DNA from: Christensenellales bacterium
Lineage (GTDB): Bacteria; Bacillota; Clostridia; Christensenellales; DTU072
Assembly (NCBI GenBank): GCA_050945855.1
Contig: JBMNTS010000004.1
Coordinates: 5,464 to 69,463, forward strand
Reading direction: 5' to 3'
Length of the DNA stretch: 64,000 nt
This document shows positions 1-64,000 of the stretch, piece after piece. The position numbers and the translations under genes were made by a program. The notes under the pieces were generated by a model. The model was not told the origin of the DNA, did no database searches, and saw only the letters and a list, made by a program, of their open reading frames with translations. Position 1 is the first letter of the stretch. Each line of letters starts with the position of its first letter.

Positions 1-1941
1 CCACAATATGTAATGAACAGCAAAAACAAAGAAAATGTGCGCAAGATTAAGGAAGCGCTCAAGGAAAGCGAAAGCGTGTATCTCGCGACCGACCCGGACA
101 GGGAAGGCGAAGCGATAAGCTGGCATCTTGCGCAGGTGCTGGGGCTTAATTCTCATCCTTTGCGTATAGAATTTAACGAGATAAGCAAAAATTCGGTGCA
201 AAACGCCATTGAGAACCCCAGGGAAATCAATCAAAGACTGGTTGACGCGCAGCAGGCGCGCAGAGTGCTTGACAGGATAGTGGGCTATAAAATCAGCCCT
301 GTGCTGGGACGTAAAATCAAGCACGGCACCTCGGGCGGCAGAGTGCAGTCCGCCGCTCTCAAAATGATAACGGACAGGGAAAATGAAATCCTTTCCTTTA
401 CACCGGAAGAGTATTGGTCACTTATTGCCTCTCTTTACAAGAAAGGCGCCAAGAGCAAAGCCTTTAAGGCGCAGTTCTCCGAGATTAACGGCAATAAGGT
501 CAAGCTGACGGGGGAAGCGCAGGTAAGGGCCATCGAGCAGGATTTGCAGTCCGCCCCGTTCAGCGTAGCCAATATCAAAAAAAGCGTGGTCACCGTAAGG
601 CCTTACGCTCCCTTTACCACCAGTACCCTTCAGCAGGACGCCTCAATCAAACTTAATATCCCCGTGCCCAAGGTAATGCAGCTTGCCCAGCAGCTTTACG
701 AGGGTATACCCATAGAAGGTATGGGGCAGACCGCCCTTATCACCTATATCCGTACGGACAGCGTAAGGGTGTCCGAGGATTTTCAGCATCATACGCTGGA
801 ATATATAAGGCAGCAGTTCGGCTCGGATTACGCGCCCTCCAGACCCAACGTGTACAAAACCAAATCGCAAACTGTGCAGGACGCCCACGAGGCTATCCGT
901 CCCATCGCGCTTGACATCACGCCCGAATCCATTGCGGGCAAAGTGCAAAAGCAACTTTATCTTGTCTATAAGCTCATCTATAATCGCTATTTGGCAAGCC
1001 AGATGTCGCCCGCGGAATACAATGCGGTATCCGCAGATATTGTAGCTCAAGCTACGGAGAATACTTACGGTTTTAAGGCAAGCGGCAGGAGTGTAAAGTT
1101 TGCCGGCTACAGCGTGGTTTACAACGGCGACAAGAGCGAGGAAGAAGAGGGGGAATTGCCCCAATTGGAAAAGGGAGAGCAGCTTTTGGTCAAGGAGCTT
1201 AAGAGCGAGCAAAAGTTTACCAAGCCCCCTTCACGCTATACCGAAGCCACGCTGGTAAAAGCAATGGAAGAAAACGGCATAGGCCGCCCTTCCACTTACG
1301 CCAGCGTTATCAGCACCCTTTCCAAAAGAGGATACACGCAAAAGGAAAAGACGGCAATCAAACCCACCGAGCTGGGAATAACCGTGTCCGAATTTATGCA
1401 GCAGCATTTTAAGGAAATCGTGGATATCAAGTTTACCGCCAATGTGGAAAGCAAGCTGGACCATATCGAAAAGGGCATAAGGTGGCAGGAGGTTTTAGAG
1501 GAGTTTTATCCCCCATTCATGGATAAAATTCAAAAGGCGTACAAGGCGACGGGCAAGAGCGTGGAAAATAAGCCGCAGGTTACCGAGCAAAAATGCGCAA
1601 AATGCGGTGCGCCCATGGTGATAAGGGAAAGCAAATACGGCAAGTTTTTAGGTTGCTCCAAATTTCCCGATTGCAATTACATGCAAAGTCTTGTGGAAAA
1701 AATTACTTCCTGTCCCGATTGCGGAGGGGACATAATCAAAAAGAAAACCAAAAGGGGAAAACCCTTTTACGGCTGCTCCAATTATCCTTCCTGCTCTTTC
1801 GCATCCTGGGATACCCCCGCTCCTTTCCGCTGCCCGAAGTGCAAAAGTATTATGAAAGTGGTAAAGAAAGGAGAGGAGAGCGTTTACCAATGCACCAACG
1901 CGGATTGCAAACATACGATATTGCCTAAGGCAGAAAGTTGA
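1..1941 (+). CDS. topA: DNA topoisomerase I, 5' end truncated by the window edge
   Basis: The frame is open from nt 1. TOPRIM motif DPDREGEAISWH lies near the start, followed by the type IA core and three C-terminal Cys4 zinc-ribbon motifs (CAKCGAP..C, CPDCGG, CPKCKS). Confidence 0.95.
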   Translation, partial: PQYVMNSKNKENVRKIKEALKESESVYLATDPDREGEAISWHLAQVLGLNSHPLRIEFNEISKNSVQNAIENPREINQRLVDAQQARRVLDRIVGYKISPVLGRKIKHGTSGGRVQSAALKMITDRENEILSFTPEEYWSLIASLYKKGAKSKAFKAQFSEINGNKVKLTGEAQVRAIEQDLQSAPFSVANIKKSVVTVRPYAPFTTSTLQQDASIKLNIPVPKVMQLAQQLYEGIPIEGMGQTALITYIRTDSVRVSEDFQHHTLEYIRQQFGSDYAPSRPNVYKTKSQTVQDAHEAIRPIALDITPESIAGKVQKQLYLVYKLIYNRYLASQMSPAEYNAVSADIVAQATENTYGFKASGRSVKFAGYSVVYNGDKSEEEEGELPQLEKGEQLLVKELKSEQKFTKPPSRYTEATLVKAMEENGIGRPSTYASVISTLSKRGYTQKEKTAIKPTELGITVSEFMQQHFKEIVDIKFTANVESKLDHIEKGIRWQEVLEEFYPPFMDKIQKAYKATGKSVENKPQVTEQKCAKCGAPMVIRESKYGKFLGCSKFPDCNYMQSLVEKITSCPDCGGDIIKKKTKRGKPFYGCSNYPSCSFASWDTPAPFRCPKCKSIMKVVKKGEESVYQCTNADCKHTILPKAES

Positions 1942-1945
1942 CGTT

Positions 1946-3244
1946 ATGCAAACCGTAAAAATAATCGGAGGCGGACTGGCGGGCGCCGAAGCGGCGTATC
2001 AGCTTGCCAAAAGAGGCAAAAATGTGGAATTGTACGAAATGCGCCCCCACGTGTCCACCCCCGTTCATAAAACAGGCTCACTTGCGGAGCTGGTATGCTC
2101 CAACAGCCTGAAAAGTGAGGAAATCACCACCGCTGCAGGACTTCTCAAAGAAGAAATGAGGCTTTTGGACAGCCTGGTGATAAAAGCGGCGGAAGAGTGC
2201 AGAGTGCCTTCCGGCTCCGCGCTTGCGGTGGACAGAGCGCTGTTTTCAGCGACCGTCGAGAGATTGCTGTCGCAATGGGAAAATATTAAGATTATCCGCG
2301 AGGAAGCGGATAAGATAGAGGATTATACCATAGTCGCCTGCGGTCCCCTGCCTTCAGAAAAACTGACCGATGCCATAAAAGAGCTTACCAAAGAGGACAA
2401 ACTGTATTTTTACGATGCGGTAGCCCCCATTGTAGCCATAGACAGCGTGGATATGCGCTATGCCTTTTGGGGCAGCAGGTACAATAAGGGCGGCGCGGAC
2501 TATCTTAATTGTCCCATGGACAAAGAGCAGTATACGGCCTTTGTGTCCGCATTAAGAACAGCCCAAAGAGTACAATTAAAGCAGTTTGAGAACAGCGAGC
2601 TTTTTTCCGCCTGTATGCCTGTAGAAGTGCTTGCGGAAAAAGGGGAGGATACTTTAAGGTTCGGGCCATTACGCCCTGTGGGCATTACCTCTGCGGACGG
2701 CACAAGGGGCTACGCCGTGGTGCAGCTTAGGCGGGAGGACAATTACCTCAATCTTTGCAATCTGGTAGGGTTTCAGACCAATCTTACTTTCGGCGAGCAG
2801 GAAAGGGTGTTCAGAATGATTCCCGCCCTTGCAGGGGCGGAATTTGTCAGACACGGGGTAATGCACCGAAATACCTTTATCAATAGCCCCCTCTTGCTTG
2901 ACAACGGATTGAGATTAAGGCAAAATAAAAATATATACTTCGCGGGTCAAATCACCGGAGTGGAAGGATATATCGAAAGCGCGGCAAGCGGGCTGATCGC
3001 AGGTATAAATTTTGCCCGCCAACTTGATAATAAGGATATGTTTCTGCCTCCGGATACTACGCTGACGGGCAGCTTATTAAAGTTTATAAGCTCTCCGCAA
3101 AAAGATTTTCAACCTATGCACGCAAGTTTTTCTCTTTTGCGGGAGTTAGGATACAACACCAATAAAAACGAGCGGAAAAAGTTACTTGCCCAAAGGGCAA
3201 TTTCCGAACTCAAGGATGCAATAAGGAGTGATAGTTATGCTTAA
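1946..3244 (+). CDS. trmFO: Methylenetetrahydrofolate--tRNA-(uracil-5-)-methyltransferase TrmFO (Gid)
   Basis: N-terminal FAD fold IIGGGLAGAEAAYQLAKRG. Full-length TrmFO-like sequence of 432 aa. Canonical position after topA. Confidence 0.93.
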   Translation: MQTVKIIGGGLAGAEAAYQLAKRGKNVELYEMRPHVSTPVHKTGSLAELVCSNSLKSEEITTAAGLLKEEMRLLDSLVIKAAEECRVPSGSALAVDRALFSATVERLLSQWENIKIIREEADKIEDYTIVACGPLPSEKLTDAIKELTKEDKLYFYDAVAPIVAIDSVDMRYAFWGSRYNKGGADYLNCPMDKEQYTAFVSALRTAQRVQLKQFENSELFSACMPVEVLAEKGEDTLRFGPLRPVGITSADGTRGYAVVQLRREDNYLNLCNLVGFQTNLTFGEQERVFRMIPALAGAEFVRHGVMHRNTFINSPLLLDNGLRLRQNKNIYFAGQITGVEGYIESAASGLIAGINFARQLDNKDMFLPPDTTLTGSLLKFISSPQKDFQPMHASFSLLRELGYNTNKNERKKLLAQRAISELKDAIRSDSYA

Positions 3245-3767
3245 AGGGACGACTATTTGCGCGGTTAAAAAAGGCGGCGTAACGGTAATGGCCGGCGACG
3301 GTCAGGTTACGATGGGCGAAAATATAATTTTAAAAAGCAACGCCGTAAAGGTAAAAAGGATATACAACGATAAAGTTTTGGTAGGATTCGCGGGCTCTGT
3401 AAGCGACGCTTTCAGCCTTTCGGAAAAATTTGAGGAAATGCTCAGGAAATATTCGGGCAACCTGATGCGCAGCGCGGTGGAGCTTGCCGAAAATTGGCGA
3501 AAAGGCAACGAACTCAGGAACCTTGAGGCGATGCTTATTGTGGCAGACAAGGACAATCTGTTGATGGTGAGCGGCAACGGCAACGTTATAGACCCCGAAA
3601 GCGGAGTCTGCGCGATAGGCAGCGGCGGCAATTACGCGCTGTCCGCGGCAAGGGCTTTGATAGAAAACACGGATATGGACGCGGAGGAAATTGTGCGTAA
3701 GAGCATGAAAATAGCCGCCGATTTATGCGTGTTCACCAACAACAATCTGACTATTGAGAAGATATAG
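3237..3767 (+). CDS. hslV: ATP-dependent protease subunit HslV
   Basis: N-terminal MLKGTTICAV, Ntn-hydrolase Thr type. AAGGAG RBS at 3224-3229 favours the ATG at 3237 over the GTG at 3228 used by the ORF track. Overlaps the trmFO stop. Confidence 0.92.
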   Translation: MLKGTTICAVKKGGVTVMAGDGQVTMGENIILKSNAVKVKRIYNDKVLVGFAGSVSDAFSLSEKFEEMLRKYSGNLMRSAVELAENWRKGNELRNLEAMLIVADKDNLLMVSGNGNVIDPESGVCAIGSGGNYALSAARALIENTDMDAEEIVRKSMKIAADLCVFTNNNLTIEKI

Positions 3768-3776
3768 GAGGGAATA

Positions 3777-5096
3777 ATGGATTTATCACCCAAACAGATA
3801 GTTGCGGAACTGGATAGATATATCATAGGGCAAAAGGAAGCCAAAAAGGCGGTCGCGGTCGCGTTGCGCAACAGATACCGCCGCAGCAGGCTTTCTCCCG
3901 AACTGAGGGAAGAAATTACTCCCAAAAACATTATTATGAAAGGCCCTACCGGAGTGGGCAAAACCGAAATAGCGCGCCGCCTTGCCAAACTTGTCAAAGC
4001 GCCTTTTATTAAGGTGGAGGCTACCAAGTTTACCGAAGTAGGGTATGTGGGACGCGACGTGGAGAGCATGGTGCGCGATTTGGTGGAAGTGGCGATACGC
4101 ATGGTGCGCGAAGAAAAATACGCCGAAGTGGAGCCCAAAGCCAAAGCGGCTGCGGAAGCCAAGATTATAGACGCTCTTCTGCCGCTGAGAAAGCAAACCA
4201 ATGACGAAAAGCCCATACCCGAATTAAGGGAGGAATTGCTGCGCGATTTGCGCGAGGGCAAACTTGACAAGCTTACCGTTGATATGACTGTGGAAGTCAA
4301 GCCCAAGGCGCTGCAGATAGGTCCCATAGGCGGCGGCGCGGCGGACAATAATATCGGTGATTTCTTCGGCAGCCTTATGCCTTCCCGCCGCCAGAAGCGC
4401 AAGCTTTCCGTCGCGGACGCCATGGCGCTGCTTATCGAAGAAGAAAGCTCCAGGCTGATAGACAAGGAATCCATCAATCAGGAAGCGCTGACCAGAGCGG
4501 AGCAGGACGGCATTATTTTTGTGGACGAACTGGATAAGATTGTATCCAAGGGAAGCAAGGCGCACGGTCCGGAGGTCAGCAGAGAGGGCGTTCAGAGAGA
4601 TATTTTGCCCATTGTGGAGGGATGCGTCGTAAATACAAAATACGGCAATATCCGTACGGATTTTATCTTGTTTATCGCCGCTGGCGCATTTCATTTTGCC
4701 AAAGTCAGCGACCTGATTCCGGAGTTGCAGGGGCGTTTCCCTGTTACCGTGGAGTTATTAAGCCTTACTCAGGAGGATTTTGAGAAAATTTTGCGCGAGC
4801 CGGACAACGCTATTATTATGCAGTATGCCGAATTGCTGAAAATAGACAACGTGGAATTGAAATTCACAGAGGAAGCTATCGTGGAGATAGCCCGCATCGC
4901 TTATCTGGAAAACGAATCCACGGAAAATATAGGCGCCAGGCGCTTGCACACGCTTATGGAAATGTTGCTGGAGGACATTTCCTTTAACGCAAGCGGCAAT
5001 CACGATATGATAGAACTTGTCATTGACAGCGCATACGTGCGCAGTCATCTGGAGCCCGCCCTAAAACAGCTTAATCTGAAAAAATATATTCTATAG
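3777..5096 (+). CDS. hslU: ATP-dependent protease ATPase subunit HslU
   Basis: Walker A GPTGVGKTEIARRLA. AAA+ HslU architecture with an inserted I-domain. GGAGGG RBS. Confidence 0.95.
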   Translation: MDLSPKQIVAELDRYIIGQKEAKKAVAVALRNRYRRSRLSPELREEITPKNIIMKGPTGVGKTEIARRLAKLVKAPFIKVEATKFTEVGYVGRDVESMVRDLVEVAIRMVREEKYAEVEPKAKAAAEAKIIDALLPLRKQTNDEKPIPELREELLRDLREGKLDKLTVDMTVEVKPKALQIGPIGGGAADNNIGDFFGSLMPSRRQKRKLSVADAMALLIEEESSRLIDKESINQEALTRAEQDGIIFVDELDKIVSKGSKAHGPEVSREGVQRDILPIVEGCVVNTKYGNIRTDFILFIAAGAFHFAKVSDLIPELQGRFPVTVELLSLTQEDFEKILREPDNAIIMQYAELLKIDNVELKFTEEAIVEIARIAYLENESTENIGARRLHTLMEMLLEDISFNASGNHDMIELVIDSAYVRSHLEPALKQLNLKKYIL

Positions 5097-5103
5097 GTGA
5101 TTT

Positions 5104-6360
5104 ATGATTTCTGCGCCCAAGGGCACTAAGGATATATTGCCCAAAGATATACACAAATGGCATTATATCGAAAAAATAATCGATAATTTGGCCTTGCTCT
5201 ACGGACTTAAGGAAATAAGGACGCCGATATTTGAGCATACCGAATTGTTTACCAGAGGAATTGGGGAGACGACCGACGTAGTAGGCAAGGAAATGTATAC
5301 GTTCACGGATAAGGGCGGCAGGTCGATTACTCTCAAGCCGGAGGGCACGGCAGGTGCCGCCCGCGCTTACATAGAAAACAGCCTGGACGCCCAGCCGCAA
5401 CCTTGCAAAATGTATTACAAAACCCCCGTTTTCCGCTATGAAAAGCCGCAAAGCGGGCGGCTGCGCCAGCACCATCAGTTCGGGATAGAGATTTTCGGCT
5501 CATATTCTCCTTACGCGGACGCGGAAGCGATATGTATCGCGCGCGGCCTGTTTGACGCCGTAGGCATTAAGGATTTACAGCTTAGGATAAACAGTATAGG
5601 CTGTCCCGCGTGCAGGCGGCAGTACAACGCGGCGCTGAAAGAGTATTTTGCCACTCATATCGATAAAATGTGCGACACCTGCGCGGAGCGCCTGGCAAAA
5701 AATCCTTTGCGCATTCTGGACTGCAAAAGCCCTGTATGCGGCGAATTTGCCAAGAACGCTCCCAAAATGCTGGACTATTTATGCCCGGAATGTGAGCATC
5801 ATCACAATACCGTAAAAGAAGCGCTGGATGCGTGCGGGATAAAATACATTGTAGACCCCATGATAGTCAGAGGGCTTGATTATTACACCAAAACCGTTTT
5901 TGAGTTTGTTTCGGACAACATAGGCGCGCAAGGCACGGTTTGCGGCGGAGGCAGGTATGACAACCTTGTCAGCGAACTGGAGGGCAAACCGGCAGGATCC
6001 GTGGGTTTTGGACTGGGCTTGGAACGCCTGATTATGGTAGCTGAGGCTACGGGCATAAAACTGGGAGAGGATATTTCGCCCGCCGTTTATATCGCCCCGC
6101 TGGGAGAGAGGCAAAGGGCGGAAGCTTTTGCTTTAACGGCTGCTTTGCGCAACGCGGGCATAAGCGCGGAATGCGATATTCTCGACCGTTCCCTTAAAGC
6201 GCAAATGAAATACGCGGACAAGAAGGGTTATACTTACGTTATAGTGCTGGGCGAAGAAGAATTGTCGCGTAAAGAAGCACAGGTGAAGAATATGGCTGAC
6301 GGCACCGTACGTACAGTCGGTTTATCAATGATGGCAGAGTTTTTTAAGGAGATACTTTAA
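5104..6360 (+). CDS. hisS: Histidine--tRNA ligase
   Basis: Full-length class II HisRS-like sequence (GTKDILP, MYTFTDKGGR, GGGRYDNL). Starts only 7 nt after hslU. Confidence 0.94.
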   Translation: MISAPKGTKDILPKDIHKWHYIEKIIDNLALLYGLKEIRTPIFEHTELFTRGIGETTDVVGKEMYTFTDKGGRSITLKPEGTAGAARAYIENSLDAQPQPCKMYYKTPVFRYEKPQSGRLRQHHQFGIEIFGSYSPYADAEAICIARGLFDAVGIKDLQLRINSIGCPACRRQYNAALKEYFATHIDKMCDTCAERLAKNPLRILDCKSPVCGEFAKNAPKMLDYLCPECEHHHNTVKEALDACGIKYIVDPMIVRGLDYYTKTVFEFVSDNIGAQGTVCGGGRYDNLVSELEGKPAGSVGFGLGLERLIMVAEATGIKLGEDISPAVYIAPLGERQRAEAFALTAALRNAGISAECDILDRSLKAQMKYADKKGYTYVIVLGEEELSRKEAQVKNMADGTVRTVGLSMMAEFFKEIL

Positions 6361-8144
6361 TGGAAGAGACGCTATCGGGACTTAAGCGAAGCAAATATTG
6401 CGGAGAATTTTCCGCTCGTGATTTGGAAAAAAATGTAACCGCAATGGGTTTTGTGGCAAAAAGCCGCAACCTGGGCGCGATACTGTTTATGGACTTGCGC
6501 GACAGAGCGGGAATTGTGCAGATAAGTTTTGCAGCGGAAGATGACCCCGCCCTGTTTGAAAAGGCGGCGCAGGTAAAAAGCGAGTACGTTATCGCGGTAA
6601 CCGGAAAGGTTGTCGCGCGCGGCGAAAAAAACATTAACAAGGATATCCCCACAGGCGAAATAGAAATAAAAGCGGAGGAGTTGCGCATAATCAGCGCGGC
6701 GGACCTTCCGCCTTTTGCAATTACGGAAAACAGCAACGTGAGCGAACCGTTGCGCCTCAAATACCGTTACCTGGACTTAAGGCGCGCGGTTATGCAGCAA
6801 AAGCTGATAGTGCGCGACAAGATAATGCGCGTTACGCACAGCTATCTTGCCAAACACGGCTTTCTTAATATCGAAACGCCCTTTTTGGGCAAATCCACCC
6901 CCGAGGGTGCGAGGGATTATCTGGTGCCTTCCAGAGTGCATCCCGGCAAGTTTTACGCCCTGCCCCAATCCCCTCAGCTTTATAAGCAGATTTTAATGAT
7001 AAGCGGTCTTGACCGCTATTACCAGATAGCGCGCTGCTTTCGTGACGAGGATTTACGCGCCAACCGGCAGCCCGAGTTCAGCCAGATAGATTTGGAAATG
7101 AGCTTCGTAAGCGGTCCCGAGGACGTAATGAATATTGCGGAAGGGCTGATAAAAGAGATTTTCAAGCAGGTTTTGGGCATGAGTTTTAAGGGCAAATTCC
7201 GCCGCTTCAAATATAAGGAAGCAATGGAAAGGTTCGGCAGCGATAAGCCGGACACCCGTTTCGGTCTGGAAATTACGGATATAACCAAGTTCGCCAAAAC
7301 CGGCGATTTTGCTCCTTTTAAGCAGGCGGCGAAAAGAGGACATTCGGTAAGGTGCGTCAACGCCAAAGGATTGGCGGATGCTTTTACCAGAAAAGCTATT
7401 GACAAGGCAGGCGATTTCGTAAAGGATTACGGGCTTAAAGGTCTTGCTTACGCTATTGTAAAGGACAACGAGATAACAAGCCCGATAAAAAAATATTTTT
7501 CCGAACAGGACTTTAACGGGATATTGACGCAGGCAGGCGCGGAAAAGGGAGATATAATATTTTTCGCCGCGGGCAAAAACCAAACGGTGCTTACCGCATT
7601 GGGCGTGCTCAGGCTGCAGATAGCCAAAGAGCATAACCTGATTGACGAGAGCAGATATGATTTTCTGTGGGTCACCGATTTCCCGCTGTTTGAGTACGAC
7701 GAGCAGGAGAAAAGGCTGGTGGCTATGCACCATCCCTTTACTTCTCCGCGCGATAAGGATATACGTAAACTGGATACCGCGCCCGCAAAGGTACTTGCTA
7801 AGGCATACGACCTGGTAATCAACGGAGTGGAGGCGGGCGGCGGCTCCATCAGGATACATCAAAGAGCGGTACAGCAAAAAATGTTTGAGACTATCGGTCT
7901 TTCGGAGAGCGATATTAAAGAGCGGTTCGGTTTCTTTATGGAAGCGTTCCGTTACGGCACTCCCCCGCACGGCGGACTTGCCTTCGGGCTGGACAGGCTG
8001 GTAATGCTGCTGACCAATACGGATAATATCAAGGACGTCATCGCTTTCCCGAAAGTGCAGAACGCCTCCTGCCTTATGCAGGACGCGCCCGGCGAGGTAA
8101 GCGACGATCAATTAAAAGATTTGGGGATAATTATTAAAGAATGA
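6360..8144 (+). CDS. aspS: Aspartate--tRNA ligase
   Basis: Class IIb AspRS motifs (FRDEDLRANRQPEF, GGGSIRIH, GLDRLVM). TAATG overlap with the hisS stop. Confidence 0.95.
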   Translation: MEETLSGLKRSKYCGEFSARDLEKNVTAMGFVAKSRNLGAILFMDLRDRAGIVQISFAAEDDPALFEKAAQVKSEYVIAVTGKVVARGEKNINKDIPTGEIEIKAEELRIISAADLPPFAITENSNVSEPLRLKYRYLDLRRAVMQQKLIVRDKIMRVTHSYLAKHGFLNIETPFLGKSTPEGARDYLVPSRVHPGKFYALPQSPQLYKQILMISGLDRYYQIARCFRDEDLRANRQPEFSQIDLEMSFVSGPEDVMNIAEGLIKEIFKQVLGMSFKGKFRRFKYKEAMERFGSDKPDTRFGLEITDITKFAKTGDFAPFKQAAKRGHSVRCVNAKGLADAFTRKAIDKAGDFVKDYGLKGLAYAIVKDNEITSPIKKYFSEQDFNGILTQAGAEKGDIIFFAAGKNQTVLTALGVLRLQIAKEHNLIDESRYDFLWVTDFPLFEYDEQEKRLVAMHHPFTSPRDKDIRKLDTAPAKVLAKAYDLVINGVEAGGGSIRIHQRAVQQKMFETIGLSESDIKERFGFFMEAFRYGTPPHGGLAFGLDRLVMLLTNTDNIKDVIAFPKVQNASCLMQDAPGEVSDDQLKDLGIIIKE

Positions 8145-8581
8145 AAGAATTAGGGACAGTAACGCAGAACAAAAAAGGGGAAAGCGTCGTTCGCTTTGAG
8201 CGCAAAACGGCTTGCGAGAAGTGCAATATGTGCCTAAAAAGCAAAGACGAGATGTTTGTTGAGCTTGCGGTGGCAAATACGCTGGACGCCTCGGTAGGCG
8301 ACAGAGTGGAAGTGGAGATACCCGACAACACCGTGCTCAAGGCGTCCTTTATCGTCTATATTCTGCCCGCTTCCGCGTTGCTTATAGCGCTTGCGCTTAC
8401 GCAGAATATGGAGGACTGGGCAAGCTTTTCCATAGCTATCGCGGCGCTTGCCGCCACATACATCGGAGTAATCGGATTGGACAGATACTTAAAAAAGAAA
8501 AAGGGATTTATCCCTAAAATGACCGCAATATATAAAAAGGAGGATGACACACTTGAAGGAGAATCTGATAGAATTGACTGA
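8141..8581 (+). CDS. RseC/MucC (SoxR-reducing system) family membrane protein
   Basis: N-terminal beta-domain with a CxxCxxC-like cluster (CEKCNMC), followed by two TM helices. ATGA overlap with the aspS stop. Confidence 0.7.
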   Translation: MKELGTVTQNKKGESVVRFERKTACEKCNMCLKSKDEMFVELAVANTLDASVGDRVEVEIPDNTVLKASFIVYILPASALLIALALTQNMEDWASFSIAIAALAATYIGVIGLDRYLKKKKGFIPKMTAIYKKEDDTLEGESDRID

Positions 8582-8876
8582 TGAAAATTTTGACGAAGTA
8601 ATCAGCCAGGAAAAGGTTTCGCTGATAGATTTCTGGGCCAACTGGTGCCCGCCCTGCAAAATGCTGCTGCCCATTATTGACGAATTGGCGGAAGAAAAAG
8701 GGCAGGAGTACAATATCTGCAAGGTAAACGTTGACGAAAACGGGGATATTGCCGAGAGGTATTCCATTATGACAATTCCTACCCTTATGGTTTTCAAAAA
8801 AGGAGAAATGCTGGAGCGATTGGTAGGCGTCAAGCCCAAAAACCAGCTTTTGGCGATTCTTGAAAAACACGCGTAA
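8544..8876 (+). CDS. trxA: Thioredoxin with a CPPC active-site variant
   Basis: WCPPCK active site, thioredoxin fold length, TIPTLMVFKKGE motif. The start is either the ATG at 8544 or the TTG at 8553; the AAGGAGG RBS at 8537-8543 is better spaced for the TTG. Overlaps the preceding ORF. Confidence 0.88.
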   Translation: MTHLKENLIELTDENFDEVISQEKVSLIDFWANWCPPCKMLLPIIDELAEEKGQEYNICKVNVDENGDIAERYSIMTIPTLMVFKKGEMLERLVGVKPKNQLLAILEKHA

Positions 8877-8957
8877 GCAAAGCTTTTTGCCTATGGCTTG
8901 CATTTGCTTGATTAAACTTTTTTTAAGTTTTATAATATTTACATAGAGGAAAAACAC

Positions 8958-10214
8958 ATGATTGATTTAACCCCGTTAAAAGAAAAAGATTTTGAAGTAT
9001 TTTCGGCTATCGCAGAAGAGCTGGACAGACAGGAGGGCAATTTGGAGCTTATCGCAAGCGAAAACTTTGTTTCTCCCGAGGTTATGCTTGCGGCAGGCAC
9101 GCATCTCACCAACAAATACGCGGAAGGATATCCTTCCCGCCGTTATTACGGGGGATGCCAGTTTGTGGACAAGGTGGAAACGCTTGCCATCGAGCGGGCA
9201 AAACAGCTTTTCGGCGCCGAACACGCCAACGTTCAGCCGCATTGCGGCAGCAGCGCGAATACGCAGGTTTATTACGCTTTGCTGAAACCCGGCGACACGG
9301 TTATGGGTATGAACCTTAATCACGGCGGGCATCTTACCCACGGCAGTCCGGTAAGCATCAGCGGAACGTATTTTAATTTTGTGCCTTACGGCGTCAGCGA
9401 AAAGACGGGGTATATAGATTACGACGAAGTGGAAAGGATAGCGCTGGACTGCAAGCCCAAAATGATCGTGGCGGGCGCGAGCGCGTACGCCAGGGAAATA
9501 GATTTCAAGCGTTTTCGTGAAATATGCGACAAGGTGGACGCTTTGTTTATGGTGGACATGGCGCATATCGCGGGACTTGTGGCGTGCGGTCTGCACCAAA
9601 GCCCGATACCTTATGCTGACGTAGTCACATCCACCACTCATAAGACCTTGCGCGGACCGCGCAGCGGTTTGATTCTGTGCAAGAGCAAATATCAGAAAAT
9701 CATTGACAAGGCGGTTTTCCCCGGCACGCAGGGCGGACCGCTGATGCATATCATAGCCGCTAAGGCGGTAGCTTTTAAGGAAGCGTTAAGCGAAGATTTC
9801 CATCGTTATTCCGCCCAAGTGGTAGCCAACGCCAAGGCGCTGGCGCAAACGCTGATGGAGGAAGGCATTAAGCTGTTTTCCGACGGAACGGACAATCATT
9901 TGATGCTGCTGGATTTAAGAGGTACGGGCTGTTCGGGCAAGGAGTTGGAAACGCTTCTCGATAAGGTAAACATCACCACCAACAAAAACTCCATTCCCTT
10001 TGATGACGCCTCCCCCTTTGACCCCAACGGATTAAGACTGGGCACTCCCGGCGTTACCACCAGAGGTATGAAGGAAGATGAAATGCGTATAATCGGTAAA
10101 TGCATAGCCAAGATTATTAAGCAAAAAGCAGCGGTCTGCGACGAGGTAAAAGCCGAAGTCGCAAAGTTGACCCAAGCTTTTCCCTTGTATAAGCACAGCA
10201 TTAAAGTGAGTTGA
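8958..10214 (+). CDS. glyA: Serine hydroxymethyltransferase
   Basis: PLP-lysine motif [14 protein letters not shown]. Full-length SHMT-like sequence. Confidence 0.96.
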
Positions 10215-10216
10215 AA

Positions 10217-11398
10217 ATGAAGGTATATCTGGACAATTCCGCAACCACAAAAATCGCGCCCGAAGTGCTGGAGGCTATGATGCCTTACCTTACGGATACT
10301 TTCGGCAATGCCAGCAGTCTGCACGCGTTCGGCAGGGCGGCGGCGGGAGCGGTCGCGGAAGCGCGCAGTACCATAGCCAAACTAATCGGTGCGGACAGCG
10401 ATGAGATATATTTTACTTCCGGAGGGACGGAAAGCGATAATTGGGCGGCAAAAGGCGCGGCCTTTATACAAAAGAATAAAAGCGGGCATATAATAACCAG
10501 CGAGATAGAACATCCCGCGATGCTTCAGACTATGAAGTGGCTGGAAAAACAAGGTTTTTCCGTAAGCTACGCCAAAATTGACAAGGGCGGCTTTGTCAGC
10601 GCGGAAGAAATAAAGCGGCTGATAAGAGATGACACCTTTTTGGTCAGTATTATGTACGCCAACAACGAAGTAGGCTCAATTCAGCCCATTTCCGAGATAG
10701 GCGCCATCTGCAGGGAAGAAGGTATATTGTTTCATACCGACGCCGTGCAGGCAATGAGCACCATAAAAATTGACGTTAAGGCAATGAATATTGATATGCT
10801 CTCTATGTCGGCGCATAAGTTTAACGGTCCTAAGGGCATCGGAGCGCTGTATATCAAAAGAGGAGTCAAACTGGATACCATTGTCGCAGGCGGGCATCAG
10901 GAACGCGCAAAGCGGGGCGGCACCACCAATACCGCCGCCATAGTGGGCATGGCAAAGGCGTTGGAGATTACCTGCGCGAATATGGAAAAGAACAATCAAA
11001 AAATGTTAAGGCAAAGGGATTACTTTATAGACAGGGTGTTAAAGGAGATACCTTATACCTCCCTTAACGGCTCAAGGGAAAACAGGCTGCCCTTTAACGC
11101 CAATTTCAGTTTTGATTTTATAGAGGGCGAGTCGATACTTATGAGTCTGGATTTGGCGGGGATAGCGGTCAGCTCCGGCTCCGCATGCTCCTCCGGTTCT
11201 CTGGAGCCTTCCCACGTAATACTTGCCTTGCAGGTACCGCCGGAGCAGGCACATAGCTCTATTCGGTTTACACTGGGTCACGACACTACGGATGAGGAAT
11301 TGGATTACGTAATAGAAAAATTAAAGGAATGCGTGGAAAAGCTGAGACGCTGGTCGCCGCTTTTTAATGTGCAGTCAGGTGAAGGGCACTATGTATAA
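10217..11398 (+). CDS. nifS: Cysteine desulfurase, NifS/IscS type
   Basis: VYLDNSATT, PLP-lysine SAHKFNGPKG, catalytic loop SSGSACSS. The ATG at 10217 is preferred over the TTG at 10211 on RBS spacing. Confidence 0.92.
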   Translation: MKVYLDNSATTKIAPEVLEAMMPYLTDTFGNASSLHAFGRAAAGAVAEARSTIAKLIGADSDEIYFTSGGTESDNWAAKGAAFIQKNKSGHIITSEIEHPAMLQTMKWLEKQGFSVSYAKIDKGGFVSAEEIKRLIRDDTFLVSIMYANNEVGSIQPISEIGAICREEGILFHTDAVQAMSTIKIDVKAMNIDMLSMSAHKFNGPKGIGALYIKRGVKLDTIVAGGHQERAKRGGTTNTAAIVGMAKALEITCANMEKNNQKMLRQRDYFIDRVLKEIPYTSLNGSRENRLPFNANFSFDFIEGESILMSLDLAGIAVSSGSACSSGSLEPSHVILALQVPPEQAHSSIRFTLGHDTTDEELDYVIEKLKECVEKLRRWSPLFNVQSGEGHYV

Positions 11399-11762
11399 TG
11401 ATAAAGTATTAGAGGTTTTTGCCAACCCGAAACATATAGGGATAATGGAAGACGCTTCCGCGGAAGGCATTGTGGGCAACGCGAGCTGCGGAGATATTAT
11501 GAAAGTTTTTCTTAAAATAGAAAACGACGTTATCGTCAAGGCTTCCTTTCAGACTTTCGGGTGCGCCGCGGCAATAGCGGCCACGGATACCGCTATGGGT
11601 ATGATTACCGGAAAAACGCTGGACGAGGCGCTTAAGGTTACCAACGCGGACGTTGTGGAGCAATTGGAAGGGCTGCCTCCTCAAAAGATACATTGTTCGG
11701 TAATGGCGGAGGAAGCGGTAAGAGAAGCCATTGACAATTACAGAGCCAAGCAAAAAGGCTAA
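11391..11762 (+). CDS. nifU: Fe-S cluster assembly scaffold, NifU N-terminal/IscU type
   Basis: Three conserved Cys (GNASCGD, FGCAAAIA, HCSV). The internal ATG at MYNDKVLE is preferred, with an AGGTGA RBS upstream. Confidence 0.9.
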   Translation: MYNDKVLEVFANPKHIGIMEDASAEGIVGNASCGDIMKVFLKIENDVIVKASFQTFGCAAAIAATDTAMGMITGKTLDEALKVTNADVVEQLEGLPPQKIHCSVMAEEAVREAIDNYRAKQKG

Positions 11763-11811
11763 ATTCAACCTAATATTTAATTAAAAGTATATCTAATCGG
11801 TATTTCGGTTA

Positions 11812-11840
11812 TTGACCGAAAGGCGCTTTTATGCTAAAAT
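11812..11840 (+). promoter_or_regulatory. Sigma-A type promoter, TTGACC-17 nt-TAAAAT with an extended -10 TGc
   Basis: Hexamers read directly from the sequence, about 18 nt upstream of the 11858 gene and its GTGAGG RBS. Confidence 0.5.
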
Positions 11841-11857
11841 CTAAGTGAGGTTCTACT

Positions 11858-12994
11858 ATGAAGAAAAAATGTTTTTTTATTAAAGTATTGAAAGGGATAG
11901 GGACTGTCCTGTTGAGCATTGCTTTCGCCTTTGTAGGTCTTGCGTTTGTACTGTTGGTACAGCCCAAGCAGAATTTAGAGCTGGTGGGCGCGATACAACC
12001 CGTAGCACATCGCGATCTTGAAGTGGCTAAAGACGAGGACGGCTACTGGACCATAACCAAGCCCGACGACAGCGAGCTGGTTATCCTGCAGCTTACGGAT
12101 ATACATATCGGCAACAGCCTGTTTACCCAAGGGAGGGATAAACTTGCCATAGAGGCCGTTACAAAGATAGTCAATCATGTTCAGCCCGACCTTATTATCG
12201 CTACCGGCGACATCGTGTATCCCATCAATATTCAGGGCGGCAACGGCAACAACCTTGCCTCTTATAAGATTTTCGCGGGTATGATGGAGTCTTTCGGCAT
12301 CCCCTGGGCGCTTACCTTCGGCAATCATGACAGCGAATTTTTAAGTTTGTATACCAAACAGGAGTTGGGCGAATACCTTGTGACCCTAGAGCATTGCCTG
12401 TTCCAGCCCGGTCCTGCGGATATCAACGGCGTGGGTAATTATGTTATTAAGGTGTTAAATAGCGACGGCAGCCTTAACAACGCGCTTGTTCTGATGGATT
12501 CCAACGCTTACGAAGATTACAACCCGTGGCATTATGACAAAATCCGCGATAACCAGATAGTCTGGTATGAGAATACCCTCAAAGCAATTTCACCCTCCGA
12601 GGAGGATTTGGTCCCTTCGCTTGCCTTCTTCCATATCCCGTTAAACGAGTTTGAGGATGCGTGGCGGCTTTACAAACAGGACTCCGACGAAGTGGAGTAT
12701 TTGTTCGGCGCGGCAAGAGAGCCTGACGAAAAAGTGTGCGCTCCTTATACCAAAGGCAATATGTTTGACAAAATGGTGGAACTGGGCAGCACAAAAGGAG
12801 TATTTGTGGGTCACGACCATTACAACAACTGGTCTATCCGCTATAAGGGAATAGAATTATCCTACGGCTATTCCATAGATTACCTTGCGTACTCCACCGC
12901 CATAAAGAAAGTAGACCAGAGGGGCGGCACGATTATCCGCATCGCTGACGACGGCTCGTACTACACCGAAAAGAAACTGCTTATTGATATGTAA
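11858..12994 (+). CDS. Membrane-anchored calcineurin-like metallophosphoesterase
   Basis: N-terminal TM helix. Metallophosphoesterase motifs LTDIHIG, TGDIVY, GNHDSE, FFHIP, GHDHYN. Confidence 0.85.
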   Translation: MKKKCFFIKVLKGIGTVLLSIAFAFVGLAFVLLVQPKQNLELVGAIQPVAHRDLEVAKDEDGYWTITKPDDSELVILQLTDIHIGNSLFTQGRDKLAIEAVTKIVNHVQPDLIIATGDIVYPINIQGGNGNNLASYKIFAGMMESFGIPWALTFGNHDSEFLSLYTKQELGEYLVTLEHCLFQPGPADINGVGNYVIKVLNSDGSLNNALVLMDSNAYEDYNPWHYDKIRDNQIVWYENTLKAISPSEEDLVPSLAFFHIPLNEFEDAWRLYKQDSDEVEYLFGAAREPDEKVCAPYTKGNMFDKMVELGSTKGVFVGHDHYNNWSIRYKGIELSYGYSIDYLAYSTAIKKVDQRGGTIIRIADDGSYYTEKKLLIDM

Positions 12995-13026
12995 TACATG
13001 CTGAATAATAAGGCAAATTATCCTAC

Positions 13027-13057
13027 AAGCCAAGCCTTAAAGGTTTGGCTTTTTTGC
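13027..13057 (+). terminator. Rho-independent terminator after the phosphoesterase gene
   Basis: AAGCCAAGCCTT / AAGGTTTGGCTT stem followed by a T-run. Confidence 0.7.
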
Positions 13058-13240
13058 GATAAGATATGTGGGAGGATAAAGAGAGTGGCGACGGATGGTG
13101 GAATTATGATTTTGAGGGTAGAAAACTTATTCGCAGGCAAACGCTTAAATAAAATTATCAAAATGAATAAACATAAGACCCTAACCTTTTTACGATAAAG
13201 AGGATTCTATAATGTTGATTAAAGGGATTAACGGTTTAAG

Positions 13241-13269
13241 AAAAAAGGCGGCTTTTCACCGCCTTTTTT
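13241..13269. terminator. Bidirectional hairpin terminator
   Basis: AAGGCGG-cttttca-CCGCCTT, flanked by an A-run on the left and a T-run on the right. Lies immediately 3' of the minus-strand small ORF. Confidence 0.65.
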
Positions 13270-13374
13270 CTATTTTTTTAATTTTTGCATTACGTTTTTG
13301 ATATCATCGTTTTGCATTAGCATTGCTACGCCGATTGCTCCCAGGGTTAACCCTGCCCAAAATCCATTTCTCAT
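13270..13374 (-). CDS. Small 34-aa membrane protein (MRNGFWAGLTLGAIGVAMLMQNDDIKNVMQKLKK), resembling the YtxH N-terminus
   Basis: Hand-translated; it is below the ORF-track size cutoff. GGAGG RBS 5 nt upstream of the ATG, one hydrophobic helix, terminator directly after the stop. Confidence 0.45.
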   Translation of the reverse strand: MRNGFWAGLTLGAIGVAMLMQNDDIKNVMQKLKK

Positions 13375-13437
13375 TTCTGCCTCCGTTTTTTATAGTATAT
13401 ACAAAAAACGCGGGCTAATTATGTAAGATTTTGCATA

Positions 13438-14184
13438 TCATTCAGCGGCGGACAGCAAAAAGGTATCCGGCGTAATATGCTCAAAAATAATCAAGTCCGC
13501 CTTTGCCTCTATTGCGCTTGCCAGCTTTTCGTCATTGTTGATTGTCCACAGCGCCAGCTTGATTTTTTTCTCTTTTACCAGTCTTGCCATTCTTTTATAT
13601 GTAACGCCTTTTGCGTCGTATGCCAGAAAATGGTATTTGCCGAATTTGTAGGACAGCCCGGAAATCACGTAAAAATATATGAAGTTCAAAAAGGTGTTTT
13701 TTGGTCTTATTGCCAACTGACCTCTGATAAATTCATTTGCGTGTTTGTTAAACCATTTAATGGTATATGGATTAAAGGACTGAATAAAAACCCAATCCTG
13801 TTTGCCGTAAATCAATTTATACACCGCCTTTTCCAGCTTGGCGGAGAAGTTAAGGGCTTTAAGCTCCACAAGCAAGGCGACCTTACCGTCTATCAGTTCC
13901 AATAATTCGCTGAACAGAGGGATATGTTCGCCGTTGGGCAAAAGGTATTCGTCTCCTTTTATATCCTCAATAGTCAACTTAGAAATGCTTGCGCTCTTAC
14001 CCGTCATCCGTTTGGTGTTGGAATCATGAAACACAACCACGTTGCCGTCCTTCAACAGGTGCACGTCAATCTCTATGTTGTATCCCTTTTCGATAGCGTT
14101 GGCAAAAGCAGCCATTGAGTTTTCCGGAAATTCGCTGTTATGTAATCCCCTGTGCGCTATAGGGCTTGCCAGTAGTTTTTCCAT
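13438..14184 (-). CDS. Glycerophosphodiester phosphodiesterase family protein
   Basis: GDPD motifs HRGLH..ENS and EIDVHLLKDGNVVVFHD. Confidence 0.88.
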   Translation of the reverse strand: MEKLLASPIAHRGLHNSEFPENSMAAFANAIEKGYNIEIDVHLLKDGNVVVFHDSNTKRMTGKSASISKLTIEDIKGDEYLLPNGEHIPLFSELLELIDGKVALLVELKALNFSAKLEKAVYKLIYGKQDWVFIQSFNPYTIKWFNKHANEFIRGQLAIRPKNTFLNFIYFYVISGLSYKFGKYHFLAYDAKGVTYKRMARLVKEKKIKLALWTINNDEKLASAIEAKADLIIFEHITPDTFLLSAAE

Positions 14185-14214
14185 TATGACCTCCCATGTA
14201 TTGTATTAATATAA

Positions 14215-14850
14215 TTAAAAGCCCAGTGATTGATTTATCAAAATAACAAAAAAGTTTTCCATGCCCGAGGGAGGCATGTGGAGTATTACGGTTGCCCTGC
14301 AAATGGTATCGGGCAGCACGCAATGGGAACAAGCGCCGGTTGCCGCGCAAGGGGTGGCTTTGCTCAGCTTTTTTGTATTAAGCGGAGCGGCGATATTGCG
14401 CGCCCTTTGGATGCCCGCTTCCACGCTATCCGCGATTTTATTTACGCCGGCAACGCATATATAGTTGCGTGTGCCGAACAAAGACTTGCTGACCCTGTTG
14501 CCTCTGCCGTCAATATTGATGATTTCTCCCGTTGCGCTGATAGCGTTGGCGCTGGACACAAACCAAGGGGCGTTATGCATAAGTTCATATTGTCTGGCTT
14601 TATCAATACCCGTTTTTTCCATAAGGCTGCGATGGTATAGGGTAGGATTTTTTTGCGAAGCCGCAAGCGCGGGCAGCAGTCCCATTTGCTCCACCGTGAC
14701 GCTGCCGCCGAAGCCTATTACGGCGTCTTTTTCGATTATTTTCTCAATCAGAGCGCACGCTTCCTCACAATCTTGCACAAGAAACGCCTTAAAACCTCTT
14801 TTATTCAAATTATCGATAGTTTTTTTCGTATCCATTTTTTGCCTCACCAA
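14215..14850 (-). CDS. LUD-domain (lactate utilization LutC-like) protein
   Basis: Length and sequence resemble LUD/DUF1121-type proteins (GFGGSVT, NIDGRGNRV) with a C-terminal Cys cluster (CAATGACSHC..C). Confidence 0.65.
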   Translation of the reverse strand: MVRQKMDTKKTIDNLNKRGFKAFLVQDCEEACALIEKIIEKDAVIGFGGSVTVEQMGLLPALAASQKNPTLYHRSLMEKTGIDKARQYELMHNAPWFVSSANAISATGEIINIDGRGNRVSKSLFGTRNYICVAGVNKIADSVEAGIQRARNIAAPLNTKKLSKATPCAATGACSHCVLPDTICRATVILHMPPSGMENFFVILINQSLGF

Positions 14851-14948
14851 TTATTATACATCATAAACGGCAAGAGATAAAGTGCTTATCGAAATTATTT
14901 GCGTAAAGCGCAAAAATTATATATAATAGATTTGGTTTCAGGAGTTTT

Positions 14949-16751
14949 ATGGAAGAAAGAAAGAAGTATATAAGAAATTTTTGTATAATCGCTCATATCG
15001 ACCACGGCAAAAGCACGCTTGCCGACCGTATCATAGAGCTTACCGGCGTAGTTAAGGACAGGGACCTTAAAGAGCAAATGCTGGACTCTATGGATATCGA
15101 GCGGGAGCGGGGCATAACCATAAAACTTACGCCTGTCAGGATGGTATACGATTACAAAGGAAAGACTTATACTCTCAATCTTATAGACACTCCCGGACAC
15201 GTTGATTTCACTTATGAGGTATCCCGTTCTCTTGCGGCGTGCGAGGGGGCGATTTTGGTAGTGGACGCCACGCAGGGTATAGAAGCGCAGACGCTGACCA
15301 ACGTGTATCTTGCGCTGGATAACAATTTGGAAATCCTTCCCGTAATAAATAAAATTGACTTAGCAGCCGCAGAGCCCGAAATGGTGAAAAAAGAAATTGA
15401 GGACGTAATTGGGCTTGACGCCGCCGACGCGCCCTGCGTAAGCGCAAAATCGGGTCTTAACGTAGAGCAGGTATTAACCGGGATTATCGAAAAGCTTCCT
15501 CCGCCGGAAGGGCAGGATGACGCTCCATTGCGCGCGCTGATTTTTGACAGCCTCTACGACAACTATAAAGGCGCGATATGCAATGTGCGCATTGTAGACG
15601 GCTCGGTGCAGGCAGGGGACGAAATAGTGATGATGGCTACCGGCAAAACCTTTGAAATCACCGAAGTGGGAGTATTTACGCCAAAGATGACCCCTATTAG
15701 CAGGCTTATTTCAGGCGATGTAGGCTATATTGCCGCCAGCATAAAAAACGTAAAGGACATCAGAGTGGGCGACACCGTCACCTTGCAGAAGAATGGCGCC
15801 AAAGAGCCGCTAAAAGGCTATAAAAAAACCATACCTATGGTTTTCTGCGGCATATTTCCCGCGGACGGAGCCAAATACAACGACCTCAGGGATGCCCTTG
15901 AAAAGCTAAGTCTTAACGACTCCTCTCTGATTTTTGAGCCAGAAGTGTCCATAGCCCTCGGATACGGCTTCAGATGCGGGTTTTTGGGCTTGCTGCACAT
16001 GGAAATCATTCAGGAGCGATTGGAGCGGGAGTTTGACCTCGACCTTGTAACCACCGCGCCCAGCGTTTCCTATAAAGTTACCAGGACGGACGGAAATATG
16101 CTGATGGTGGACAACCCCGCCAATCTGCCCGATATTTCCGCGATTGAGAAGATTGAGGAGCCTATAGTAAAGGCGTTTATATACTCTCCGCCCGAATACG
16201 TGGGCGCGATTATGGAGTTGTGTCAGGATAAGCGGGGCACGTTTGTGGATATGAGCTATCTGGATACTTCCAGGGTTAAGATAGAATACTCCATGCCCCT
16301 CAGCGAGATTATTTACGACTTTTTTGACTCCCTGAAATCCAAAACAAAGGGATACGCCAGTCTGGATTATGAGTTATCCGGTTATAAGGAAAGCGATTTG
16401 GTAAAACTGGAATTTTTGTTAAACTCCGAACCTTGCGACGCGTTAAGCCTGATAGTGCACAAGGACAGGGCGTATAACAGGGGCAGACAGATAGCGGAGA
16501 AGCTCAAAGACGTAATTCCCCGCCAGATGTTCGAGATACCCATTCAGGCGGCGATAGGCAGCAAGGTAATAGCCAGAGAAACGGTTAAAGCGCTCAGAAA
16601 AGACGTTTTGGCAAAGTGTTACGGCGGCGACATAACCCGTAAAAAGAAGCTGCTGGAAAAACAAAAAGAAGGCAAAAAGCGTATGCGCCAGGTGGGCAGC
16701 GTGCAGATACCCAGCGAGGCGTTTATGAGTATATTGAAAATTGATAACTGA
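14949..16751 (+). CDS. lepA: Translation elongation factor 4 (LepA)
   Basis: GTPase motifs [22 protein letters not shown]. Full-length LepA C-terminal domain. Confidence 0.96.
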
Positions 16752-17883
16752 TTCGCCGCGGGGGCTTTACCTTCATATTCCCTTTTGCTTATCCAAATGC
16801 CATTATTGCGACTTTTTTTCCGTATCCGCAAGCGATGAGGTCATTAAGCAATATACAGACGCTTGCGTAAAGGAAATGCAGGCGCACCCTTTAAGACATA
16901 CCCCTATAGATACAATATATCTGGGCGGAGGCACGCCTTCGCTTTTGCCGATATCCCTTATAGAGCGATTGCTTTACGCCGTTTTTTCCGATTTCGCGGT
17001 AAACCCTATTGAAGTTACCATAGAAGTCAACCCATGTTCAGGCGCGGACGTCAGATTATATAAGGAATTGGGGATTAACAGATTAAGCGTGGGAGTCCAA
17101 TCCCTTAACGATAAAATCCTTGCCGCTTTGGGCAGGAGGCATACCGCGGGGGAGGCGCTGGCGATGCTGGAGAGGGCAAAAGCGTGTTTTGATAATATCA
17201 GCTGCGACCTTATGCTGGCGGTGCCTTATCAAAGTGAGGAGGACATAATAGGCGATATCAATACTTTATCAAATTATGCCTCGCATTTTTCCGCTTATCT
17301 TTTAAAGACGGAAACAGGCACATTAATGGATAAGTGGATTAAAGAAGGCAGATTTGCGCAAGTTTTAGCCGACGAGGACAAGGCGGCCGATTATTACCTT
17401 TTGGCGGTCAGCGAACTGCAACGGCAGGGCTACCAAAGATACGAGACCAGCAACTTTGCCCTGCCCGGCTTTGAGAGCAAACACAATCTTAAATATTGGC
17501 AAGGCAAGCAATATCTGGGGATAGGGGCGGGGGCGCACTCATACACCCAAGGCAAGCGCTACTGCATCCCTCCTGATATCAACGGCTATATAGCAGCGGT
17601 AAACGAAGGCAAAGACCCGCGCGTATTGATAGAAACGCCGGATACCGCGGAGCTTATTAAGGAAAGGATTATGCTGTCCCTGCGCCTTGCTCAAGGACTG
17701 GATATAGCCACATTCAATAAGGAGTTTTCCTTAGACTTTTTGGATATTTTCGGCGCGACCGTAAAAAAACTGAGCCGTTTTGTTCAGGTAAAGAACGGCT
17801 TTTTGTCATTAACCGGGGATGGATTTCTGCTGCAAAACAGTATTATCGCCGAATTTTTCTCCGCTCCGTATTTTGAGAAATGA
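16741..17883 (+). CDS. hemW: Radical SAM heme chaperone HemW (oxygen-independent coproporphyrinogen oxidase-like)
   Basis: [10 protein letters not shown] radical-SAM cluster motif and a HemN_C-like tail. TTG start overlaps the lepA stop. Canonical lepA-hemW order. Confidence 0.88.
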
Positions 17884-17932
17884 AAAATTTTCCGTTTTGT
17901 TCTATTTGATTGTAAAAAAGTGTATAAATCAA

Positions 17933-17960
17933 TTGACTTTGCATAGAATAGTGATATAAT
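17933..17960 (+). promoter_or_regulatory. Sigma-A promoter of the hrcA-grpE-dnaK-dnaJ operon (TTGACT-16 nt-TGaTATAAT)
   Basis: Near-consensus hexamers read from the sequence, immediately 5' of the CIRCE element. Confidence 0.7.
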
Positions 17961-17964
17961 AAAT

Positions 17965-17991
17965 TTAGCAGTCAAGTACATTGACTGCTAA
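17965..17991. promoter_or_regulatory. CIRCE operator (HrcA binding site), TTAGCAGTC-N9-GACTGCTAA
   Basis: Perfect 9-bp inverted repeat with a 9-nt spacer. It differs from the canonical TTAGCACTC-N9-GAGTGCTAA by one compensated position per arm. Located between the promoter and hrcA. Confidence 0.9.
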
Positions 17992-18020
17992 CAGTCAAAA
18001 AGAAGGTTTGCCAGCAAAGC

Positions 18021-19052
18021 ATGAAAGATAATACCTTGTCTTCAAGAAAACAAAAAATCCTCAAAGCGGTTGTGGACGAGTATATTAAAAACGACAGTCC
18101 CATTTCTTCCGCTGCAATTCAGGAGCGTTATCTTTCCAACGTAAGCACGGCTACTATAAGGAGCGAGTTGTCCAATCTGGAGGATATGGGCTATCTCATC
18201 AAGCCGCATACTTCGGCGGGGCGCATACCCAGCAAGATGGCTTACAAAACTTATGTGGAGAATTTTATTCAGAGTCATCCGCTCAACAGAGAAGAAATCG
18301 AGATAATTCACCGCAGTTTTGAAAAGCGGTATACCAAAATGTCCGAAATAGTGCGCCAAACCGCAAAAATTATCAGCGACCTTACAAATTACACTTCGGT
18401 CATGCTGGTCAGCGACATTAAAAAGGTGCGCATTAAGGAAATCAAACTTTTGGCGCTGGACGAAAAGCAAGTGCTTGTAGTAATTATCACGGACAGCGGC
18501 ATTATCAGGGACAACGTCATTTCCCTTTCTTCCGAAGTAAACGAGCAATACGTGCAGGAAGCCAATTTAATTCTCAATAATGTTTTTTCCAACAGGACTC
18601 TTAACGAAGTCAAGAATTTTGCCGCCGAGGTGGAAAAGGAACTGGCAGATTACAAGGAATTGTTTAACTGCATTATAGAAATTATGGAAGAGCAATCGGG
18701 GCAACCCGAAGCGCTGGTGCTGGAGGGGGCAAGCAAAATAGCCGATTATCCCGAGGTCAGCGCGAAAAACTTTTTATCCGTCATTGATAACAAAAAGGAG
18801 ATAATAAACCTTCTGGATAAAAAGAACGGCATTGAGTTCGCGGTTACAATCGGCAAGGACGATGAGGACAGGGGCATTGAGGGATGCGCTGTCGTCAGCG
18901 TAAAATATACGATTAACGGAGAGGAGTTCGGACGGGCGGGAGTAATCGGCCCTCAGCGAATGGACTACAATAAGGTGATGAGCGTGCTTGAGCATGTGGG
19001 AAAAACTTTGGAAATAGTGACAAAAAAAGATTTGGACGAGGATGGTAAATGA
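18021..19052 (+). CDS. hrcA: Heat-inducible transcription repressor HrcA
   Basis: N-terminal winged-helix RKQKILKAVVDEYI, full-length HrcA-like sequence, first gene of the dnaK operon. Confidence 0.94.
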   Translation: MKDNTLSSRKQKILKAVVDEYIKNDSPISSAAIQERYLSNVSTATIRSELSNLEDMGYLIKPHTSAGRIPSKMAYKTYVENFIQSHPLNREEIEIIHRSFEKRYTKMSEIVRQTAKIISDLTNYTSVMLVSDIKKVRIKEIKLLALDEKQVLVVIITDSGIIRDNVISLSSEVNEQYVQEANLILNNVFSNRTLNEVKNFAAEVEKELADYKELFNCIIEIMEEQSGQPEALVLEGASKIADYPEVSAKNFLSVIDNKKEIINLLDKKNGIEFAVTIGKDDEDRGIEGCAVVSVKYTINGEEFGRAGVIGPQRMDYNKVMSVLEHVGKTLEIVTKKDLDEDGK

Positions 19053-19606
19053 AAAAAGAAAAGCAAGCCGCAGAACAGGCCGAAAACAACGTAAAACAAG
19101 CGGAATCCGCCGGGCAGGAATGCGCCTGCGAGGAGTGCGCATGCAAAACATCCGAGAGAGCGGGCGAGGAAGAGAGCGTTATTGCAGAACTGGAAGCCAA
19201 ATGCGCGGAATATTTGGATATAGCGCAAAGAGTCAAGGCGGATTACGAAAATTATCGCAAGCGTACGCAGGAAGAAATGAAGCAGCTCTATTTTGAGGGC
19301 GCAAGCTGTGTTTTATACGATTTATTAAACATTATCGACAATTTTGAAAGGGCGCTTGCCGTTATGGCAGACGGTCCTGCCAAAGAGGGAGTGGAACTGA
19401 TAAAGAAACAGCTGGATGCGATAATGCAAAAGTATAATGTATCCGAAATTACGGCGTTAGGGGAGCAATTCAATCCCGATTTGCACGACGCCGTTATGCA
19501 GGTTGAGGACGCGGAGCAAAGCAACAATGTGGTAGAGGTACTGCAAAAAGGTTATATACGGCAGGGAAAAGTGCTCCGTTACTCCATGGTAAAAGTAGCG
19601 AAATAA
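19049..19606 (+). CDS. grpE: Nucleotide exchange factor GrpE
   Basis: GrpE core (DYENYRKR, HDAVMQ, GY.. GKVLRYSMVKV). ATGA overlap with hrcA. Confidence 0.94.
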   Translation: MKKEKQAAEQAENNVKQAESAGQECACEECACKTSERAGEEESVIAELEAKCAEYLDIAQRVKADYENYRKRTQEEMKQLYFEGASCVLYDLLNIIDNFERALAVMADGPAKEGVELIKKQLDAIMQKYNVSEITALGEQFNPDLHDAVMQVEDAEQSNNVVEVLQKGYIRQGKVLRYSMVKVAK

Positions 19607-19642
19607 CAACTAAAACAGTAAATAAACAAGGAGATATATAAT

Positions 19643-21460
19643 ATGGCAAAAATAATAGGTATTGATTTAGGCACAACAAACTCTTGCGTCGCGGTTATGG
19701 AAGGCGGCGAAGCGGTTATTATACCCAATGCGGAAGGCGGGCGTACCACCCCCTCCGTGGTAGGATTTTCTAAAGACGGCGAAAGATTGGTAGGTCAGAT
19801 AGCAAAAAGACAAGCGGTGGTAAATCCCACAAGGACAATAACATCAATCAAGAGGGAAATGGGCACCGACCATAAGGTGACCATAGACGGCAAGGCTTAC
19901 ACGCCTCCGGAAATCAGCGCTATGATTTTGGCAAAGCTTAAGAAGGACGCCGAGGCGTATTTAGGCCAAAAGGTGGAAAAGGCGGTTATCACCGTCCCCG
20001 CGTATTTTTCGGACAGCCAAAGACAGGCTACCAAGGACGCGGGCAAAATAGCGGGGCTTGAGGTATTGCGTATAATCAACGAGCCTACTGCCGCGGCGTT
20101 GTCCTACGGGCTGGACAAAGGCGAAAAAAACCAAAAAGTGTTAATCTATGACTTAGGCGGAGGCACTTTTGACGTATCCATTCTGGAGCTGGGCGACGGC
20201 GTATTCGAAGTGCTTGCTACCAACGGCAACACCAGACTGGGCGGCGATGATTTTGACAAAATAATTATGGACTGGATAGTCGCGGAGTTCAAAAAGAGCG
20301 ACGGAATTGATTTATCCGGCGATAAAATGGCTATGCAGCGCGTCAAGGAAGCGGCGGAAAAGGCAAAGATAGAATTGTCCGGCGTAACCAAGACCAATAT
20401 AAACCTGCCCTTTATCACGGTAGGGCCCAACGGTCCTTTGCATATTGATTTGGACCTTACCAAAGCCAATTTCGAGAGTATGACCTCAGGTCTGGTAAAG
20501 GCAACGGTGCAGCCCACCCTGCAGGCAATCAAGGATGCGGGGCTTAAGGCGTCGGATATTTCCAAGGTCGTGCTTGTGGGCGGCTCCACCCGTATCCCCG
20601 CGGTTATTGAGGCGGTTTACAATATTACGGGCAAAGAGCCTTACAAGGGCATAAACCCCGACGAATGCGTGGCGCTGGGCGCGGCGATTCAGGGAGGCGT
20701 ATTGGCAGGCGATGTCAAAGACGTGTTGCTTCTGGATGTAACCCCCTTGTCTTTGGGCATAGAAACAATGGGCGGCGTGTTTACCAAGCTGATTGAAAGG
20801 AACACCACCATTCCCACCAAAAAATCTCAAATCTTTTCCACAGCTTCGGACAATCAAACTTCTGTGGATATTCACGTGTTACAGGGCGAAAGGGCTATGG
20901 CGGCGGACAACAAGACCTTAGGCAGGTTCGAGCTTACCGGTATTCCCCCGGCAATGAGAGGGGTGCCGCAAATAGAGGTTACCTTTGATATTGACGCCAA
21001 CGGCATTGTCAGCGTTACCGCAAAGGACAAAGGCACGGGCAAAGCCAACAATATTACGATTACCGCGAGTAGCAATCTTACCGAATCGGATATAGACAAA
21101 GCCATTAAAGAAGCGGAAAAATACGCGGAAGAAGATAAGAAAAGGCGTGAACTCATAGATATGAAAAACAACGCCGAGCAGCTTATTCTTGCCGTGGACA
21201 AATTCTTGTCCGAAAGCGGGGACAAAATCAGCGAGGACGAAAAGACTACGTTGAAGGACGCTGCAAATCAAGCTAAGGAAAAGCTGGCTAAGGCGGAAAG
21301 CGTGGATGAGGTCAAAGAGCTTACCGAGGAACTTGCCAAAGTAACCAATCCCATTTTCACCAAGCTGTATCAGCAGGGACAGGAGGCGGGCGACAATGCT
21401 CAAGGAGGTGCCGCGGACGGAGAAAGCACTATTGACATTGACCCGAACGACATCAATTAA
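19643..21460 (+). CDS. dnaK: Molecular chaperone DnaK (Hsp70)
   Basis: [37 protein letters not shown]. Confidence 0.98.
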
Positions 21461-21465
21461 TCTAA

Positions 21466-22602
21466 ATGGCTGATAAAGATTATTACAAGATATTAGAAAT
21501 AGACAGAAACGCGGATGCGGACCAAATCAAGTCCGCATACCGCCGTATGGCTAAAATGTACCATCCGGATTTATATTCCACAAAATCCGAAAGCGAAAAG
21601 AAGGCGGCGGAAGCCAAATTCAAAGAGGTACAACACGCCTACGATGTACTTAGCGACCCGCAAAAAAAAGCGGCTTACGACCAATTCGGTTCGGAAGACG
21701 GACCTACGATGGGCGCGGGCAATCCCTTTGGAGCGGGCGGATTTACAGATATTTTCAGCGATATATTCAGCGCGTTCAGCGACGTGGGCGGCAGAGGGCG
21801 CAGACAAACCCGGATGCAGACCATGCCGGGCGACGATATAGAATACACCTTAAGGCTGGATTTTAAAGAGGCTTGCGAAGGAGTATCCAAAGATATATCC
21901 TTTACTCGCATAGAAAAATGCCCCACCTGCTCGGGCTCCGGGGCTAAAGTGGGTACGGACAAAAAACGTTGCTCAAAATGCGGAGGCACAGGCTCGATAA
22001 CGGTAAACCAAAGGACGGTTTTCGGCACTATGCAGACGGTGCGCACCTGCGACGCGTGCGGAGGAAGCGGCGAAACGATTGACACTCCTTGTCCCAACTG
22101 CTCGGGAAAGGGGCGCATGAGAAGAACGAGAACGCTAAAGGTAAACATTCCTGCGGGAGTTGATGAAGGGCAAATACTTACAATGCGGGGAGAGGGCAGC
22201 GCAAGCCCGGGAAACGGCCCCAACGGCAACTTGCTTATTATTTTCAGCATTAGGTCGCATCCTCTGTTTAAGCGGGACGGATTCGATCTGCATTTTGACT
22301 TGCCCATTACCGCGTTTCAGGCGGTGCTGGGCGCGAAGATAGATATCCCCACTCTTGACGGGATAACGACGGCGGAAATTCCCGCAGGCACTCAAAGCGG
22401 CACAATACTCAGGATTCGCGGCAAGGGCATCAAGCACTTAAGAAGAGACGCTTACGGGGATCTTATGGTCAGGGTAGTAATAGATATCCCCAAAGGCATA
22501 AGCAACAAGCAAAGGAAAAAACTGCTGGAAGCGGAAGAGGTTTTTGCGGATGCTAAATATGAAAAAATAAAGGCGTATAATAAAACGCTGAGGGAATTAT
22601 AA
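21466..22602 (+). CDS. dnaJ: Molecular chaperone DnaJ
   Basis: J-domain with HPD, a G/F-rich region, and four CxxCxGxG zinc-finger repeats. Confidence 0.97.
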   Translation: MADKDYYKILEIDRNADADQIKSAYRRMAKMYHPDLYSTKSESEKKAAEAKFKEVQHAYDVLSDPQKKAAYDQFGSEDGPTMGAGNPFGAGGFTDIFSDIFSAFSDVGGRGRRQTRMQTMPGDDIEYTLRLDFKEACEGVSKDISFTRIEKCPTCSGSGAKVGTDKKRCSKCGGTGSITVNQRTVFGTMQTVRTCDACGGSGETIDTPCPNCSGKGRMRRTRTLKVNIPAGVDEGQILTMRGEGSASPGNGPNGNLLIIFSIRSHPLFKRDGFDLHFDLPITAFQAVLGAKIDIPTLDGITTAEIPAGTQSGTILRIRGKGIKHLRRDAYGDLMVRVVIDIPKGISNKQRKKLLEAEEVFADAKYEKIKAYNKTLREL

Positions 22603-23516
22603 TGCCGCATTACTCCATTACAGTCAAAACGGACAATACGGGTGCGGAGCTTGTCTCCGACGCCTTTTTTTCATTGGAGGCTTTGGGAGTGCGCGTTGAG
22701 GACGGGCAGGCGTATAAGGAAGCGGTTGAGGCAGGTCTGATATGGGATTACGCCGACGATGCAGTCTTGCAACCCAAAAGCGATAATACGGTGACCTTAA
22801 CAGGTTTTTTTGAAACGGACGATATAATTTCATTACAGGGGGCTTTGAATGAAAATCTGTCCTTTTACGGATTGACAGATTGCGTTGTTTCCCCTCCCCA
22901 ACAGGTGGACCAAAATGAGTGGTACGAAAAATGGAAAAGCTATTATAAGCCTGTTTGCTTAGGTAAGTATGTCATAGTTCCGGCGTGGCAGGAGTATAGC
23001 GAGAACGGCAAAATTACGGTAAAGATTGACCCTGGTATGGCGTTCGGCACCGGAGAGCACGAAAGCACCAGACTTGCTTTAACGCTAATGAGCGGGCTTG
23101 ACCTAGAAGGCAAATCCTTTTACGATATAGGCTGCGGGAGCGGCATATTAGGGATTGCCGCGGCGTTGAGCGGCGCGGAAAATGTCACCCTTGTTGATAT
23201 CGACGAGGTGGCGACGGATGCCGCAAGGATAAATATCAAGCTAAACGATTTGAAAAGCATAAAGGTAATTTGCGCCCCGGCTCCGCAAGGGTTGCATGAC
23301 AAAGTTGACCTGATAGCCGCCAACCTTACCGCCGATTTATTGATCGCGCTGAAAAACGATTTACGGAATCTGTTAAAGGATAGGGGAAGGCTGATAGCAA
23401 GCGGAATAATCGGGGACAGGGAAAAAGAGGTTATCGAAGCGTTTGAAAAATCCGGATTTAAGCTAATCGATAAAGGAAATATGGGCGAGTGGCGCGCGCT
23501 CTTATTGGCGCAATAG
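22602..23516 (+). CDS. prmA: Ribosomal protein L11 methyltransferase
   Basis: PrmA-like sequence with SAM-binding motif DIGCGSGILGIAA. Canonical dnaJ-prmA-rsmE order. Confidence 0.9.
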   Translation: MPHYSITVKTDNTGAELVSDAFFSLEALGVRVEDGQAYKEAVEAGLIWDYADDAVLQPKSDNTVTLTGFFETDDIISLQGALNENLSFYGLTDCVVSPPQQVDQNEWYEKWKSYYKPVCLGKYVIVPAWQEYSENGKITVKIDPGMAFGTGEHESTRLALTLMSGLDLEGKSFYDIGCGSGILGIAAALSGAENVTLVDIDEVATDAARINIKLNDLKSIKVICAPAPQGLHDKVDLIAANLTADLLIALKNDLRNLLKDRGRLIASGIIGDREKEVIEAFEKSGFKLIDKGNMGEWRALLLAQ

Positions 23517-23533
23517 ACCGCAAGGAGTAAACG

Positions 23534-24241
23534 GTGGAGCCAAAAAGGTTTTTTGTAGATAAAAAGGATATTGAGCAGGATATTGTCAAAATTCACGGTG
23601 AGGAATTTCACCATCTGACCAAGGTTTTACGCTATAAGGTAGGCTTTGAGCTTATAGCCTGCGACAATTCCGGCTACGATTATTACGCCAGACTCACTTC
23701 CGTTAAGAAAGATTGCGCTTATGCCCAGATTTACAAAAAGGAAGAAAACCAAAGGGAAACAATAAGGGAATTGACCTTGTGTCAGGCGGTATGTAAGGAA
23801 ATTGATTTTATAGCGCAAAAGGCGGCGGAGCTGGGTATAGTGCGACTAATTCCTTTTACGTCGCAATTTACTAATAATAAAGATTTTAATCATTTGCGGC
23901 TGCAAAAAATAGCGGTTAACGCTTCCAAGCAGTGCGGGCGGGCAAAGATAACACAAATTTTGCCCCTTGTTGATTTTGCCGCCATGCTGGATTATACTGA
24001 GGATGGGGAATGTATCTTTTTTTATGAGGAAAGCAAGGAAAAATTCCGCCTCAATCCCGGCGTAAACAAGCCGATATATATTATTATCGGCAGCGAAGGC
24101 GGTTTTTCCAAAGAGGAGGTTGAGTTGGCGGCAAGCCGCGGGATAAGCACCTTTTCTCTGGGCAAAAGAATATTGAGAGCGGAAACCGCCGCTATTTGCG
24201 GAACGCTGCTCACATTGGATAAACTGGGTGAACTTGATTGA
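23534..24241 (+). CDS. rsmE: 16S rRNA (uracil1498-N3)-methyltransferase RsmE
   Basis: RsmE/SPOUT family (FHHLTKVLR, IIIGSEGGFS, LGKRILRAETAA). GTG start 7 nt after an AAGGAG RBS. Confidence 0.9.
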   Translation: MEPKRFFVDKKDIEQDIVKIHGEEFHHLTKVLRYKVGFELIACDNSGYDYYARLTSVKKDCAYAQIYKKEENQRETIRELTLCQAVCKEIDFIAQKAAELGIVRLIPFTSQFTNNKDFNHLRLQKIAVNASKQCGRAKITQILPLVDFAAMLDYTEDGECIFFYEESKEKFRLNPGVNKPIYIIIGSEGGFSKEEVELAASRGISTFSLGKRILRAETAAICGTLLTLDKLGELD

Positions 24242-25464
24242 AGGCGAATATTTTAACCTTAGGGTGCAAAGTAAACCGTTATGAAAGCGACAATCTGGCA
24301 GCTTCGCTTGCACGGCTCGGGTGGCAAGTAGGGGACGGTCCGGATTACGCGGATATCTACATTATCAACACCTGCGCGGTGACAGCGGAAGCGCACAGCA
24401 AAAGCAGACAGATGATAGCCAGAGCGCTCAGGCACAATCCCGCCGCCTCCATATATGTGATAGGCTGCGCCTCCGAATTCGCGCCCGAAAGCTTTAACAG
24501 GCAAAACGTGGTATACGTTACCGGCGCGGACGGCAAAGAAAAAGTGATTGAGGTTATAGAAAGGGATTATCCTATATTACCCGTGCATGAGACTCCCGAA
24601 TGCTTAAATACGGTATCCCGAACGCGCGCTTTCGTGAAAATTCAGGACGGATGCAACAACGCTTGCTCATATTGCATTATACCCAGTTTGCGCGGCGCAA
24701 GCGTAAGCCGCCCGATAAAAGATATTGTAGTGGAAGCGCAAAGCTATGCGGAAAGGTATCACGAGATTGTACTGGTAGGGATTAATATTTCCCTATACGG
24801 TAAGGATATCGGAGTGGATTTAACCTGCCTTATCAACGCGCTTAAGGATATCCGCTGCAGGATACGGCTAAGCTCTTTTTATGTGGAAGCGATAACCCCC
24901 GAGCTTTTGGAGGCATTGCGCAGGCTGCCCGCGTTTTGCGACCATTTTCATATATCCGCGCAAAGCGGAGACGACACTGTGCTTAAGGATATGAACAGGC
25001 GTTACACAGCCCGGGAGTGCCTGGAAAAAATCGCGCTGATACGCCGGTATTTTCCAGATGCGGGGATTACCGCCGATATAATAACCGGTTACCCTACCGA
25101 AGACGAGGAGAAGTTTAACAACACCTTGGAATTTGTCAGGCAAGCGGGCTTTTCGGATATACACTGCTTTTTATTTTCGCCCAGAATCGGGACTGCGGCA
25201 TATCTGCTTCCGCCGCATGATAAAGGCATCGCAAAGCAAAGACATGATATTTTGATTGCGGAAGCGGGCAAGTTAAAGAAAGAGTTTTTGCAGAAGAACT
25301 CCGGCAAAGAACTTGAGGTCTTATTCGAGGAGGAGAGAGGGGGGGTATATTCGGGATATTCTCGCAATTATATAAGGGTATACAGCCGCTCCCCACAGAG
25401 CGGAGTAAAAAAAGTAAGTACGGAAAAATTATATAAGGACGGATTATTAATAAAAGGAGAATAG
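24238..25464 (+). CDS. mtaB: tRNA (N6-threonylcarbamoyladenosine37) methylthiotransferase MtaB
   Basis: MTTase N-domain (TLGCKVNRYES), radical-SAM motif CNNACSYC, TRAM-like C-terminus. TTG start overlaps the rsmE stop. Confidence 0.88.
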   Translation: MKANILTLGCKVNRYESDNLAASLARLGWQVGDGPDYADIYIINTCAVTAEAHSKSRQMIARALRHNPAASIYVIGCASEFAPESFNRQNVVYVTGADGKEKVIEVIERDYPILPVHETPECLNTVSRTRAFVKIQDGCNNACSYCIIPSLRGASVSRPIKDIVVEAQSYAERYHEIVLVGINISLYGKDIGVDLTCLINALKDIRCRIRLSSFYVEAITPELLEALRRLPAFCDHFHISAQSGDDTVLKDMNRRYTARECLEKIALIRRYFPDAGITADIITGYPTEDEEKFNNTLEFVRQAGFSDIHCFLFSPRIGTAAYLLPPHDKGIAKQRHDILIAEAGKLKKEFLQKNSGKELEVLFEEERGGVYSGYSRNYIRVYSRSPQSGVKKVSTEKLYKDGLLIKGE

Positions 25465-25466
25465 AA

Positions 25467-25805
25467 ATGGATTGTATTTTTTGTAAAATAGCAGCAGGTC
25501 AAATTCCCTCCGCGAAAATGTACGAGGACGAAAAAATGATTATTATCAAAGACATTTCTCCTCAAAGCAAAATACATTATCTGTTGATACCCAAGGAGCA
25601 TTACCCCAATATCAAGGAAATGAGCGCCTCTCAGGCGGCGGTGCTGGGAGAATGCCTGAAAAAACTGGGAGAACTTGCCGATGGCTTTGGGCTGCAAAAT
25701 GGCTTCCGACTGGTCAGCAATTGCGGAGAGCACGCCTGCCAAAGCGTGGCTCACCTGCATATCCATATACTCGGAGGCGAACAGCTTAGCCCCAAAATGA
25801 GCTGA
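25467..25805 (+). CDS. HIT (histidine triad) family protein
   Basis: CIFCKI N-terminus and the HLHIHILGG histidine triad. Confidence 0.92.
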   Translation: MDCIFCKIAAGQIPSAKMYEDEKMIIIKDISPQSKIHYLLIPKEHYPNIKEMSASQAAVLGECLKKLGELADGFGLQNGFRLVSNCGEHACQSVAHLHIHILGGEQLSPKMS

Positions 25806-25834
25806 CAAACTTTCCCTTAAGCATTATTTCCACA

Positions 25835-25861
25835 AAATGAAAAGGGTCTTTTCCAAGACCC
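25835..25861 (-). terminator. Rho-independent terminator of rpsU
   Basis: GGGTCTT-ggaa-AAGACCC, followed on the minus strand by TTTTCATTTT. Confidence 0.65.
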
Positions 25862-25869
25862 TGATTAAG

Positions 25870-26046
25870 CTACTTATAAGCCCGTTTTCTGGCTGCTTCA
25901 GCTTTCTTCTTCCTCTTAACGCTGGGTTTTTCGTAAAACTCTTTACGCCGAAGGTCGCCAATTATGCCGTCGTTAGCGCATTTCTTTTTCCAACGTCTTA
26001 TTGCGCTGTCTAAACTCTCATTATCTTTTACGTAGACTGTCGACAA
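25870..26046 (-). CDS. rpsU: 30S ribosomal protein S21
   Basis: [18 protein letters not shown] and a basic C-terminus. The TTG start at 26046, 6 nt after GGAGGTG, is preferred; the track's GTG start lies inside the RBS itself. Confidence 0.9.
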
Positions 26047-26237
26047 ACTTACCACCTCCTTTACTTAAAAACTGGTATTATAATACATTATTATGCTCTT
26101 TTAGTCAAGCAATTAACCGCTGATAATTCGGATTTCGATTTCATTTTATTGATATTTTATGCACATTCCTTCAAGATGTGCAAAGCTTAATAGAATACGG
26201 CGAAAACGGTGAAAAAATGTTAAGAAAAAAGCGAAAT

Positions 26238-26816
26238 TCAATCCAATTCGTCCAAGGTCTTTTCGTATGCGGCAATAAAATTGTGCATAAAATAGGCGAC
26301 TTCGGGCAAATCTATTTTTTCAAGGTCGGCTTTAATGGCCGCCCCCGCTTTGTGAAATTCCAGATTGCCGGTTTTTAATTCCTCTATGCATTTTATATAA
26401 GCGCACAGTTTATCCGCCGCCTTTATATACTTATATTCTATGGAGGAGGGGTCTACTTTTATCAGCTTTTCATATTCCCCTTTTAACGCATCCGGCAGCA
26501 TCGAAAGCAATTTATCGTTGGCGATTTGCTCAATGTTTTTGTACGCTTCCTTTATGGCGGGATTGTAATATTTAATAGGCGAGGGCAAGTCCCCCGTTAT
26601 TACCTCGCTTGCCTCATGGTACATGGCGGCGCAGGCGATAAAACCGGCGTCCAGCTTGCCGCCGAAGAGTTTGTTGTTAATTAGCGCCAGCGCGTGCGCT
26701 ATTTGAGCGGCTTGCAGGCTATGTTCCAGTATGTTTTCCTTTTGGTTGGAACGCATAAGACTCCACCGCTCAATATACTTCATCCTGTTCATAAACGCAA
26801 AAAAATTATATGCCAT
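26238..26816 (-). CDS. yfbR: HD-domain 5'-deoxynucleotidase, YfbR-like
   Basis: RWSLMR..ENILEHSLQAAQIAHALA and the HD motif YHEASEVITGDLP. The start at MAYNFF is chosen by alignment of N-terminal length to YfbR. Confidence 0.82.
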   Translation of the reverse strand: MAYNFFAFMNRMKYIERWSLMRSNQKENILEHSLQAAQIAHALALINNKLFGGKLDAGFIACAAMYHEASEVITGDLPSPIKYYNPAIKEAYKNIEQIANDKLLSMLPDALKGEYEKLIKVDPSSIEYKYIKAADKLCAYIKCIEELKTGNLEFHKAGAAIKADLEKIDLPEVAYFMHNFIAAYEKTLDELD

Positions 26817-26914
26817 AAGGTTATTATAGCGCAAACGCTGCAAAAAATCTACATAGATTGGGCATATACTTGACAAAATATTATTGTGGTGTTAGTATTT
26901 AAAAAAAGAATATA

Positions 26915-26985
26915 AAAAAACGGGGTGCTTCGGCTGAGATTATACCCGAATGACCGGAACAAGGTAATTCTTGCGTCGGGATTTT
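26915..26985 (+). promoter_or_regulatory. TPP (THI-box) riboswitch
   Basis: Conserved core GGGGUGC..GCUGAGA..ACCC..UGACCGGA..GGUAAUUC..GCG..GGGA read from the sequence. Lies directly upstream of a thiamine transporter gene. Confidence 0.85.
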
Positions 26986-26994
26986 AAAGAGTAT

Positions 26995-27026
26995 GACTTC
27001 GGCGAATGCGTCGAAGTTTTTTGTTT
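26995..27026 (+). terminator. Candidate riboswitch expression-platform terminator
   Basis: ACTTCG-11 nt-CGAAGT followed by TTTTTTGTTT, between the aptamer and the thiT RBS. The stem is short. Confidence 0.5.
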
Positions 27027-27036
27027 GGAGGGCGCA

Positions 27037-27732
27037 ATGAACGAAAACAATATTGTATGGATAATGGCAGGCGTAATAGCTTTGGCTTATGTGCTGTTAT
27101 ACGCTTTTGCCAAAAAAACGCCGACAAAAGTTAAGGCAAAATCCCTGGCGTACGCAGGAGTAATGGTGGCGCTTTCTTTCGGTTTGAGCTATATAAAAAT
27201 ATTTTCGATGCCGCAGGGCGGCTCACTTACCTTATTAAGCATGCTGCCGATTATGCTTTACGCTTATATGTTCGGTCCAAGAGAAGGGCTTGTCGCCGCC
27301 GCCGCTTATTCCGTATTGCAGTGTGTGCAGGGAGTGTTTTTTCTTAATTTTCTGCAGTTTTTGTTTGATTATATAATAGGTTTTACCCTGTTGGGACTGG
27401 CGGGATTGTTTCACAAAAGCAAAATTAGGATTAATCTAAACGTAGAAAAAGCCAAAAAAAGCGGATTAATAAGAGTATACGAAGTAATAAACGATTTTCC
27501 GCTTGCGTTGGTTGCGGGTATGACGATAGGCTTTATCGGCCGCTATTTAGCTTCCGTAGTCGCGGGCTATGTGTTCTGGGCAGATTACGCCCCGCCGGGA
27601 CAGCATCCGTTGATTTATTCCGTTGTTTACAATTCGATATTGCTTGCGGACGGCCTTATCGCGGTTGCGGGCGGAGTGGCATTGATGTACGTAAAACCCT
27701 TAAGAAGGCAAATAGAAAACGCGGCAAAATAA
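27037..27732 (+). CDS. thiT: Thiamine transporter ThiT (ECF S-component / YuaJ family)
   Basis: Six-TM protein resembling ThiT (FSMPQGGSLTLLSMLPIMLYA). GGAGGG RBS before the ATG at 27037. TPP riboswitch upstream. The track start at 26971 would run through the riboswitch. Confidence 0.85.
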   Translation: MNENNIVWIMAGVIALAYVLLYAFAKKTPTKVKAKSLAYAGVMVALSFGLSYIKIFSMPQGGSLTLLSMLPIMLYAYMFGPREGLVAAAAYSVLQCVQGVFFLNFLQFLFDYIIGFTLLGLAGLFHKSKIRINLNVEKAKKSGLIRVYEVINDFPLALVAGMTIGFIGRYLASVVAGYVFWADYAPPGQHPLIYSVVYNSILLADGLIAVAGGVALMYVKPLRRQIENAAK

Positions 27733-27741
27733 ATACGCTGA

Positions 27742-28797
27742 TCAATAAATAAGTTTTTCGTTGGCGGAATCGTATAATCTGATACTTTCAGGTATAACCC
27801 GAATATCTATTGCCCTTTTGCCGATATCCTTAGCGGGTACAATAATTGTTTGCCCGTCAAAGTTTGTATGGGCAAAAGTATTGCCGCAATACTCCTCACA
27901 AAACAATACTTCGGATTCTGTGCCAAAGGAGGCTTGCTCCGCCAAAAAAGCGGCGGTTACGGCTGCGCCGATATACACATTATTTAACAACGGGCGCTTG
28001 TCAAGAAGTATTTTGTTGCCCAATAGATCAATATACGGGATGCCGTTTTCCTCCCCGAGAAGCGCGGACACAATATTTACCTCAATCCCGTGCGCGTATT
28101 TATACACTTGCAGGGAAGCGGGATTTTCCTTAAGCTCCGCCTTAGAGCCTGTCTGCTCCGCCACACCGTAATGCAAAATGCTGATTTTATCGCCCAAGGT
28201 AAACGCCTCGTCGGCGCTGTCCGTGGCAAAGATTACCACGCCGCCATAGTTTTTAATAAAGGGAAGCATCTCCAAAAACATTTCTCTTCTGTCCGCACCC
28301 TTAAGAGAGGCAAAGGGATTGTCTATTAACAGCAGGGAAGCGTCCCTGAGAGATGCCCTGGCAAAAGCAAGCCGTATTCTGTCGCGGTCTTTAAGCCGTG
28401 ATACCGGATAGGTAAGCAGGTAAGCGATATTAAACTTTTCCGCGGCCTTATTTACCTCTTCAATAAGCTTTTCTTTGGATACTTTTCTTAATTTTAATGG
28501 ATACGCCAGATTCCATTTCACGCTTTTGCCCTTTATCAGGCCGCAATCCTGAAAAATTAAGGCAATATCTCTTTCTTTAATCTTTTTGTCCTGAATCTCT
28601 TCTCCGTTTAATATTATTTGTCCGGATTCCCTTGTAAGCAGCCCCGCTATGCAGCGGATAAGGCTGGTTTTTCCGCCTTGCTCTCCCGCCAGGACGCAAA
28701 GCTTCTCCCCGTTTTCGCATTGGATATTAAAGTTATGAACGCCGACGGCGCCGGCGGTATATCTTTGCCTTAAGTTTTTTATCAAAAGCGTGGTCAT
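27742..28797 (-). CDS. Orphan MalK/UgpC-like ABC ATPase with degenerate catalytic motifs and a C-terminal regulatory (TOBE-like) domain
   Basis: P-loop retained (AGEQGGKTS) and Q-loop FQD present. Signature LSGGQ is replaced by VSRLKD, Walker B reads LLLIDNP (Asn where the catalytic Glu should be), and the H-loop reads ATDS (no His). No permease gene is adjacent. Confidence 0.75.
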   Translation of the reverse strand: MTTLLIKNLRQRYTAGAVGVHNFNIQCENGEKLCVLAGEQGGKTSLIRCIAGLLTRESGQIILNGEEIQDKKIKERDIALIFQDCGLIKGKSVKWNLAYPLKLRKVSKEKLIEEVNKAAEKFNIAYLLTYPVSRLKDRDRIRLAFARASLRDASLLLIDNPFASLKGADRREMFLEMLPFIKNYGGVVIFATDSADEAFTLGDKISILHYGVAEQTGSKAELKENPASLQVYKYAHGIEVNIVSALLGEENGIPYIDLLGNKILLDKRPLLNNVYIGAAVTAAFLAEQASFGTESEVLFCEEYCGNTFAHTNFDGQTIIVPAKDIGKRAIDIRVIPESIRLYDSANEKLIY

Positions 28798-28840
28798 GAT
28801 TTAATTATAATATATTTTCTCCAATTTGCAACCCAATATA

Positions 28841-28870
28841 ATTGCATAAATATTCATACTGATGTATAAT
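28841..28870 (+). promoter_or_regulatory. argD-carB-argF promoter (TTGCAT-17 nt-TATAAT) overlapped by an ARG box (ATTGCATAAATATTCATA)
   Basis: Hexamers and the 18-nt box were read from the sequence. The box matches the reverse complement of the Bacillus AhrC consensus CATGAATAAAAATKCAAK at most positions. Confidence 0.65.
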
Positions 28871-28891
28871 GAATGGAATGGAGGTGGCAAA

Positions 28892-30082
28892 ATGGTCTCT
28901 GAGAAAATTATAGAGAATGATAAAAAGTACTTGATTAAGAGCTATGCCCCTCATGACATAGTTCTTGTTAAGGGAGAAGGCTGCAAACTATATGACGCGG
29001 AGGGCAGGGAATACTTAGATTTTCTTGCGGGTATTGCGGTAAGCGTACTGGGTCACAATAATAAAAAGCTGGTAAGCGCGATTACCGCGCAGGCAAAAAA
29101 GGTATTGCTTACTTCGGGTTATTTCCATAACGAAAATTCGGGCAGGCTGGCGCAGGAACTGGTAAAAAACACTCATTTCAAAAGGGTGTTTTTTGCAAAC
29201 AGCGGAGCGGAAGCAAACGAGTGCGCCCTTAAAATCGCGAAAAAATATATGAACGACAACTGCCCGGGCAGATACAAAATAGTGGTTTGCGAAAAATCCT
29301 TCCATGGCAGAACAATAGCCACCGTCGCAGCGACCGGACAGGACAAATACAAAAAGCCCTTTTTACCTTTGCCGGACTGGTATATTCAAATACCCTTCAA
29401 CGATACGGAGGCGTTAAAGAAAGCGCTGTCCAACCCCGAAGTGGGAGCGTTTTTGGTAGAATGCATACAAGGGGAAGGCGGAGTAAGAGAGGCAAGCGCG
29501 GAATTTATACAGACGGCGCGCAAGCTGACAAGGCGGTACAATCAGCTTTTGATAGTTGACGAGATTCAGACGGGCTTATACCGTACGGGCAAGCAGTTTT
29601 CTTATATGCACTATCAAATCAAGCCGGATATTATCACAGTCGCCAAAGCGTTGGGCGGCGGAATCCCCATCGGGGCGTGCCTTGCGGGACGGCTGGTAGA
29701 GGATACAATACGGCCGGGCGACCACGGCACTACTTTCGGAGGCAATCCTCTTGCTACCGGCGTTGCCATGTTTGTGTTAAAGGAAATAAGAAAGACCAAA
29801 ACGCAACAGCATCTGGCGGAGATCGGCGAATATTTTTACGCTAAACTAAAGGAAGTCGCGGACAGGAAAGAAACTGTGGCCGAGCTGAGAGGCAAAGGGC
29901 TGATGCTGGGGCTAAACATTGTAAGCGGAGTAAACGTAAAAGATTACGTCAAGGCATTGATAGAAGAGGGCATACTTTGTACGGATGCGGGAGGCGATAC
30001 CCTGCGCTTTTTGCCTCCTTTCATAATTACCAAAGACGAAATAGATATTTTGATAGCAAAACTGGAAAAAGTCATAAAATAA
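28892..30082 (+). CDS. argD: Acetylornithine aminotransferase
   Basis: Class III aminotransferase ([17 protein letters not shown] Lys in AKALGGG). GGAGGTG RBS before the ATG at 28892. Confidence 0.9.
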
Positions 30083-30095
30083 AGGCGGAGTCTAT

Positions 30096-33000
30096 ATGCC
30101 AAAACGGACGGACATAGAAAAAATATTAGTAATAGGAAGCGGGCCCATCATTATAGGTCAGGCGGCTGAATTTGATTATTCGGGCACTCAGGCATGCAAA
30201 GCGCTTAGGGAAGAAGGGTACAAGGTAGTGCTTATCAACAGCAATCCCGCGACCATAATGACAGACAGCGCGACGGCGGATACCGTATATATAGAACCCA
30301 TAAACCTGGAAATGGTTACCCAAATCATAGAAAGGGAGCGCCCGCAGGGCATTCTCCCCACATTGGGCGGGCAGACGGGGCTTAATATGGCAATCCAGCT
30401 TGCCAACGCGGGAACGCTGGAAAAATATAACGTTCGCCTGCTGGGCACTAAGCTGGAATCCATCAGCAAGGCGGAGGACAGGGAGCTTTTCCGCACGCTT
30501 ATGGACGAGCTTGGACAAAAAGTGCCTTCTTCGGATATAGTGACAAGCTATGAACAGGCAAAGCAGTTTGCCAAAAAGAACGGCTTTCCCGTAATCATCC
30601 GTCCCGCCTATACGCTGGGCGGCACGGGCGGCGGAATAGCCCACGACGACCACGAGTTCCAGGAAATCGTGCTTAAAGGGCTTAAGCACAGTATGATTCA
30701 TCAGGTAATATTGGAACAATCGGTTGCGGGCTGGAAGGAAATAGAGTTCGAGGTTATAAGAGACAGCAAGGATAATTGCATAATAGTATGCAGTATGGAA
30801 AACTTTGACCCCGTGGGCATCCATACGGGGGACAGCATAGTGGTAGCGCCCAGCCAGACGCTTTCGGATAAGGAATACCATATGCTTCGTTCCGCTTCGC
30901 TAAAGATAATTAAGGCGCTGGATATAGAAGGCGGATGCAATATTCAATTCGCGCTCAATCCTCAAAGCTATGAATACGTGGTAATTGAAGTCAATCCCAG
31001 GGTCAGCCGTTCCTCCGCTCTTGCCAGCAAAGCCACAGGCTATCCCATTGCGAGGGTTGCCTCAAAAATCGCGGTAGGTTTTACTTTGGACGAGATAAAA
31101 AACGACGTGACCGGATTAACTTATGCGGCAAGCGAGCCCGCGATAGATTACGTCGTTACCAAAGTGCCGCGCTTCCCCTTTGACAAATTCGCCACCGCGG
31201 ACAGGAAACTTGGCACGCAAATGAAGGCTACGGGCGAGGTTATGGCGATAGGGCGCTGCTTTGAGGAAAGCCTGCTAAAAGCTATAGACAGCCTTGATAT
31301 CAAAGTAAATTATCAATTCGGCATGCAGGCAATGAAGGCATGGTCTTTTGAAAAGCTGATGGAGGAGCTTGCCAAAGGCAACGACGAGCGTATTTTTATT
31401 ATCAGCGAAGCGTTTTGGCGCGGCGTCGGGATAGACGAAATTTTCGAGATTACCAAAATAGACAGGTTTTTCTTAGGCAAAATCTTAAATATCGTCAATC
31501 ACGCCAAAGCCCTGCAGAGCATTTCCTTAAAAGAATTGGATGTAGAGCTTATGCGCACCGTCAAATACTTAGGTTTTTCCGATTCGTATATAGCCAATCT
31601 GATGAACGTCAAAAAGGAGCAAATCGTAAAACTGCGCCATAGCTACGGCATATCCCCCGCCTTTAAAATGGTGGACACCTGCGCTGGAGAATACGAAGCC
31701 GTCACGCCATATTATTACAGCTGCTACGAGGACAACGACGAGTTAAAGGTAAACGACAGAAAAAAGGTGATAGTTCTGGGCAGCGGCCCTATACGCATTG
31801 GGCAAGGCATCGAGTTTGATTACTGCTCCGTGCATTGCGTTAAGGCGCTTAAAGAAATGGGGATTGAGAGCATAATAATAAACAGCAACCCCGAAACGGT
31901 AAGCACGGACTTTGATACCAGCGACAAGCTGTTTTTCGAGCCTCTGACTTACGAGTGCGTAATGGATATCATAGAAAAGGAGAAGCCGCACGGAGTAATA
32001 GTGCAATTCGGAGGACAAACAGCCATTAATCTGGCAAAACCGCTTTCGGACGCCGGCGTAACGGTGCTGGGCACCTCCGCGCAGGATATCGACAAAGCGG
32101 AAGCGCGGGACAAATTTATTACCGTGCTAAATGAACTGGGTATCCCGATGCCTCCGGGCAAAACGGTATTCAGTCTGGAGGAAGCGGCAAAAGAAGCGGA
32201 TGCGTTGGGCTTCCCCGTATTGGTGCGCCCCAGCTATGTGTTGGGCGGCAGGGCTATGGAGATAGTCTATAACCACAGCCATCTTAAAGAGTATATGAAT
32301 ATGGCGCTTGCGCTGGAAAACGAGCAGGCTATCCTCATTGACAAATACATCATGGGCAAGGAAATCGAGGTTGACGCCATAGGCGATACGGAGATGGTAG
32401 TTATCCCCGGGATTATGGAGCATATCGAGCGCGCGGGCGTGCACAGCGGAGACAGCATAAGCGTTTATCCCGCGCAGACCTTATCCGGCAAAATTATCAA
32501 GCTGATTGAGGATTATACAATACGGCTGGGCTTGCATCTAAAAATCAAAGGTATGTTTAATATCCAGTTCGTTATGGATAAAAAAGAAAATCTTTATGTA
32601 ATCGAGGTAAATCCCCGCGCCAGCCGCACCGTGCCTATTCTGACCAAGGTGACCAAAGTCAATATGGTCAACATAGCCACCGAGGTTATGCTGGGCAAAA
32701 AGCTGAAAGATATGGGCTTTAAGGGCGGTCTGGTAGCGCCGAGCGAATATATTACGGTCAAAGCGCCCGTATTCAGTTTCGCAAAAATGAATTCTGTGGA
32801 TATATCCCTTTCCCCGGAAATGAAATCCACAGGCGAAGTTATGGGAACGGACACCAATTACAAGGCGGCGCTCAAAAAAGCGCTGGTTGCCAGCGGAATA
32901 AACATCCCGCCTTCGGGCAATGTGCTGTTCGCGCTTGCGGACAGGGATAAGCCGGAAGGACTGCAGATAGCCCGTTCACTGATTAAGCGCGGCTATAAGC

Positions 33001-33296
33001 TGTTTGCCACGGATAAAACTTATGAATACTTTGCGCTTAACAATTTGAAATGCGAATTGATAAAAAAGGACGTGCTGATCAAAGTACTTCAAGAGGAAAA
33101 CAAAATAGATTTCATCATCACCACAGCCACTATGGGCAAGGACACTCACCGCACCGGCTTTGCCATCAGGCGCACCGCAATGGAGTTTAACGTGCCTTGC
33201 ATCACTTCGCTGGATACCGCGTCGGCTGTAATATTCGCTTTTTCGGGCATAGTGCACGACAAAGTGATGAGCCTTAACGAATACGGAGGGAATTAA
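30096..33296 (+). CDS. carB: Carbamoyl-phosphate synthase large subunit
   Basis: 1066 aa with duplicated ATP-grasp halves ([14 protein letters not shown] and [11 protein letters not shown]) and an MGS-like C-terminal domain. Confidence 0.97.
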
Positions 33297-33298
33297 TT

Positions 33299-34249
33299 AT
33301 GGACATTTCCGCTTACAAGCCGAACTGCAAATTGAACAACAAACACTTGCTTACCTTGCGCGATTACTCAAAGGAAGAAATTTTTGAGATACTGTGCCTT
33401 GCAAAGGAAATTAAGGACGAATACAAAAGCGGGGCGCAGCGCAACACGCTGAAAAACAAAGTGCTTGCAATGATTTTTGCCAAATCCTCCACCAGAACGC
33501 GGCTGTCCTTTGAAATGGGCATGCACCAGTTGGGCGGGTCAAGTATCTTTTTATCCGCGCTGGATATCCAGATGGGCAGGAGCGAAAACATTGCCGATAC
33601 CGCAAGAGTCATTTCCAGGATGGGGATAAGCGGGCTTATGATAAGGACTTATAATCATTCCGACGTGGAAGATTTTGCGCGCATGGGCAGCATCCCCGTA
33701 ATAAACGGCCTTACCGACGACTACCATCCTTGCCAGGCGCTGGCGGACGTAATGACGGCGTGGGAAAAGAAAGGTCATATCAAAGGACTTAAAATGGTGT
33801 TTATGGGGGACGGCAACAACGTTACTCATTCCCTAATGGTAATAAGCGCAAAACTGGGTATAGATTTTACCGCGATTTGCCCTAAAGATTATTCTCCGAG
33901 CAAGGAAGTATATGATTATTGCCAAAGCATAGGCGGAAAGGTAAAAGTGACCGACCAGATTAAGAGCAGCCTTGCAGGCGCGGACGTGGTATACACCGAT
34001 GTTGTGTTCAGTATGGGACAGCCTAAGAGCAAAGAAAAGGCGTTTGCGCTGCTCCCTTATCAGGTAAACGACACCATTATGGATATGGCGGGACCGGGCG
34101 CGCTCTTTATGCATTGTATGCCCGCCCACAGGGAGGAAGAAGTTACGGCAAGCGTGATAGACGGACCGCAAAGCGTAGTTTTGGATGAGGCGGAGAACCG
34201 CCTGCACGTTCAAAAAGCGGTATTGGAGCTGCTGCTGCGCGATTATTAA
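33299..34249 (+). CDS. argF: Ornithine carbamoyltransferase
   Basis: STRTR carbamoyl-phosphate motif, HPCQALAD, and HCMPAH (HCLP-type) motif. Confidence 0.95.
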   Translation: MDISAYKPNCKLNNKHLLTLRDYSKEEIFEILCLAKEIKDEYKSGAQRNTLKNKVLAMIFAKSSTRTRLSFEMGMHQLGGSSIFLSALDIQMGRSENIADTARVISRMGISGLMIRTYNHSDVEDFARMGSIPVINGLTDDYHPCQALADVMTAWEKKGHIKGLKMVFMGDGNNVTHSLMVISAKLGIDFTAICPKDYSPSKEVYDYCQSIGGKVKVTDQIKSSLAGADVVYTDVVFSMGQPKSKEKAFALLPYQVNDTIMDMAGPGALFMHCMPAHREEEVTASVIDGPQSVVLDEAENRLHVQKAVLELLLRDY

Positions 34250-34263
34250 TACATATCGAGACA

Positions 34264-34300
34264 ACAAAAACGGCAATGTGTTTCGCATTGCCGTTTTTTT
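34264..34300. terminator. Bidirectional terminator between the convergent argF and argH genes
   Basis: CGGCAATG-tgtttcg-CATTGCCG, flanked by an A-run and a T-run. Confidence 0.75.
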
Positions 34301-35675
34301 AATATTGAGCCAGCCTTTCTTCCAGCTTTTCCAAGGAAGATAGCACCGCTTGTGGCGAAGTCCCTCCTCCGGAGCGGCGTTTGTCTACTGTTTCTTTAAT
34401 ATCTATTGCCTGATATACATCTTGATCGAATAAAGAACTGAATTGCGCAAGCTCCGCAAGCGTAAGCTCCTCCATGACTTTGTTATTGGCTATACAGTAA
34501 TTTACAATTTTACCGCTTAGCTTGTAAGCGTCCCTGAAAGGCATACCTTTAAGGGTAAGATAGTCAGCCAAATCGGTGGCGTTAATAAAGCCGCTTTTCG
34601 CGGAATCCAGCATCCTTTGCTTGTTGAAGGTTGCGGTAAGCAGCATTTTCTCCATAATAACGATACTGCCGTACAAGTCCTTTTCACATTCCAAGAGTAT
34701 GCCTTTATCTTCCTGCAAATCCTTGTTGTACGCCAGGGGCAGCCCTTTTAGCAGAGCAAGCATGGAAGTAAGCGCGCCTATTGCCTTTGCGCTTTTGCCC
34801 CTTATCAATTCCGCCATATCCGGGTTTTTCTTTTGCGGCATAATGCTGCTGCCCGTGGAATAAGCGTCGGAAAGAGAAATATACCCGTATTCGTTGCTTG
34901 CCCAGGTAATTATCTCTTCGCTCAGTCTGGACAGGTGAATAAAGACGGTATTTGCGCAGAACAAATATTCAAGCGCAAAATCCCTGTCGGAAACGCTGTC
35001 CATAGCGTTGGCGGTCACTCCCGCAAATCCCAGCTCTTTGGCGGTCATTTCACGATTGATGCCAAAGGTAGTGCCTGCCAGCGCGCCAGAGCCCAGCGGG
35101 CAAAGGTTGGTCCGTTTCAGCGCGTCCGAAAAACGGGTAATATCCCTGTAAAACATTTCGCCGTACGCGGCAAGGTGAAAGGCAAGGGTGACGGGCTGCG
35201 CCTTCTGCAAATGGGTAAATCCCGGCATATAAGTATGCAAATGTTCTTTTGCCAGTTTGATTAAGCTCTTTACAAGGGATATCAGCGCGCCCTTAATCTT
35301 ATCTATGGACGAGATAACGTACAACTTAAAATCGGTGACAACCTGGTCGTTGCGGCTGCGCGCGGTATGCAGGCGTTTGCCCGCCTCTCCGATTTTTTGG
35401 GTCAGATGGTTTTCGATAAAGGTATGGATATCCTCGGCGTTCTCGATTGCCAATGCGCCGCTTTCTATTTCCTCTTTAATCTCCTCCAGCCCCTTTACGA
35501 TAGCCTCCGCGTCCTCACATGAGATGATTTTGCATTCCCCAAGCATTTTGGCGTGCGCTATGCTGCCTGAAATATCCTGCTTGTAAATGGCCTTGTCTAC
35601 AGGTAAAGAGGTATTAAATTCTTCGGCAAACTTGTCAATATCATTTTCCAGCCTGCCTTTCCACAGTTTATCCAT
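34299..35675 (-). CDS. argH: Argininosuccinate lyase
   Basis: Fumarate-lyase signature [15 protein letters not shown]. Full-length ASL-like sequence. Confidence 0.96.
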
Positions 35676-36903
35676 TTTTTTTGTTTCCGATTAATTTTTC
35701 TTTATAATCATTGATTTTCATAGCCCTGACCTTGAGAGGCAAGCCAAACAGATTGATAAAGCCCGCGCTGTCCTTTTGGTCGTATACTTCGTCCTCGTCA
35801 AAGGTGGCTATATCTATATCGTGCAGGGAAAAGGGACTCTTTTTGCCCGCGGGTATAACGTTGCCCTTGTATAACTTTAGTTTAACGGTGCCCGTAACCG
35901 TGCTTTGCGTAGAGTCTACAAAAGCCTTTAGCGCATCCATCAGCGGAGTGTACCAATTGCCGTCGTAAGCCAGGTCCGCGAACTTTATACCGATCTCCTG
36001 CTTGTAGTGCAAGGTGTTGCGGTCAAGGCAGATTTCCTCCAGTTCGCTGTGCGCCTGCATAAGGATAGTGCCGCCGGGCGTCTCATAAACGCCTCTGGAT
36101 TTCATACCCACAAGACGGTTTTCCACCATGTCGGCAATGCCTATAGCGTGCTTTGCGCCCAATTTATTAAGATAATCCAGCAAGGCGACAGGCTCCAGTT
36201 TTTTGCCGTCCACCGCCACGGGGATACCCTTTTCAAAATCTATGGTGACGTATTCCGCAGTATCCGGAGCTTTTTCCGGAGAGTTGCATATCAGCAGCAA
36301 ATCTTCGGGCTTTTCATTCCACGGGTCCTCCAATACGTGTCCTTCGTGAGAGAGGTGCAGCAGGTTGCGGTCCATGGAATAGGGACGCTTTTTGGTTACC
36401 GGGATAGGTATACCTTTGGACATGGCGTAATCTATCGCTTCGCTTCTGCTCTTAATCTTCCAAATGCGCCATGGAGCGATTATTTTGGTTTCGGGGCGCA
36501 AAGCCTTTATAGTCAACTCAAAACGCACCTGATCATTGCCCTTGCCCGTACATCCGTGCGCGATAGCGTCCGCGCCTTCCTCATTCGCCACCTCTACAAG
36601 CGCCTTGGCTATCAGCGGACGGGCAATAGAAGTGCCCAGCAAATATTTTTTCTCGTAAAGCGCGCCCGATTTAATCAAAGGATATACAAAGTCCGTAACA
36701 AATTCGGACTTCAAATCCTTGATATATAATTTGGAAGCGCCTGATTTAATAGCCTTTTCGTTAAGGGGAGCCAACTCCTCTCCCTGACCCACGTCGGCTG
36801 CCATAGCTATTACTTCGCAATCGTAATTTTCTTTAAGCCATGGGATAATTATCGAGGTATCCAATCCGCCCGAATAGGCGAGTACTATTTTCATTTTTGC
36901 CAT
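35668..36903 (-). CDS. argG: Argininosuccinate synthase
   Basis: [10 protein letters not shown]-loop and [13 protein letters not shown]. The start at MAKMKIV (36903) lies downstream of the mapped promoter, whereas the track start at 36945 lies inside it. Confidence 0.95.
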
Positions 36904-36936
36904 TATAGAAATCTCCGTTTTTTTAATGATAAGTTT

Positions 36937-36966
36937 ATTATACATAATTATGAATAAATATACAAC
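36937..36966 (-). promoter_or_regulatory. argGH promoter (TTGTAT-17 nt-TATAAT) overlapped by an ARG box (TATGAATAAATATACAAC on the + strand, 36949-36966)
   Basis: Read from the sequence. The box resembles the AhrC/ArgR consensus CATGAATAAAAATKCAAK and covers the -35 hexamer and spacer. Confidence 0.65.
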
Positions 36967-37114
36967 TAAATTTGATTAGTATTTATATTAAAAAAGAATA
37001 ATCGGGGATAAAGCCCGCAAAAATCCGCAATCTGTCTAAAACGTCTTTTTTCTTTTACGCTGTTGCATTTTATTTATAATTATAGTATTATTAAGCTATA
37101 TGAGGAGGTGCTGT

Positions 37115-37819
37115 ATGCCCAGAGGAATCAAAAAGGAAAGAAGGTACTTAAGAGGACGCATAGTTCCTTTCCTGACCTTGTGCAGTTCTGTTATTTTTAT
37201 ATTGTTTTATTTTGGCAATTTTATCGCGGGCGACAAGAGTATCACGGGGTTTAACGCCGCGTTGGGCTTTTTGGACTGGCCTGTGCTGAGCGGTTTTAAT
37301 TTTTCTCAAAACGGCGCGTATTATCAGGAATTTTTCAGCGTAATGGACTTGAGTCTGAAGCCTTTTAGCTTTAATCAGCTTCTTACGGTTTCGGGAGTAT
37401 ATTTATTGCCGTTAGCTTCCGCTTTTGCCCTGATTAGCGCCGCGCTTAGCGTGATTTTCTCCGCTAAGAATCTGCTTTTTGCCAAAATGAGAATAAAGCT
37501 GGAAAAACTGACCTTAAATATGCTTATCGGCAGCGTGCTTGCGGTATTCTGTATACCCGCTCTTTTGCCCGGCCAATCATATTTTGAAGGATTTGGAGAA
37601 TTCCTTGTGTTTAAATCATCTCTCAGAGCGGGTGTTTTCGGACTGTTGGCTATTTTGCTTTCCGTACTTTTATTCATTCTTCCTTATTTTGTCCGCACAA
37701 TATACCGCATTAACTACAGAATTAACACCCTTGAGCAGGACAGTCTTGTCCGTGCCAGTGACAAGGTATCCTACAGAAAAAGAAAACGTTACGATAAAGG
37801 ATACAAATCTATCAGATAA
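37115..37819 (+). CDS. Hypothetical polytopic membrane protein
   Basis: GAGGAGGTG RBS 4 nt before the ATG at 37115. About 5 hydrophobic helices and a basic C-terminal tail. No family recognised. Confidence 0.6.
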   Translation: MPRGIKKERRYLRGRIVPFLTLCSSVIFILFYFGNFIAGDKSITGFNAALGFLDWPVLSGFNFSQNGAYYQEFFSVMDLSLKPFSFNQLLTVSGVYLLPLASAFALISAALSVIFSAKNLLFAKMRIKLEKLTLNMLIGSVLAVFCIPALLPGQSYFEGFGEFLVFKSSLRAGVFGLLAILLSVLLFILPYFVRTIYRINYRINTLEQDSLVRASDKVSYRKRKRYDKGYKSIR

Positions 37820-37835
37820 AACCTATACAATCACA

Positions 37836-37866
37836 AAAATGACGGAGCGGGAGCGCTCCGTTTTTT
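37836..37866. terminator. Bidirectional terminator shared by the 37115 gene and the sigF operon
   Basis: ACGGAGCG-ggag-CGCTCCGT, flanked by an A-run and a T-run. Confidence 0.75.
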
Positions 37867-38578
37867 ATTGCAGCAATTCCTTGCGAAGCAATTCTATAAT
37901 CTTTCCCTCCAGTCTGGAGACCTGCACCTGACTTACGCCCAATTCCACGGCGATTTCGCTTTGCGTTTTGTCCCGGAAATATCTCAGCATAATTATCTTT
38001 TTGTCCCTCTCGTCCAGTTTGGAAATAAGGTCTTTCAACAGCATTTTGTCTATGGTGTCGTCCAGACTGCCCTTTGCGCTCAGGCGGTCTACCAGACTCA
38101 GTCCGTCGTCGTTTTCCTGATAAATGGAGATAGGGTAATGGCTGCTCTCCATAGTGATTACCACCTCTTCCTTTTCCATATTAAACGCTTGCGCTATCTC
38201 CTCCACAGTTGGCTCCTTTTTATATTCCTGCCTGTAATTTTCAATGAAAGTATTGAATTTCATTGACATGTTTTTCATGGAGCGGCTGACCTTAATCGCT
38301 CCGTCGTCGCGTATAAAACGTTTGATTTCCCCCGCTATCATAGGTACCGCGTAAGTACTGAATTTCACATTGAAGGAAGTGTCAAAATTGTTGATGGCCT
38401 TAATCAAGCCCAGCGTTCCGAGCTGCATCAGGTCGTCATACTCCACCTGCTTGTTAGTGTATCTGCGCACTATGCTTTTGATAAGAGGGGTATTATGCTT
38501 TAAGATTTCCGCTTTAGCTTCGATTTCGCCGTTTTGCGCCTTTTCAATCAGCTTTAGTATATCTTCATTGCTTAACAA
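37865..38578 (-). CDS. sigF: Sporulation sigma factor SigF
   Basis: Sigma-70 regions 2-4 (DLMQLGTLGLIKAINNFD, FSTYAVPMIAGEIKRFIRD, QSEIAVELGVSQVQVSRLE). Third gene of the spoIIA operon. Confidence 0.95.
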   Translation of the reverse strand: MLSNEDILKLIEKAQNGEIEAKAEILKHNTPLIKSIVRRYTNKQVEYDDLMQLGTLGLIKAINNFDTSFNVKFSTYAVPMIAGEIKRFIRDDGAIKVSRSMKNMSMKFNTFIENYRQEYKKEPTVEEIAQAFNMEKEEVVITMESSHYPISIYQENDDGLSLVDRLSAKGSLDDTIDKMLLKDLISKLDERDKKIIMLRYFRDKTQSEIAVELGVSQVQVSRLEGKIIELLRKELLQ

Positions 38579-38585
38579 GCCCCAC

Positions 38586-39002
38586 CTAAGCCAGTTGCTT
38601 TTTCATCAATACCGTGGTACCCGCGAAAGGCTTGCTCAACACGTTGAGGCTGTCCATAAACGAGCGCATTATCGTAAAGCCCAGCCCGCTTCGCTCCTCT
38701 CTGGAGCTTGAAGTGTAAAAATCCTTTAGCGCCATTTCCACGTTTTCTATGCCGCATCCGCTGTCTTTTACAGTCAAGAACAGGGTATGGTCTATTATTT
38801 CGGCTTCGATAACGACTTCGCCTTGGTTGCCTTTATACGCGTGGACAATAGCATTGGTGACCGCTTCGGATACCGCCGTTTTTATATCGCTTAAAATATC
38901 TATCGTAGGGTTTTCCGCGACGCAAAACGCGCCGACCACGCTGCGGGCAAAGCCTAAATTTTCTTCTATCGCCTTAAATGTTAAAGTCATTTTATTATCC
39001 AT
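38586..39002 (-). CDS. spoIIAB: Anti-sigma F factor / serine kinase SpoIIAB
   Basis: HATPase N-box EAVTNAIVHAY, G-box DSGCGIEN, GLGFTIM. Confidence 0.95.
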   Translation of the reverse strand: MDNKMTLTFKAIEENLGFARSVVGAFCVAENPTIDILSDIKTAVSEAVTNAIVHAYKGNQGEVVIEAEIIDHTLFLTVKDSGCGIENVEMALKDFYTSSSREERSGLGFTIMRSFMDSLNVLSKPFAGTTVLMKKQLA

Positions 39003-39013
39003 ATTGCCTCCGT

Positions 39014-39322
39014 TTACCCTACCTTGGGTATTATTGTGTAAATTCCGCTGACGCCCAATACTTTATCTATCTGGCGTGAAGGTTGCTCAATATAAATAGG
39101 CACGCCCCGTTCGCGCAATTGCTTATAGCGCGCAAGCAGCACCCCGATAAAGGTGCTGTCCACAAATTGCAGTCCGCTCATATTAAATATCACTTTCTTT
39201 AATGGTCTTGCGGTAAGCAGGCTGTTTAATCGGGCTTTTACCTCCGCCGATTTGCTTTGGTCTATCTCCCCGTAAAGGAAGATGTACAACTCTCCGTTTC
39301 TGTTTTTGCTGTCTATCTGCAT
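39014..39322 (-). CDS. spoIIAA: Anti-sigma F factor antagonist SpoIIAA (STAS domain)
   Basis: STAS fold with a phosphorylatable Ser context (VDSTFIGVLL). GGAGG RBS. Confidence 0.93.
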   Translation of the reverse strand: MQIDSKNRNGELYIFLYGEIDQSKSAEVKARLNSLLTARPLKKVIFNMSGLQFVDSTFIGVLLARYKQLRERGVPIYIEQPSRQIDKVLGVSGIYTIIPKVG

Positions 39323-39468
39323 AATGCCTCCGCATTAATTATAAAGGAGAAATCAATAAGTAAATTGCATGATTTTGCCTAAATTTAGTTTTAATTGCCA
39401 ACTGCCTTTATAAGCAAAAAGGTAAAGAAAATAATTTTTTCCTTTTTAAAAATTGCCGGCAAAATCCG

Positions 39469-39497
39469 TTGACAAAATGTCCATTTTAATATATATT
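39469..39497 (+). promoter_or_regulatory. Candidate sigma-A promoter for the tRNA cluster (TTGACA-17 nt-TATATT)
   Basis: Read from the sequence, about 28 nt upstream of the first tRNA. Confidence 0.55.
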
Positions 39498-39524
39498 AAG
39501 TAAAGTCACTTTAAGGTTTCCCAG

Positions 39525-39601
39525 CGGGGTGTGGCGCAGTTTGGTAGCGCACATGGTTTGGGACCATGGGGCCGGGAGTTCAAATCTCTTCACCCCGACC
39601 A
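39525..39601 (+). tRNA. tRNA-Pro (anticodon TGG)
   Basis: Hand-folded cloverleaf. Acceptor CGGGGTG/CACCCCG, anticodon loop TTTGGGA, T-loop GTTCAAATC, encoded CCA. Confidence 0.92.
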
Positions 39602-39619
39602 AAAAACCTGCCTTATAGT

Positions 39620-39696
39620 GGGCCTTTAGCTCAGTTGGTCAGAGCGGCCGGCTCATAACCGGTTGGTCCGCGGTTCGAGTCCGTGAAGGCCCACCA
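39620..39696 (+). tRNA. tRNA with anticodon CAT; an elongator type, probably lysidine-modified tRNA-Ile2 rather than tRNA-Met
   Basis: Acceptor GGGCCTT/AAGGCCC has a G1-C72 pair, so it is not an initiator. Anticodon loop CTCATAA. The GGNCCTTTAGCTCAGTTGGT..GGCTCATAACC pattern resembles Bacillus/E. coli tRNA-Ile2 as I recall them. Encoded CCA. Confidence 0.85.
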
Positions 39697-39713
39697 AAAA
39701 ACCTTATCTTTGC

Positions 39714-39790
39714 GGTCCGGTAGTTCAGCTGGTTAGAACGCTAGCCTGTCACGCTAGAGGTCGAGGGTTCGAGTCCCTTCCGGATCGCCA
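39714..39790 (+). tRNA. tRNA-Asp (anticodon GTC)
   Basis: Acceptor GGTCCGG/CCGGATC, anticodon stem CTAGC/GCTAG with loop CTGTCAC, encoded CCA. Confidence 0.92.
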
Positions 39791-39795
39791 CTTAT

Positions 39796-39871
<76 letters not shown>

Positions 39872-40032
39872 TCACCTAAAAGGGCGAGACATCGCTTTTT
39901 TTAATTAAGGTGCAGGTACCGTATTGGGGTACCGCGACCTGCGACCGGCGTAATGTAGATAAGTTAAAAAACCGTTAAAACGTGTAAATTGCTTGCATTT
40001 AACGCATAATATATGCTAATATATTTTGGCGC

Positions 40033-40108
40033 GCTGGTTTAGCTCAATAGGTAGAGCAGCTGATTTGTAATCAGCAGGTCGAAGGTTCAAGTCCTTTAAC
40101 CAGCTCCA
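40033..40108 (+). tRNA. tRNA-Thr (anticodon TGT)
   Basis: Acceptor GCTGGTT/AACCAGC, anticodon stem GCTGA/TCAGC with loop TTTGTAA, encoded CCA. Confidence 0.9.
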
Positions 40109-40110
40109 TA

Positions 40111-40196
<86 letters not shown>

Positions 40197-40205
40197 AATC
40201 ACAAA

Positions 40206-40236
40206 AGTGGTAAGAACAATCTTGCCACTTTTTATT
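40206..40236 (+). terminator. Rho-independent terminator of the tRNA cluster
   Basis: AGTGGTAAGA-acaa-TCTTGCCACT (one G-U pair) followed by TTTTTATTT. Confidence 0.8.
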
Positions 40237-40273
40237 TGCCCCATTTTTGCTACATTAAATATTCTTATTATTA

Positions 40274-40301
40274 TTGACATTGGTAGCACTTGTGCTATAA
40301 T
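40274..40301 (+). promoter_or_regulatory. Near-consensus sigma-A promoter (TTGACA-16 nt-TGcTATAAT)
   Basis: Read from the sequence. Drives the small acidic ORF. Confidence 0.65.
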
Positions 40302-40385
40302 CTAACCAGCAAAATGTCCGCAAGAGATAACAAAGTTTATCTTTTTGGCATAGATATGATAAAAATATTATATGGAGCTATTTTT

Positions 40386-40586
40386 ATGGGATTTTTTGAC
40401 GATATTGAGAAATTAACCAGCGACCCCAAAAACTTACTTGAACAAAGCCTAAGGTTAGGCTCATTTGTAGACCAAATGGCCTATGACGATGAAGACGAAA
40501 ACGACTCAGAAGATTATGGCGACAAAGACTATGATGACTTAGAAGATTACGACGACCTAGGCGAAGGCGACTTTGAAGATTATTAA
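40386..40586 (+). CDS. Small hyper-acidic protein, 66 aa (MGFFDDIEKL...DYDDLGEGDFEDY); no family recognised
   Basis: GGAG RBS 8 nt before the ATG at 40386. The track start at 40290 lies inside the promoter. The C-terminal half is almost entirely D/E with repeated (D/E)DY units. Confidence 0.55.
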   Translation: MGFFDDIEKLTSDPKNLLEQSLRLGSFVDQMAYDDEDENDSEDYGDKDYDDLEDYDDLGEGDFEDY

Positions 40587-40756
40587 GAGAAAGAAAACAG
40601 CACCATTGTTAATATATGAAATAGAAGTTGTATTAGCACCATTAAGCGTGGCCGTAATCTATCTTAAAAGACTGTTTATTCAAGCATAAAAAAATGCAAA
40701 GTCTTTTAGGTAACTCATTAATAAAGGATTAGGATAGCTTATAAATTATCTACAAA

Positions 40757-42043
40757 CTAAGAATTAATGCTGATAAACTCCTTAAAATTGCCTTCAATAA
40801 TATCAAAGAAGTTTTCTGCAATTTCTGCATCTTTTGCGTTGCCTTTTATGGCTATGGTAAGGGTTGCCGCGCCGTCAAGGGTGGTGACGGCAAGCTGCAT
40901 ATACGGCTTGTATTTTACCGCGCCTGTAATAAAACCGTCCACAAGATGGGCGTCCTTAAAGGATAACAGCTTGGGATTGAGCACGCCTATGTTGCTCATG
41001 CCGATAAGCGGATTGGAATAGCCTTTGGAGATTGCGAATTCGGATAATTTATAAGGAAAAATGGTGTAGGCTAAATTTAGCAGCGGCAATGAGTAAAGCC
41101 CTATGTATTTATCCCTTTTGGATTTATTTACGGACTTGATTACATTAATCAACGTTTCATTTATGTTTCGTCCCTTGCAATTAACACCGCATTGCATAAA
41201 ACCGGTATGGTTTGTCAGTCCCGTAGACAAGCCGCCGTCCGAAATATGCCGCCTGAGGTCCACCATGCAAGGGATAGTCAGGGAAGAATTGACATCAAAT
41301 TTGCCGATATCGTATAGTGCGCTTACATATACCGCCAAAAGCAAATCATTTGCGGTTGCGTCAAAGCCCTTTGCGATAAGCCGCGCTTTTTCAAATACTT
41401 CTTTGGCGATTTTCCGATTGCAAATCATATTTTTATCGGCTGCGTCAGGCGCGGTGAAGGGGAATTGCTTTTCGTCTTTAACCGCGCTGATGTTCTTATA
41501 CAGCTTTTCCGCAATTCTTTGTTCGCTCTTTGACAGACCGGTGTAAACCTTGTCATACGACCTGCTGCCCGTCTTGATTTCGATTTTGTTGATTCCGTTC
41601 GCAAGATTATTGTAGTTTGCGGCAAGCATAGCCAGAAAATACTTGAAATCACCGCCGTCAAAACACATGTGGTTGACAATCATGGAAAGGTGCGTTTTGC
41701 CCTCATGATAGAAAAGGGCAACCTTATATTGCACATTATTGTCGTAAGGAATGGTTTGAGTCAAAAAACTGTCCGCATCTTTGGCGATGTCGGCAGACTC
41801 TTTTACGGTCAGAATATCCTCTATTGAATATGGCGCTTCTTCCCAATACGGATCAATGGGATGCTCCACAAATCTGGAGTGCAATATGGGCACAAGCTCG
41901 GTAAAGCCGATTAATACCGTCTTTATAATGTCTTTGTCAAGTATGCCGTCATAAACGGTATAAGCGTGCACCATTCTGTCATAATAGTTGCGGAACATGA
42001 ACTGCATTTTGTCCCAAAGCTCCGCCTTAATCTTTCTTGCCAT
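40757..42043 (-). CDS. Stand-alone condensation/CAT-like acyltransferase superfamily protein (HxxxDG motif)
   Basis: 428 aa. Catalytic-type motif VNHMCFDGGD at about residue 125, as in NRPS C-domains, WS/DGAT, PapA5 and alcohol acetyltransferases. Last gene of a three-gene minus-strand operon. Confidence 0.55.
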   Translation of the reverse strand: MARKIKAELWDKMQFMFRNYYDRMVHAYTVYDGILDKDIIKTVLIGFTELVPILHSRFVEHPIDPYWEEAPYSIEDILTVKESADIAKDADSFLTQTIPYDNNVQYKVALFYHEGKTHLSMIVNHMCFDGGDFKYFLAMLAANYNNLANGINKIEIKTGSRSYDKVYTGLSKSEQRIAEKLYKNISAVKDEKQFPFTAPDAADKNMICNRKIAKEVFEKARLIAKGFDATANDLLLAVYVSALYDIGKFDVNSSLTIPCMVDLRRHISDGGLSTGLTNHTGFMQCGVNCKGRNINETLINVIKSVNKSKRDKYIGLYSLPLLNLAYTIFPYKLSEFAISKGYSNPLIGMSNIGVLNPKLLSFKDAHLVDGFITGAVKYKPYMQLAVTTLDGAATLTIAIKGNAKDAEIAENFFDIIEGNFKEFISINS

Positions 42044-42068
42044 ATCTCACCTTGTTTTTTCAGAGGTT

Positions 42069-42908
42069 TTACCATTCTGTATAGTATTTTTCGTCAATTT
42101 CGTTAGGATTGGATTTTTCTTGCCTTGCGCCTTTCACTTTGTTGACTGTGGCAAGCATTGTGCCCGCTATCGCTATGCCAAGCAAAATAAGCATCCATCC
42201 GGGGTGGGCAAAGGCGGGGTGCAGCACAACTATAATTACATATAGCATCGCATAAAAAAGGATAATATCGGCGGCGGCGGTGAGCCATTTCCCTTTGGAT
42301 TTAAGCACCATGGATATCACAAAATCAGCGACAGCCAAAAACGCAGGGAGGGAAATAAAGGACACATACCATTTTTCAATATTCTGTACATGCTTGTTTA
42401 TCAACATAAAAACCAAAGACACAAACACCACCCAAAGCGATACTATGCCTAGCGCGCTTAAGCGGATATACAGTTTTTTGAGTTTAGCCTTATTATTGAC
42501 CATAAAGAGTATCAGCAAGGTGGAAACCCAGGCAAAAATGCCGCCTAAAAGTATAATCCACGACCAATTCCAAATAGGTGGGCGGACTGCCAAGCCCAGA
42601 ATGATATATACCAACACGCAGGGCAGCAATATGGCAAGAGATATAATTGCAGCAACGGACTTCTTTTTTTTCAGCGTCTTTTCCCTCAACCTTTTTTCCT
42701 CGAACGAGGCAAGCAGCGCATCCATATCGCCCAACTTCTTTATTGTCAGGTCGTAGACAACTTCCTCATTGGCAACGCCTTTTATCTTAAGCTCTCGGGA
42801 ATAATCCATTAACTCTTGCAAAAGCTGTTTTCTGTATTCCGCCGCCGCTTGTGTGGGTGGAATTTTTTGAAATTCCGACTGTAAAAACTGTTTTATTTTG
42901 TTTTCCAT
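42069..42908 (-). CDS. Polytopic membrane protein with a soluble helical N-terminal domain (resembling the DUF1700 / permease-prefix type)
   Basis: About 90 aa of charged helical N-terminus, a KKKK stop-transfer, then about 6 TM helices. Family assignment is tentative. Confidence 0.5.
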   Translation of the reverse strand: MENKIKQFLQSEFQKIPPTQAAAEYRKQLLQELMDYSRELKIKGVANEEVVYDLTIKKLGDMDALLASFEEKRLREKTLKKKKSVAAIISLAILLPCVLVYIILGLAVRPPIWNWSWIILLGGIFAWVSTLLILFMVNNKAKLKKLYIRLSALGIVSLWVVFVSLVFMLINKHVQNIEKWYVSFISLPAFLAVADFVISMVLKSKGKWLTAAADIILFYAMLYVIIVVLHPAFAHPGWMLILLGIAIAGTMLATVNKVKGARQEKSNPNEIDEKYYTEW

Positions 42909-42951
42909 ATTGACACATCCGTTTTTGCCTGAAGCTAAAGGGCAATAATTG

Positions 42952-44736
42952 CTAATATTGCCTCAACTCTTGAGTTTTGCGATTGATAATCACATTATTG
43001 TTGCCTTCGTTGTGCAAGATGTCTTTCAGCAGTAAATCATATAATACTTCGTTCAACAATATCTGAACGTTTATTTCCTTTGAGCCAATCGCGCGCCCGA
43101 TACTGTCGCCCAATCCGGGCATCACCGCGTTAAGCATAGGTTTAATCAATAATTTAATAGAGGTTAAATCACTCAGATTGCCTGCGTCTATTTGGAAAGG
43201 AAGCAAGTCGCCTGCTATGGCTACGCCGAACTCAAGGAAATTGGAATCCAACAATTCCAACTCATTATCCTCATACAATCTCTCAATATCCAATTCCAAT
43301 ACCGGCGCGTCGGGCAGAATCCCGGCTATATCGTCTTTAAGCTCGTTTATCTTATGGAACAAAGCGAAAATAGCGTTGTTTAACAATTTTATTTCCACGC
43401 TGTCGAGACCTATATCCTGCTCTCCCCTATTCATACCCATTATAACGGAGGCGACAAACTGAGTAAGAGAAGTATAACGGGAAGGGGGAATATCCTTTCC
43501 GTATTGCTTAACGATACTTTGCAGGGATTCCTCGCCGTCCGCATCCTTTTCGTAGAGAGGCATTCTGAGCAGGGGGGCAAGAGCGTTATCCGCCAGCAAG
43601 CCTACAATTTGAGCGATGTCACCGGTAAGATTAAAACTAGGTATCATATAAGAACTTGTCAAAGCATTAAGGAAAGTAATGCCTTTGGCGCAATGCTCTT
43701 CCGCGTACAAAGGAAAATTCGCTTCAATTTTGGCGTAATCTTCAGCCGAAGTAAAAGGATGCACGTAAGACATATTTATCCTCTGAGGGAAAACTGCTTC
43801 AAACTTATAATCACTTTTTGTAATGCTCAAGATTCTGTGCGCGCCCGGATAATACACCGAAGAGCCTGTGCCGATATCGTATATCACCTTGTCCTCTGCG
43901 AACGCCGTAGCCACGCTTTGAATATGGTTATGTCCGGTAAGAGTAAAGGGAACTCCGTACTGCATAAAGATATCCAAAATGCGGTCGTAATACTCTCCTC
44001 CTTCGGTGCCTCCGCCGCTGACCAGCTTTTTCGCGACGGCGGGAAAATGATTAAGAAAAGGCTTATGCGCCATAATTATGGGAGTTTTTTTGTCCTTTTG
44101 GCATTGCTTAAGCTGCGCCTCGCACCAGGTCAGAAGCCTGTCGTCCAATTCGCTTTTGTAGGTATCGGTATCCGAACTGAAATAATCGTCATTATCTATT
44201 GCAATCAGGCGATGGCTTTTGCCGATATCCGCGGTATAGGAAAGAGAGTCGGTATCTTTAACCAAGGCTTGCTTATAGCCCAGATTAAAATAGATTTCCC
44301 TGAAACGCGCGGAAGGTATGTTTTCTCCGATAGAGACAGAATCGCGCAGATCGTGATTGCCGTTGATCACAAACACCTGCTTGCCGTTATCGACAAGTTT
44401 TTGAAAAATCCGGGCAACGGCTAAATGTGAAGCCAAATCTCCTCTTTCCGTCAAATCTCCAGCAACCAATACGGTGGTGATTCTTTTGTCGCTTATAAGG
44501 TCGTCCACTATGGTTTTGGCGATAGCTTCGGAAAGGTGTATCATTTTATCCACGCCCGAATAATACTCGTACGTTTCCGAATCGGTAAAGTAGGACTCCG
44601 CGAATATATGCGTATCCGATACTACCGCAATATAAGTTTCGGGACCGTGTTCGGTCAAGTAATATGCGATTACGCCTCCGGCAAGCGCCGTGAATAATAC
44701 CGCGACAATCAATAGGGCAACAGTTTTCTTTTTCAT
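42952..44736 (-). CDS. Membrane-anchored metallophosphoesterase with a C-terminal extension of about 270 aa of unknown function
   Basis: N-terminal TM helix. Metallophosphoesterase motifs VSDTHIF, AGDLTERGD, NGNHDL, MAHKP, GHNH. The C-terminal half has no recognised motif. Confidence 0.8.
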   Translation of the reverse strand: MKKKTVALLIVAVLFTALAGGVIAYYLTEHGPETYIAVVSDTHIFAESYFTDSETYEYYSGVDKMIHLSEAIAKTIVDDLISDKRITTVLVAGDLTERGDLASHLAVARIFQKLVDNGKQVFVINGNHDLRDSVSIGENIPSARFREIYFNLGYKQALVKDTDSLSYTADIGKSHRLIAIDNDDYFSSDTDTYKSELDDRLLTWCEAQLKQCQKDKKTPIIMAHKPFLNHFPAVAKKLVSGGGTEGGEYYDRILDIFMQYGVPFTLTGHNHIQSVATAFAEDKVIYDIGTGSSVYYPGAHRILSITKSDYKFEAVFPQRINMSYVHPFTSAEDYAKIEANFPLYAEEHCAKGITFLNALTSSYMIPSFNLTGDIAQIVGLLADNALAPLLRMPLYEKDADGEESLQSIVKQYGKDIPPSRYTSLTQFVASVIMGMNRGEQDIGLDSVEIKLLNNAIFALFHKINELKDDIAGILPDAPVLELDIERLYEDNELELLDSNFLEFGVAIAGDLLPFQIDAGNLSDLTSIKLLIKPMLNAVMPGLGDSIGRAIGSKEINVQILLNEVLYDLLLKDILHNEGNNNVIINRKTQELRQY

Positions 44737-44832
44737 ATAATGCTCCGCTTATTAAGTGGATTTGCCGTTATTATAACATAAAAACCTTATTTATTTTTAT
44801 CATTTTATGTAATTTTTTCATTTTTCTTCAAT

Positions 44833-44861
44833 GTATAAGGGAATAGTTTTTAGGCAATATA
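44833..44861 (+). promoter_or_regulatory. Candidate forespore (sigma-G/sigma-F type) promoter for spoVAC-D-E (GTATA-17 nt-CAATATA)
   Basis: Resembles the sigma-G consensus (GnATA -35, CATAnTA -10). spoVA is sigma-G dependent in Bacillus. Confidence 0.35.
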
Positions 44862-44953
44862 AATTTAGGGTATAAATATGCTTAGAAGAAAAGAAATTAA
44901 AGAAAAAGAAGAAATATGCTTCCCGCCTTCGGAGAGAGAGGAGCTAAAGGAAA

Positions 44954-45406
44954 ATGGATAAAAAAGAGTACGCCAAACTGGTAAAAAAGGTAATGCCGAA
45001 AACCGAGCATTTTAAGACAATGATTTTGGCGTTTGTGACCGGCGGAATAGTCTGTATGATAGGACAGGGAATATTCGATATCCTGAGCCTGCTTTTTCCC
45101 GCTTTATCCGAAAAAGACTTAAATATGTTTGCATTGATAACGCTGATAACTATTACCGGAATCCTTACCGCCGTCGGAGTGTATGACAAATTCGGCAATT
45201 TAGCGGGCGCGGGTTCGGTTATTCCCATTGCGGGCTTTGCAAACGCCGTAATATCCCCCGCAATAGAGCACAAAAGCGAAGGTATAGTGCTGGGCGTATG
45301 CGATAATATGTTCACAATCGCGGGACCGGTTATAGTTTTCGGCACTTCCGCCTCCATTTTGTTAGGTTTTATCGTATTAATTTTCAGGAGCGCATTCGGT
45401 GGATAA
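44954..45406 (+). CDS. spoVAC: Stage V sporulation protein AC
   Basis: SpoVAC-like 4-TM protein (FVTGGIVCMIGQG, IPIAGFANAV). Confidence 0.92.
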   Translation: MDKKEYAKLVKKVMPKTEHFKTMILAFVTGGIVCMIGQGIFDILSLLFPALSEKDLNMFALITLITITGILTAVGVYDKFGNLAGAGSVIPIAGFANAVISPAIEHKSEGIVLGVCDNMFTIAGPVIVFGTSASILLGFIVLIFRSAFGG

Positions 45407-46403
45407 AAAAATAGGGTCAACTTTATTTTTCAGCGATGTAAAGATTGCGGGAACCAGCAGTATTGGCGGTCCCAGAGAAGGAGAGGGACCCTTCGGGGAC
45501 GAGTTTGACAGCATTCTAAAGGATGACGAACTGGGGCAAAAGTCCTTTGAAAAGGCGGAGTGCAAGCTGCACACTTACGCAATCAAGCATCTGCTGTTCA
45601 AGACCAAGCTGGCTGCAGAAGAGATTGATTGTATTCTTGCGGGGGATTTAATGGACGAGATAGTGGGCGCAAGCTATACCGCCAAGGAATTTCCCACTTG
45701 TTTTTTGGGCCTGTATAACGCGTGCGCTACTTTCGGCGAAGCGTTGATACTGGGAGCGTGCCTGATAGACGGAGGCTTTATGCGCAGGGTAATCTGCTCT
45801 TCTTCCAGTCATTTTTCCACCGCGGAAAGGCAATTCCGCTTTCCGCTGGAGTTGGGCAACCAACGCTCCCCTCTGGCTCAATGGACGGTAACCGGCGCGG
45901 GGGCCACCCTGCTTTCAGCAAGCGGAGGAAAGGTAGGCGTCACTTGCGCGACAATAGGCAAAGTCATAGACTACGGAATAACGGACGCGGACGATATGGG
46001 GGCGGCGATGGCGCCCAGCGCGCGGGATACGCTTATCAATCATATTAAGGACACCAAAAGGGATTTGGATTACTATGATTTGATAGCTACCGGGGATTTG
46101 GGCAGAGCGGGCGCAAATATGCTTAAAATATTGATGGAAAAGCAGGGTTACCGTCTGGGCGAGAATTACCATGATTGCGGCGCAATGATATTTGACCGCA
46201 AGGATGATAATGTTAAACAGGGCGGCAGCGGCACAGGCTGCTCCAATATAGTTTTTAACGGTCATATTTATAAGAAAATGATAAAAAACGAGTATAAAAA
46301 AGTGCTGCTTATGCCTACGGGCGCTTTGCTTTCCAAAACCAGCACATTGCAAAAGCAGACTATACCCGCCATTACGCATGCCGTTGCGATTGAGGTGATT
46401 TAA
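45399..46403 (+). CDS. spoVAD: Stage V sporulation protein AD
   Basis: Thiolase-like SpoVAD sequence (GGPREGEGPFG, KSFEKAE). GTG start overlaps spoVAC. Confidence 0.92.
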   Translation: MDKKIGSTLFFSDVKIAGTSSIGGPREGEGPFGDEFDSILKDDELGQKSFEKAECKLHTYAIKHLLFKTKLAAEEIDCILAGDLMDEIVGASYTAKEFPTCFLGLYNACATFGEALILGACLIDGGFMRRVICSSSSHFSTAERQFRFPLELGNQRSPLAQWTVTGAGATLLSASGGKVGVTCATIGKVIDYGITDADDMGAAMAPSARDTLINHIKDTKRDLDYYDLIATGDLGRAGANMLKILMEKQGYRLGENYHDCGAMIFDRKDDNVKQGGSGTGCSNIVFNGHIYKKMIKNEYKKVLLMPTGALLSKTSTLQKQTIPAITHAVAIEVI

Positions 46404-46768
46404 TGGATACAGTATTATTATATATGCGCGTTTTTCTTGTGGGAGGTCTAATATGCATGATTGGGCAGGTGCTAATAAATACAACCAAAATGACTTCCGC
46501 GAGGGTATTAACCATATTTTTGATACTGGGCATGGTGCTGGAAGCCGTGGGCGTATACAAATATATCAGAGAATTTGCGAAAGCGGGAGCGACGGTGCCC
46601 ATTACCGGTTTCGGCAGCGCGCTGGCTAAAGGGGTTATTGAGGGTACTCTGCAAAAAGGCTTGCAGGGAGCGATAACGGCGGGAGTGGAAAGTATGGCGG
46701 GCGGCCTGGGCTGGGTGATTTTTTTGGCTTTTATCCTGTCCTTGATCGCGCGCCCCAAAACAAAGTAA
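46403..46768 (+). CDS. spoVAE: Stage V sporulation protein AE (SpoVAEb type)
   Basis: SpoVAC/AEb family (GGLICMIGQ, VPITGFGSALAKG). Confidence 0.9.
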   Translation: MDTVLLYMRVFLVGGLICMIGQVLINTTKMTSARVLTIFLILGMVLEAVGVYKYIREFAKAGATVPITGFGSALAKGVIEGTLQKGLQGAITAGVESMAGGLGWVIFLAFILSLIARPKTK

Positions 46769-46806
46769 TCCTTGACAGGGCAATTCCCTCCTAATATAAT
46801 TAAGAT

Positions 46807-47844
46807 ATGAAATATGCGGAATTATTTTCTTATTGCGACGCTTTTATAATTCAAAACGAAGCCAATCTCTTTTATTTTTCAGGTTATGAAAACGCGGACG
46901 CCATAATTGCCGCCTCCCCGGGGGGCGCCTTTTACATTACGGACAACAGATACACCGAAGAAGCCAAAGCCAGCATAAAGAATATGGAGATAGTCCAAAG
47001 CTCTCCGGATTCCTTTTTTAAAAGTGCTAAGGATTTGCTTGGCGGAGCAAAAAAGGTGGGGTACGAGAAAAGTAATATTTCTTATCTTCAATACCTAAAT
47101 TTACAAAGCCTAAATTGCGAATTGATTGATATAAGCGCTAAGATAGGCTCGCTCAGAATGATAAAAAGCGAAGAAGAGGCGGAAAGGGTAAGGCGGGCGC
47201 AAAGCATAACGGACGAGGTATTTGAAAAGGTGTTGGAGTATATAAGACCAGGCATCGGCGAGCGCAAGCTGGCGGGCAAGCTGGAAAGCTTATTGTTTGA
47301 GTGCGGCGCGGACAGTCTGGCTTTTCCCTCCATTGTCGCCGCGGGCAAAAACACCAGCAAGCCGCATGCCCACCGCACCGATTATATATTAAGAAAAGGG
47401 GATTTGGTCACTCTGGATTTCGGAGCGAAACTGAACGGTTATTGCTCGGATATGACAAGGACGGTATCCTTAGGCGACCCAGGAGAGCGCGCAAAGGCGG
47501 TATATAAAACGGTATTACACGCGCAAACGCAGGCGATTGCGGACATTAAGGCGGGGATGAGCGGAAAAGAAGCGGACGCAATCGCAAGAGATATCTTTGC
47601 CGCTCAAGGCTATAAAGATTATTTCACTCATTCATTGGGGCACGGGTTGGGGATAGAGGTGCACGAAGACCCCCGTCTATCTTATTTAAATGAAAATCCG
47701 CTAAAGCAAAATATGATTTTCAGCGTAGAGCCCGGACTTTATTTTGAAAACGAATTCGGCATCAGGATAGAAGATTTAGTCATTTTGGGAAAAGATGGCA
47801 TAATTAACTTGACAAAAAGCGCTAAAAACCTGATAATATTATAG
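46807..47844 (+). CDS. Xaa-Pro aminopeptidase / M24 family peptidase
   Basis: Creatinase-like N-domain plus M24 metal ligands ([38 protein letters not shown]). Canonical position before efp. Confidence 0.88.
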
Positions 47845-47861
47845 ATTCAACGGAGGTTTGT

Positions 47862-48425
47862 ATGGCATTTATTACAGCGGGCGATTTCAGAAAAGGCATT
47901 ACGTTTTTATATAACAACAGCGTACAGGTAATAGTGGATTTTCAGCACGTCAAACCGGGCAAGGGCGCGGCTTTTGTCAGGACTAAAATTCGCAACGTCA
48001 TTACGGGCGGCGTGGTGGAAAGAACTTTCAGCCCCACCGATAAGTTTGAGTTGGCGCACATTTCCCGCAAGAAAATGACATACAGCTATTCGGACGGCGA
48101 CTTGTATTATTTCATGGATAACGAGACTTATGAAATGCTGCCCTTGAACAGGGAATTGGTGCAGGACGCTCTTAACTTTGTGTTGGAAAATATGTCTGTC
48201 AACGTGTCTTTCTTTGATAACAAGGCTTTCAGCGTGGAGCCTGATAACTTTGTGGAGCTTAAAATAATCGAATGCGAGCCCGGCGTACCCGGAGCGACCG
48301 CTCAACCAGGCAGCAAGTCGGCAAAGCTGGAAACGGGCTTTAGCCTGCAGGTGCCGCTGTTTGTCAACGAAGGCGACACGATAAGAGTAGATACCCGTGA
48401 CGGCACGTATATGTCAAGGGTTTAA
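47862..48425 (+). CDS. efp: Translation elongation factor P
   Basis: [17 protein letters not shown] loop. Full-length EF-P-like sequence. Confidence 0.96.
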
Positions 48426-48456
48426 TTCACTCAAATATCAACGTAATTTATATTGG

Positions 48457-48483
48457 GCTTTCGCTTGTCGAAAGCTTTTTTTT
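48457..48483 (+). terminator. Rho-independent terminator of efp
   Basis: GCTTTCG-cttgt-CGAAAGC followed by T8. Confidence 0.8.
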
Positions 48484-48563
48484 GCTTAAATTTTGAAATT
48501 CAAACAAGCCTGAAAAACAGCGGCGTTCATAATCCGCGGCAATTTTGATTAGATTATATAAAG

Positions 48564-49427
48564 ATGTTATTTCCGCTGCAAAAGCTGCTGGGCATGCCTT
48601 TTTACAGGGAGGTATGCGGAGCGGTAAGCGAAAAGGAGCTTACGGAGATTAGGCTAAGGGCGGGGCGGCCTGTGATAGCAAAAGATCTCAGCCGCCGCTT
48701 TGTGGTGCAGACAAGCGAGAAGGCGGAGAATTTGATCGCGGGGATTGTGGAGAGGGCGACCAACCATTCCTTTTACGCATACGAGGAGGAACTGGCACGG
48801 GGATACCTTTTTTTTGAAGGCGGCATCAGGATAGGGGTGGCTGGCAAGGGAGTGGACGAGAGGGGCGGAATAAAAACCTTTAAGGAGATAATCTCCCTTA
48901 ACATCAGGATTCCCCACGAGGTTATAGGCTGTTCAGATAAAGTAAAAGAGGTTTTGGCGGATTTTAAAAACACTTTGGTCATTTCTCCTCCCGGCGCGGG
49001 AAAAACCACACTGATACGCGATATGGCAAGAGTGTTGGCAAAGGATTATGACGTGCTGATTATAGACGAGCGCAACGAGCTTGCGGGCGGCGCGCGACCC
49101 TGCTTTGACGTGGGAGCAATGAGCGACATTATTTCCGGCGTGAAAAAGGAGGGGGTTTACGAAGGCGCCATACGCGCGATGAGTCCGGAAATCATAGTGT
49201 TTGACGAGATTTTTCCCCGCCGCGACCTGCCTACGATAGCGGAAATTTCCCGTTGCGGCATCAAGGTGCTGGCAAGCATTCACGCTCAAGGACACATCGA
49301 ATTAATAGCCGCATGCCCGCAGACGGCGGAGTATTTTGATTATTTGATTACGCTGGAGTCTAAGCCAAAGATAGGCAGCATAAAATCTATAATAGAGGTT
49401 GGCAATGGTGAGTATTATAGCCGGTAG
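48564..49427 (+). CDS. spoIIIAA: Stage III sporulation protein AA (AAA+ ATPase)
   Basis: Walker A SPPGAGKTTLIRD and Walker B VLIIDE. First gene of an eight-gene spoIIIA operon. Confidence 0.9.
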   Translation: MLFPLQKLLGMPFYREVCGAVSEKELTEIRLRAGRPVIAKDLSRRFVVQTSEKAENLIAGIVERATNHSFYAYEEELARGYLFFEGGIRIGVAGKGVDERGGIKTFKEIISLNIRIPHEVIGCSDKVKEVLADFKNTLVISPPGAGKTTLIRDMARVLAKDYDVLIIDERNELAGGARPCFDVGAMSDIISGVKKEGVYEGAIRAMSPEIIVFDEIFPRRDLPTIAEISRCGIKVLASIHAQGHIELIAACPQTAEYFDYLITLESKPKIGSIKSIIEVGNGEYYSR

Positions 49428-49887
49428 CTGCCTTATGATAGCTAGCAGCTATATTGGCCTGGGCATTTATAATTACTATAAAACGCGCACAAGGATATAC
49501 AGCGATTTATTGATATTTATAGAATTTGTAATCAATGAAATAAATTACGCAAAATCCAATCTGTATGAAATTATAGACTCTTTTGCCTTACGGCATGAAG
49601 GGGCATTTACCAAATTGACAAGTCAGGTAAAGGATTGTCTTGAGAAGGGAGAGGATATAACGATAAAATGCAATTTTCTTAACGCCGGCGAAAAAATGGA
49701 GTTGATTTTATTTTTTCGCACGCTGACTAAACTGGACAGGGCGGGGCTTGCCAATTACTTTAAACGGGAGCAGATTGCGGCAAGCGCAAAGATTGGCGCG
49801 CTGAAAGAAGAGGAGCAAAAAAACGGACAACTTGCAAAGAACTTAGGCATCCTGATCGGGATAGGCTTATTGATTGTGGTAATCTAA
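49405..49887 (+). CDS. spoIIIAB: Stage III sporulation protein AB
   Basis: Size, N-terminal TM helix and operon position. The ATG at 49405 follows a GAGG RBS. Confidence 0.8.
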   Translation: MVSIIAGSCLMIASSYIGLGIYNYYKTRTRIYSDLLIFIEFVINEINYAKSNLYEIIDSFALRHEGAFTKLTSQVKDCLEKGEDITIKCNFLNAGEKMELILFFRTLTKLDRAGLANYFKREQIAASAKIGALKEEEQKNGQLAKNLGILIGIGLLIVVI

Positions 49888-49897
49888 GGGAGGGGAT

Positions 49898-50119
49898 ATG
49901 AACATTGATATTATTTTTCGCATAGCCGGCATAGGAATCCTCACTGCAATTATCAATAACATATTGGAAAAAAGCGATAAAAAGGAAATAGCCACCTTTG
50001 TAACCTTAGCCGGTTTAATAATTGTTTTGGCGCTTGTGATAGATATGATAGGCGGACTTTTTGACAGTCTAAGAACTATTTTCAGGTTAAAATGGGAATT
50101 TTTAAGGTTGTTGGCATAG
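49898..50119 (+). CDS. spoIIIAC: Stage III sporulation protein AC
   Basis: Two-TM mini-protein resembling SpoIIIAC (IFRIAGIGILTAIINNIL). The 3' end overlaps the spoIIIAD start by 28 nt. Confidence 0.85.
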   Translation: MNIDIIFRIAGIGILTAIINNILEKSDKKEIATFVTLAGLIIVLALVIDMIGGLFDSLRTIFRLKWEFLRLLA

Positions 50120-50478
50120 CGATAGTTTCGCTTATTACCATTATATTATTGAAAGACATTAAGGCGGAATACGCTTTAATAGTCACCGTGATTTCCGGCA
50201 TTTTGCTGCTTACCCTGCTGCTTGAGCCGATAGGACAGGTGATTGCGGTTTTCGGCGACCTCAGCGACAAGGCTATGATCAGCCCTTCCATTTTCAATTT
50301 GCTTGTCAAAATCATAGGCATAGGTTACCTTACCGATTATACCTCCTGTCTTTGCGACGACTTCAACGCCAAATCGCTGGGCAAAAAGGTGGAGCTGGGC
50401 GGGAAAGTGATTATCCTGCTTTTGGCAATGCCCATCGTGCAAAACATCATTACCTTAATAGGTACTTTACTGAAGTGA
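50092..50478 (+). CDS. spoIIIAD: Stage III sporulation protein AD
   Basis: Four-TM protein resembling SpoIIIAD (KIIGIGYLTDY, ELGGKVIILLLAMPI). Confidence 0.88.
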   Translation: MGIFKVVGIAIVSLITIILLKDIKAEYALIVTVISGILLLTLLLEPIGQVIAVFGDLSDKAMISPSIFNLLVKIIGIGYLTDYTSCLCDDFNAKSLGKKVELGGKVIILLLAMPIVQNIITLIGTLLK

Positions 50479-51647
50479 AAAAAATCCTTTTTGTCCTTTT
50501 GATAATAGTAATCTTTACCTTGTTTTTGCCTGTGCAGCGTCCCGCCTATGCGCAAAATAAAGAGGACAAACTGGACGGGCAGATTGACAAAACGCTGGAC
50601 AAACTGGATTACAAGGATCTGGAAAGCTTTTTTAACGAAATAAACGAAGCCGCTGTGTTCGGAAACAACTTCAAACAACTGCTTAAAGACTTGCTTTCCG
50701 GAAAATCAGCGTTGGGGGCGGATAAGATTTCCCTGCTTGTCCTTGCGTATATAAGAAATGCTTTCCTAGGGATGCTTCCCCTGGTTATCACTCTTTTGGC
50801 GGTAGGCTTGCTGTACGGACTGGGCAGCAACCTTTCCTCAGGGTTTTTGAAGAAAAGCACTACGGATATTATCTATTATGTATGCCTGGGCGCGATAGTG
50901 ATTGTGCTCATTACTTCCGTCAACGGAATTATTGCGGATTTTCGCCGCACAATAGATTTACTTTCCAAATTTAACGATATAGTATTCCCCATTCTGCTCA
51001 CTCTGGTAACCGCGCTCGGAGGGGTAAGCGCGGCAGGGGTATATCAGCCGGCAATAGCCGCTATAGGCGCGATTATAATAAAAATAGTAACAGCGACGGT
51101 TATGCCCTTATTCCTTGCCTGTATCGTTTTTTGCATTATCGGTAGCCTTAGCAACAATATCAAACTGGATAAGTTGACGAATACCACAAAGTCAACGGCG
51201 GAATGGATACTTGGCATTATGTTTTCGCTGTTTATCGCTTTTATCAGCGTGGAGGGAATTGCGGGCTCCGCATTTGACAGCGTAACCATAAGGAGCGCGA
51301 AGTTCGCGCTTTCCGGATATCTGCCCATTATCGGCGGCCAGATTTCGGACGGCTTTGATTTGGTGGTGGCCAGTCTTATTCTTCTTAAAAATTCCTTCGG
51401 ACTGATTTCTATTATTATCTTGCTTTCCATAGTGCTTGCGCCCGCAATCAAGATAATTTTGTTTTCCTTATTATTAAAGGCGACAGCCGCCGTTTTGGAG
51501 CCTGTGGCAGACAAGCGCGTGTCCGACCTGCTTTTCAATACCGCCAAGTGTTTTAATTTGCTTTTAGTCATAATTATCGGACTTGCATTCATTATTTTTA
51601 TTATGCTGATGTTGATTATCGTTACCTGCAATCTGGGGATGGTGTAA
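50475..51647 (+). CDS. spoIIIAE: Stage III sporulation protein AE
   Basis: Signal peptide VKKILFVLLIIVIF..AYA, then a polytopic SpoIIIAE-like body. GTG start in a GTGA overlap with the spoIIIAD stop; the track start at 50352 is out of context. Confidence 0.88.
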   Translation: MKKILFVLLIIVIFTLFLPVQRPAYAQNKEDKLDGQIDKTLDKLDYKDLESFFNEINEAAVFGNNFKQLLKDLLSGKSALGADKISLLVLAYIRNAFLGMLPLVITLLAVGLLYGLGSNLSSGFLKKSTTDIIYYVCLGAIVIVLITSVNGIIADFRRTIDLLSKFNDIVFPILLTLVTALGGVSAAGVYQPAIAAIGAIIIKIVTATVMPLFLACIVFCIIGSLSNNIKLDKLTNTTKSTAEWILGIMFSLFIAFISVEGIAGSAFDSVTIRSAKFALSGYLPIIGGQISDGFDLVVASLILLKNSFGLISIIILLSIVLAPAIKIILFSLLLKATAAVLEPVADKRVSDLLFNTAKCFNLLLVIIIGLAFIIFIMLMLIIVTCNLGMV

Positions 51648-52129
51648 TGAGCGCGTGGCTTTTTTCCATCGCCGGAGTGATAATACTTTCGGGCTTATTG
51701 GACCTTGTCCTCTCCGAAGGCGAAACCAAAAAGTATGTTAAAGGCATCATATCCATAATAGTTATCGCGACTATAATATCCCCTTTGACAAAACTTGCCG
51801 ACAAAGATACGGCTCCCCTTTTCCCCGAGTTAAAGGAAAGCGCGCAAACGGATGAGGCGTTTGTAGCGGCAATAAGGTCTGAGCGTGAGGAACAGGCAAG
51901 GACAGCCATACGGGACGCGCTGGCAAAAGAAGGCTTAAGCGCGGAGATTAAAGTATATTCGGATAACCTCAACGGATATTTTTATATAAAAAATGTTACC
52001 TGCACTTTTGACAAATCAGTCATAAAGGAGGAAGATGCGAATATAGATATTAATAAGAAAATCAAGAGCATTATTGAGGATGTCAGCGGTGTTTCACACG
52101 AGGAGATAATAATTATCTATGCAGGCTAA
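51647..52129 (+). CDS. spoIIIAF: Stage III sporulation protein AF
   Basis: Two N-terminal TM helices plus a soluble ring-building-motif-like domain. Operon position. Confidence 0.82.
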   Translation: MSAWLFSIAGVIILSGLLDLVLSEGETKKYVKGIISIIVIATIISPLTKLADKDTAPLFPELKESAQTDEAFVAAIRSEREEQARTAIRDALAKEGLSAEIKVYSDNLNGYFYIKNVTCTFDKSVIKEEDANIDINKKIKSIIEDVSGVSHEEIIIIYAG

Positions 52130-52559
52130 AGCTATCTCGGCAAAAGCAAAGGAGTTTTGGGAAAAGGCTAAGACAATAAAGAACATAGAAATTATTATCG
52201 CCGTAATAGCAATAGGGATAGTGTTGTTGATATACGCTTCCACCCTTTCCTCAAACAAGATAAAAAATACGTCCCTGCCGTCCGCAAATCAGATTGCGGG
52301 AGAGGGAGAGGAAGAAAGGTTGGCTGCCATATTAAGCCAGATAGAGGGCGCGGGCAGGGTAAGCGTGATGATTACTTACGAGAAGAACGATTACGCCGCC
52401 GAGGCAAGCGCGGAGGCGGGCGAGCCCAAAATCAAAGGGGTAATCATCGTAGCGGAAGGCGCGCAGGATGTGGCGGTAAGGCTTAATCTGATAAGGGCTG
52501 CGCAAACGGTATTGGATATCAAATCAGACACTATAGAAGTGTTTGTTATGAAAAAATAA
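52119..52559 (+). CDS. spoIIIAG: Stage III sporulation protein AG
   Basis: N-terminal TM helix and conserved C-terminus (GAGRVSVMITY, IKGVIIVAEGA). Confidence 0.88.
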   Translation: MQAKAISAKAKEFWEKAKTIKNIEIIIAVIAIGIVLLIYASTLSSNKIKNTSLPSANQIAGEGEEERLAAILSQIEGAGRVSVMITYEKNDYAAEASAEAGEPKIKGVIIVAEGAQDVAVRLNLIRAAQTVLDIKSDTIEVFVMKK

Positions 52560-52579
52560 ATAATAATTCGGAGGCAAAT

Positions 52580-53116
52580 ATGAAAGGTGACAAAAATCGC
52601 GCAATTGCAACAGCTACTGTTACCACCAAGGAGAAAAAGTCAAAAGGCTTGAATCAAAACAAGAAAAAGACAATCATACTTATTTCCATGATTGTTTTGC
52701 TGGTTACGGTAGGATGTCTCAATTATTTTCTCAACTTCCCGCCTAAAGCGGAGGAAGACCCCACCGCTCCTACCTTCTTTGCGACATTCAGGATAGACAG
52801 AGAAGCGACGCGCGCTCAGGAGATACTATACTTAGACGGCATTATCGCAAGCGAGCTATCCACTCCGGACGCCATTGACGCGGCTCAGGAAAAGAAGATA
52901 AACCTCTGCGACACAATGGAAAAGGAACTGGTGCTGGAAGGGCTTATAAAAGCGCAGGGCTTTGAGGACTGTATCGTGACTATGAGTACGGAAAATGTAA
53001 ACATAGTGGTAAAGACAGAAAATCTGGGACTGGAGCAAGCAGCGCAAATACTTAGCATAATAGTAAACGAAACCGATTACACTGCGCCCGATGTTATATT
53101 AATACCTTACGTATAA
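52580..53116 (+). CDS. spoIIIAH: Stage III sporulation protein AH
   Basis: N-terminal TM helix plus a YscJ/FliF-like C-terminal domain. Last gene of the operon. Confidence 0.85.
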   Translation: MKGDKNRAIATATVTTKEKKSKGLNQNKKKTIILISMIVLLVTVGCLNYFLNFPPKAEEDPTAPTFFATFRIDREATRAQEILYLDGIIASELSTPDAIDAAQEKKINLCDTMEKELVLEGLIKAQGFEDCIVTMSTENVNIVVKTENLGLEQAAQILSIIVNETDYTAPDVILIPYV

Positions 53117-53146
53117 GAACTTCAATATGAAAAGGGAGAAGAGCAA

Positions 53147-53178
53147 GGGGCTGCCCGCAATAGGGCAGTCTCTTTTTT
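53147..53178 (+). terminator. Rho-independent terminator of the spoIIIA operon
   Basis: CTGCCC-gcaata-GGGCAG with flanking extension, followed by TCTCTTTTTT. Confidence 0.7.
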
Positions 53179-53204
53179 ATAACCGCCTAATCCGGGTCTT
53201 TCTC

Positions 53205-53234
53205 TTGCAAAAAATGGTATCGCTGTGGTATAAT
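53205..53234 (+). promoter_or_regulatory. Sigma-A promoter (TTGCAA-18 nt-TGgTATAAT) for the asp23-nusB-folD-xseAB-ispA unit
   Basis: Read from the sequence. Confidence 0.6.
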
Positions 53235-53251
53235 AAAGCCAAGGTGAGCAA

Positions 53252-53584
53252 ATGAGCAAAGTTTTAAGCCCGGGCGAAACAGAGCGTTATCAGGGCATAA
53301 TATCTTCAATAGCGGCTACCGCTCTTGCGCTTAGCGAAGGGGTGACCAAAGAGACCGGCTTTAAAAAAAGCAGTTTGGGCAGCACCGTGCGCGAGCGCAA
53401 TATTCACGTTTATATAGCTGAGAACAGAGTCACCATAGATTTATTCATCAACGTTATTTACGGTTACAGCGTGCCCGAGGTGGCGTGCGCCGTTCAGGAG
53501 CGAATCAAAAAAGAAGTGGAAGCGGAAACGGGCTTTAGGGTGGAGAGCATCAACGTCAACGTATCCAACGTGGTTTTCAGGTAA
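53252..53584 (+). CDS. Asp23/Gls24 family envelope-stress (alkaline shock) protein
   Basis: Asp23-family pattern (IAATALALSEGV, V.IDL.I.V.YG..VPEV...VQ..IK..VE..TG). Canonical position before nusB. Confidence 0.85.
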   Translation: MSKVLSPGETERYQGIISSIAATALALSEGVTKETGFKKSSLGSTVRERNIHVYIAENRVTIDLFINVIYGYSVPEVACAVQERIKKEVEAETGFRVESINVNVSNVVFR

Positions 53585-53587
53585 AAT

Positions 53588-54001
53588 ATGAGCAGAAAAA
53601 TAGCGCGCGAAACTTGTTATCACCTGATTTTCGAATACTTATTCTTAGGTAAAGCCAACGATATAACCTTTAACATAGTCACCAGTACGCAGGATATCCA
53701 AAACGAGGTGGACTATATAAGGCAGATTTACAGGGGGGTCATTCAAAATTACGAGGAGCTTGTGGATTACATCGCCCGCTATTCGGAAACGTTCAGTATG
53801 GAGCGTATCTTCCGTCCCGATTTGGCCGCCATGCTTATAGCAATCTACGAAATGAAGTATATGGATGATATACCCATGAGCGTTTCCATCAATGAGGCTA
53901 TAGAGATTGTTAAAAGGTATTCCACGGAAAAGAGCGGTAAATATGTCAACGGCATACTTTCCAGCGTATATAAAGAATTAACCAGGAAGGAAGAACAATG
54001 A
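53588..54001 (+). CDS. nusB: Transcription antitermination factor NusB
   Basis: NusB fold sequence (RKIARE, INEAIEIVKRYS, K.VNGIL). Confidence 0.92.
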   Translation: MSRKIARETCYHLIFEYLFLGKANDITFNIVTSTQDIQNEVDYIRQIYRGVIQNYEELVDYIARYSETFSMERIFRPDLAAMLIAIYEMKYMDDIPMSVSINEAIEIVKRYSTEKSGKYVNGILSSVYKELTRKEEQ

Positions 54002-54852
54002 GCGTATTAATCGACGGCAAAGCATTATCCGCAAAAATCAGAGCAGGACTTGCAAAAAAGGTAGCATCCCTCAAAGATAAGTACAGGCTTGCGCCGGGTC
54101 TTGCGGTGGTGTTGGTAGGAGAGGATCCGTCAAGCAAGTTATACGTAGGCAATAAGATTAAAGCGTGCAATGAGATAGGGATATACAGCGAAAACTATAC
54201 GCTTAGCGAGAATACTTCCAAGGAAGAATTAATTGCGTTAATAGACCGGCTTAACGCAAGCGACAAAATCCACGGCATATTGGTGCAGCTGCCTTTGCCA
54301 AAGAAATTCAACGCTCAAACGATATTGGAACGTATAGACCCCGAAAAAGACGTGGACGGATTGAGCGAATATCAGACAGGCAGGCTGGTGCACGGACTGG
54401 ATTGTCTTGCCGCCTGCACTCCTTCGGGCGTAATGGTTATGCTGGATGAATACGGCATTGACCCAAAAGGCAAAACGGCGGTTGTAATAGGCAGAAGCAA
54501 TATTGTGGGCAAGCCTATGGCGCAATTATTGACAAATAAGGACGCTACCGTTACCGTCTGCCATTCAAAAACGAAGGATTTGTCCTTGCATACTTTGCAG
54601 GCGGACATCATAGTCGCCGCTTTGGGCAAACCCCGTTTTCTTAAAGCGGATATGGTAAAGCAGGGCGCAGTCATAATAGACGTGGGCACTACCAAAGTGG
54701 ACGGGGTATTGTATGGGGATGTGGATTTCCCCGAAGTGAGCAAAAAAGCTTCCTTCATCACTCCGGTGCCCGGCGGTGTAGGACCTATGACGATAGCTAT
54801 GCTTATGAAGAACACCGTAGACGCATTTTTATATAAATATGAAAGAGGATAA
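53998..54852 (+). CDS. folD: Bifunctional methylenetetrahydrofolate dehydrogenase/cyclohydrolase FolD
   Basis: VGEDPSS.LYV, GILVQLPLP, VIGRSNIVGKPMA, PVPGGVGPMT. Confidence 0.96.
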   Translation: MSVLIDGKALSAKIRAGLAKKVASLKDKYRLAPGLAVVLVGEDPSSKLYVGNKIKACNEIGIYSENYTLSENTSKEELIALIDRLNASDKIHGILVQLPLPKKFNAQTILERIDPEKDVDGLSEYQTGRLVHGLDCLAACTPSGVMVMLDEYGIDPKGKTAVVIGRSNIVGKPMAQLLTNKDATVTVCHSKTKDLSLHTLQADIIVAALGKPRFLKADMVKQGAVIIDVGTTKVDGVLYGDVDFPEVSKKASFITPVPGGVGPMTIAMLMKNTVDAFLYKYERG

Positions 54853-56035
54853 CAGAAATTATCTAAGTGTTTCCGAATACAACGCGTATATAAAAGATTT
54901 GCTTGACAGCGATATGTTGCTGAAAAACGTTTTTGTTATGGGCGAAGTCAGCGACCTTTCTCCCAGAGGGGACCATTTGTTTTTTACGCTGAAAGACGAA
55001 TATTGCAAAATGAGCGTGGTGGTTTTGGGCTATAGGAATACCTATACTCCCAAAATGGGCGAAACGGTTATGGTTATGGGCACCCCCGATTATTACGAAA
55101 GGGGCGGCAAGCTGAATTTTAACGCGTACAACATAGAGCCGGTAGGGCTGGGAATGCTCTACCGAAAACTGGAAGAGCTAAAAGAAAAGCTTGCCTTATT
55201 GGGGTATTTTGACCGCGAGCATAAAAAGAGCCTGCCCAAATATCCGCAAAGTATCGGCATACTCTCCAGCATAGACGGCGCAGTTTTTTTTGATATTTTT
55301 CAAAGCATACGCAAGATTAACGAGGTGTGCGATATTACCCTTATAGACATTCGGGTGCAGGGCGCGGGAGCGGCACAAAGTATAATAAAAGCGCTTAAGG
55401 CGGCGGACACAATGGGCTTTGACTTGTTGATACTTGCCAGAGGCGGAGGCTCTTTTGAGGATTTGCTCTGCTTTTCGGATGAGGAAGTAGTCAAAACCAT
55501 TTACCGTCTTAATACGCCGGTAATTTCCGCCATAGGTCACGAAACGGATAATCCGTTAAGTGATTACGTAGCGGACGCGCGCGCGATTACGCCTACGGAA
55601 GCGGGAAAAATGAGCGTGTATAACACCGCTGTTGTTAAAGCGGAGATTATGGAAAAGATTCTCCTATGCAAGAAAAAGCTTGAAAAGAAGTTCCGTTATA
55701 CCCTGCTTAAAGTCACCGGCAGCGCAAAGAGAGTAGGGTTTACCTGCGGTCTTGCGCTTAACGGGCAAATCGGCGACCTTAAAGAAAGACTGCGTATTAT
55801 TTCGGATAAGGCAAAGGAGGGGGTCACCGCAAAAGAGGCGGAATTAAAGCTGGCTTCGCTTGCGATGGATAAATTAAACCCCGCCAAGGTATTATCCAAA
55901 GGTTACTTCGGAGTAACCAAAAACGATATTAAGGTTACCCAAATAGACGATTTAGAGATTGGCGACAAAATTGAACTGATTGGCGCGGACGGCAAAGCCT
56001 GCGCCGTGGTAAACAGTAAGGAGGTAAGGCAATGA
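54839..56035 (+). CDS. xseA: Exodeoxyribonuclease VII large subunit
   Basis: OB-fold N-terminus and catalytic core (ARGGGSFEDL, ISAIGHETD). Confidence 0.93.
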   Translation: MKEDNRNYLSVSEYNAYIKDLLDSDMLLKNVFVMGEVSDLSPRGDHLFFTLKDEYCKMSVVVLGYRNTYTPKMGETVMVMGTPDYYERGGKLNFNAYNIEPVGLGMLYRKLEELKEKLALLGYFDREHKKSLPKYPQSIGILSSIDGAVFFDIFQSIRKINEVCDITLIDIRVQGAGAAQSIIKALKAADTMGFDLLILARGGGSFEDLLCFSDEEVVKTIYRLNTPVISAIGHETDNPLSDYVADARAITPTEAGKMSVYNTAVVKAEIMEKILLCKKKLEKKFRYTLLKVTGSAKRVGFTCGLALNGQIGDLKERLRIISDKAKEGVTAKEAELKLASLAMDKLNPAKVLSKGYFGVTKNDIKVTQIDDLEIGDKIELIGADGKACAVVNSKEVRQ

Positions 56036-56241
56036 GTCTGGAAGAAGATATTAAGCGGCTTGACCAAATAGTGGCGGATATGGATAAGGAGGAGCTTACC
56101 TTAGACCAAAGCCTGAATTTGTTTAAGGAAGGCATAGAACTGGCAAAGAAGTGCGCCACCTTTTTGAACGAGAAAAAAGGGGAGCTCAAGGTGCTGGACG
56201 AGCAATTAAAAGAGCTTGAAGTGGAACTTGAGGAAGAATGA
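56032..56241 (+). CDS. xseB: Exodeoxyribonuclease VII small subunit
   Basis: 69-aa helical protein (LE....F..G..L...C). Overlaps xseA. Confidence 0.9.
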   Translation: MSLEEDIKRLDQIVADMDKEELTLDQSLNLFKEGIELAKKCATFLNEKKGELKVLDEQLKELEVELEEE

Positions 56242-57065
56242 AGGCGTATTCTGATTATATAGACATAATCGAAAATGACATTTCCGATTTTCTCGGAGGA
56301 CTAAAGCATGTTCCCTCATCGCTTATGGACGCGGTACGTTATTCCTGCTTAAACGGAGGCAAAAGAGTACGCCCCATACTTCTGTTTTTAAGCGCGGAAA
56401 TTAACGATGTGGACACGGACAGCGTAAGACCGCTGGCGCCGGCTTTGGAATTCATACATTCTTATTCGCTTATACACGACGACCTCCCCGCTATGGATAA
56501 CGCAGAATTAAGAAGAGGAATGCCCGCCACGCATAAGGTATTCGGCGAGGCTATGGCAATTCTGGCGGGAGACGCGCTTTTGAATTTTGCTATGGAAGCG
56601 CTTACCCGTGCTGTGTGCGAAAAGCCTTATCTTGCGCACGCGGCAAAATATCTTGCCTCAAAGGCGGGTGCGGAAGGTATGATCGGAGGGCAGGCTATGG
56701 ACATATCTTTATATAAGGAAAACGCGACGGGCAAAGTAATAGAAAAAATGAGTATGCTTAAAACCGCCTCTTTAATGGAGAGCGCCCTTTGTATGCCTTG
56801 CCTGATTCCCGATACTAAGCCCAATTTTGCGGAATTTGAGAAATTGGGCGCAAACATCGGCCTTATTTTCCAGATTACCGACGATATCCTTGACCTGGGC
56901 AAAGAAGAGGACAAACCGACGCTGGCAAACCATTTCGGCAGGCAATGGTGCGCGGACAAAATAGCCTCATTGGAGGCCGAGTGTTTGGAAATTCTTGATA
57001 AATATCAAGAAAAGTCTGTCTTTCTTAAAGGTTTTATACATAAACTTACAAACAGAAGTATATAG
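56238..57065 (+). CDS. ispA: Polyprenyl (farnesyl) diphosphate synthase
   Basis: FARM motif HDDLPAMDN and SARM motif DDILD. ATGA overlap with xseB. Confidence 0.92.
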   Translation: MKAYSDYIDIIENDISDFLGGLKHVPSSLMDAVRYSCLNGGKRVRPILLFLSAEINDVDTDSVRPLAPALEFIHSYSLIHDDLPAMDNAELRRGMPATHKVFGEAMAILAGDALLNFAMEALTRAVCEKPYLAHAAKYLASKAGAEGMIGGQAMDISLYKENATGKVIEKMSMLKTASLMESALCMPCLIPDTKPNFAEFEKLGANIGLIFQITDDILDLGKEEDKPTLANHFGRQWCADKIASLEAECLEILDKYQEKSVFLKGFIHKLTNRSI

Positions 57066-57069
57066 TTTA

Positions 57070-57098
57070 TTGCAATAAAAATATACTTATGCTATAAT
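57070..57098 (+). promoter_or_regulatory. Near-consensus sigma-A promoter (TTGCAA-17 nt-TGcTATAAT) driving the large ncRNA
   Basis: Read from the sequence, 5 nt after the ispA stop. The transcription start is predicted near 57105. Confidence 0.7.
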
Positions 57099-57104
57099 TA
57101 ATAT

Positions 57105-57690
57105 CTAAATATGGTGGCTCAGTATTCTAGTCAGGTGAGCATTATCTGAAGGCGGGGTTAAAATTCCGTCAAAGAGCATATCGATGAAGTTTCTTGTGCC
57201 GGCTTGGATTGCCCAAATTTGGGCTGGTGCTGGAAGTTAAGATTCTTGGGCGTTCCGTAACGGCATACGGGAGCCGACCCAATTATCGTGGAGACCCTTT
57301 TCGGAGGGCGTAAAACCGCCTTCTGGCTGGGATTAAACCTGCAGCGCGGTAAATAATAGCTGTGTGCAGTGTAGCTTGCTTTGAGTGGTATGGGCGAATG
57401 AGATTTTAGCTCCCTATCCGTTGGCCAATGGAGAAGGAGTATTGATTTCTGAAACTTATGCTGCAAAAGAAGATAAGGTAATGCGAATCTGTCAAGGAAA
57501 GCTTCTAGACTGATATAAGCTAAGGATTATAGTGTGCACTAAGTGGCGATTCGGTTGTGTATTTGAGCAATCGTACACTGTAAGGATTAAAGGGAAACCG
57601 CTTGTACGGCGACGGCAAGTTCTTTGCAGGGAAACCCTACCGAACCTGATGGCGCAAGGTTTACTTAGCTTATTGCCACCATTTTTTATT
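57105..57690 (+). ncRNA. ole: OLE (ornate, large, extremophilic) RNA-class large structured ncRNA
   Basis: About 585 nt with no credible ORF, between ispA and a 4-TM protein gene. It has its own promoter. A long-range closing helix pairs ATGGTGGC (57111-57118) with GCCACCAT (57675-57682) and is followed by a U-run. Multiple local hairpins are present. The gene context xseAB-ispA-[RNA]-membrane protein-tlyA-nadK-argR-recN is the context published for OLE. The covariance model was not run. Confidence 0.75.
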
Positions 57691-57700
57691 TTGAGGGAAT

Positions 57701-58297
57701 ATGTCCGGGACAAAGAAAGATAAAAGCGCGACAAGCGACAATCAGCGCAGCAAAGAAAACAGACAACAGAAAGAAAAGAAAAAAAAGGTCAGATGGATTA
57801 TTTATATTACGCTACTGGGATTGATTTTTTCCATAGCGTTTAATTTTTTATCCCAACTGGCTTCACAGTCCGCCAACGTTTGGGCGGTAATCCTCATTTT
57901 GGTATTCTTATTATTTATAAACATAGCGGGAGACGGCATCGCTCTTGCCACGACCGCCTGCGAATTGTCACCCCTTTTCGCTATGGCGGCGCGCAAGGAA
58001 AAAGGCGCAAAGACCGCAATATGGCTGGTGAAGAACTCGGAAAAAGTCAGCAGCGTGATATTGGACGTGTTGGGGGATATATCCGGCCTGCTTTCCGGTG
58101 TATTTATTGTAATTATCACAATTCAACTTTTTAAAGATGAGCGGGCGCTATCGCTGGCAAACCTGTTGCTTCCCGCCTTATTCGGAGGCATTATAATCAG
58201 CGGCAAAGCGATAGTAAAAGTTTACGCACTTAAAAATCCCAAAAGAATTGTGCTGGGATTCAGCAGAATGCTGGAAATTTTCAGAAAAAACAAATGA
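57701..58297 (+). CDS. oapA: OLE-associated protein A-like small membrane protein (4 TM helices, basic N-terminal tail)
   Basis: 198 aa. Lys/Gln-rich N-terminus, four hydrophobic helices, and paired GD motifs (NIAGDGIAL, VLGDISGLL). Lies immediately 3' of the OLE-like RNA. ATGA overlap with tlyA. Confidence 0.7.
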   Translation: MSGTKKDKSATSDNQRSKENRQQKEKKKKVRWIIYITLLGLIFSIAFNFLSQLASQSANVWAVILILVFLLFINIAGDGIALATTACELSPLFAMAARKEKGAKTAIWLVKNSEKVSSVILDVLGDISGLLSGVFIVIITIQLFKDERALSLANLLLPALFGGIIISGKAIVKVYALKNPKRIVLGFSRMLEIFRKNK

Positions 58298-59016
58298 GGC
58301 TGGACGTATATCTGGCGCAAAGCGGGCTAGCCCGCTCACGCAGCGAGGCGGCCAATCTGATAAAACTGGGCGCGGTCTTTGTAGGCGGCGCAAAGGCGGA
58401 CGCTCCCTCAATGAGCATTAATCCCGACAATCTTCCCGAAATTGAAATTACATCGGAAATTTACGCTTCCGTAGGCGCGCTGAAGCTAAAGGCGGCACTG
58501 GATTATTGGCATCCGGAAATTGCGGATAAAATCGCGTTGGACGCGGGCGCATCCACAGGCGGCTTTACCGATTTGCTGTTAAAGAGGGGAGCAAAGAGGG
58601 TTTACGCCGTGGATATCGGGCAAGGTCTGTTAAGGGATGAGTTAAGACAGGACAACAGGGTAAAGGCTATAGAAAATACCAATATCAGAAATATGACTTT
58701 GGAAACAATATCGGAAAAATGCGATATCATTACCGTTGACCTATCCTTTATTTCACTTAAATTGGTGCTTGACAACCTAAAGCAATTCCTTGCAGAGGAC
58801 GGCATGCTTATCGCGCTGGTCAAGCCGCAATTTGAGCTGGGCGCTTCCGCCCTGAATAAGCAAGGCATAGTCAAGGATGAGCAGCTTGCCTTGTCCGCCG
58901 TGGAGGATGTAAAGAGCTTTGCCGAACAATGCGGCTACAAAACGGCAGGCTATATTCCCGCTCCCCGCGATTTCCAAAAAAAGAACAGGGAATACCTGCT
59001 TAATTTAACTTTGTAA
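58294..59016 (+). CDS. tlyA: TlyA family rRNA (cytidine-2'-O)-methyltransferase
   Basis: S4 domain (MRLDVYL..SRS.A..LI) plus FtsJ-type SAM motif DAGASTGGFTD. Confidence 0.92.
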   Translation: MRLDVYLAQSGLARSRSEAANLIKLGAVFVGGAKADAPSMSINPDNLPEIEITSEIYASVGALKLKAALDYWHPEIADKIALDAGASTGGFTDLLLKRGAKRVYAVDIGQGLLRDELRQDNRVKAIENTNIRNMTLETISEKCDIITVDLSFISLKLVLDNLKQFLAEDGMLIALVKPQFELGASALNKQGIVKDEQLALSAVEDVKSFAEQCGYKTAGYIPAPRDFQKKNREYLLNLTL

Positions 59017-59072
59017 TCCCAATTATTCAATACTGATTGAATATTTATAAACAATAATGTATAATTATATTT

Positions 59073-59909
59073 ATGATATTAGGTATTTACGCTAACCTGC
59101 AACGCGATATTAACGGAGTCAACGCAAGCCTTATCGCTTCCGCCCTGCGAAAGGAAGGGATTAGGTTTTGTCTGGATAAGGAGTTAAGTTTTCTTAACAT
59201 TGACGCGCCGCATTATCCCATTGAAGAAATGGCAAAAATCTGCGACATTATAGTCACTTTGGGCGGCGACGGCACCATATTGGGCATAGCCAAGCATTGC
59301 GCGCATAACGGCTGCAAGATATACGGGCTTAATCTGGGCAATTTGGGTTTTTATACGGAGCCGCTTGACACCGAATGCAAAAAACTGATTGATTACATCA
59401 AAAAAGGCGCTCCCTTTGTCAGCGACATGCGTACTTTGCTTTCTGTCGAATATAACAATCGGTTATATTACGCTCTTAACGAAGTGGTGGTGGCGCGAGG
59501 CGCGCGCACAAAACTGATTAAGTTAAGCGTGCATATCAACGGCAGTCTTGCCGGCAATTACAAAGCGGACGGTATAATATTATCCACCGCTTCGGGGTCT
59601 ACCGCTTATTCCTTATCCGCGGGCGGACCCATTGTGATTCCCGATGTCGCGGCCTTTATTCTTACTCCTTTGGCGCCGCATTCTCTGCAATCGCGGCCTT
59701 ATGTGGTAAGCGAAAACAGCGTGATTAAGGCGACGCTTTTTTCCGATGAGCAACCCGCCCATATCCATATGGACGGCAACGAAATAGGGCTGTTGAACGC
59801 CGAAGAAAGCATTATCATAAAAAAGAGCGACAAATATGTGGAATTTGTGCGCTTTGAAGGTTACGATTATTACAACAGGCTAAGCGAAAAGATAAACAAA
59901 ATAGGCTAA
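59073..59909 (+). CDS. nadK: NAD kinase
   Basis: GGDGT motif and NE....R / STASGSTAYSLSAGGPI motifs. Confidence 0.94.
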   Translation: MILGIYANLQRDINGVNASLIASALRKEGIRFCLDKELSFLNIDAPHYPIEEMAKICDIIVTLGGDGTILGIAKHCAHNGCKIYGLNLGNLGFYTEPLDTECKKLIDYIKKGAPFVSDMRTLLSVEYNNRLYYALNEVVVARGARTKLIKLSVHINGSLAGNYKADGIILSTASGSTAYSLSAGGPIVIPDVAAFILTPLAPHSLQSRPYVVSENSVIKATLFSDEQPAHIHMDGNEIGLLNAEESIIIKKSDKYVEFVRFEGYDYYNRLSEKINKIG

Positions 59910-59924
59910 GTGAATGAGGTTATT

Positions 59925-60377
59925 ATGTCGAGAGCCAAAAGACAGGCAATAATACTTGATGTTATTGCCAATAAAGAGATAGAAACTCAAAAAGAGCTGA
60001 CTTACGAGCTTAAGGAGCACGGGCTTAATGTTACGCAAGCCACGATTTCCCGCGATATCAATGAACTGGGGCTGGTAAAGGCGGCCTCTCCCAAGACGGG
60101 CAAGCAAAGATACGTATACAATCAGCCCGCGCAGGAAAAATTCCCCAAACTTATCAACCTCTTTCAGGAGTCCGTCGTAAAAATAGACAGCGCAATGAAT
60201 ATAGTAGTGATAAAAACCATAGCGGGCAGCGCCAACACCGCTTGTTTGCTTATAGACAAGCTTAATATTCCCGAGATAATAGGCAGCGTAGCCGGGGATG
60301 ATACCGTGATTCTTATTATAAACAAAGTCACAAATGTAAAATACGTCATAGAAAAACTGGAATCTTATTTAAACTGA
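59925..60377 (+). CDS. argR: Arginine repressor ArgR/AhrC
   Basis: Winged-helix N-terminus (RQAIILDVI...TQ.EL...L...G..VTQATISRDI.EL.LVK) and a C-terminal oligomerisation domain (GTIAGDDT-like AGDDTVILI). The ATG at 59925 follows GAGG. Confidence 0.93.
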   Translation: MSRAKRQAIILDVIANKEIETQKELTYELKEHGLNVTQATISRDINELGLVKAASPKTGKQRYVYNQPAQEKFPKLINLFQESVVKIDSAMNIVVIKTIAGSANTACLLIDKLNIPEIIGSVAGDDTVILIINKVTNVKYVIEKLESYLN

Positions 60378-60378
60378 T

Positions 60379-62037
60379 ATGATTATCTCCATCAGCATAA
60401 AAAATCTGGCATTAATAGATTGGGCGGTATTTGAGCCCAAAGCAGGATTAAACGTGCTAAGCGGCGAGACGGGCGCGGGCAAATCCCTGCTTATCGGATC
60501 GCTAAATTTTGTGCTGGGCGCGAGGCTGAATAAAACGCTGGTGCGCCACGGGCGGGAATGGGCTTACGTCGAGGTGGTTTTCGAAACCCAAAACAGGGAA
60601 GTGGCGGAGTTTTTGCAGGATATCGGCATAGAGCAGGAGGAGTATATAATAATCAGCCGCAAATTGTATACTTCGGGAAAGAGCGAATGCAGGATTAACG
60701 GCAGGTTTGTCAACTTATCCGATTTCAGAAAGCTGTTGCCCATGCTAATAGATATTTATTCTCAGGGCGAACAGCTTACCCTTACCGAGGACGCCAATCA
60801 TATAAAGATACTGGATAACAGCAGCGAAAGGGTATTGACGGCACTTGCCGAATATCAAAATATTTATCGCTCCTATTGCGCTATAGAAAAGGAACTTGCC
60901 ATGCTGGGCAACGCCGCCGAACGCGCGCGCGAGGTTGACATCCTGCTTTATCAAATCGAGGAAATAAAGGCCGCCAATATCAGCGCGGAAGAGGAAGAAA
61001 GACTGCTTGCTCAAAGAAAAAGGCTGATCAATATCCAAAAAATCGCGGAGCGTCTGAACTTTGCCGTTTGCGCGCTGTACGAGGAGAGCCTGCCCGCTCT
61101 CCATAATGCCTTTTCCTCCTTACAAAGGATATGCGACTACGACGATTCCGTAAAAGAGCTTGCGGAAAGGCTGGATACCGTTTCCATAGAATTAAAGGAT
61201 ATCTTGTATACGCTTAAAGACAAATCGGAGATGCAGGAAGATGAGAGTCCGGAGAAAGTCCAAAAGCGCATAGAATTTATCAGAGACATAAAAAGAAAGT
61301 ACGGCGGTACATTCGAGAGCGTAAGCGAATATCTGCAAAAGAGCGAAGAGCGGCTGACAGTGCTGGAGGGCGCGCAGGAGAGGGAGGCAAAGCTGGAAAA
61401 TGATAAAGAGCAGACCTACATAAAATTAAAGCACGCCGCGGAACGCCTTACCGAGATGCGGACGCACGCCGCTCGGGAATTGACCAAAGGGATAATAAGA
61501 AATCTGGAAGATTTACAAATGAAAGGCACTCTTTTTGATGTGCGCTTTGAAAAAACGGATTTCGGTCCCAACGGCGCGGACGATGTGCTGTTTATGATTT
61601 CTCCCAACCCCGGACAGCCTTTGTATCCCTTGAGCAAAATTGCCAGCGGAGGCGAAATGAGCAGGATTATGCTTGCGCTTAAAAGCATTATCGCAAATTG
61701 CGAAAGTATGGAAACCTTGGTCTTTGACGAAATTGACGCGGGCATCAGCGGTACTGCCGCCTGGACTGTCGCGGAAAAGCTATATAATATCTCTCAAGGC
61801 AGACAGGTGATAGCGGTCACTCACCTTGCACAGATTGCCGCAATGGCGGACAATCATTTTTTGATTAATAAAAAGGTTGACAATGATAACACAAGCACCG
61901 AAATTATTTCGCTTTCGGCGGAAGAGTCGCTTATCGAAGTGATGCGGCTTGCGGGTTCGGATAAACATAGCGAAATAGGACGGCTCAACGCTTTGGAGAT
62001 TAAGGCACAGGCGGACGCCATAAAGCAAAAGTCCTGA
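60379..62037 (+). CDS. recN: DNA repair protein RecN
   Basis: Walker A GETGAGKS, coiled-coil middle, SGGE signature (ASGGEMSRIMLAL), Walker B VFDEIDAG. Confidence 0.96.
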   Translation: MIISISIKNLALIDWAVFEPKAGLNVLSGETGAGKSLLIGSLNFVLGARLNKTLVRHGREWAYVEVVFETQNREVAEFLQDIGIEQEEYIIISRKLYTSGKSECRINGRFVNLSDFRKLLPMLIDIYSQGEQLTLTEDANHIKILDNSSERVLTALAEYQNIYRSYCAIEKELAMLGNAAERAREVDILLYQIEEIKAANISAEEEERLLAQRKRLINIQKIAERLNFAVCALYEESLPALHNAFSSLQRICDYDDSVKELAERLDTVSIELKDILYTLKDKSEMQEDESPEKVQKRIEFIRDIKRKYGGTFESVSEYLQKSEERLTVLEGAQEREAKLENDKEQTYIKLKHAAERLTEMRTHAARELTKGIIRNLEDLQMKGTLFDVRFEKTDFGPNGADDVLFMISPNPGQPLYPLSKIASGGEMSRIMLALKSIIANCESMETLVFDEIDAGISGTAAWTVAEKLYNISQGRQVIAVTHLAQIAAMADNHFLINKKVDNDNTSTEIISLSAEESLIEVMRLAGSDKHSEIGRLNALEIKAQADAIKQKS

Positions 62038-62044
62038 TTTTACA

Positions 62045-62073
62045 GTATTTTGCAAATTTAACATTACATAATA
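62045..62073 (+). promoter_or_regulatory. Candidate forespore sigma-F/sigma-G promoter for spoIVB (GTATT-17 nt-CATAATA)
   Basis: The -10 element matches the sigma-G CATAnTA consensus. spoIVB is sigma-F/G dependent in Bacillus. Confidence 0.35.
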
Positions 62074-62117
62074 AAACCTTGCTCAAGTCAAACTAGAGAA
62101 TAAAGCGAGGTTTTTAA

Positions 62118-63140
62118 ATGGTTCAAAAAAAGGGTACTTACTTTGTTCTGCTTATTATTCTGATTTGCGTTTTTTCACTTAACTCACCCTTTTTTACTTC
62201 CGCGTTTGCCCAAACCGAATATGTATATCTTGGCGGCACACCGATAGGAGTAATCGCTTATCTTGACGGCGCTCTTGTGATTGACCTTGTGGAAATCAAT
62301 ACCAACGGGGGCACGGAGGCTCCCGCTGCCGCCGCGGGTATTAAAAAAGGCGACATAATAAAGCTGATTGAAAATACGCAAATAAAAAATGCGGCTGACA
62401 TCGCAAGAATTGTTGAGAAAAACGGCTCAAACATTTTAAGTATAACGGCAATCAGAGAGGATAACGAAATCAGTCTGAGCGCAAAACCCGCTTACGACAT
62501 AGTAGCCGGCAAGTATAAACTGGGCGTCTTGGTTAAAAATGAAGTCAGCGGCGTGGGCACATTGACATATATCAGACCGGATAATTTGCGCTTCGGAGGG
62601 CTGGGGCACAAAATCACGGACCCTAACTGCACTTCAAAAAATGTATATAACGAGGGCAGCATTTATAATTGCAATATTGTGGGAGTGGTAAAAGGCAAGC
62701 CCGGTGAAACGGGAGAGCTAAGAGGAGTGTTTAACAGAAATTCGGAATGCGAGGGCAGGCTGGATAAAAATCTGATAAGCGGCATATTCGGCAAATCATT
62801 TGGAAATCAGCTTTCCGGGTATCCCAAAATAGCACTTGGGGATAGCAAAAGCATAAAAATGGGAAACGCGCAAATATATACCACAATTAACGGAAGCTCC
62901 CCCGAATACTATGATATAGAAATAATAAAGTCCGTAAAGCAAACACTGCCCAACGAAAAAAGTCTGGTATTGCACGTAAAGGACGAAAGGCTCATTGCCG
63001 CAACGGGAGGCATAGTACAGGGCATGAGCGGCTCTCCCATAATTCAGAACGGCAAGCTGATAGGCGCGGTAACTCATGTGTTTGTCAATGACCCCACACG
63101 AGGTTTCGGGATTTTTATAGATTGGATGATTGATAACTAA
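62118..63140 (+). CDS. spoIVB: SpoIVB peptidase (S55 signalling serine protease)
   Basis: Signal/TM N-terminus, PDZ region (AAAGIKKGDII), and S55 catalytic Ser context GMSGSPII. Canonical recN-spoIVB order. Confidence 0.93.
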   Translation: MVQKKGTYFVLLIILICVFSLNSPFFTSAFAQTEYVYLGGTPIGVIAYLDGALVIDLVEINTNGGTEAPAAAAGIKKGDIIKLIENTQIKNAADIARIVEKNGSNILSITAIREDNEISLSAKPAYDIVAGKYKLGVLVKNEVSGVGTLTYIRPDNLRFGGLGHKITDPNCTSKNVYNEGSIYNCNIVGVVKGKPGETGELRGVFNRNSECEGRLDKNLISGIFGKSFGNQLSGYPKIALGDSKSIKMGNAQIYTTINGSSPEYYDIEIIKSVKQTLPNEKSLVLHVKDERLIAATGGIVQGMSGSPIIQNGKLIGAVTHVFVNDPTRGFGIFIDWMIDN

Positions 63141-63178
63141 AGCAAGAGCGGATATTTAAGACAATGGCGCCAAGGTAA

Positions 63179-63212
63179 GCGGAAAAGCGGCTTAAACTAC
63201 CGCTTTTTCCGC
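63179..63212 (+). terminator. Hairpin terminator after spoIVB
   Basis: GCGGAAAAGCGG-cttaaacta-CCGCTTTTTCCGC (one bulge). The trailing U-run is weak. Confidence 0.55.
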
Positions 63213-63252
63213 ATTCAATAATTAATTTGACAGTAAGCGCATATTCTTTACT

Positions 63253-63861
63253 ATGATATACTTTTGGGAAAATATCAAGAGGGTATTTATTGATATTAAG
63301 CAGTTGTTTTTTTGTCACAGACTGCATTTTTTAATATGCGCCGGAGTGGCCTTGCTTGCCATTCTGATTGCGCTTAACAACGCCTCCGCCGAAATAGTGA
63401 TATATCACCCCAACTTTATCGTATTGATAATTCAGGGCTCTTTTAACCCTTTAGCCTTTCTTTTCCAACTGATAATATTCGGCGCCTTGATTTTTTTATT
63501 CCTTTTCCTGGCTTGCTGGCATTTTGTCTTTTATCTGCTTATATATCCGTTAGTTTATTTTTCCGTGTATAAGTTTATGCTGCCCGTATTCGTAAGCTGT
63601 ATAGTGGACGGAATCAGCGGCATATTCTTAGTGTTCTGTTGTCATTTGCCTATTTGCCTTACCGGCTGCTATTGTTTTTCGGTAGCCGGTATAAGAGTGT
63701 ACAATTTATGCAATTATCCTCACCAAATCAGATATTTTAACAACCTTAAATATATGTCCAAAAGCATCTTTAACGAAATATGTTTCCCTTATCTTTGTTT
63801 TATATGCGTAAGCACATTATGGTGGTTGGTGCTGTATCTGATTTTCGCATTAATCTGCTGA
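63253..63861 (+). CDS. Hypothetical Cys/Phe-rich polytopic membrane protein
   Basis: 202 aa, about 5-6 hydrophobic helices, 13 Cys. No family recognised (a SpoIIM-like call cannot be supported). Confidence 0.45.
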   Translation: MIYFWENIKRVFIDIKQLFFCHRLHFLICAGVALLAILIALNNASAEIVIYHPNFIVLIIQGSFNPLAFLFQLIIFGALIFLFLFLACWHFVFYLLIYPLVYFSVYKFMLPVFVSCIVDGISGIFLVFCCHLPICLTGCYCFSVAGIRVYNLCNYPHQIRYFNNLKYMSKSIFNEICFPYLCFICVSTLWWLVLYLIFALIC

Positions 63862-63945
63862 CGCCCCTCTTGTAAACGGTTAAATTAACAACATATAAGA
63901 ATAATAATGTTCGTTGTGCAGAAGATATAAAAAGAGGGAAACACA

Positions 63946-64000
63946 ATGAAAAAATTTGTTATATCAATTTCCGTATTACTTTTATTTGTCTGCGCTTTGC
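63946..64000 (+). CDS. 5' end of a secreted/lipoprotein-like ORF (MKKFVISISVLLLFVCAL...), truncated by the window edge
   Basis: AGAGGGA RBS 6 nt upstream of the ATG. Signal-peptide-like N-terminus with a Cys. Confidence 0.4.
   Translation, partial: MKKFVISISVLLLFVCAL

Follow-up and report, generated by a model that had tools for sequence, protein, structure and literature searches.

A full-length OLE RNA gene between ispA and oapA in an uncultured Clostridia-like bacterium

The DNA analysed here, referred to throughout as the window, is a stretch of 64,000 nucleotides in which 635 nt separate the end of ispA (57065) from the next credible coding sequence (57701). Pfam and NCBIfam assignments placed this gap within a gene cluster that runs spoIIIAF, an unassigned ORF, spoIIIAH, asp23/yqhY, nusB, folD, xseA, xseB, ispA, ole, oapA, tlyA, nadK, argR, recN and spoIVB, and that lacks dxs. 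On this gene content the cluster is the canonical OLE neighbourhood without dxs. An earlier, sequence-only reading of this DNA had recognized the order xseA-xseB-ispA-OLE-oapA-(dxs)-tlyA-nadK-argR-recN, and the family assignments confirm that order apart from dxs. The window includes three sporulation genes, spoIIIAF, spoIIIAH and spoIVB. The features that frame the gap are:

56238-57065, + strand: ispA, farnesyl diphosphate synthase (Pfam polyprenyl_synt, NCBIfam FPP synthase), the usual upstream neighbour of ole
57070-57098, + strand: sigma-70/sigma-A-type promoter, with a -35 element TTGCAA at 57070-57075, a 17-nt spacer and an extended -10 element TGcTATAAT at 57090-57098
57098-57695, + strand: OLE RNA gene, given as the extent of the match to the Rfam family RF01071
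57701-58297, + strand: oapA, encoding a 198-aa membrane protein with four hydrophobic segments, a lysine-rich N-terminus and the motif DVLGD at residues 122-126

Four short ORFs of 42-102 aa also fall in the gap, at 57158-57466 (-), 57492-57734 (-), 57532-57723 (+) and 57385-57513 (+; 42 aa). The sequence-only reading had the length of the gap right and had listed the first three, all of which exist, but it had left out the fourth.

OLE is a well-known membrane-associated noncoding RNA of bacteria, about 600 nt in length. Comparison of the whole window with Rfam 15 returned a match to the OLE family (RF01071, gathering threshold 50 bits) at 57098-57695 on the + strand, with a score of 472.1 bits (E 2e-135). 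The match is 598 nt long, spans model positions 1-616 of 616 and is not truncated. Because 18 OLE RNAs of other species score between 306 and 554 bits with the same model, the score of the window's OLE is mid-range for the family. When the RF01071 consensus structure was projected on the window, 141 of its 154 pairs were canonical (91.6%) and 13 were not. The window carries the consensus base at 202 of the 209 columns that are at least 90% conserved among 89 other OLE RNAs, and it is 55-73% identical to these 89 sampled RNAs. Among the matches listed, the nearest relatives are from Clostridia MAGs, such as Ca. Stercoripulliclostridium and Christensenella, the closest being that of Ca. Stercoripulliclostridium merdigallinarum (72.8% identity). 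In addition, the fold of the gap RNA beat 100 of 100 dinucleotide shuffles (z = -4.06).

For a comparative view of the structure, species-representative genomes were searched with the conserved 15-mer CAGTATTCTAGTCAG, which yielded at least 119 loci, nearly all in Bacillota; nhmmer found an OLE homologue in 110 of the 119 listed. The window and 89 full-length homologues from other species, H. halodurans not being among them, were aligned with MAFFT (90 OLE RNAs in all). Onto this alignment we projected, via the window row, the Rfam structure together with the terminal helix that the earlier note had proposed. In the resulting tally of pairs, which takes its structure from the Rfam model and is not an independent statistical test like R-scape, standard pairs filled 87.2% of cells as against 40-46% when the 3' partners were slid by 1-3 columns, and compensatory (two-sided) changes were seen in 139 of the 162 pairs. 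None of 500 column shuffles reached any of the observed pairing measures. Because the block CAGUAUUCUAGUCAG served as the search pattern, the alignment is bound by construction to show it as invariant. Taken together, the helices covary across the 89 Bacillota loci, and this covariation is strong backing for the ornate OLE secondary structure predicted for the window. It is not plausible that both the covariance-model match and the covariation are artefactual at such scores.

The internal anatomy of the RNA is given below. Helix numbers were assigned by order to the published nomenclature, and text descriptions fix the identity of P13 and P14.1 alone.

57111-57118, + strand: P1 5' strand, ATGGTGGC (RNA AUGGUGGC), pairing with 57675-57682
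57120-57134, + strand: conserved block CAGUAUUCUAGUCAG, unpaired in the family model
57151-57170, + strand: P2 hairpin, the GCGGGG-UUAAAAUU-CCGUC region (helix 2, 96.9% paired)
57190-57236, + strand: P3/P3.1/P4 long hairpin with a GCCCA loop at 57211-57215 (helix 3; 20 pairs, 17 of them compensatory, 95.2% paired)
57241-57287, + strand: P5/P5.1 hairpin with the conserved loop AACGGCAU (RF01071 projection, helices 4-5)
57295-57331, + strand: P6 hairpin (helix 6; 14 of 15 pairs covary), its tip shorter than in many relatives
57339-57369, + strand: P7/P8-region hairpin (RF01071 projection, helices 8-9)
57378-57473, + strand: P9 long arm (helices 11-15), capped by UUGGCCAA at 57421-57428
57494-57504, + strand: P10 small hairpin (helix 16, 100% paired)
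57505-57512, + strand: conserved CUAGACUG, 3' of P10
57514-57674, + strand: 3' domain, P12-P15 (helices 17-22, 87-99% paired)
57514-57524/57664-57674, 57533-57537/57652-57656 and 57550-57555/57639-57644, + strand: nested helices of the 3' domain
57557-57578, + strand: P13, with the GNRA loop GCAA at 57567-57570 and a 2-nt bulge at 57562-57563
57579-57586/57621-57628, + strand: P14
57600-57620, + strand: P14.1, with a GCGA loop at 57609-57612
57675-57682, + strand: P1 3' strand, GCCACCAT (RNA GCCACCAU), pairing with 57111-57118
57683-57692, + strand: U-run TTTTTATTTT (RNA UUUUUAUUUU), directly 3' of P1

The long-range helix P1 is absent from the consensus-structure annotation of Rfam. It had been proposed, with the right coordinates, from the window's letters, and 7 of its 8 pairs covary among the 90 OLE RNAs, with 92.9% of cells paired; relatives carry strand pairs such as GGAAUGGU/ACCAUUCC, GCGGCGGC/GCCGCCGC and CCGGAGGC/GCCUCCGG. 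On this pattern of substitution, P1 is clearly a genuine helix. A competing local hairpin at the 5' end (57111-57120/57138-57146) was paired in 51% of cells in the same 90 RNAs, within the 38-59% of its slid controls, and the terminal helix is preferred over it.

The U-run that follows P1 was likewise noted from the sequence and is present, but what precedes it is only the long-range helix, and a search of the + strand in 56000-59200 gave no canonical intrinsic terminator. Just 25 of the 90 OLE loci show 5 or more T among the 8 nt that follow P1, so the U-run is not a family feature. We therefore rejected a canonical intrinsic terminator after OLE; the U-run is possibly a weak termination or 3'-end signal, and the mature RNA probably extends from about 57105 to about 57690. 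We also considered whether P1 and the U-run, with the oapA ribosome-binding site 11 nt beyond, could act as a folding-dependent long-range terminator or attenuator, in which the full OLE fold would stop transcription before oapA and incomplete folding would let the polymerase into oapA. Such an arrangement would couple the RNA:protein ratio to correct assembly of the RNA, and we regard it as improbable.

Several of the internal elements coincide with sites of known or proposed function in other OLE RNAs. The P2 region is one of two mapped OapA-binding regions, and a transmembrane arrangement has been proposed for P3 (PMC12265935). The minimum free energy fold of the gap RNA agrees with the P3/P3.1/P4 hairpin. 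This hairpin contains the palindrome GCCCAAATTTGGGC (57211-57224), for which a local hairpin had been suggested; the palindrome exists, but the covarying stem of helix 3 leaves GCCCA as a loop, so a GCCC/GGGC stem is unsupported by the family structure and was rejected. In contrast, the other local hairpin singled out at the time, GAGGGCG-taaaac-CGCCTTC at 57304-57323, is present, and its stem belongs to P6, most of whose pairs covary. The tip of P9 bears a GGCC palindrome at 57423-57426. In other species the GGCC palindrome of L9.3 is a kissing-loop dimerisation site by cryo-EM (PMC12286853). OapB of H. halodurans binds at the GNRA loops of P13 and P14.1 (PMC7936274). All of these motifs, that is, GNRA loops on both P13 and P14.1 and a palindromic tetranucleotide on the P9 tip, are present in the window (motifs as described in PMC7936274 and PMC12286853). 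Of the seven bases that depart from the conserved ones, two (57566 A and 57571 U) together form one compensatory change from G-C to A-U in the pair that closes the P13 tetraloop. We rejected the idea of a diverged OapB site on these grounds, since the two deviations amount to a single compensatory change and the GNRA loop is kept. The P13 bulge is 2 nt rather than the usual 1 nt, and OapB binding is therefore not guaranteed. The short hairpin that usually follows CUAGACUG in OLE RNAs is missing from the window's RNA, as it is from 7 of the other 89; a lesser reading is that, to judge from the window lineage, this hairpin may be dispensable for OLE function.

The near-consensus sigma-A promoter TTGCAA-17-TGcTATAAT that the sequence-only reading had placed before the RNA is found as described and scores 10/12 with the TG of an extended -10. 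Promoter-like matches are common in the local AT-rich DNA (13 found against 5.7 expected), and a single site is therefore weak evidence alone. Among the homologous loci, 53 of 89 (59.6%) have a match of at least 10/12 in the 75 nt that precede the conserved block, and in 22 it is at least 11/12; a score of 10/12 is attained by only 2.4% of mononucleotide shuffles. Perfect consensus promoters stand before the OLE of several of the closest relatives sampled. As predicted elements, then, these promoters have a conserved position across OLE loci, and we infer that transcription of the window's OLE starts near 57105. In B. halodurans, the proximal promoter just upstream of P1 is active, with OLE expression up more than 100-fold (PMC3413148). 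The + strand shows no terminator-like site anywhere in 56000-59200, so the polymerase could plausibly run on from xseA-xseB-ispA into ole, and from ole into oapA, in line with the co-transcription described in H. halodurans.

The gene downstream of OLE has a Shine-Dalgarno sequence, GAGGG, at 57693-57697. As first noted, its product is a four-segment membrane protein, with hydrophobic segments at residues ~29-54, 52-87, 118-145 and 148-177 by Kyte-Doolittle hydropathy, a simple calculation rather than a dedicated TM predictor. At 87 of the 89 loci with enough flank, OLE is followed directly by a gene for a homologue of this protein, in the same orientation. Residues D122 and D126, which make up the DxxxD motif, are conserved in 72 of 73 of the proteins encoded downstream of OLE, and D78, D122, G125, D126, G133, K169 and K173 are each conserved in at least 71 of the 73. 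DxxxD is the signature motif of OapA (PMC11332333). By this motif and its position the product is assigned as an OapA orthologue. Against the Pfam family CNNM (PF01595) it scores 25.8 bits (E 1e-05), which is below the 28.4-bit cut-off. The Mg2+ transporters of the MpfA/CNNM type are distantly related to OapA, and the occurrence of OLE is anticorrelated with that of MpfA (PMC11332333); the sub-cut-off score fits this description of a distant homologue.

The exact OapA protein of the window occurs only on metagenome contigs. Four such strain-level contigs were compared over the gap: two match the window exactly and a third differs only at 57105, upstream of the helices and near the predicted start. 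The fourth has three substitutions, at 57079 in the promoter spacer, at 57344 in a bulge and at 57419, where a C-G pair becomes U-G. The host would be a Bacillota anaerobe or extremophile, its lifestyle being inferred.

These results support the assignment made by the sequence-only reading. The full-length match to RF01071 at 472.1 bits, the covariation, the OapA neighbour and the gene order all identify the gap as an OLE orthologue. We conclude that 57098-57695 (+) is very probably the ole gene of an uncultured, spore-forming Clostridia-like bacterium, with a typical full-length OLE RNA as its predicted product. The identity of the element as OLE is established by this sequence analysis, and its function is carried over from the literature.

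Other explanations of the gap were weighed against this conclusion. The structured region might for the most part be a giant 5' leader of the oapA mRNA, acting in cis to control oapA transcription or translation, rather than a free-standing RNA that acts in trans. This would suit the close spacing in the window, where 18 nt separate the end of OLE from the start codon of oapA in the same orientation, the oapA Shine-Dalgarno sequence (57693-57697) comes just after the U-run and no canonical terminator stands between the two, and it would suit the recurrence of oapA after OLE, on the same strand, at 87 of 89 loci. However, the spacing between P1 and the ORF that follows differs widely from locus to locus (median 77 nt, range 18-385) and the U-run is found at only 25 of 90, so a fixed cis-regulatory geometry is not conserved. 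Furthermore, the OLE RNA of H. halodurans accumulates as a single, very stable and abundant species of about 600 nt in an RNP with OapA, OapB, OapC and bS21 (PMC3413148, PMC12265935), and OLE forms protein-free dimers in vitro (PMC12286853). We consider it very unlikely that the region is chiefly a leader.

Two further explanations would deny the RNA a function of its own. A decaying OLE remnant could account for the loss of one hairpin common to most OLE RNAs and for the differences at 7 of the 209 strongly conserved columns. Yet the same hairpin is missing in 7 other species, two of the seven differences are the single G-C to A-U change that preserves the GNRA loop, 91.6% of model pairs are canonical and the score falls mid-range in the family; the window also keeps the promoter and an intact oapA, and the strain polymorphisms spare the structure. 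A remnant is accordingly given only the slightest probability. That the gap instead encodes one or more small proteins, with its RNA structure incidental, has next to no probability at all. The four ORFs of 42-102 aa (57158-57466 (-), 57492-57734 (-), 57532-57723 (+) and 57385-57513 (+)) do exist, but the three that were compared with NCBIfam (57158-57466, 57492-57734 and 57532-57723) matched no family there, and no gene is called in the gap on the four independent metagenome contigs of the same organism. Conservation across species tracks base pairing, with the compensatory changes in 139 of 162 pairs described above, hairpin lengths vary so that reading frames are broken, and the full-length covariance-model match accounts for the whole gap. 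We therefore rejected the short ORFs as coding sequences.

With the gap taken as an ole gene, its working can be proposed largely from studies of other species. The OLE RNA of H. halodurans is abundant and stable, binds OapA, OapB, OapC and bS21, and is localised to the membrane by OapA; the ability of the cells to tolerate cold, short-chain alcohols, excess Mg2+ and poor carbon sources depends on this RNA (PMC3413148, PMC12265935, PMC10898510). Protein-free homodimers of Clostridium OLE RNAs have been seen by cryo-EM (PMC12286853). The best reading of the window locus is that it would make the same RNP as H. halodurans. Transcription would start near 57105 from the RNA's own sigma-A promoter (57070-57098), a step suggested by the sequence and by positional conservation and known by experiment only in H. 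halodurans; read-through from xseA-xseB-ispA is also likely, with no + strand terminator intervening. The RNA would then fold into the OLE architecture closed by 57111-57118/57675-57682, as the covariation supports.

From 3'-end formation onward, the proposed mechanism is transferred from H. halodurans and Clostridium species. The 3' end may lie at or near the U-run, or transcription may continue the 18 nt into oapA, so that the RNA and its partner would be co-expressed. OapA, a predicted four-helix, CNNM-like protein with DxxxD, would bind the RNA and hold it at the membrane, as orthology and synteny suggest. Two RNAs would dimerise via conserved loops that include GGCC at 57423-57426, a motif kept in the window, and the GNRA loops of P13 and P14.1 would, with other elements, recruit OapB, OapC and bS21. 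The resulting particle may aid the cell in coping with alcohol, cold, excess Mg2+ and poor carbon sources. On a published hypothesis, the RNA would most likely serve as a regulatory or sensing module of OapA as a divalent-cation transporter, and so would replace the CBS and CorC domains of MpfA-type proteins.

As a specimen of its family, the window's OLE is already known in kind and is not a new type of element. OLE has been reported in more than 2,800 genome assemblies (PMC11332333). Since the element is typical of a curated and well-studied family found in so many assemblies, its novelty is nil; any Rfam-based annotation pipeline would label it, and it opens no new question. It adds a little comparative data, being a fairly compact natural OLE from an uncultured Clostridia lineage. 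What is distinctive is the absence of one hairpin from the 3' domain, the compensatory change of the P13 closing pair and a well-defined promoter. The missing hairpin, the short helix tips, the 2-nt bulge in P13 and the absence of dxs are all inside the known variation of the family.

Other large RNAs provide one comparison. GOLLD, ROOL and the raiA motif RNA are also large, highly structured and non-ribosomal; GOLLD and ROOL self-assemble, and their gene contexts are phage or tRNA islands. The window's OLE has no sequence or structure relationship to these three RNAs and differs from them in gene context, and the Rfam 15 scan returned no match to the GOLLD, ROOL or raiA families in the window. 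On the protein side, the window's OapA is weakly similar to the transmembrane domain of the MpfA/CorB/CNNM family of Mg2+ transporters. OapA differs from these in lacking the CBS and CorC domains, in having DxxxD, which is absent in CNNM domains, and in having an RNA partner; the literature regards OapA together with OLE as a possible RNA-containing counterpart of MpfA.

Within the OLE family, the window resembles the reduced OLE variants in that its organism is known only from metagenome assemblies and its RNA is somewhat trimmed relative to the largest OLE RNAs. Unlike them, it keeps P7/P8, the long P9 and the P13 GNRA loop, and its 472 bits exceed the 390-bit cut-off for 'full-length' used by the authors of those variants, whose model is not the Rfam one; the window's RNA is therefore not a reduced variant. 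Compared with the OLE of H. halodurans, the experimental model, and with those of C. acetobutylicum and C. botulinum, whose dimers were studied by cryo-EM, the window's RNA has no hairpin after CUAGACUG, its P6 and P7/P8 tips are short, and its P13 carries a 2-nt bulge and an A-U pair closing the loop; its cluster lacks dxs, and its host is known from metagenome assemblies alone. The RNA agrees with them in its conserved sequence blocks and its helices, and the window shares with known OLE loci the P1 helix, the GNRA loops of P13 and P14.1, the GGCC of the P9 tip, the proximal promoter, an oapA gene immediately downstream and the surrounding gene cluster.

Comparison of the window with two metagenome contigs of its own organism (L120 and L121) revealed four strain-level substitutions in the gap that holds the OLE RNA gene, none of which disrupts a helix (0/4):

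57079, A/T, in the promoter spacer
57105, C/A, near where transcription is predicted to begin
57344, G/A, in a bulge
57419, C/T, turning a C-G pair into U-G

The window also retains the tip of helix P13, the OapB-binding GNRA hairpin, unlike several Christensenella-like relatives (L004, L022, L100 and L085) in which this tip is deleted or strongly shortened (columns ~700-712 of A1, our alignment of the window with 89 full-length OLE homologues). Judged from these sequences, the deletion or shortening suggests that OapB binding may have been lost in a lineage-specific manner among close relatives. Elsewhere in the same alignment (columns ~145-164), an extra GC-rich hairpin of ~20 nt (GAAGCGCG...CGCGCUU) separates P5 from the P3/P4 hairpin in eight OLE RNAs (L101, L114, L037, L090, L005, L028, L009 and L095); neither the window nor any of the remaining 81 sequences has it. 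The carriers include Oscillibacter and a Clostridiales-labelled MAG, and the two that were scored (L009 and L090) gave the lowest scores of the "full-length" copies, 391-394 bits.

The conserved OLE 15-mer was present in five records with labels outside Bacillota: two Actinomycetota MAGs (L059 and L078), a Fibrobacter MAG (L065), a Kapabacteria MAG (L074) and a Varibaculum timonense record (L060). We found a near-full OLE homologue in L059, L060, L065 and L078. OLE in such records probably reflects mis-binning or contamination; according to the literature, 24 of 2,846 OLE-bearing assemblies fall outside Bacillota.

The window holds further RNA and protein genes:

26911-26998, forward strand: TPP riboswitch (RF00059; 56.8 bits, barely over the 54.3 threshold)
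26971-27732, forward strand: ThiT/YuaJ-type thiamine transporter ORF (Pfam Thia_YuaJ, E 8e-36)
39525-40196, forward strand: tRNA gene cluster with six members (Pro-TGG, Met-CAT, Asp-GTC, Phe-GAA, Thr-TGT, Tyr-GTA), found by both Rfam and ARAGORN
within 51647-53116 and 62118-63140, forward strand: the sporulation genes spoIIIAF, spoIIIAH and spoIVB

The transporter ORF lies immediately 3' of the riboswitch, which is an ordinary arrangement; because its listed start overlaps the TPP aptamer, the true start is probably downstream of 26971. Between spoIIIAF and spoIIIAH, a 146-aa ORF (52119-52559) had zero Pfam matches and, from its position, is presumably SpoIIIAG. Downstream of spoIVB we observed a strongly hydrophobic, Cys/Phe/Leu-rich ORF of 202 aa (63253-63861, forward strand), for which the Pfam search returned no match. 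Since spoIIIAF, spoIIIAH and spoIVB flank the OLE cluster on either side, the host is an endospore former, in agreement with reports that OLE and sporulation genes are correlated.
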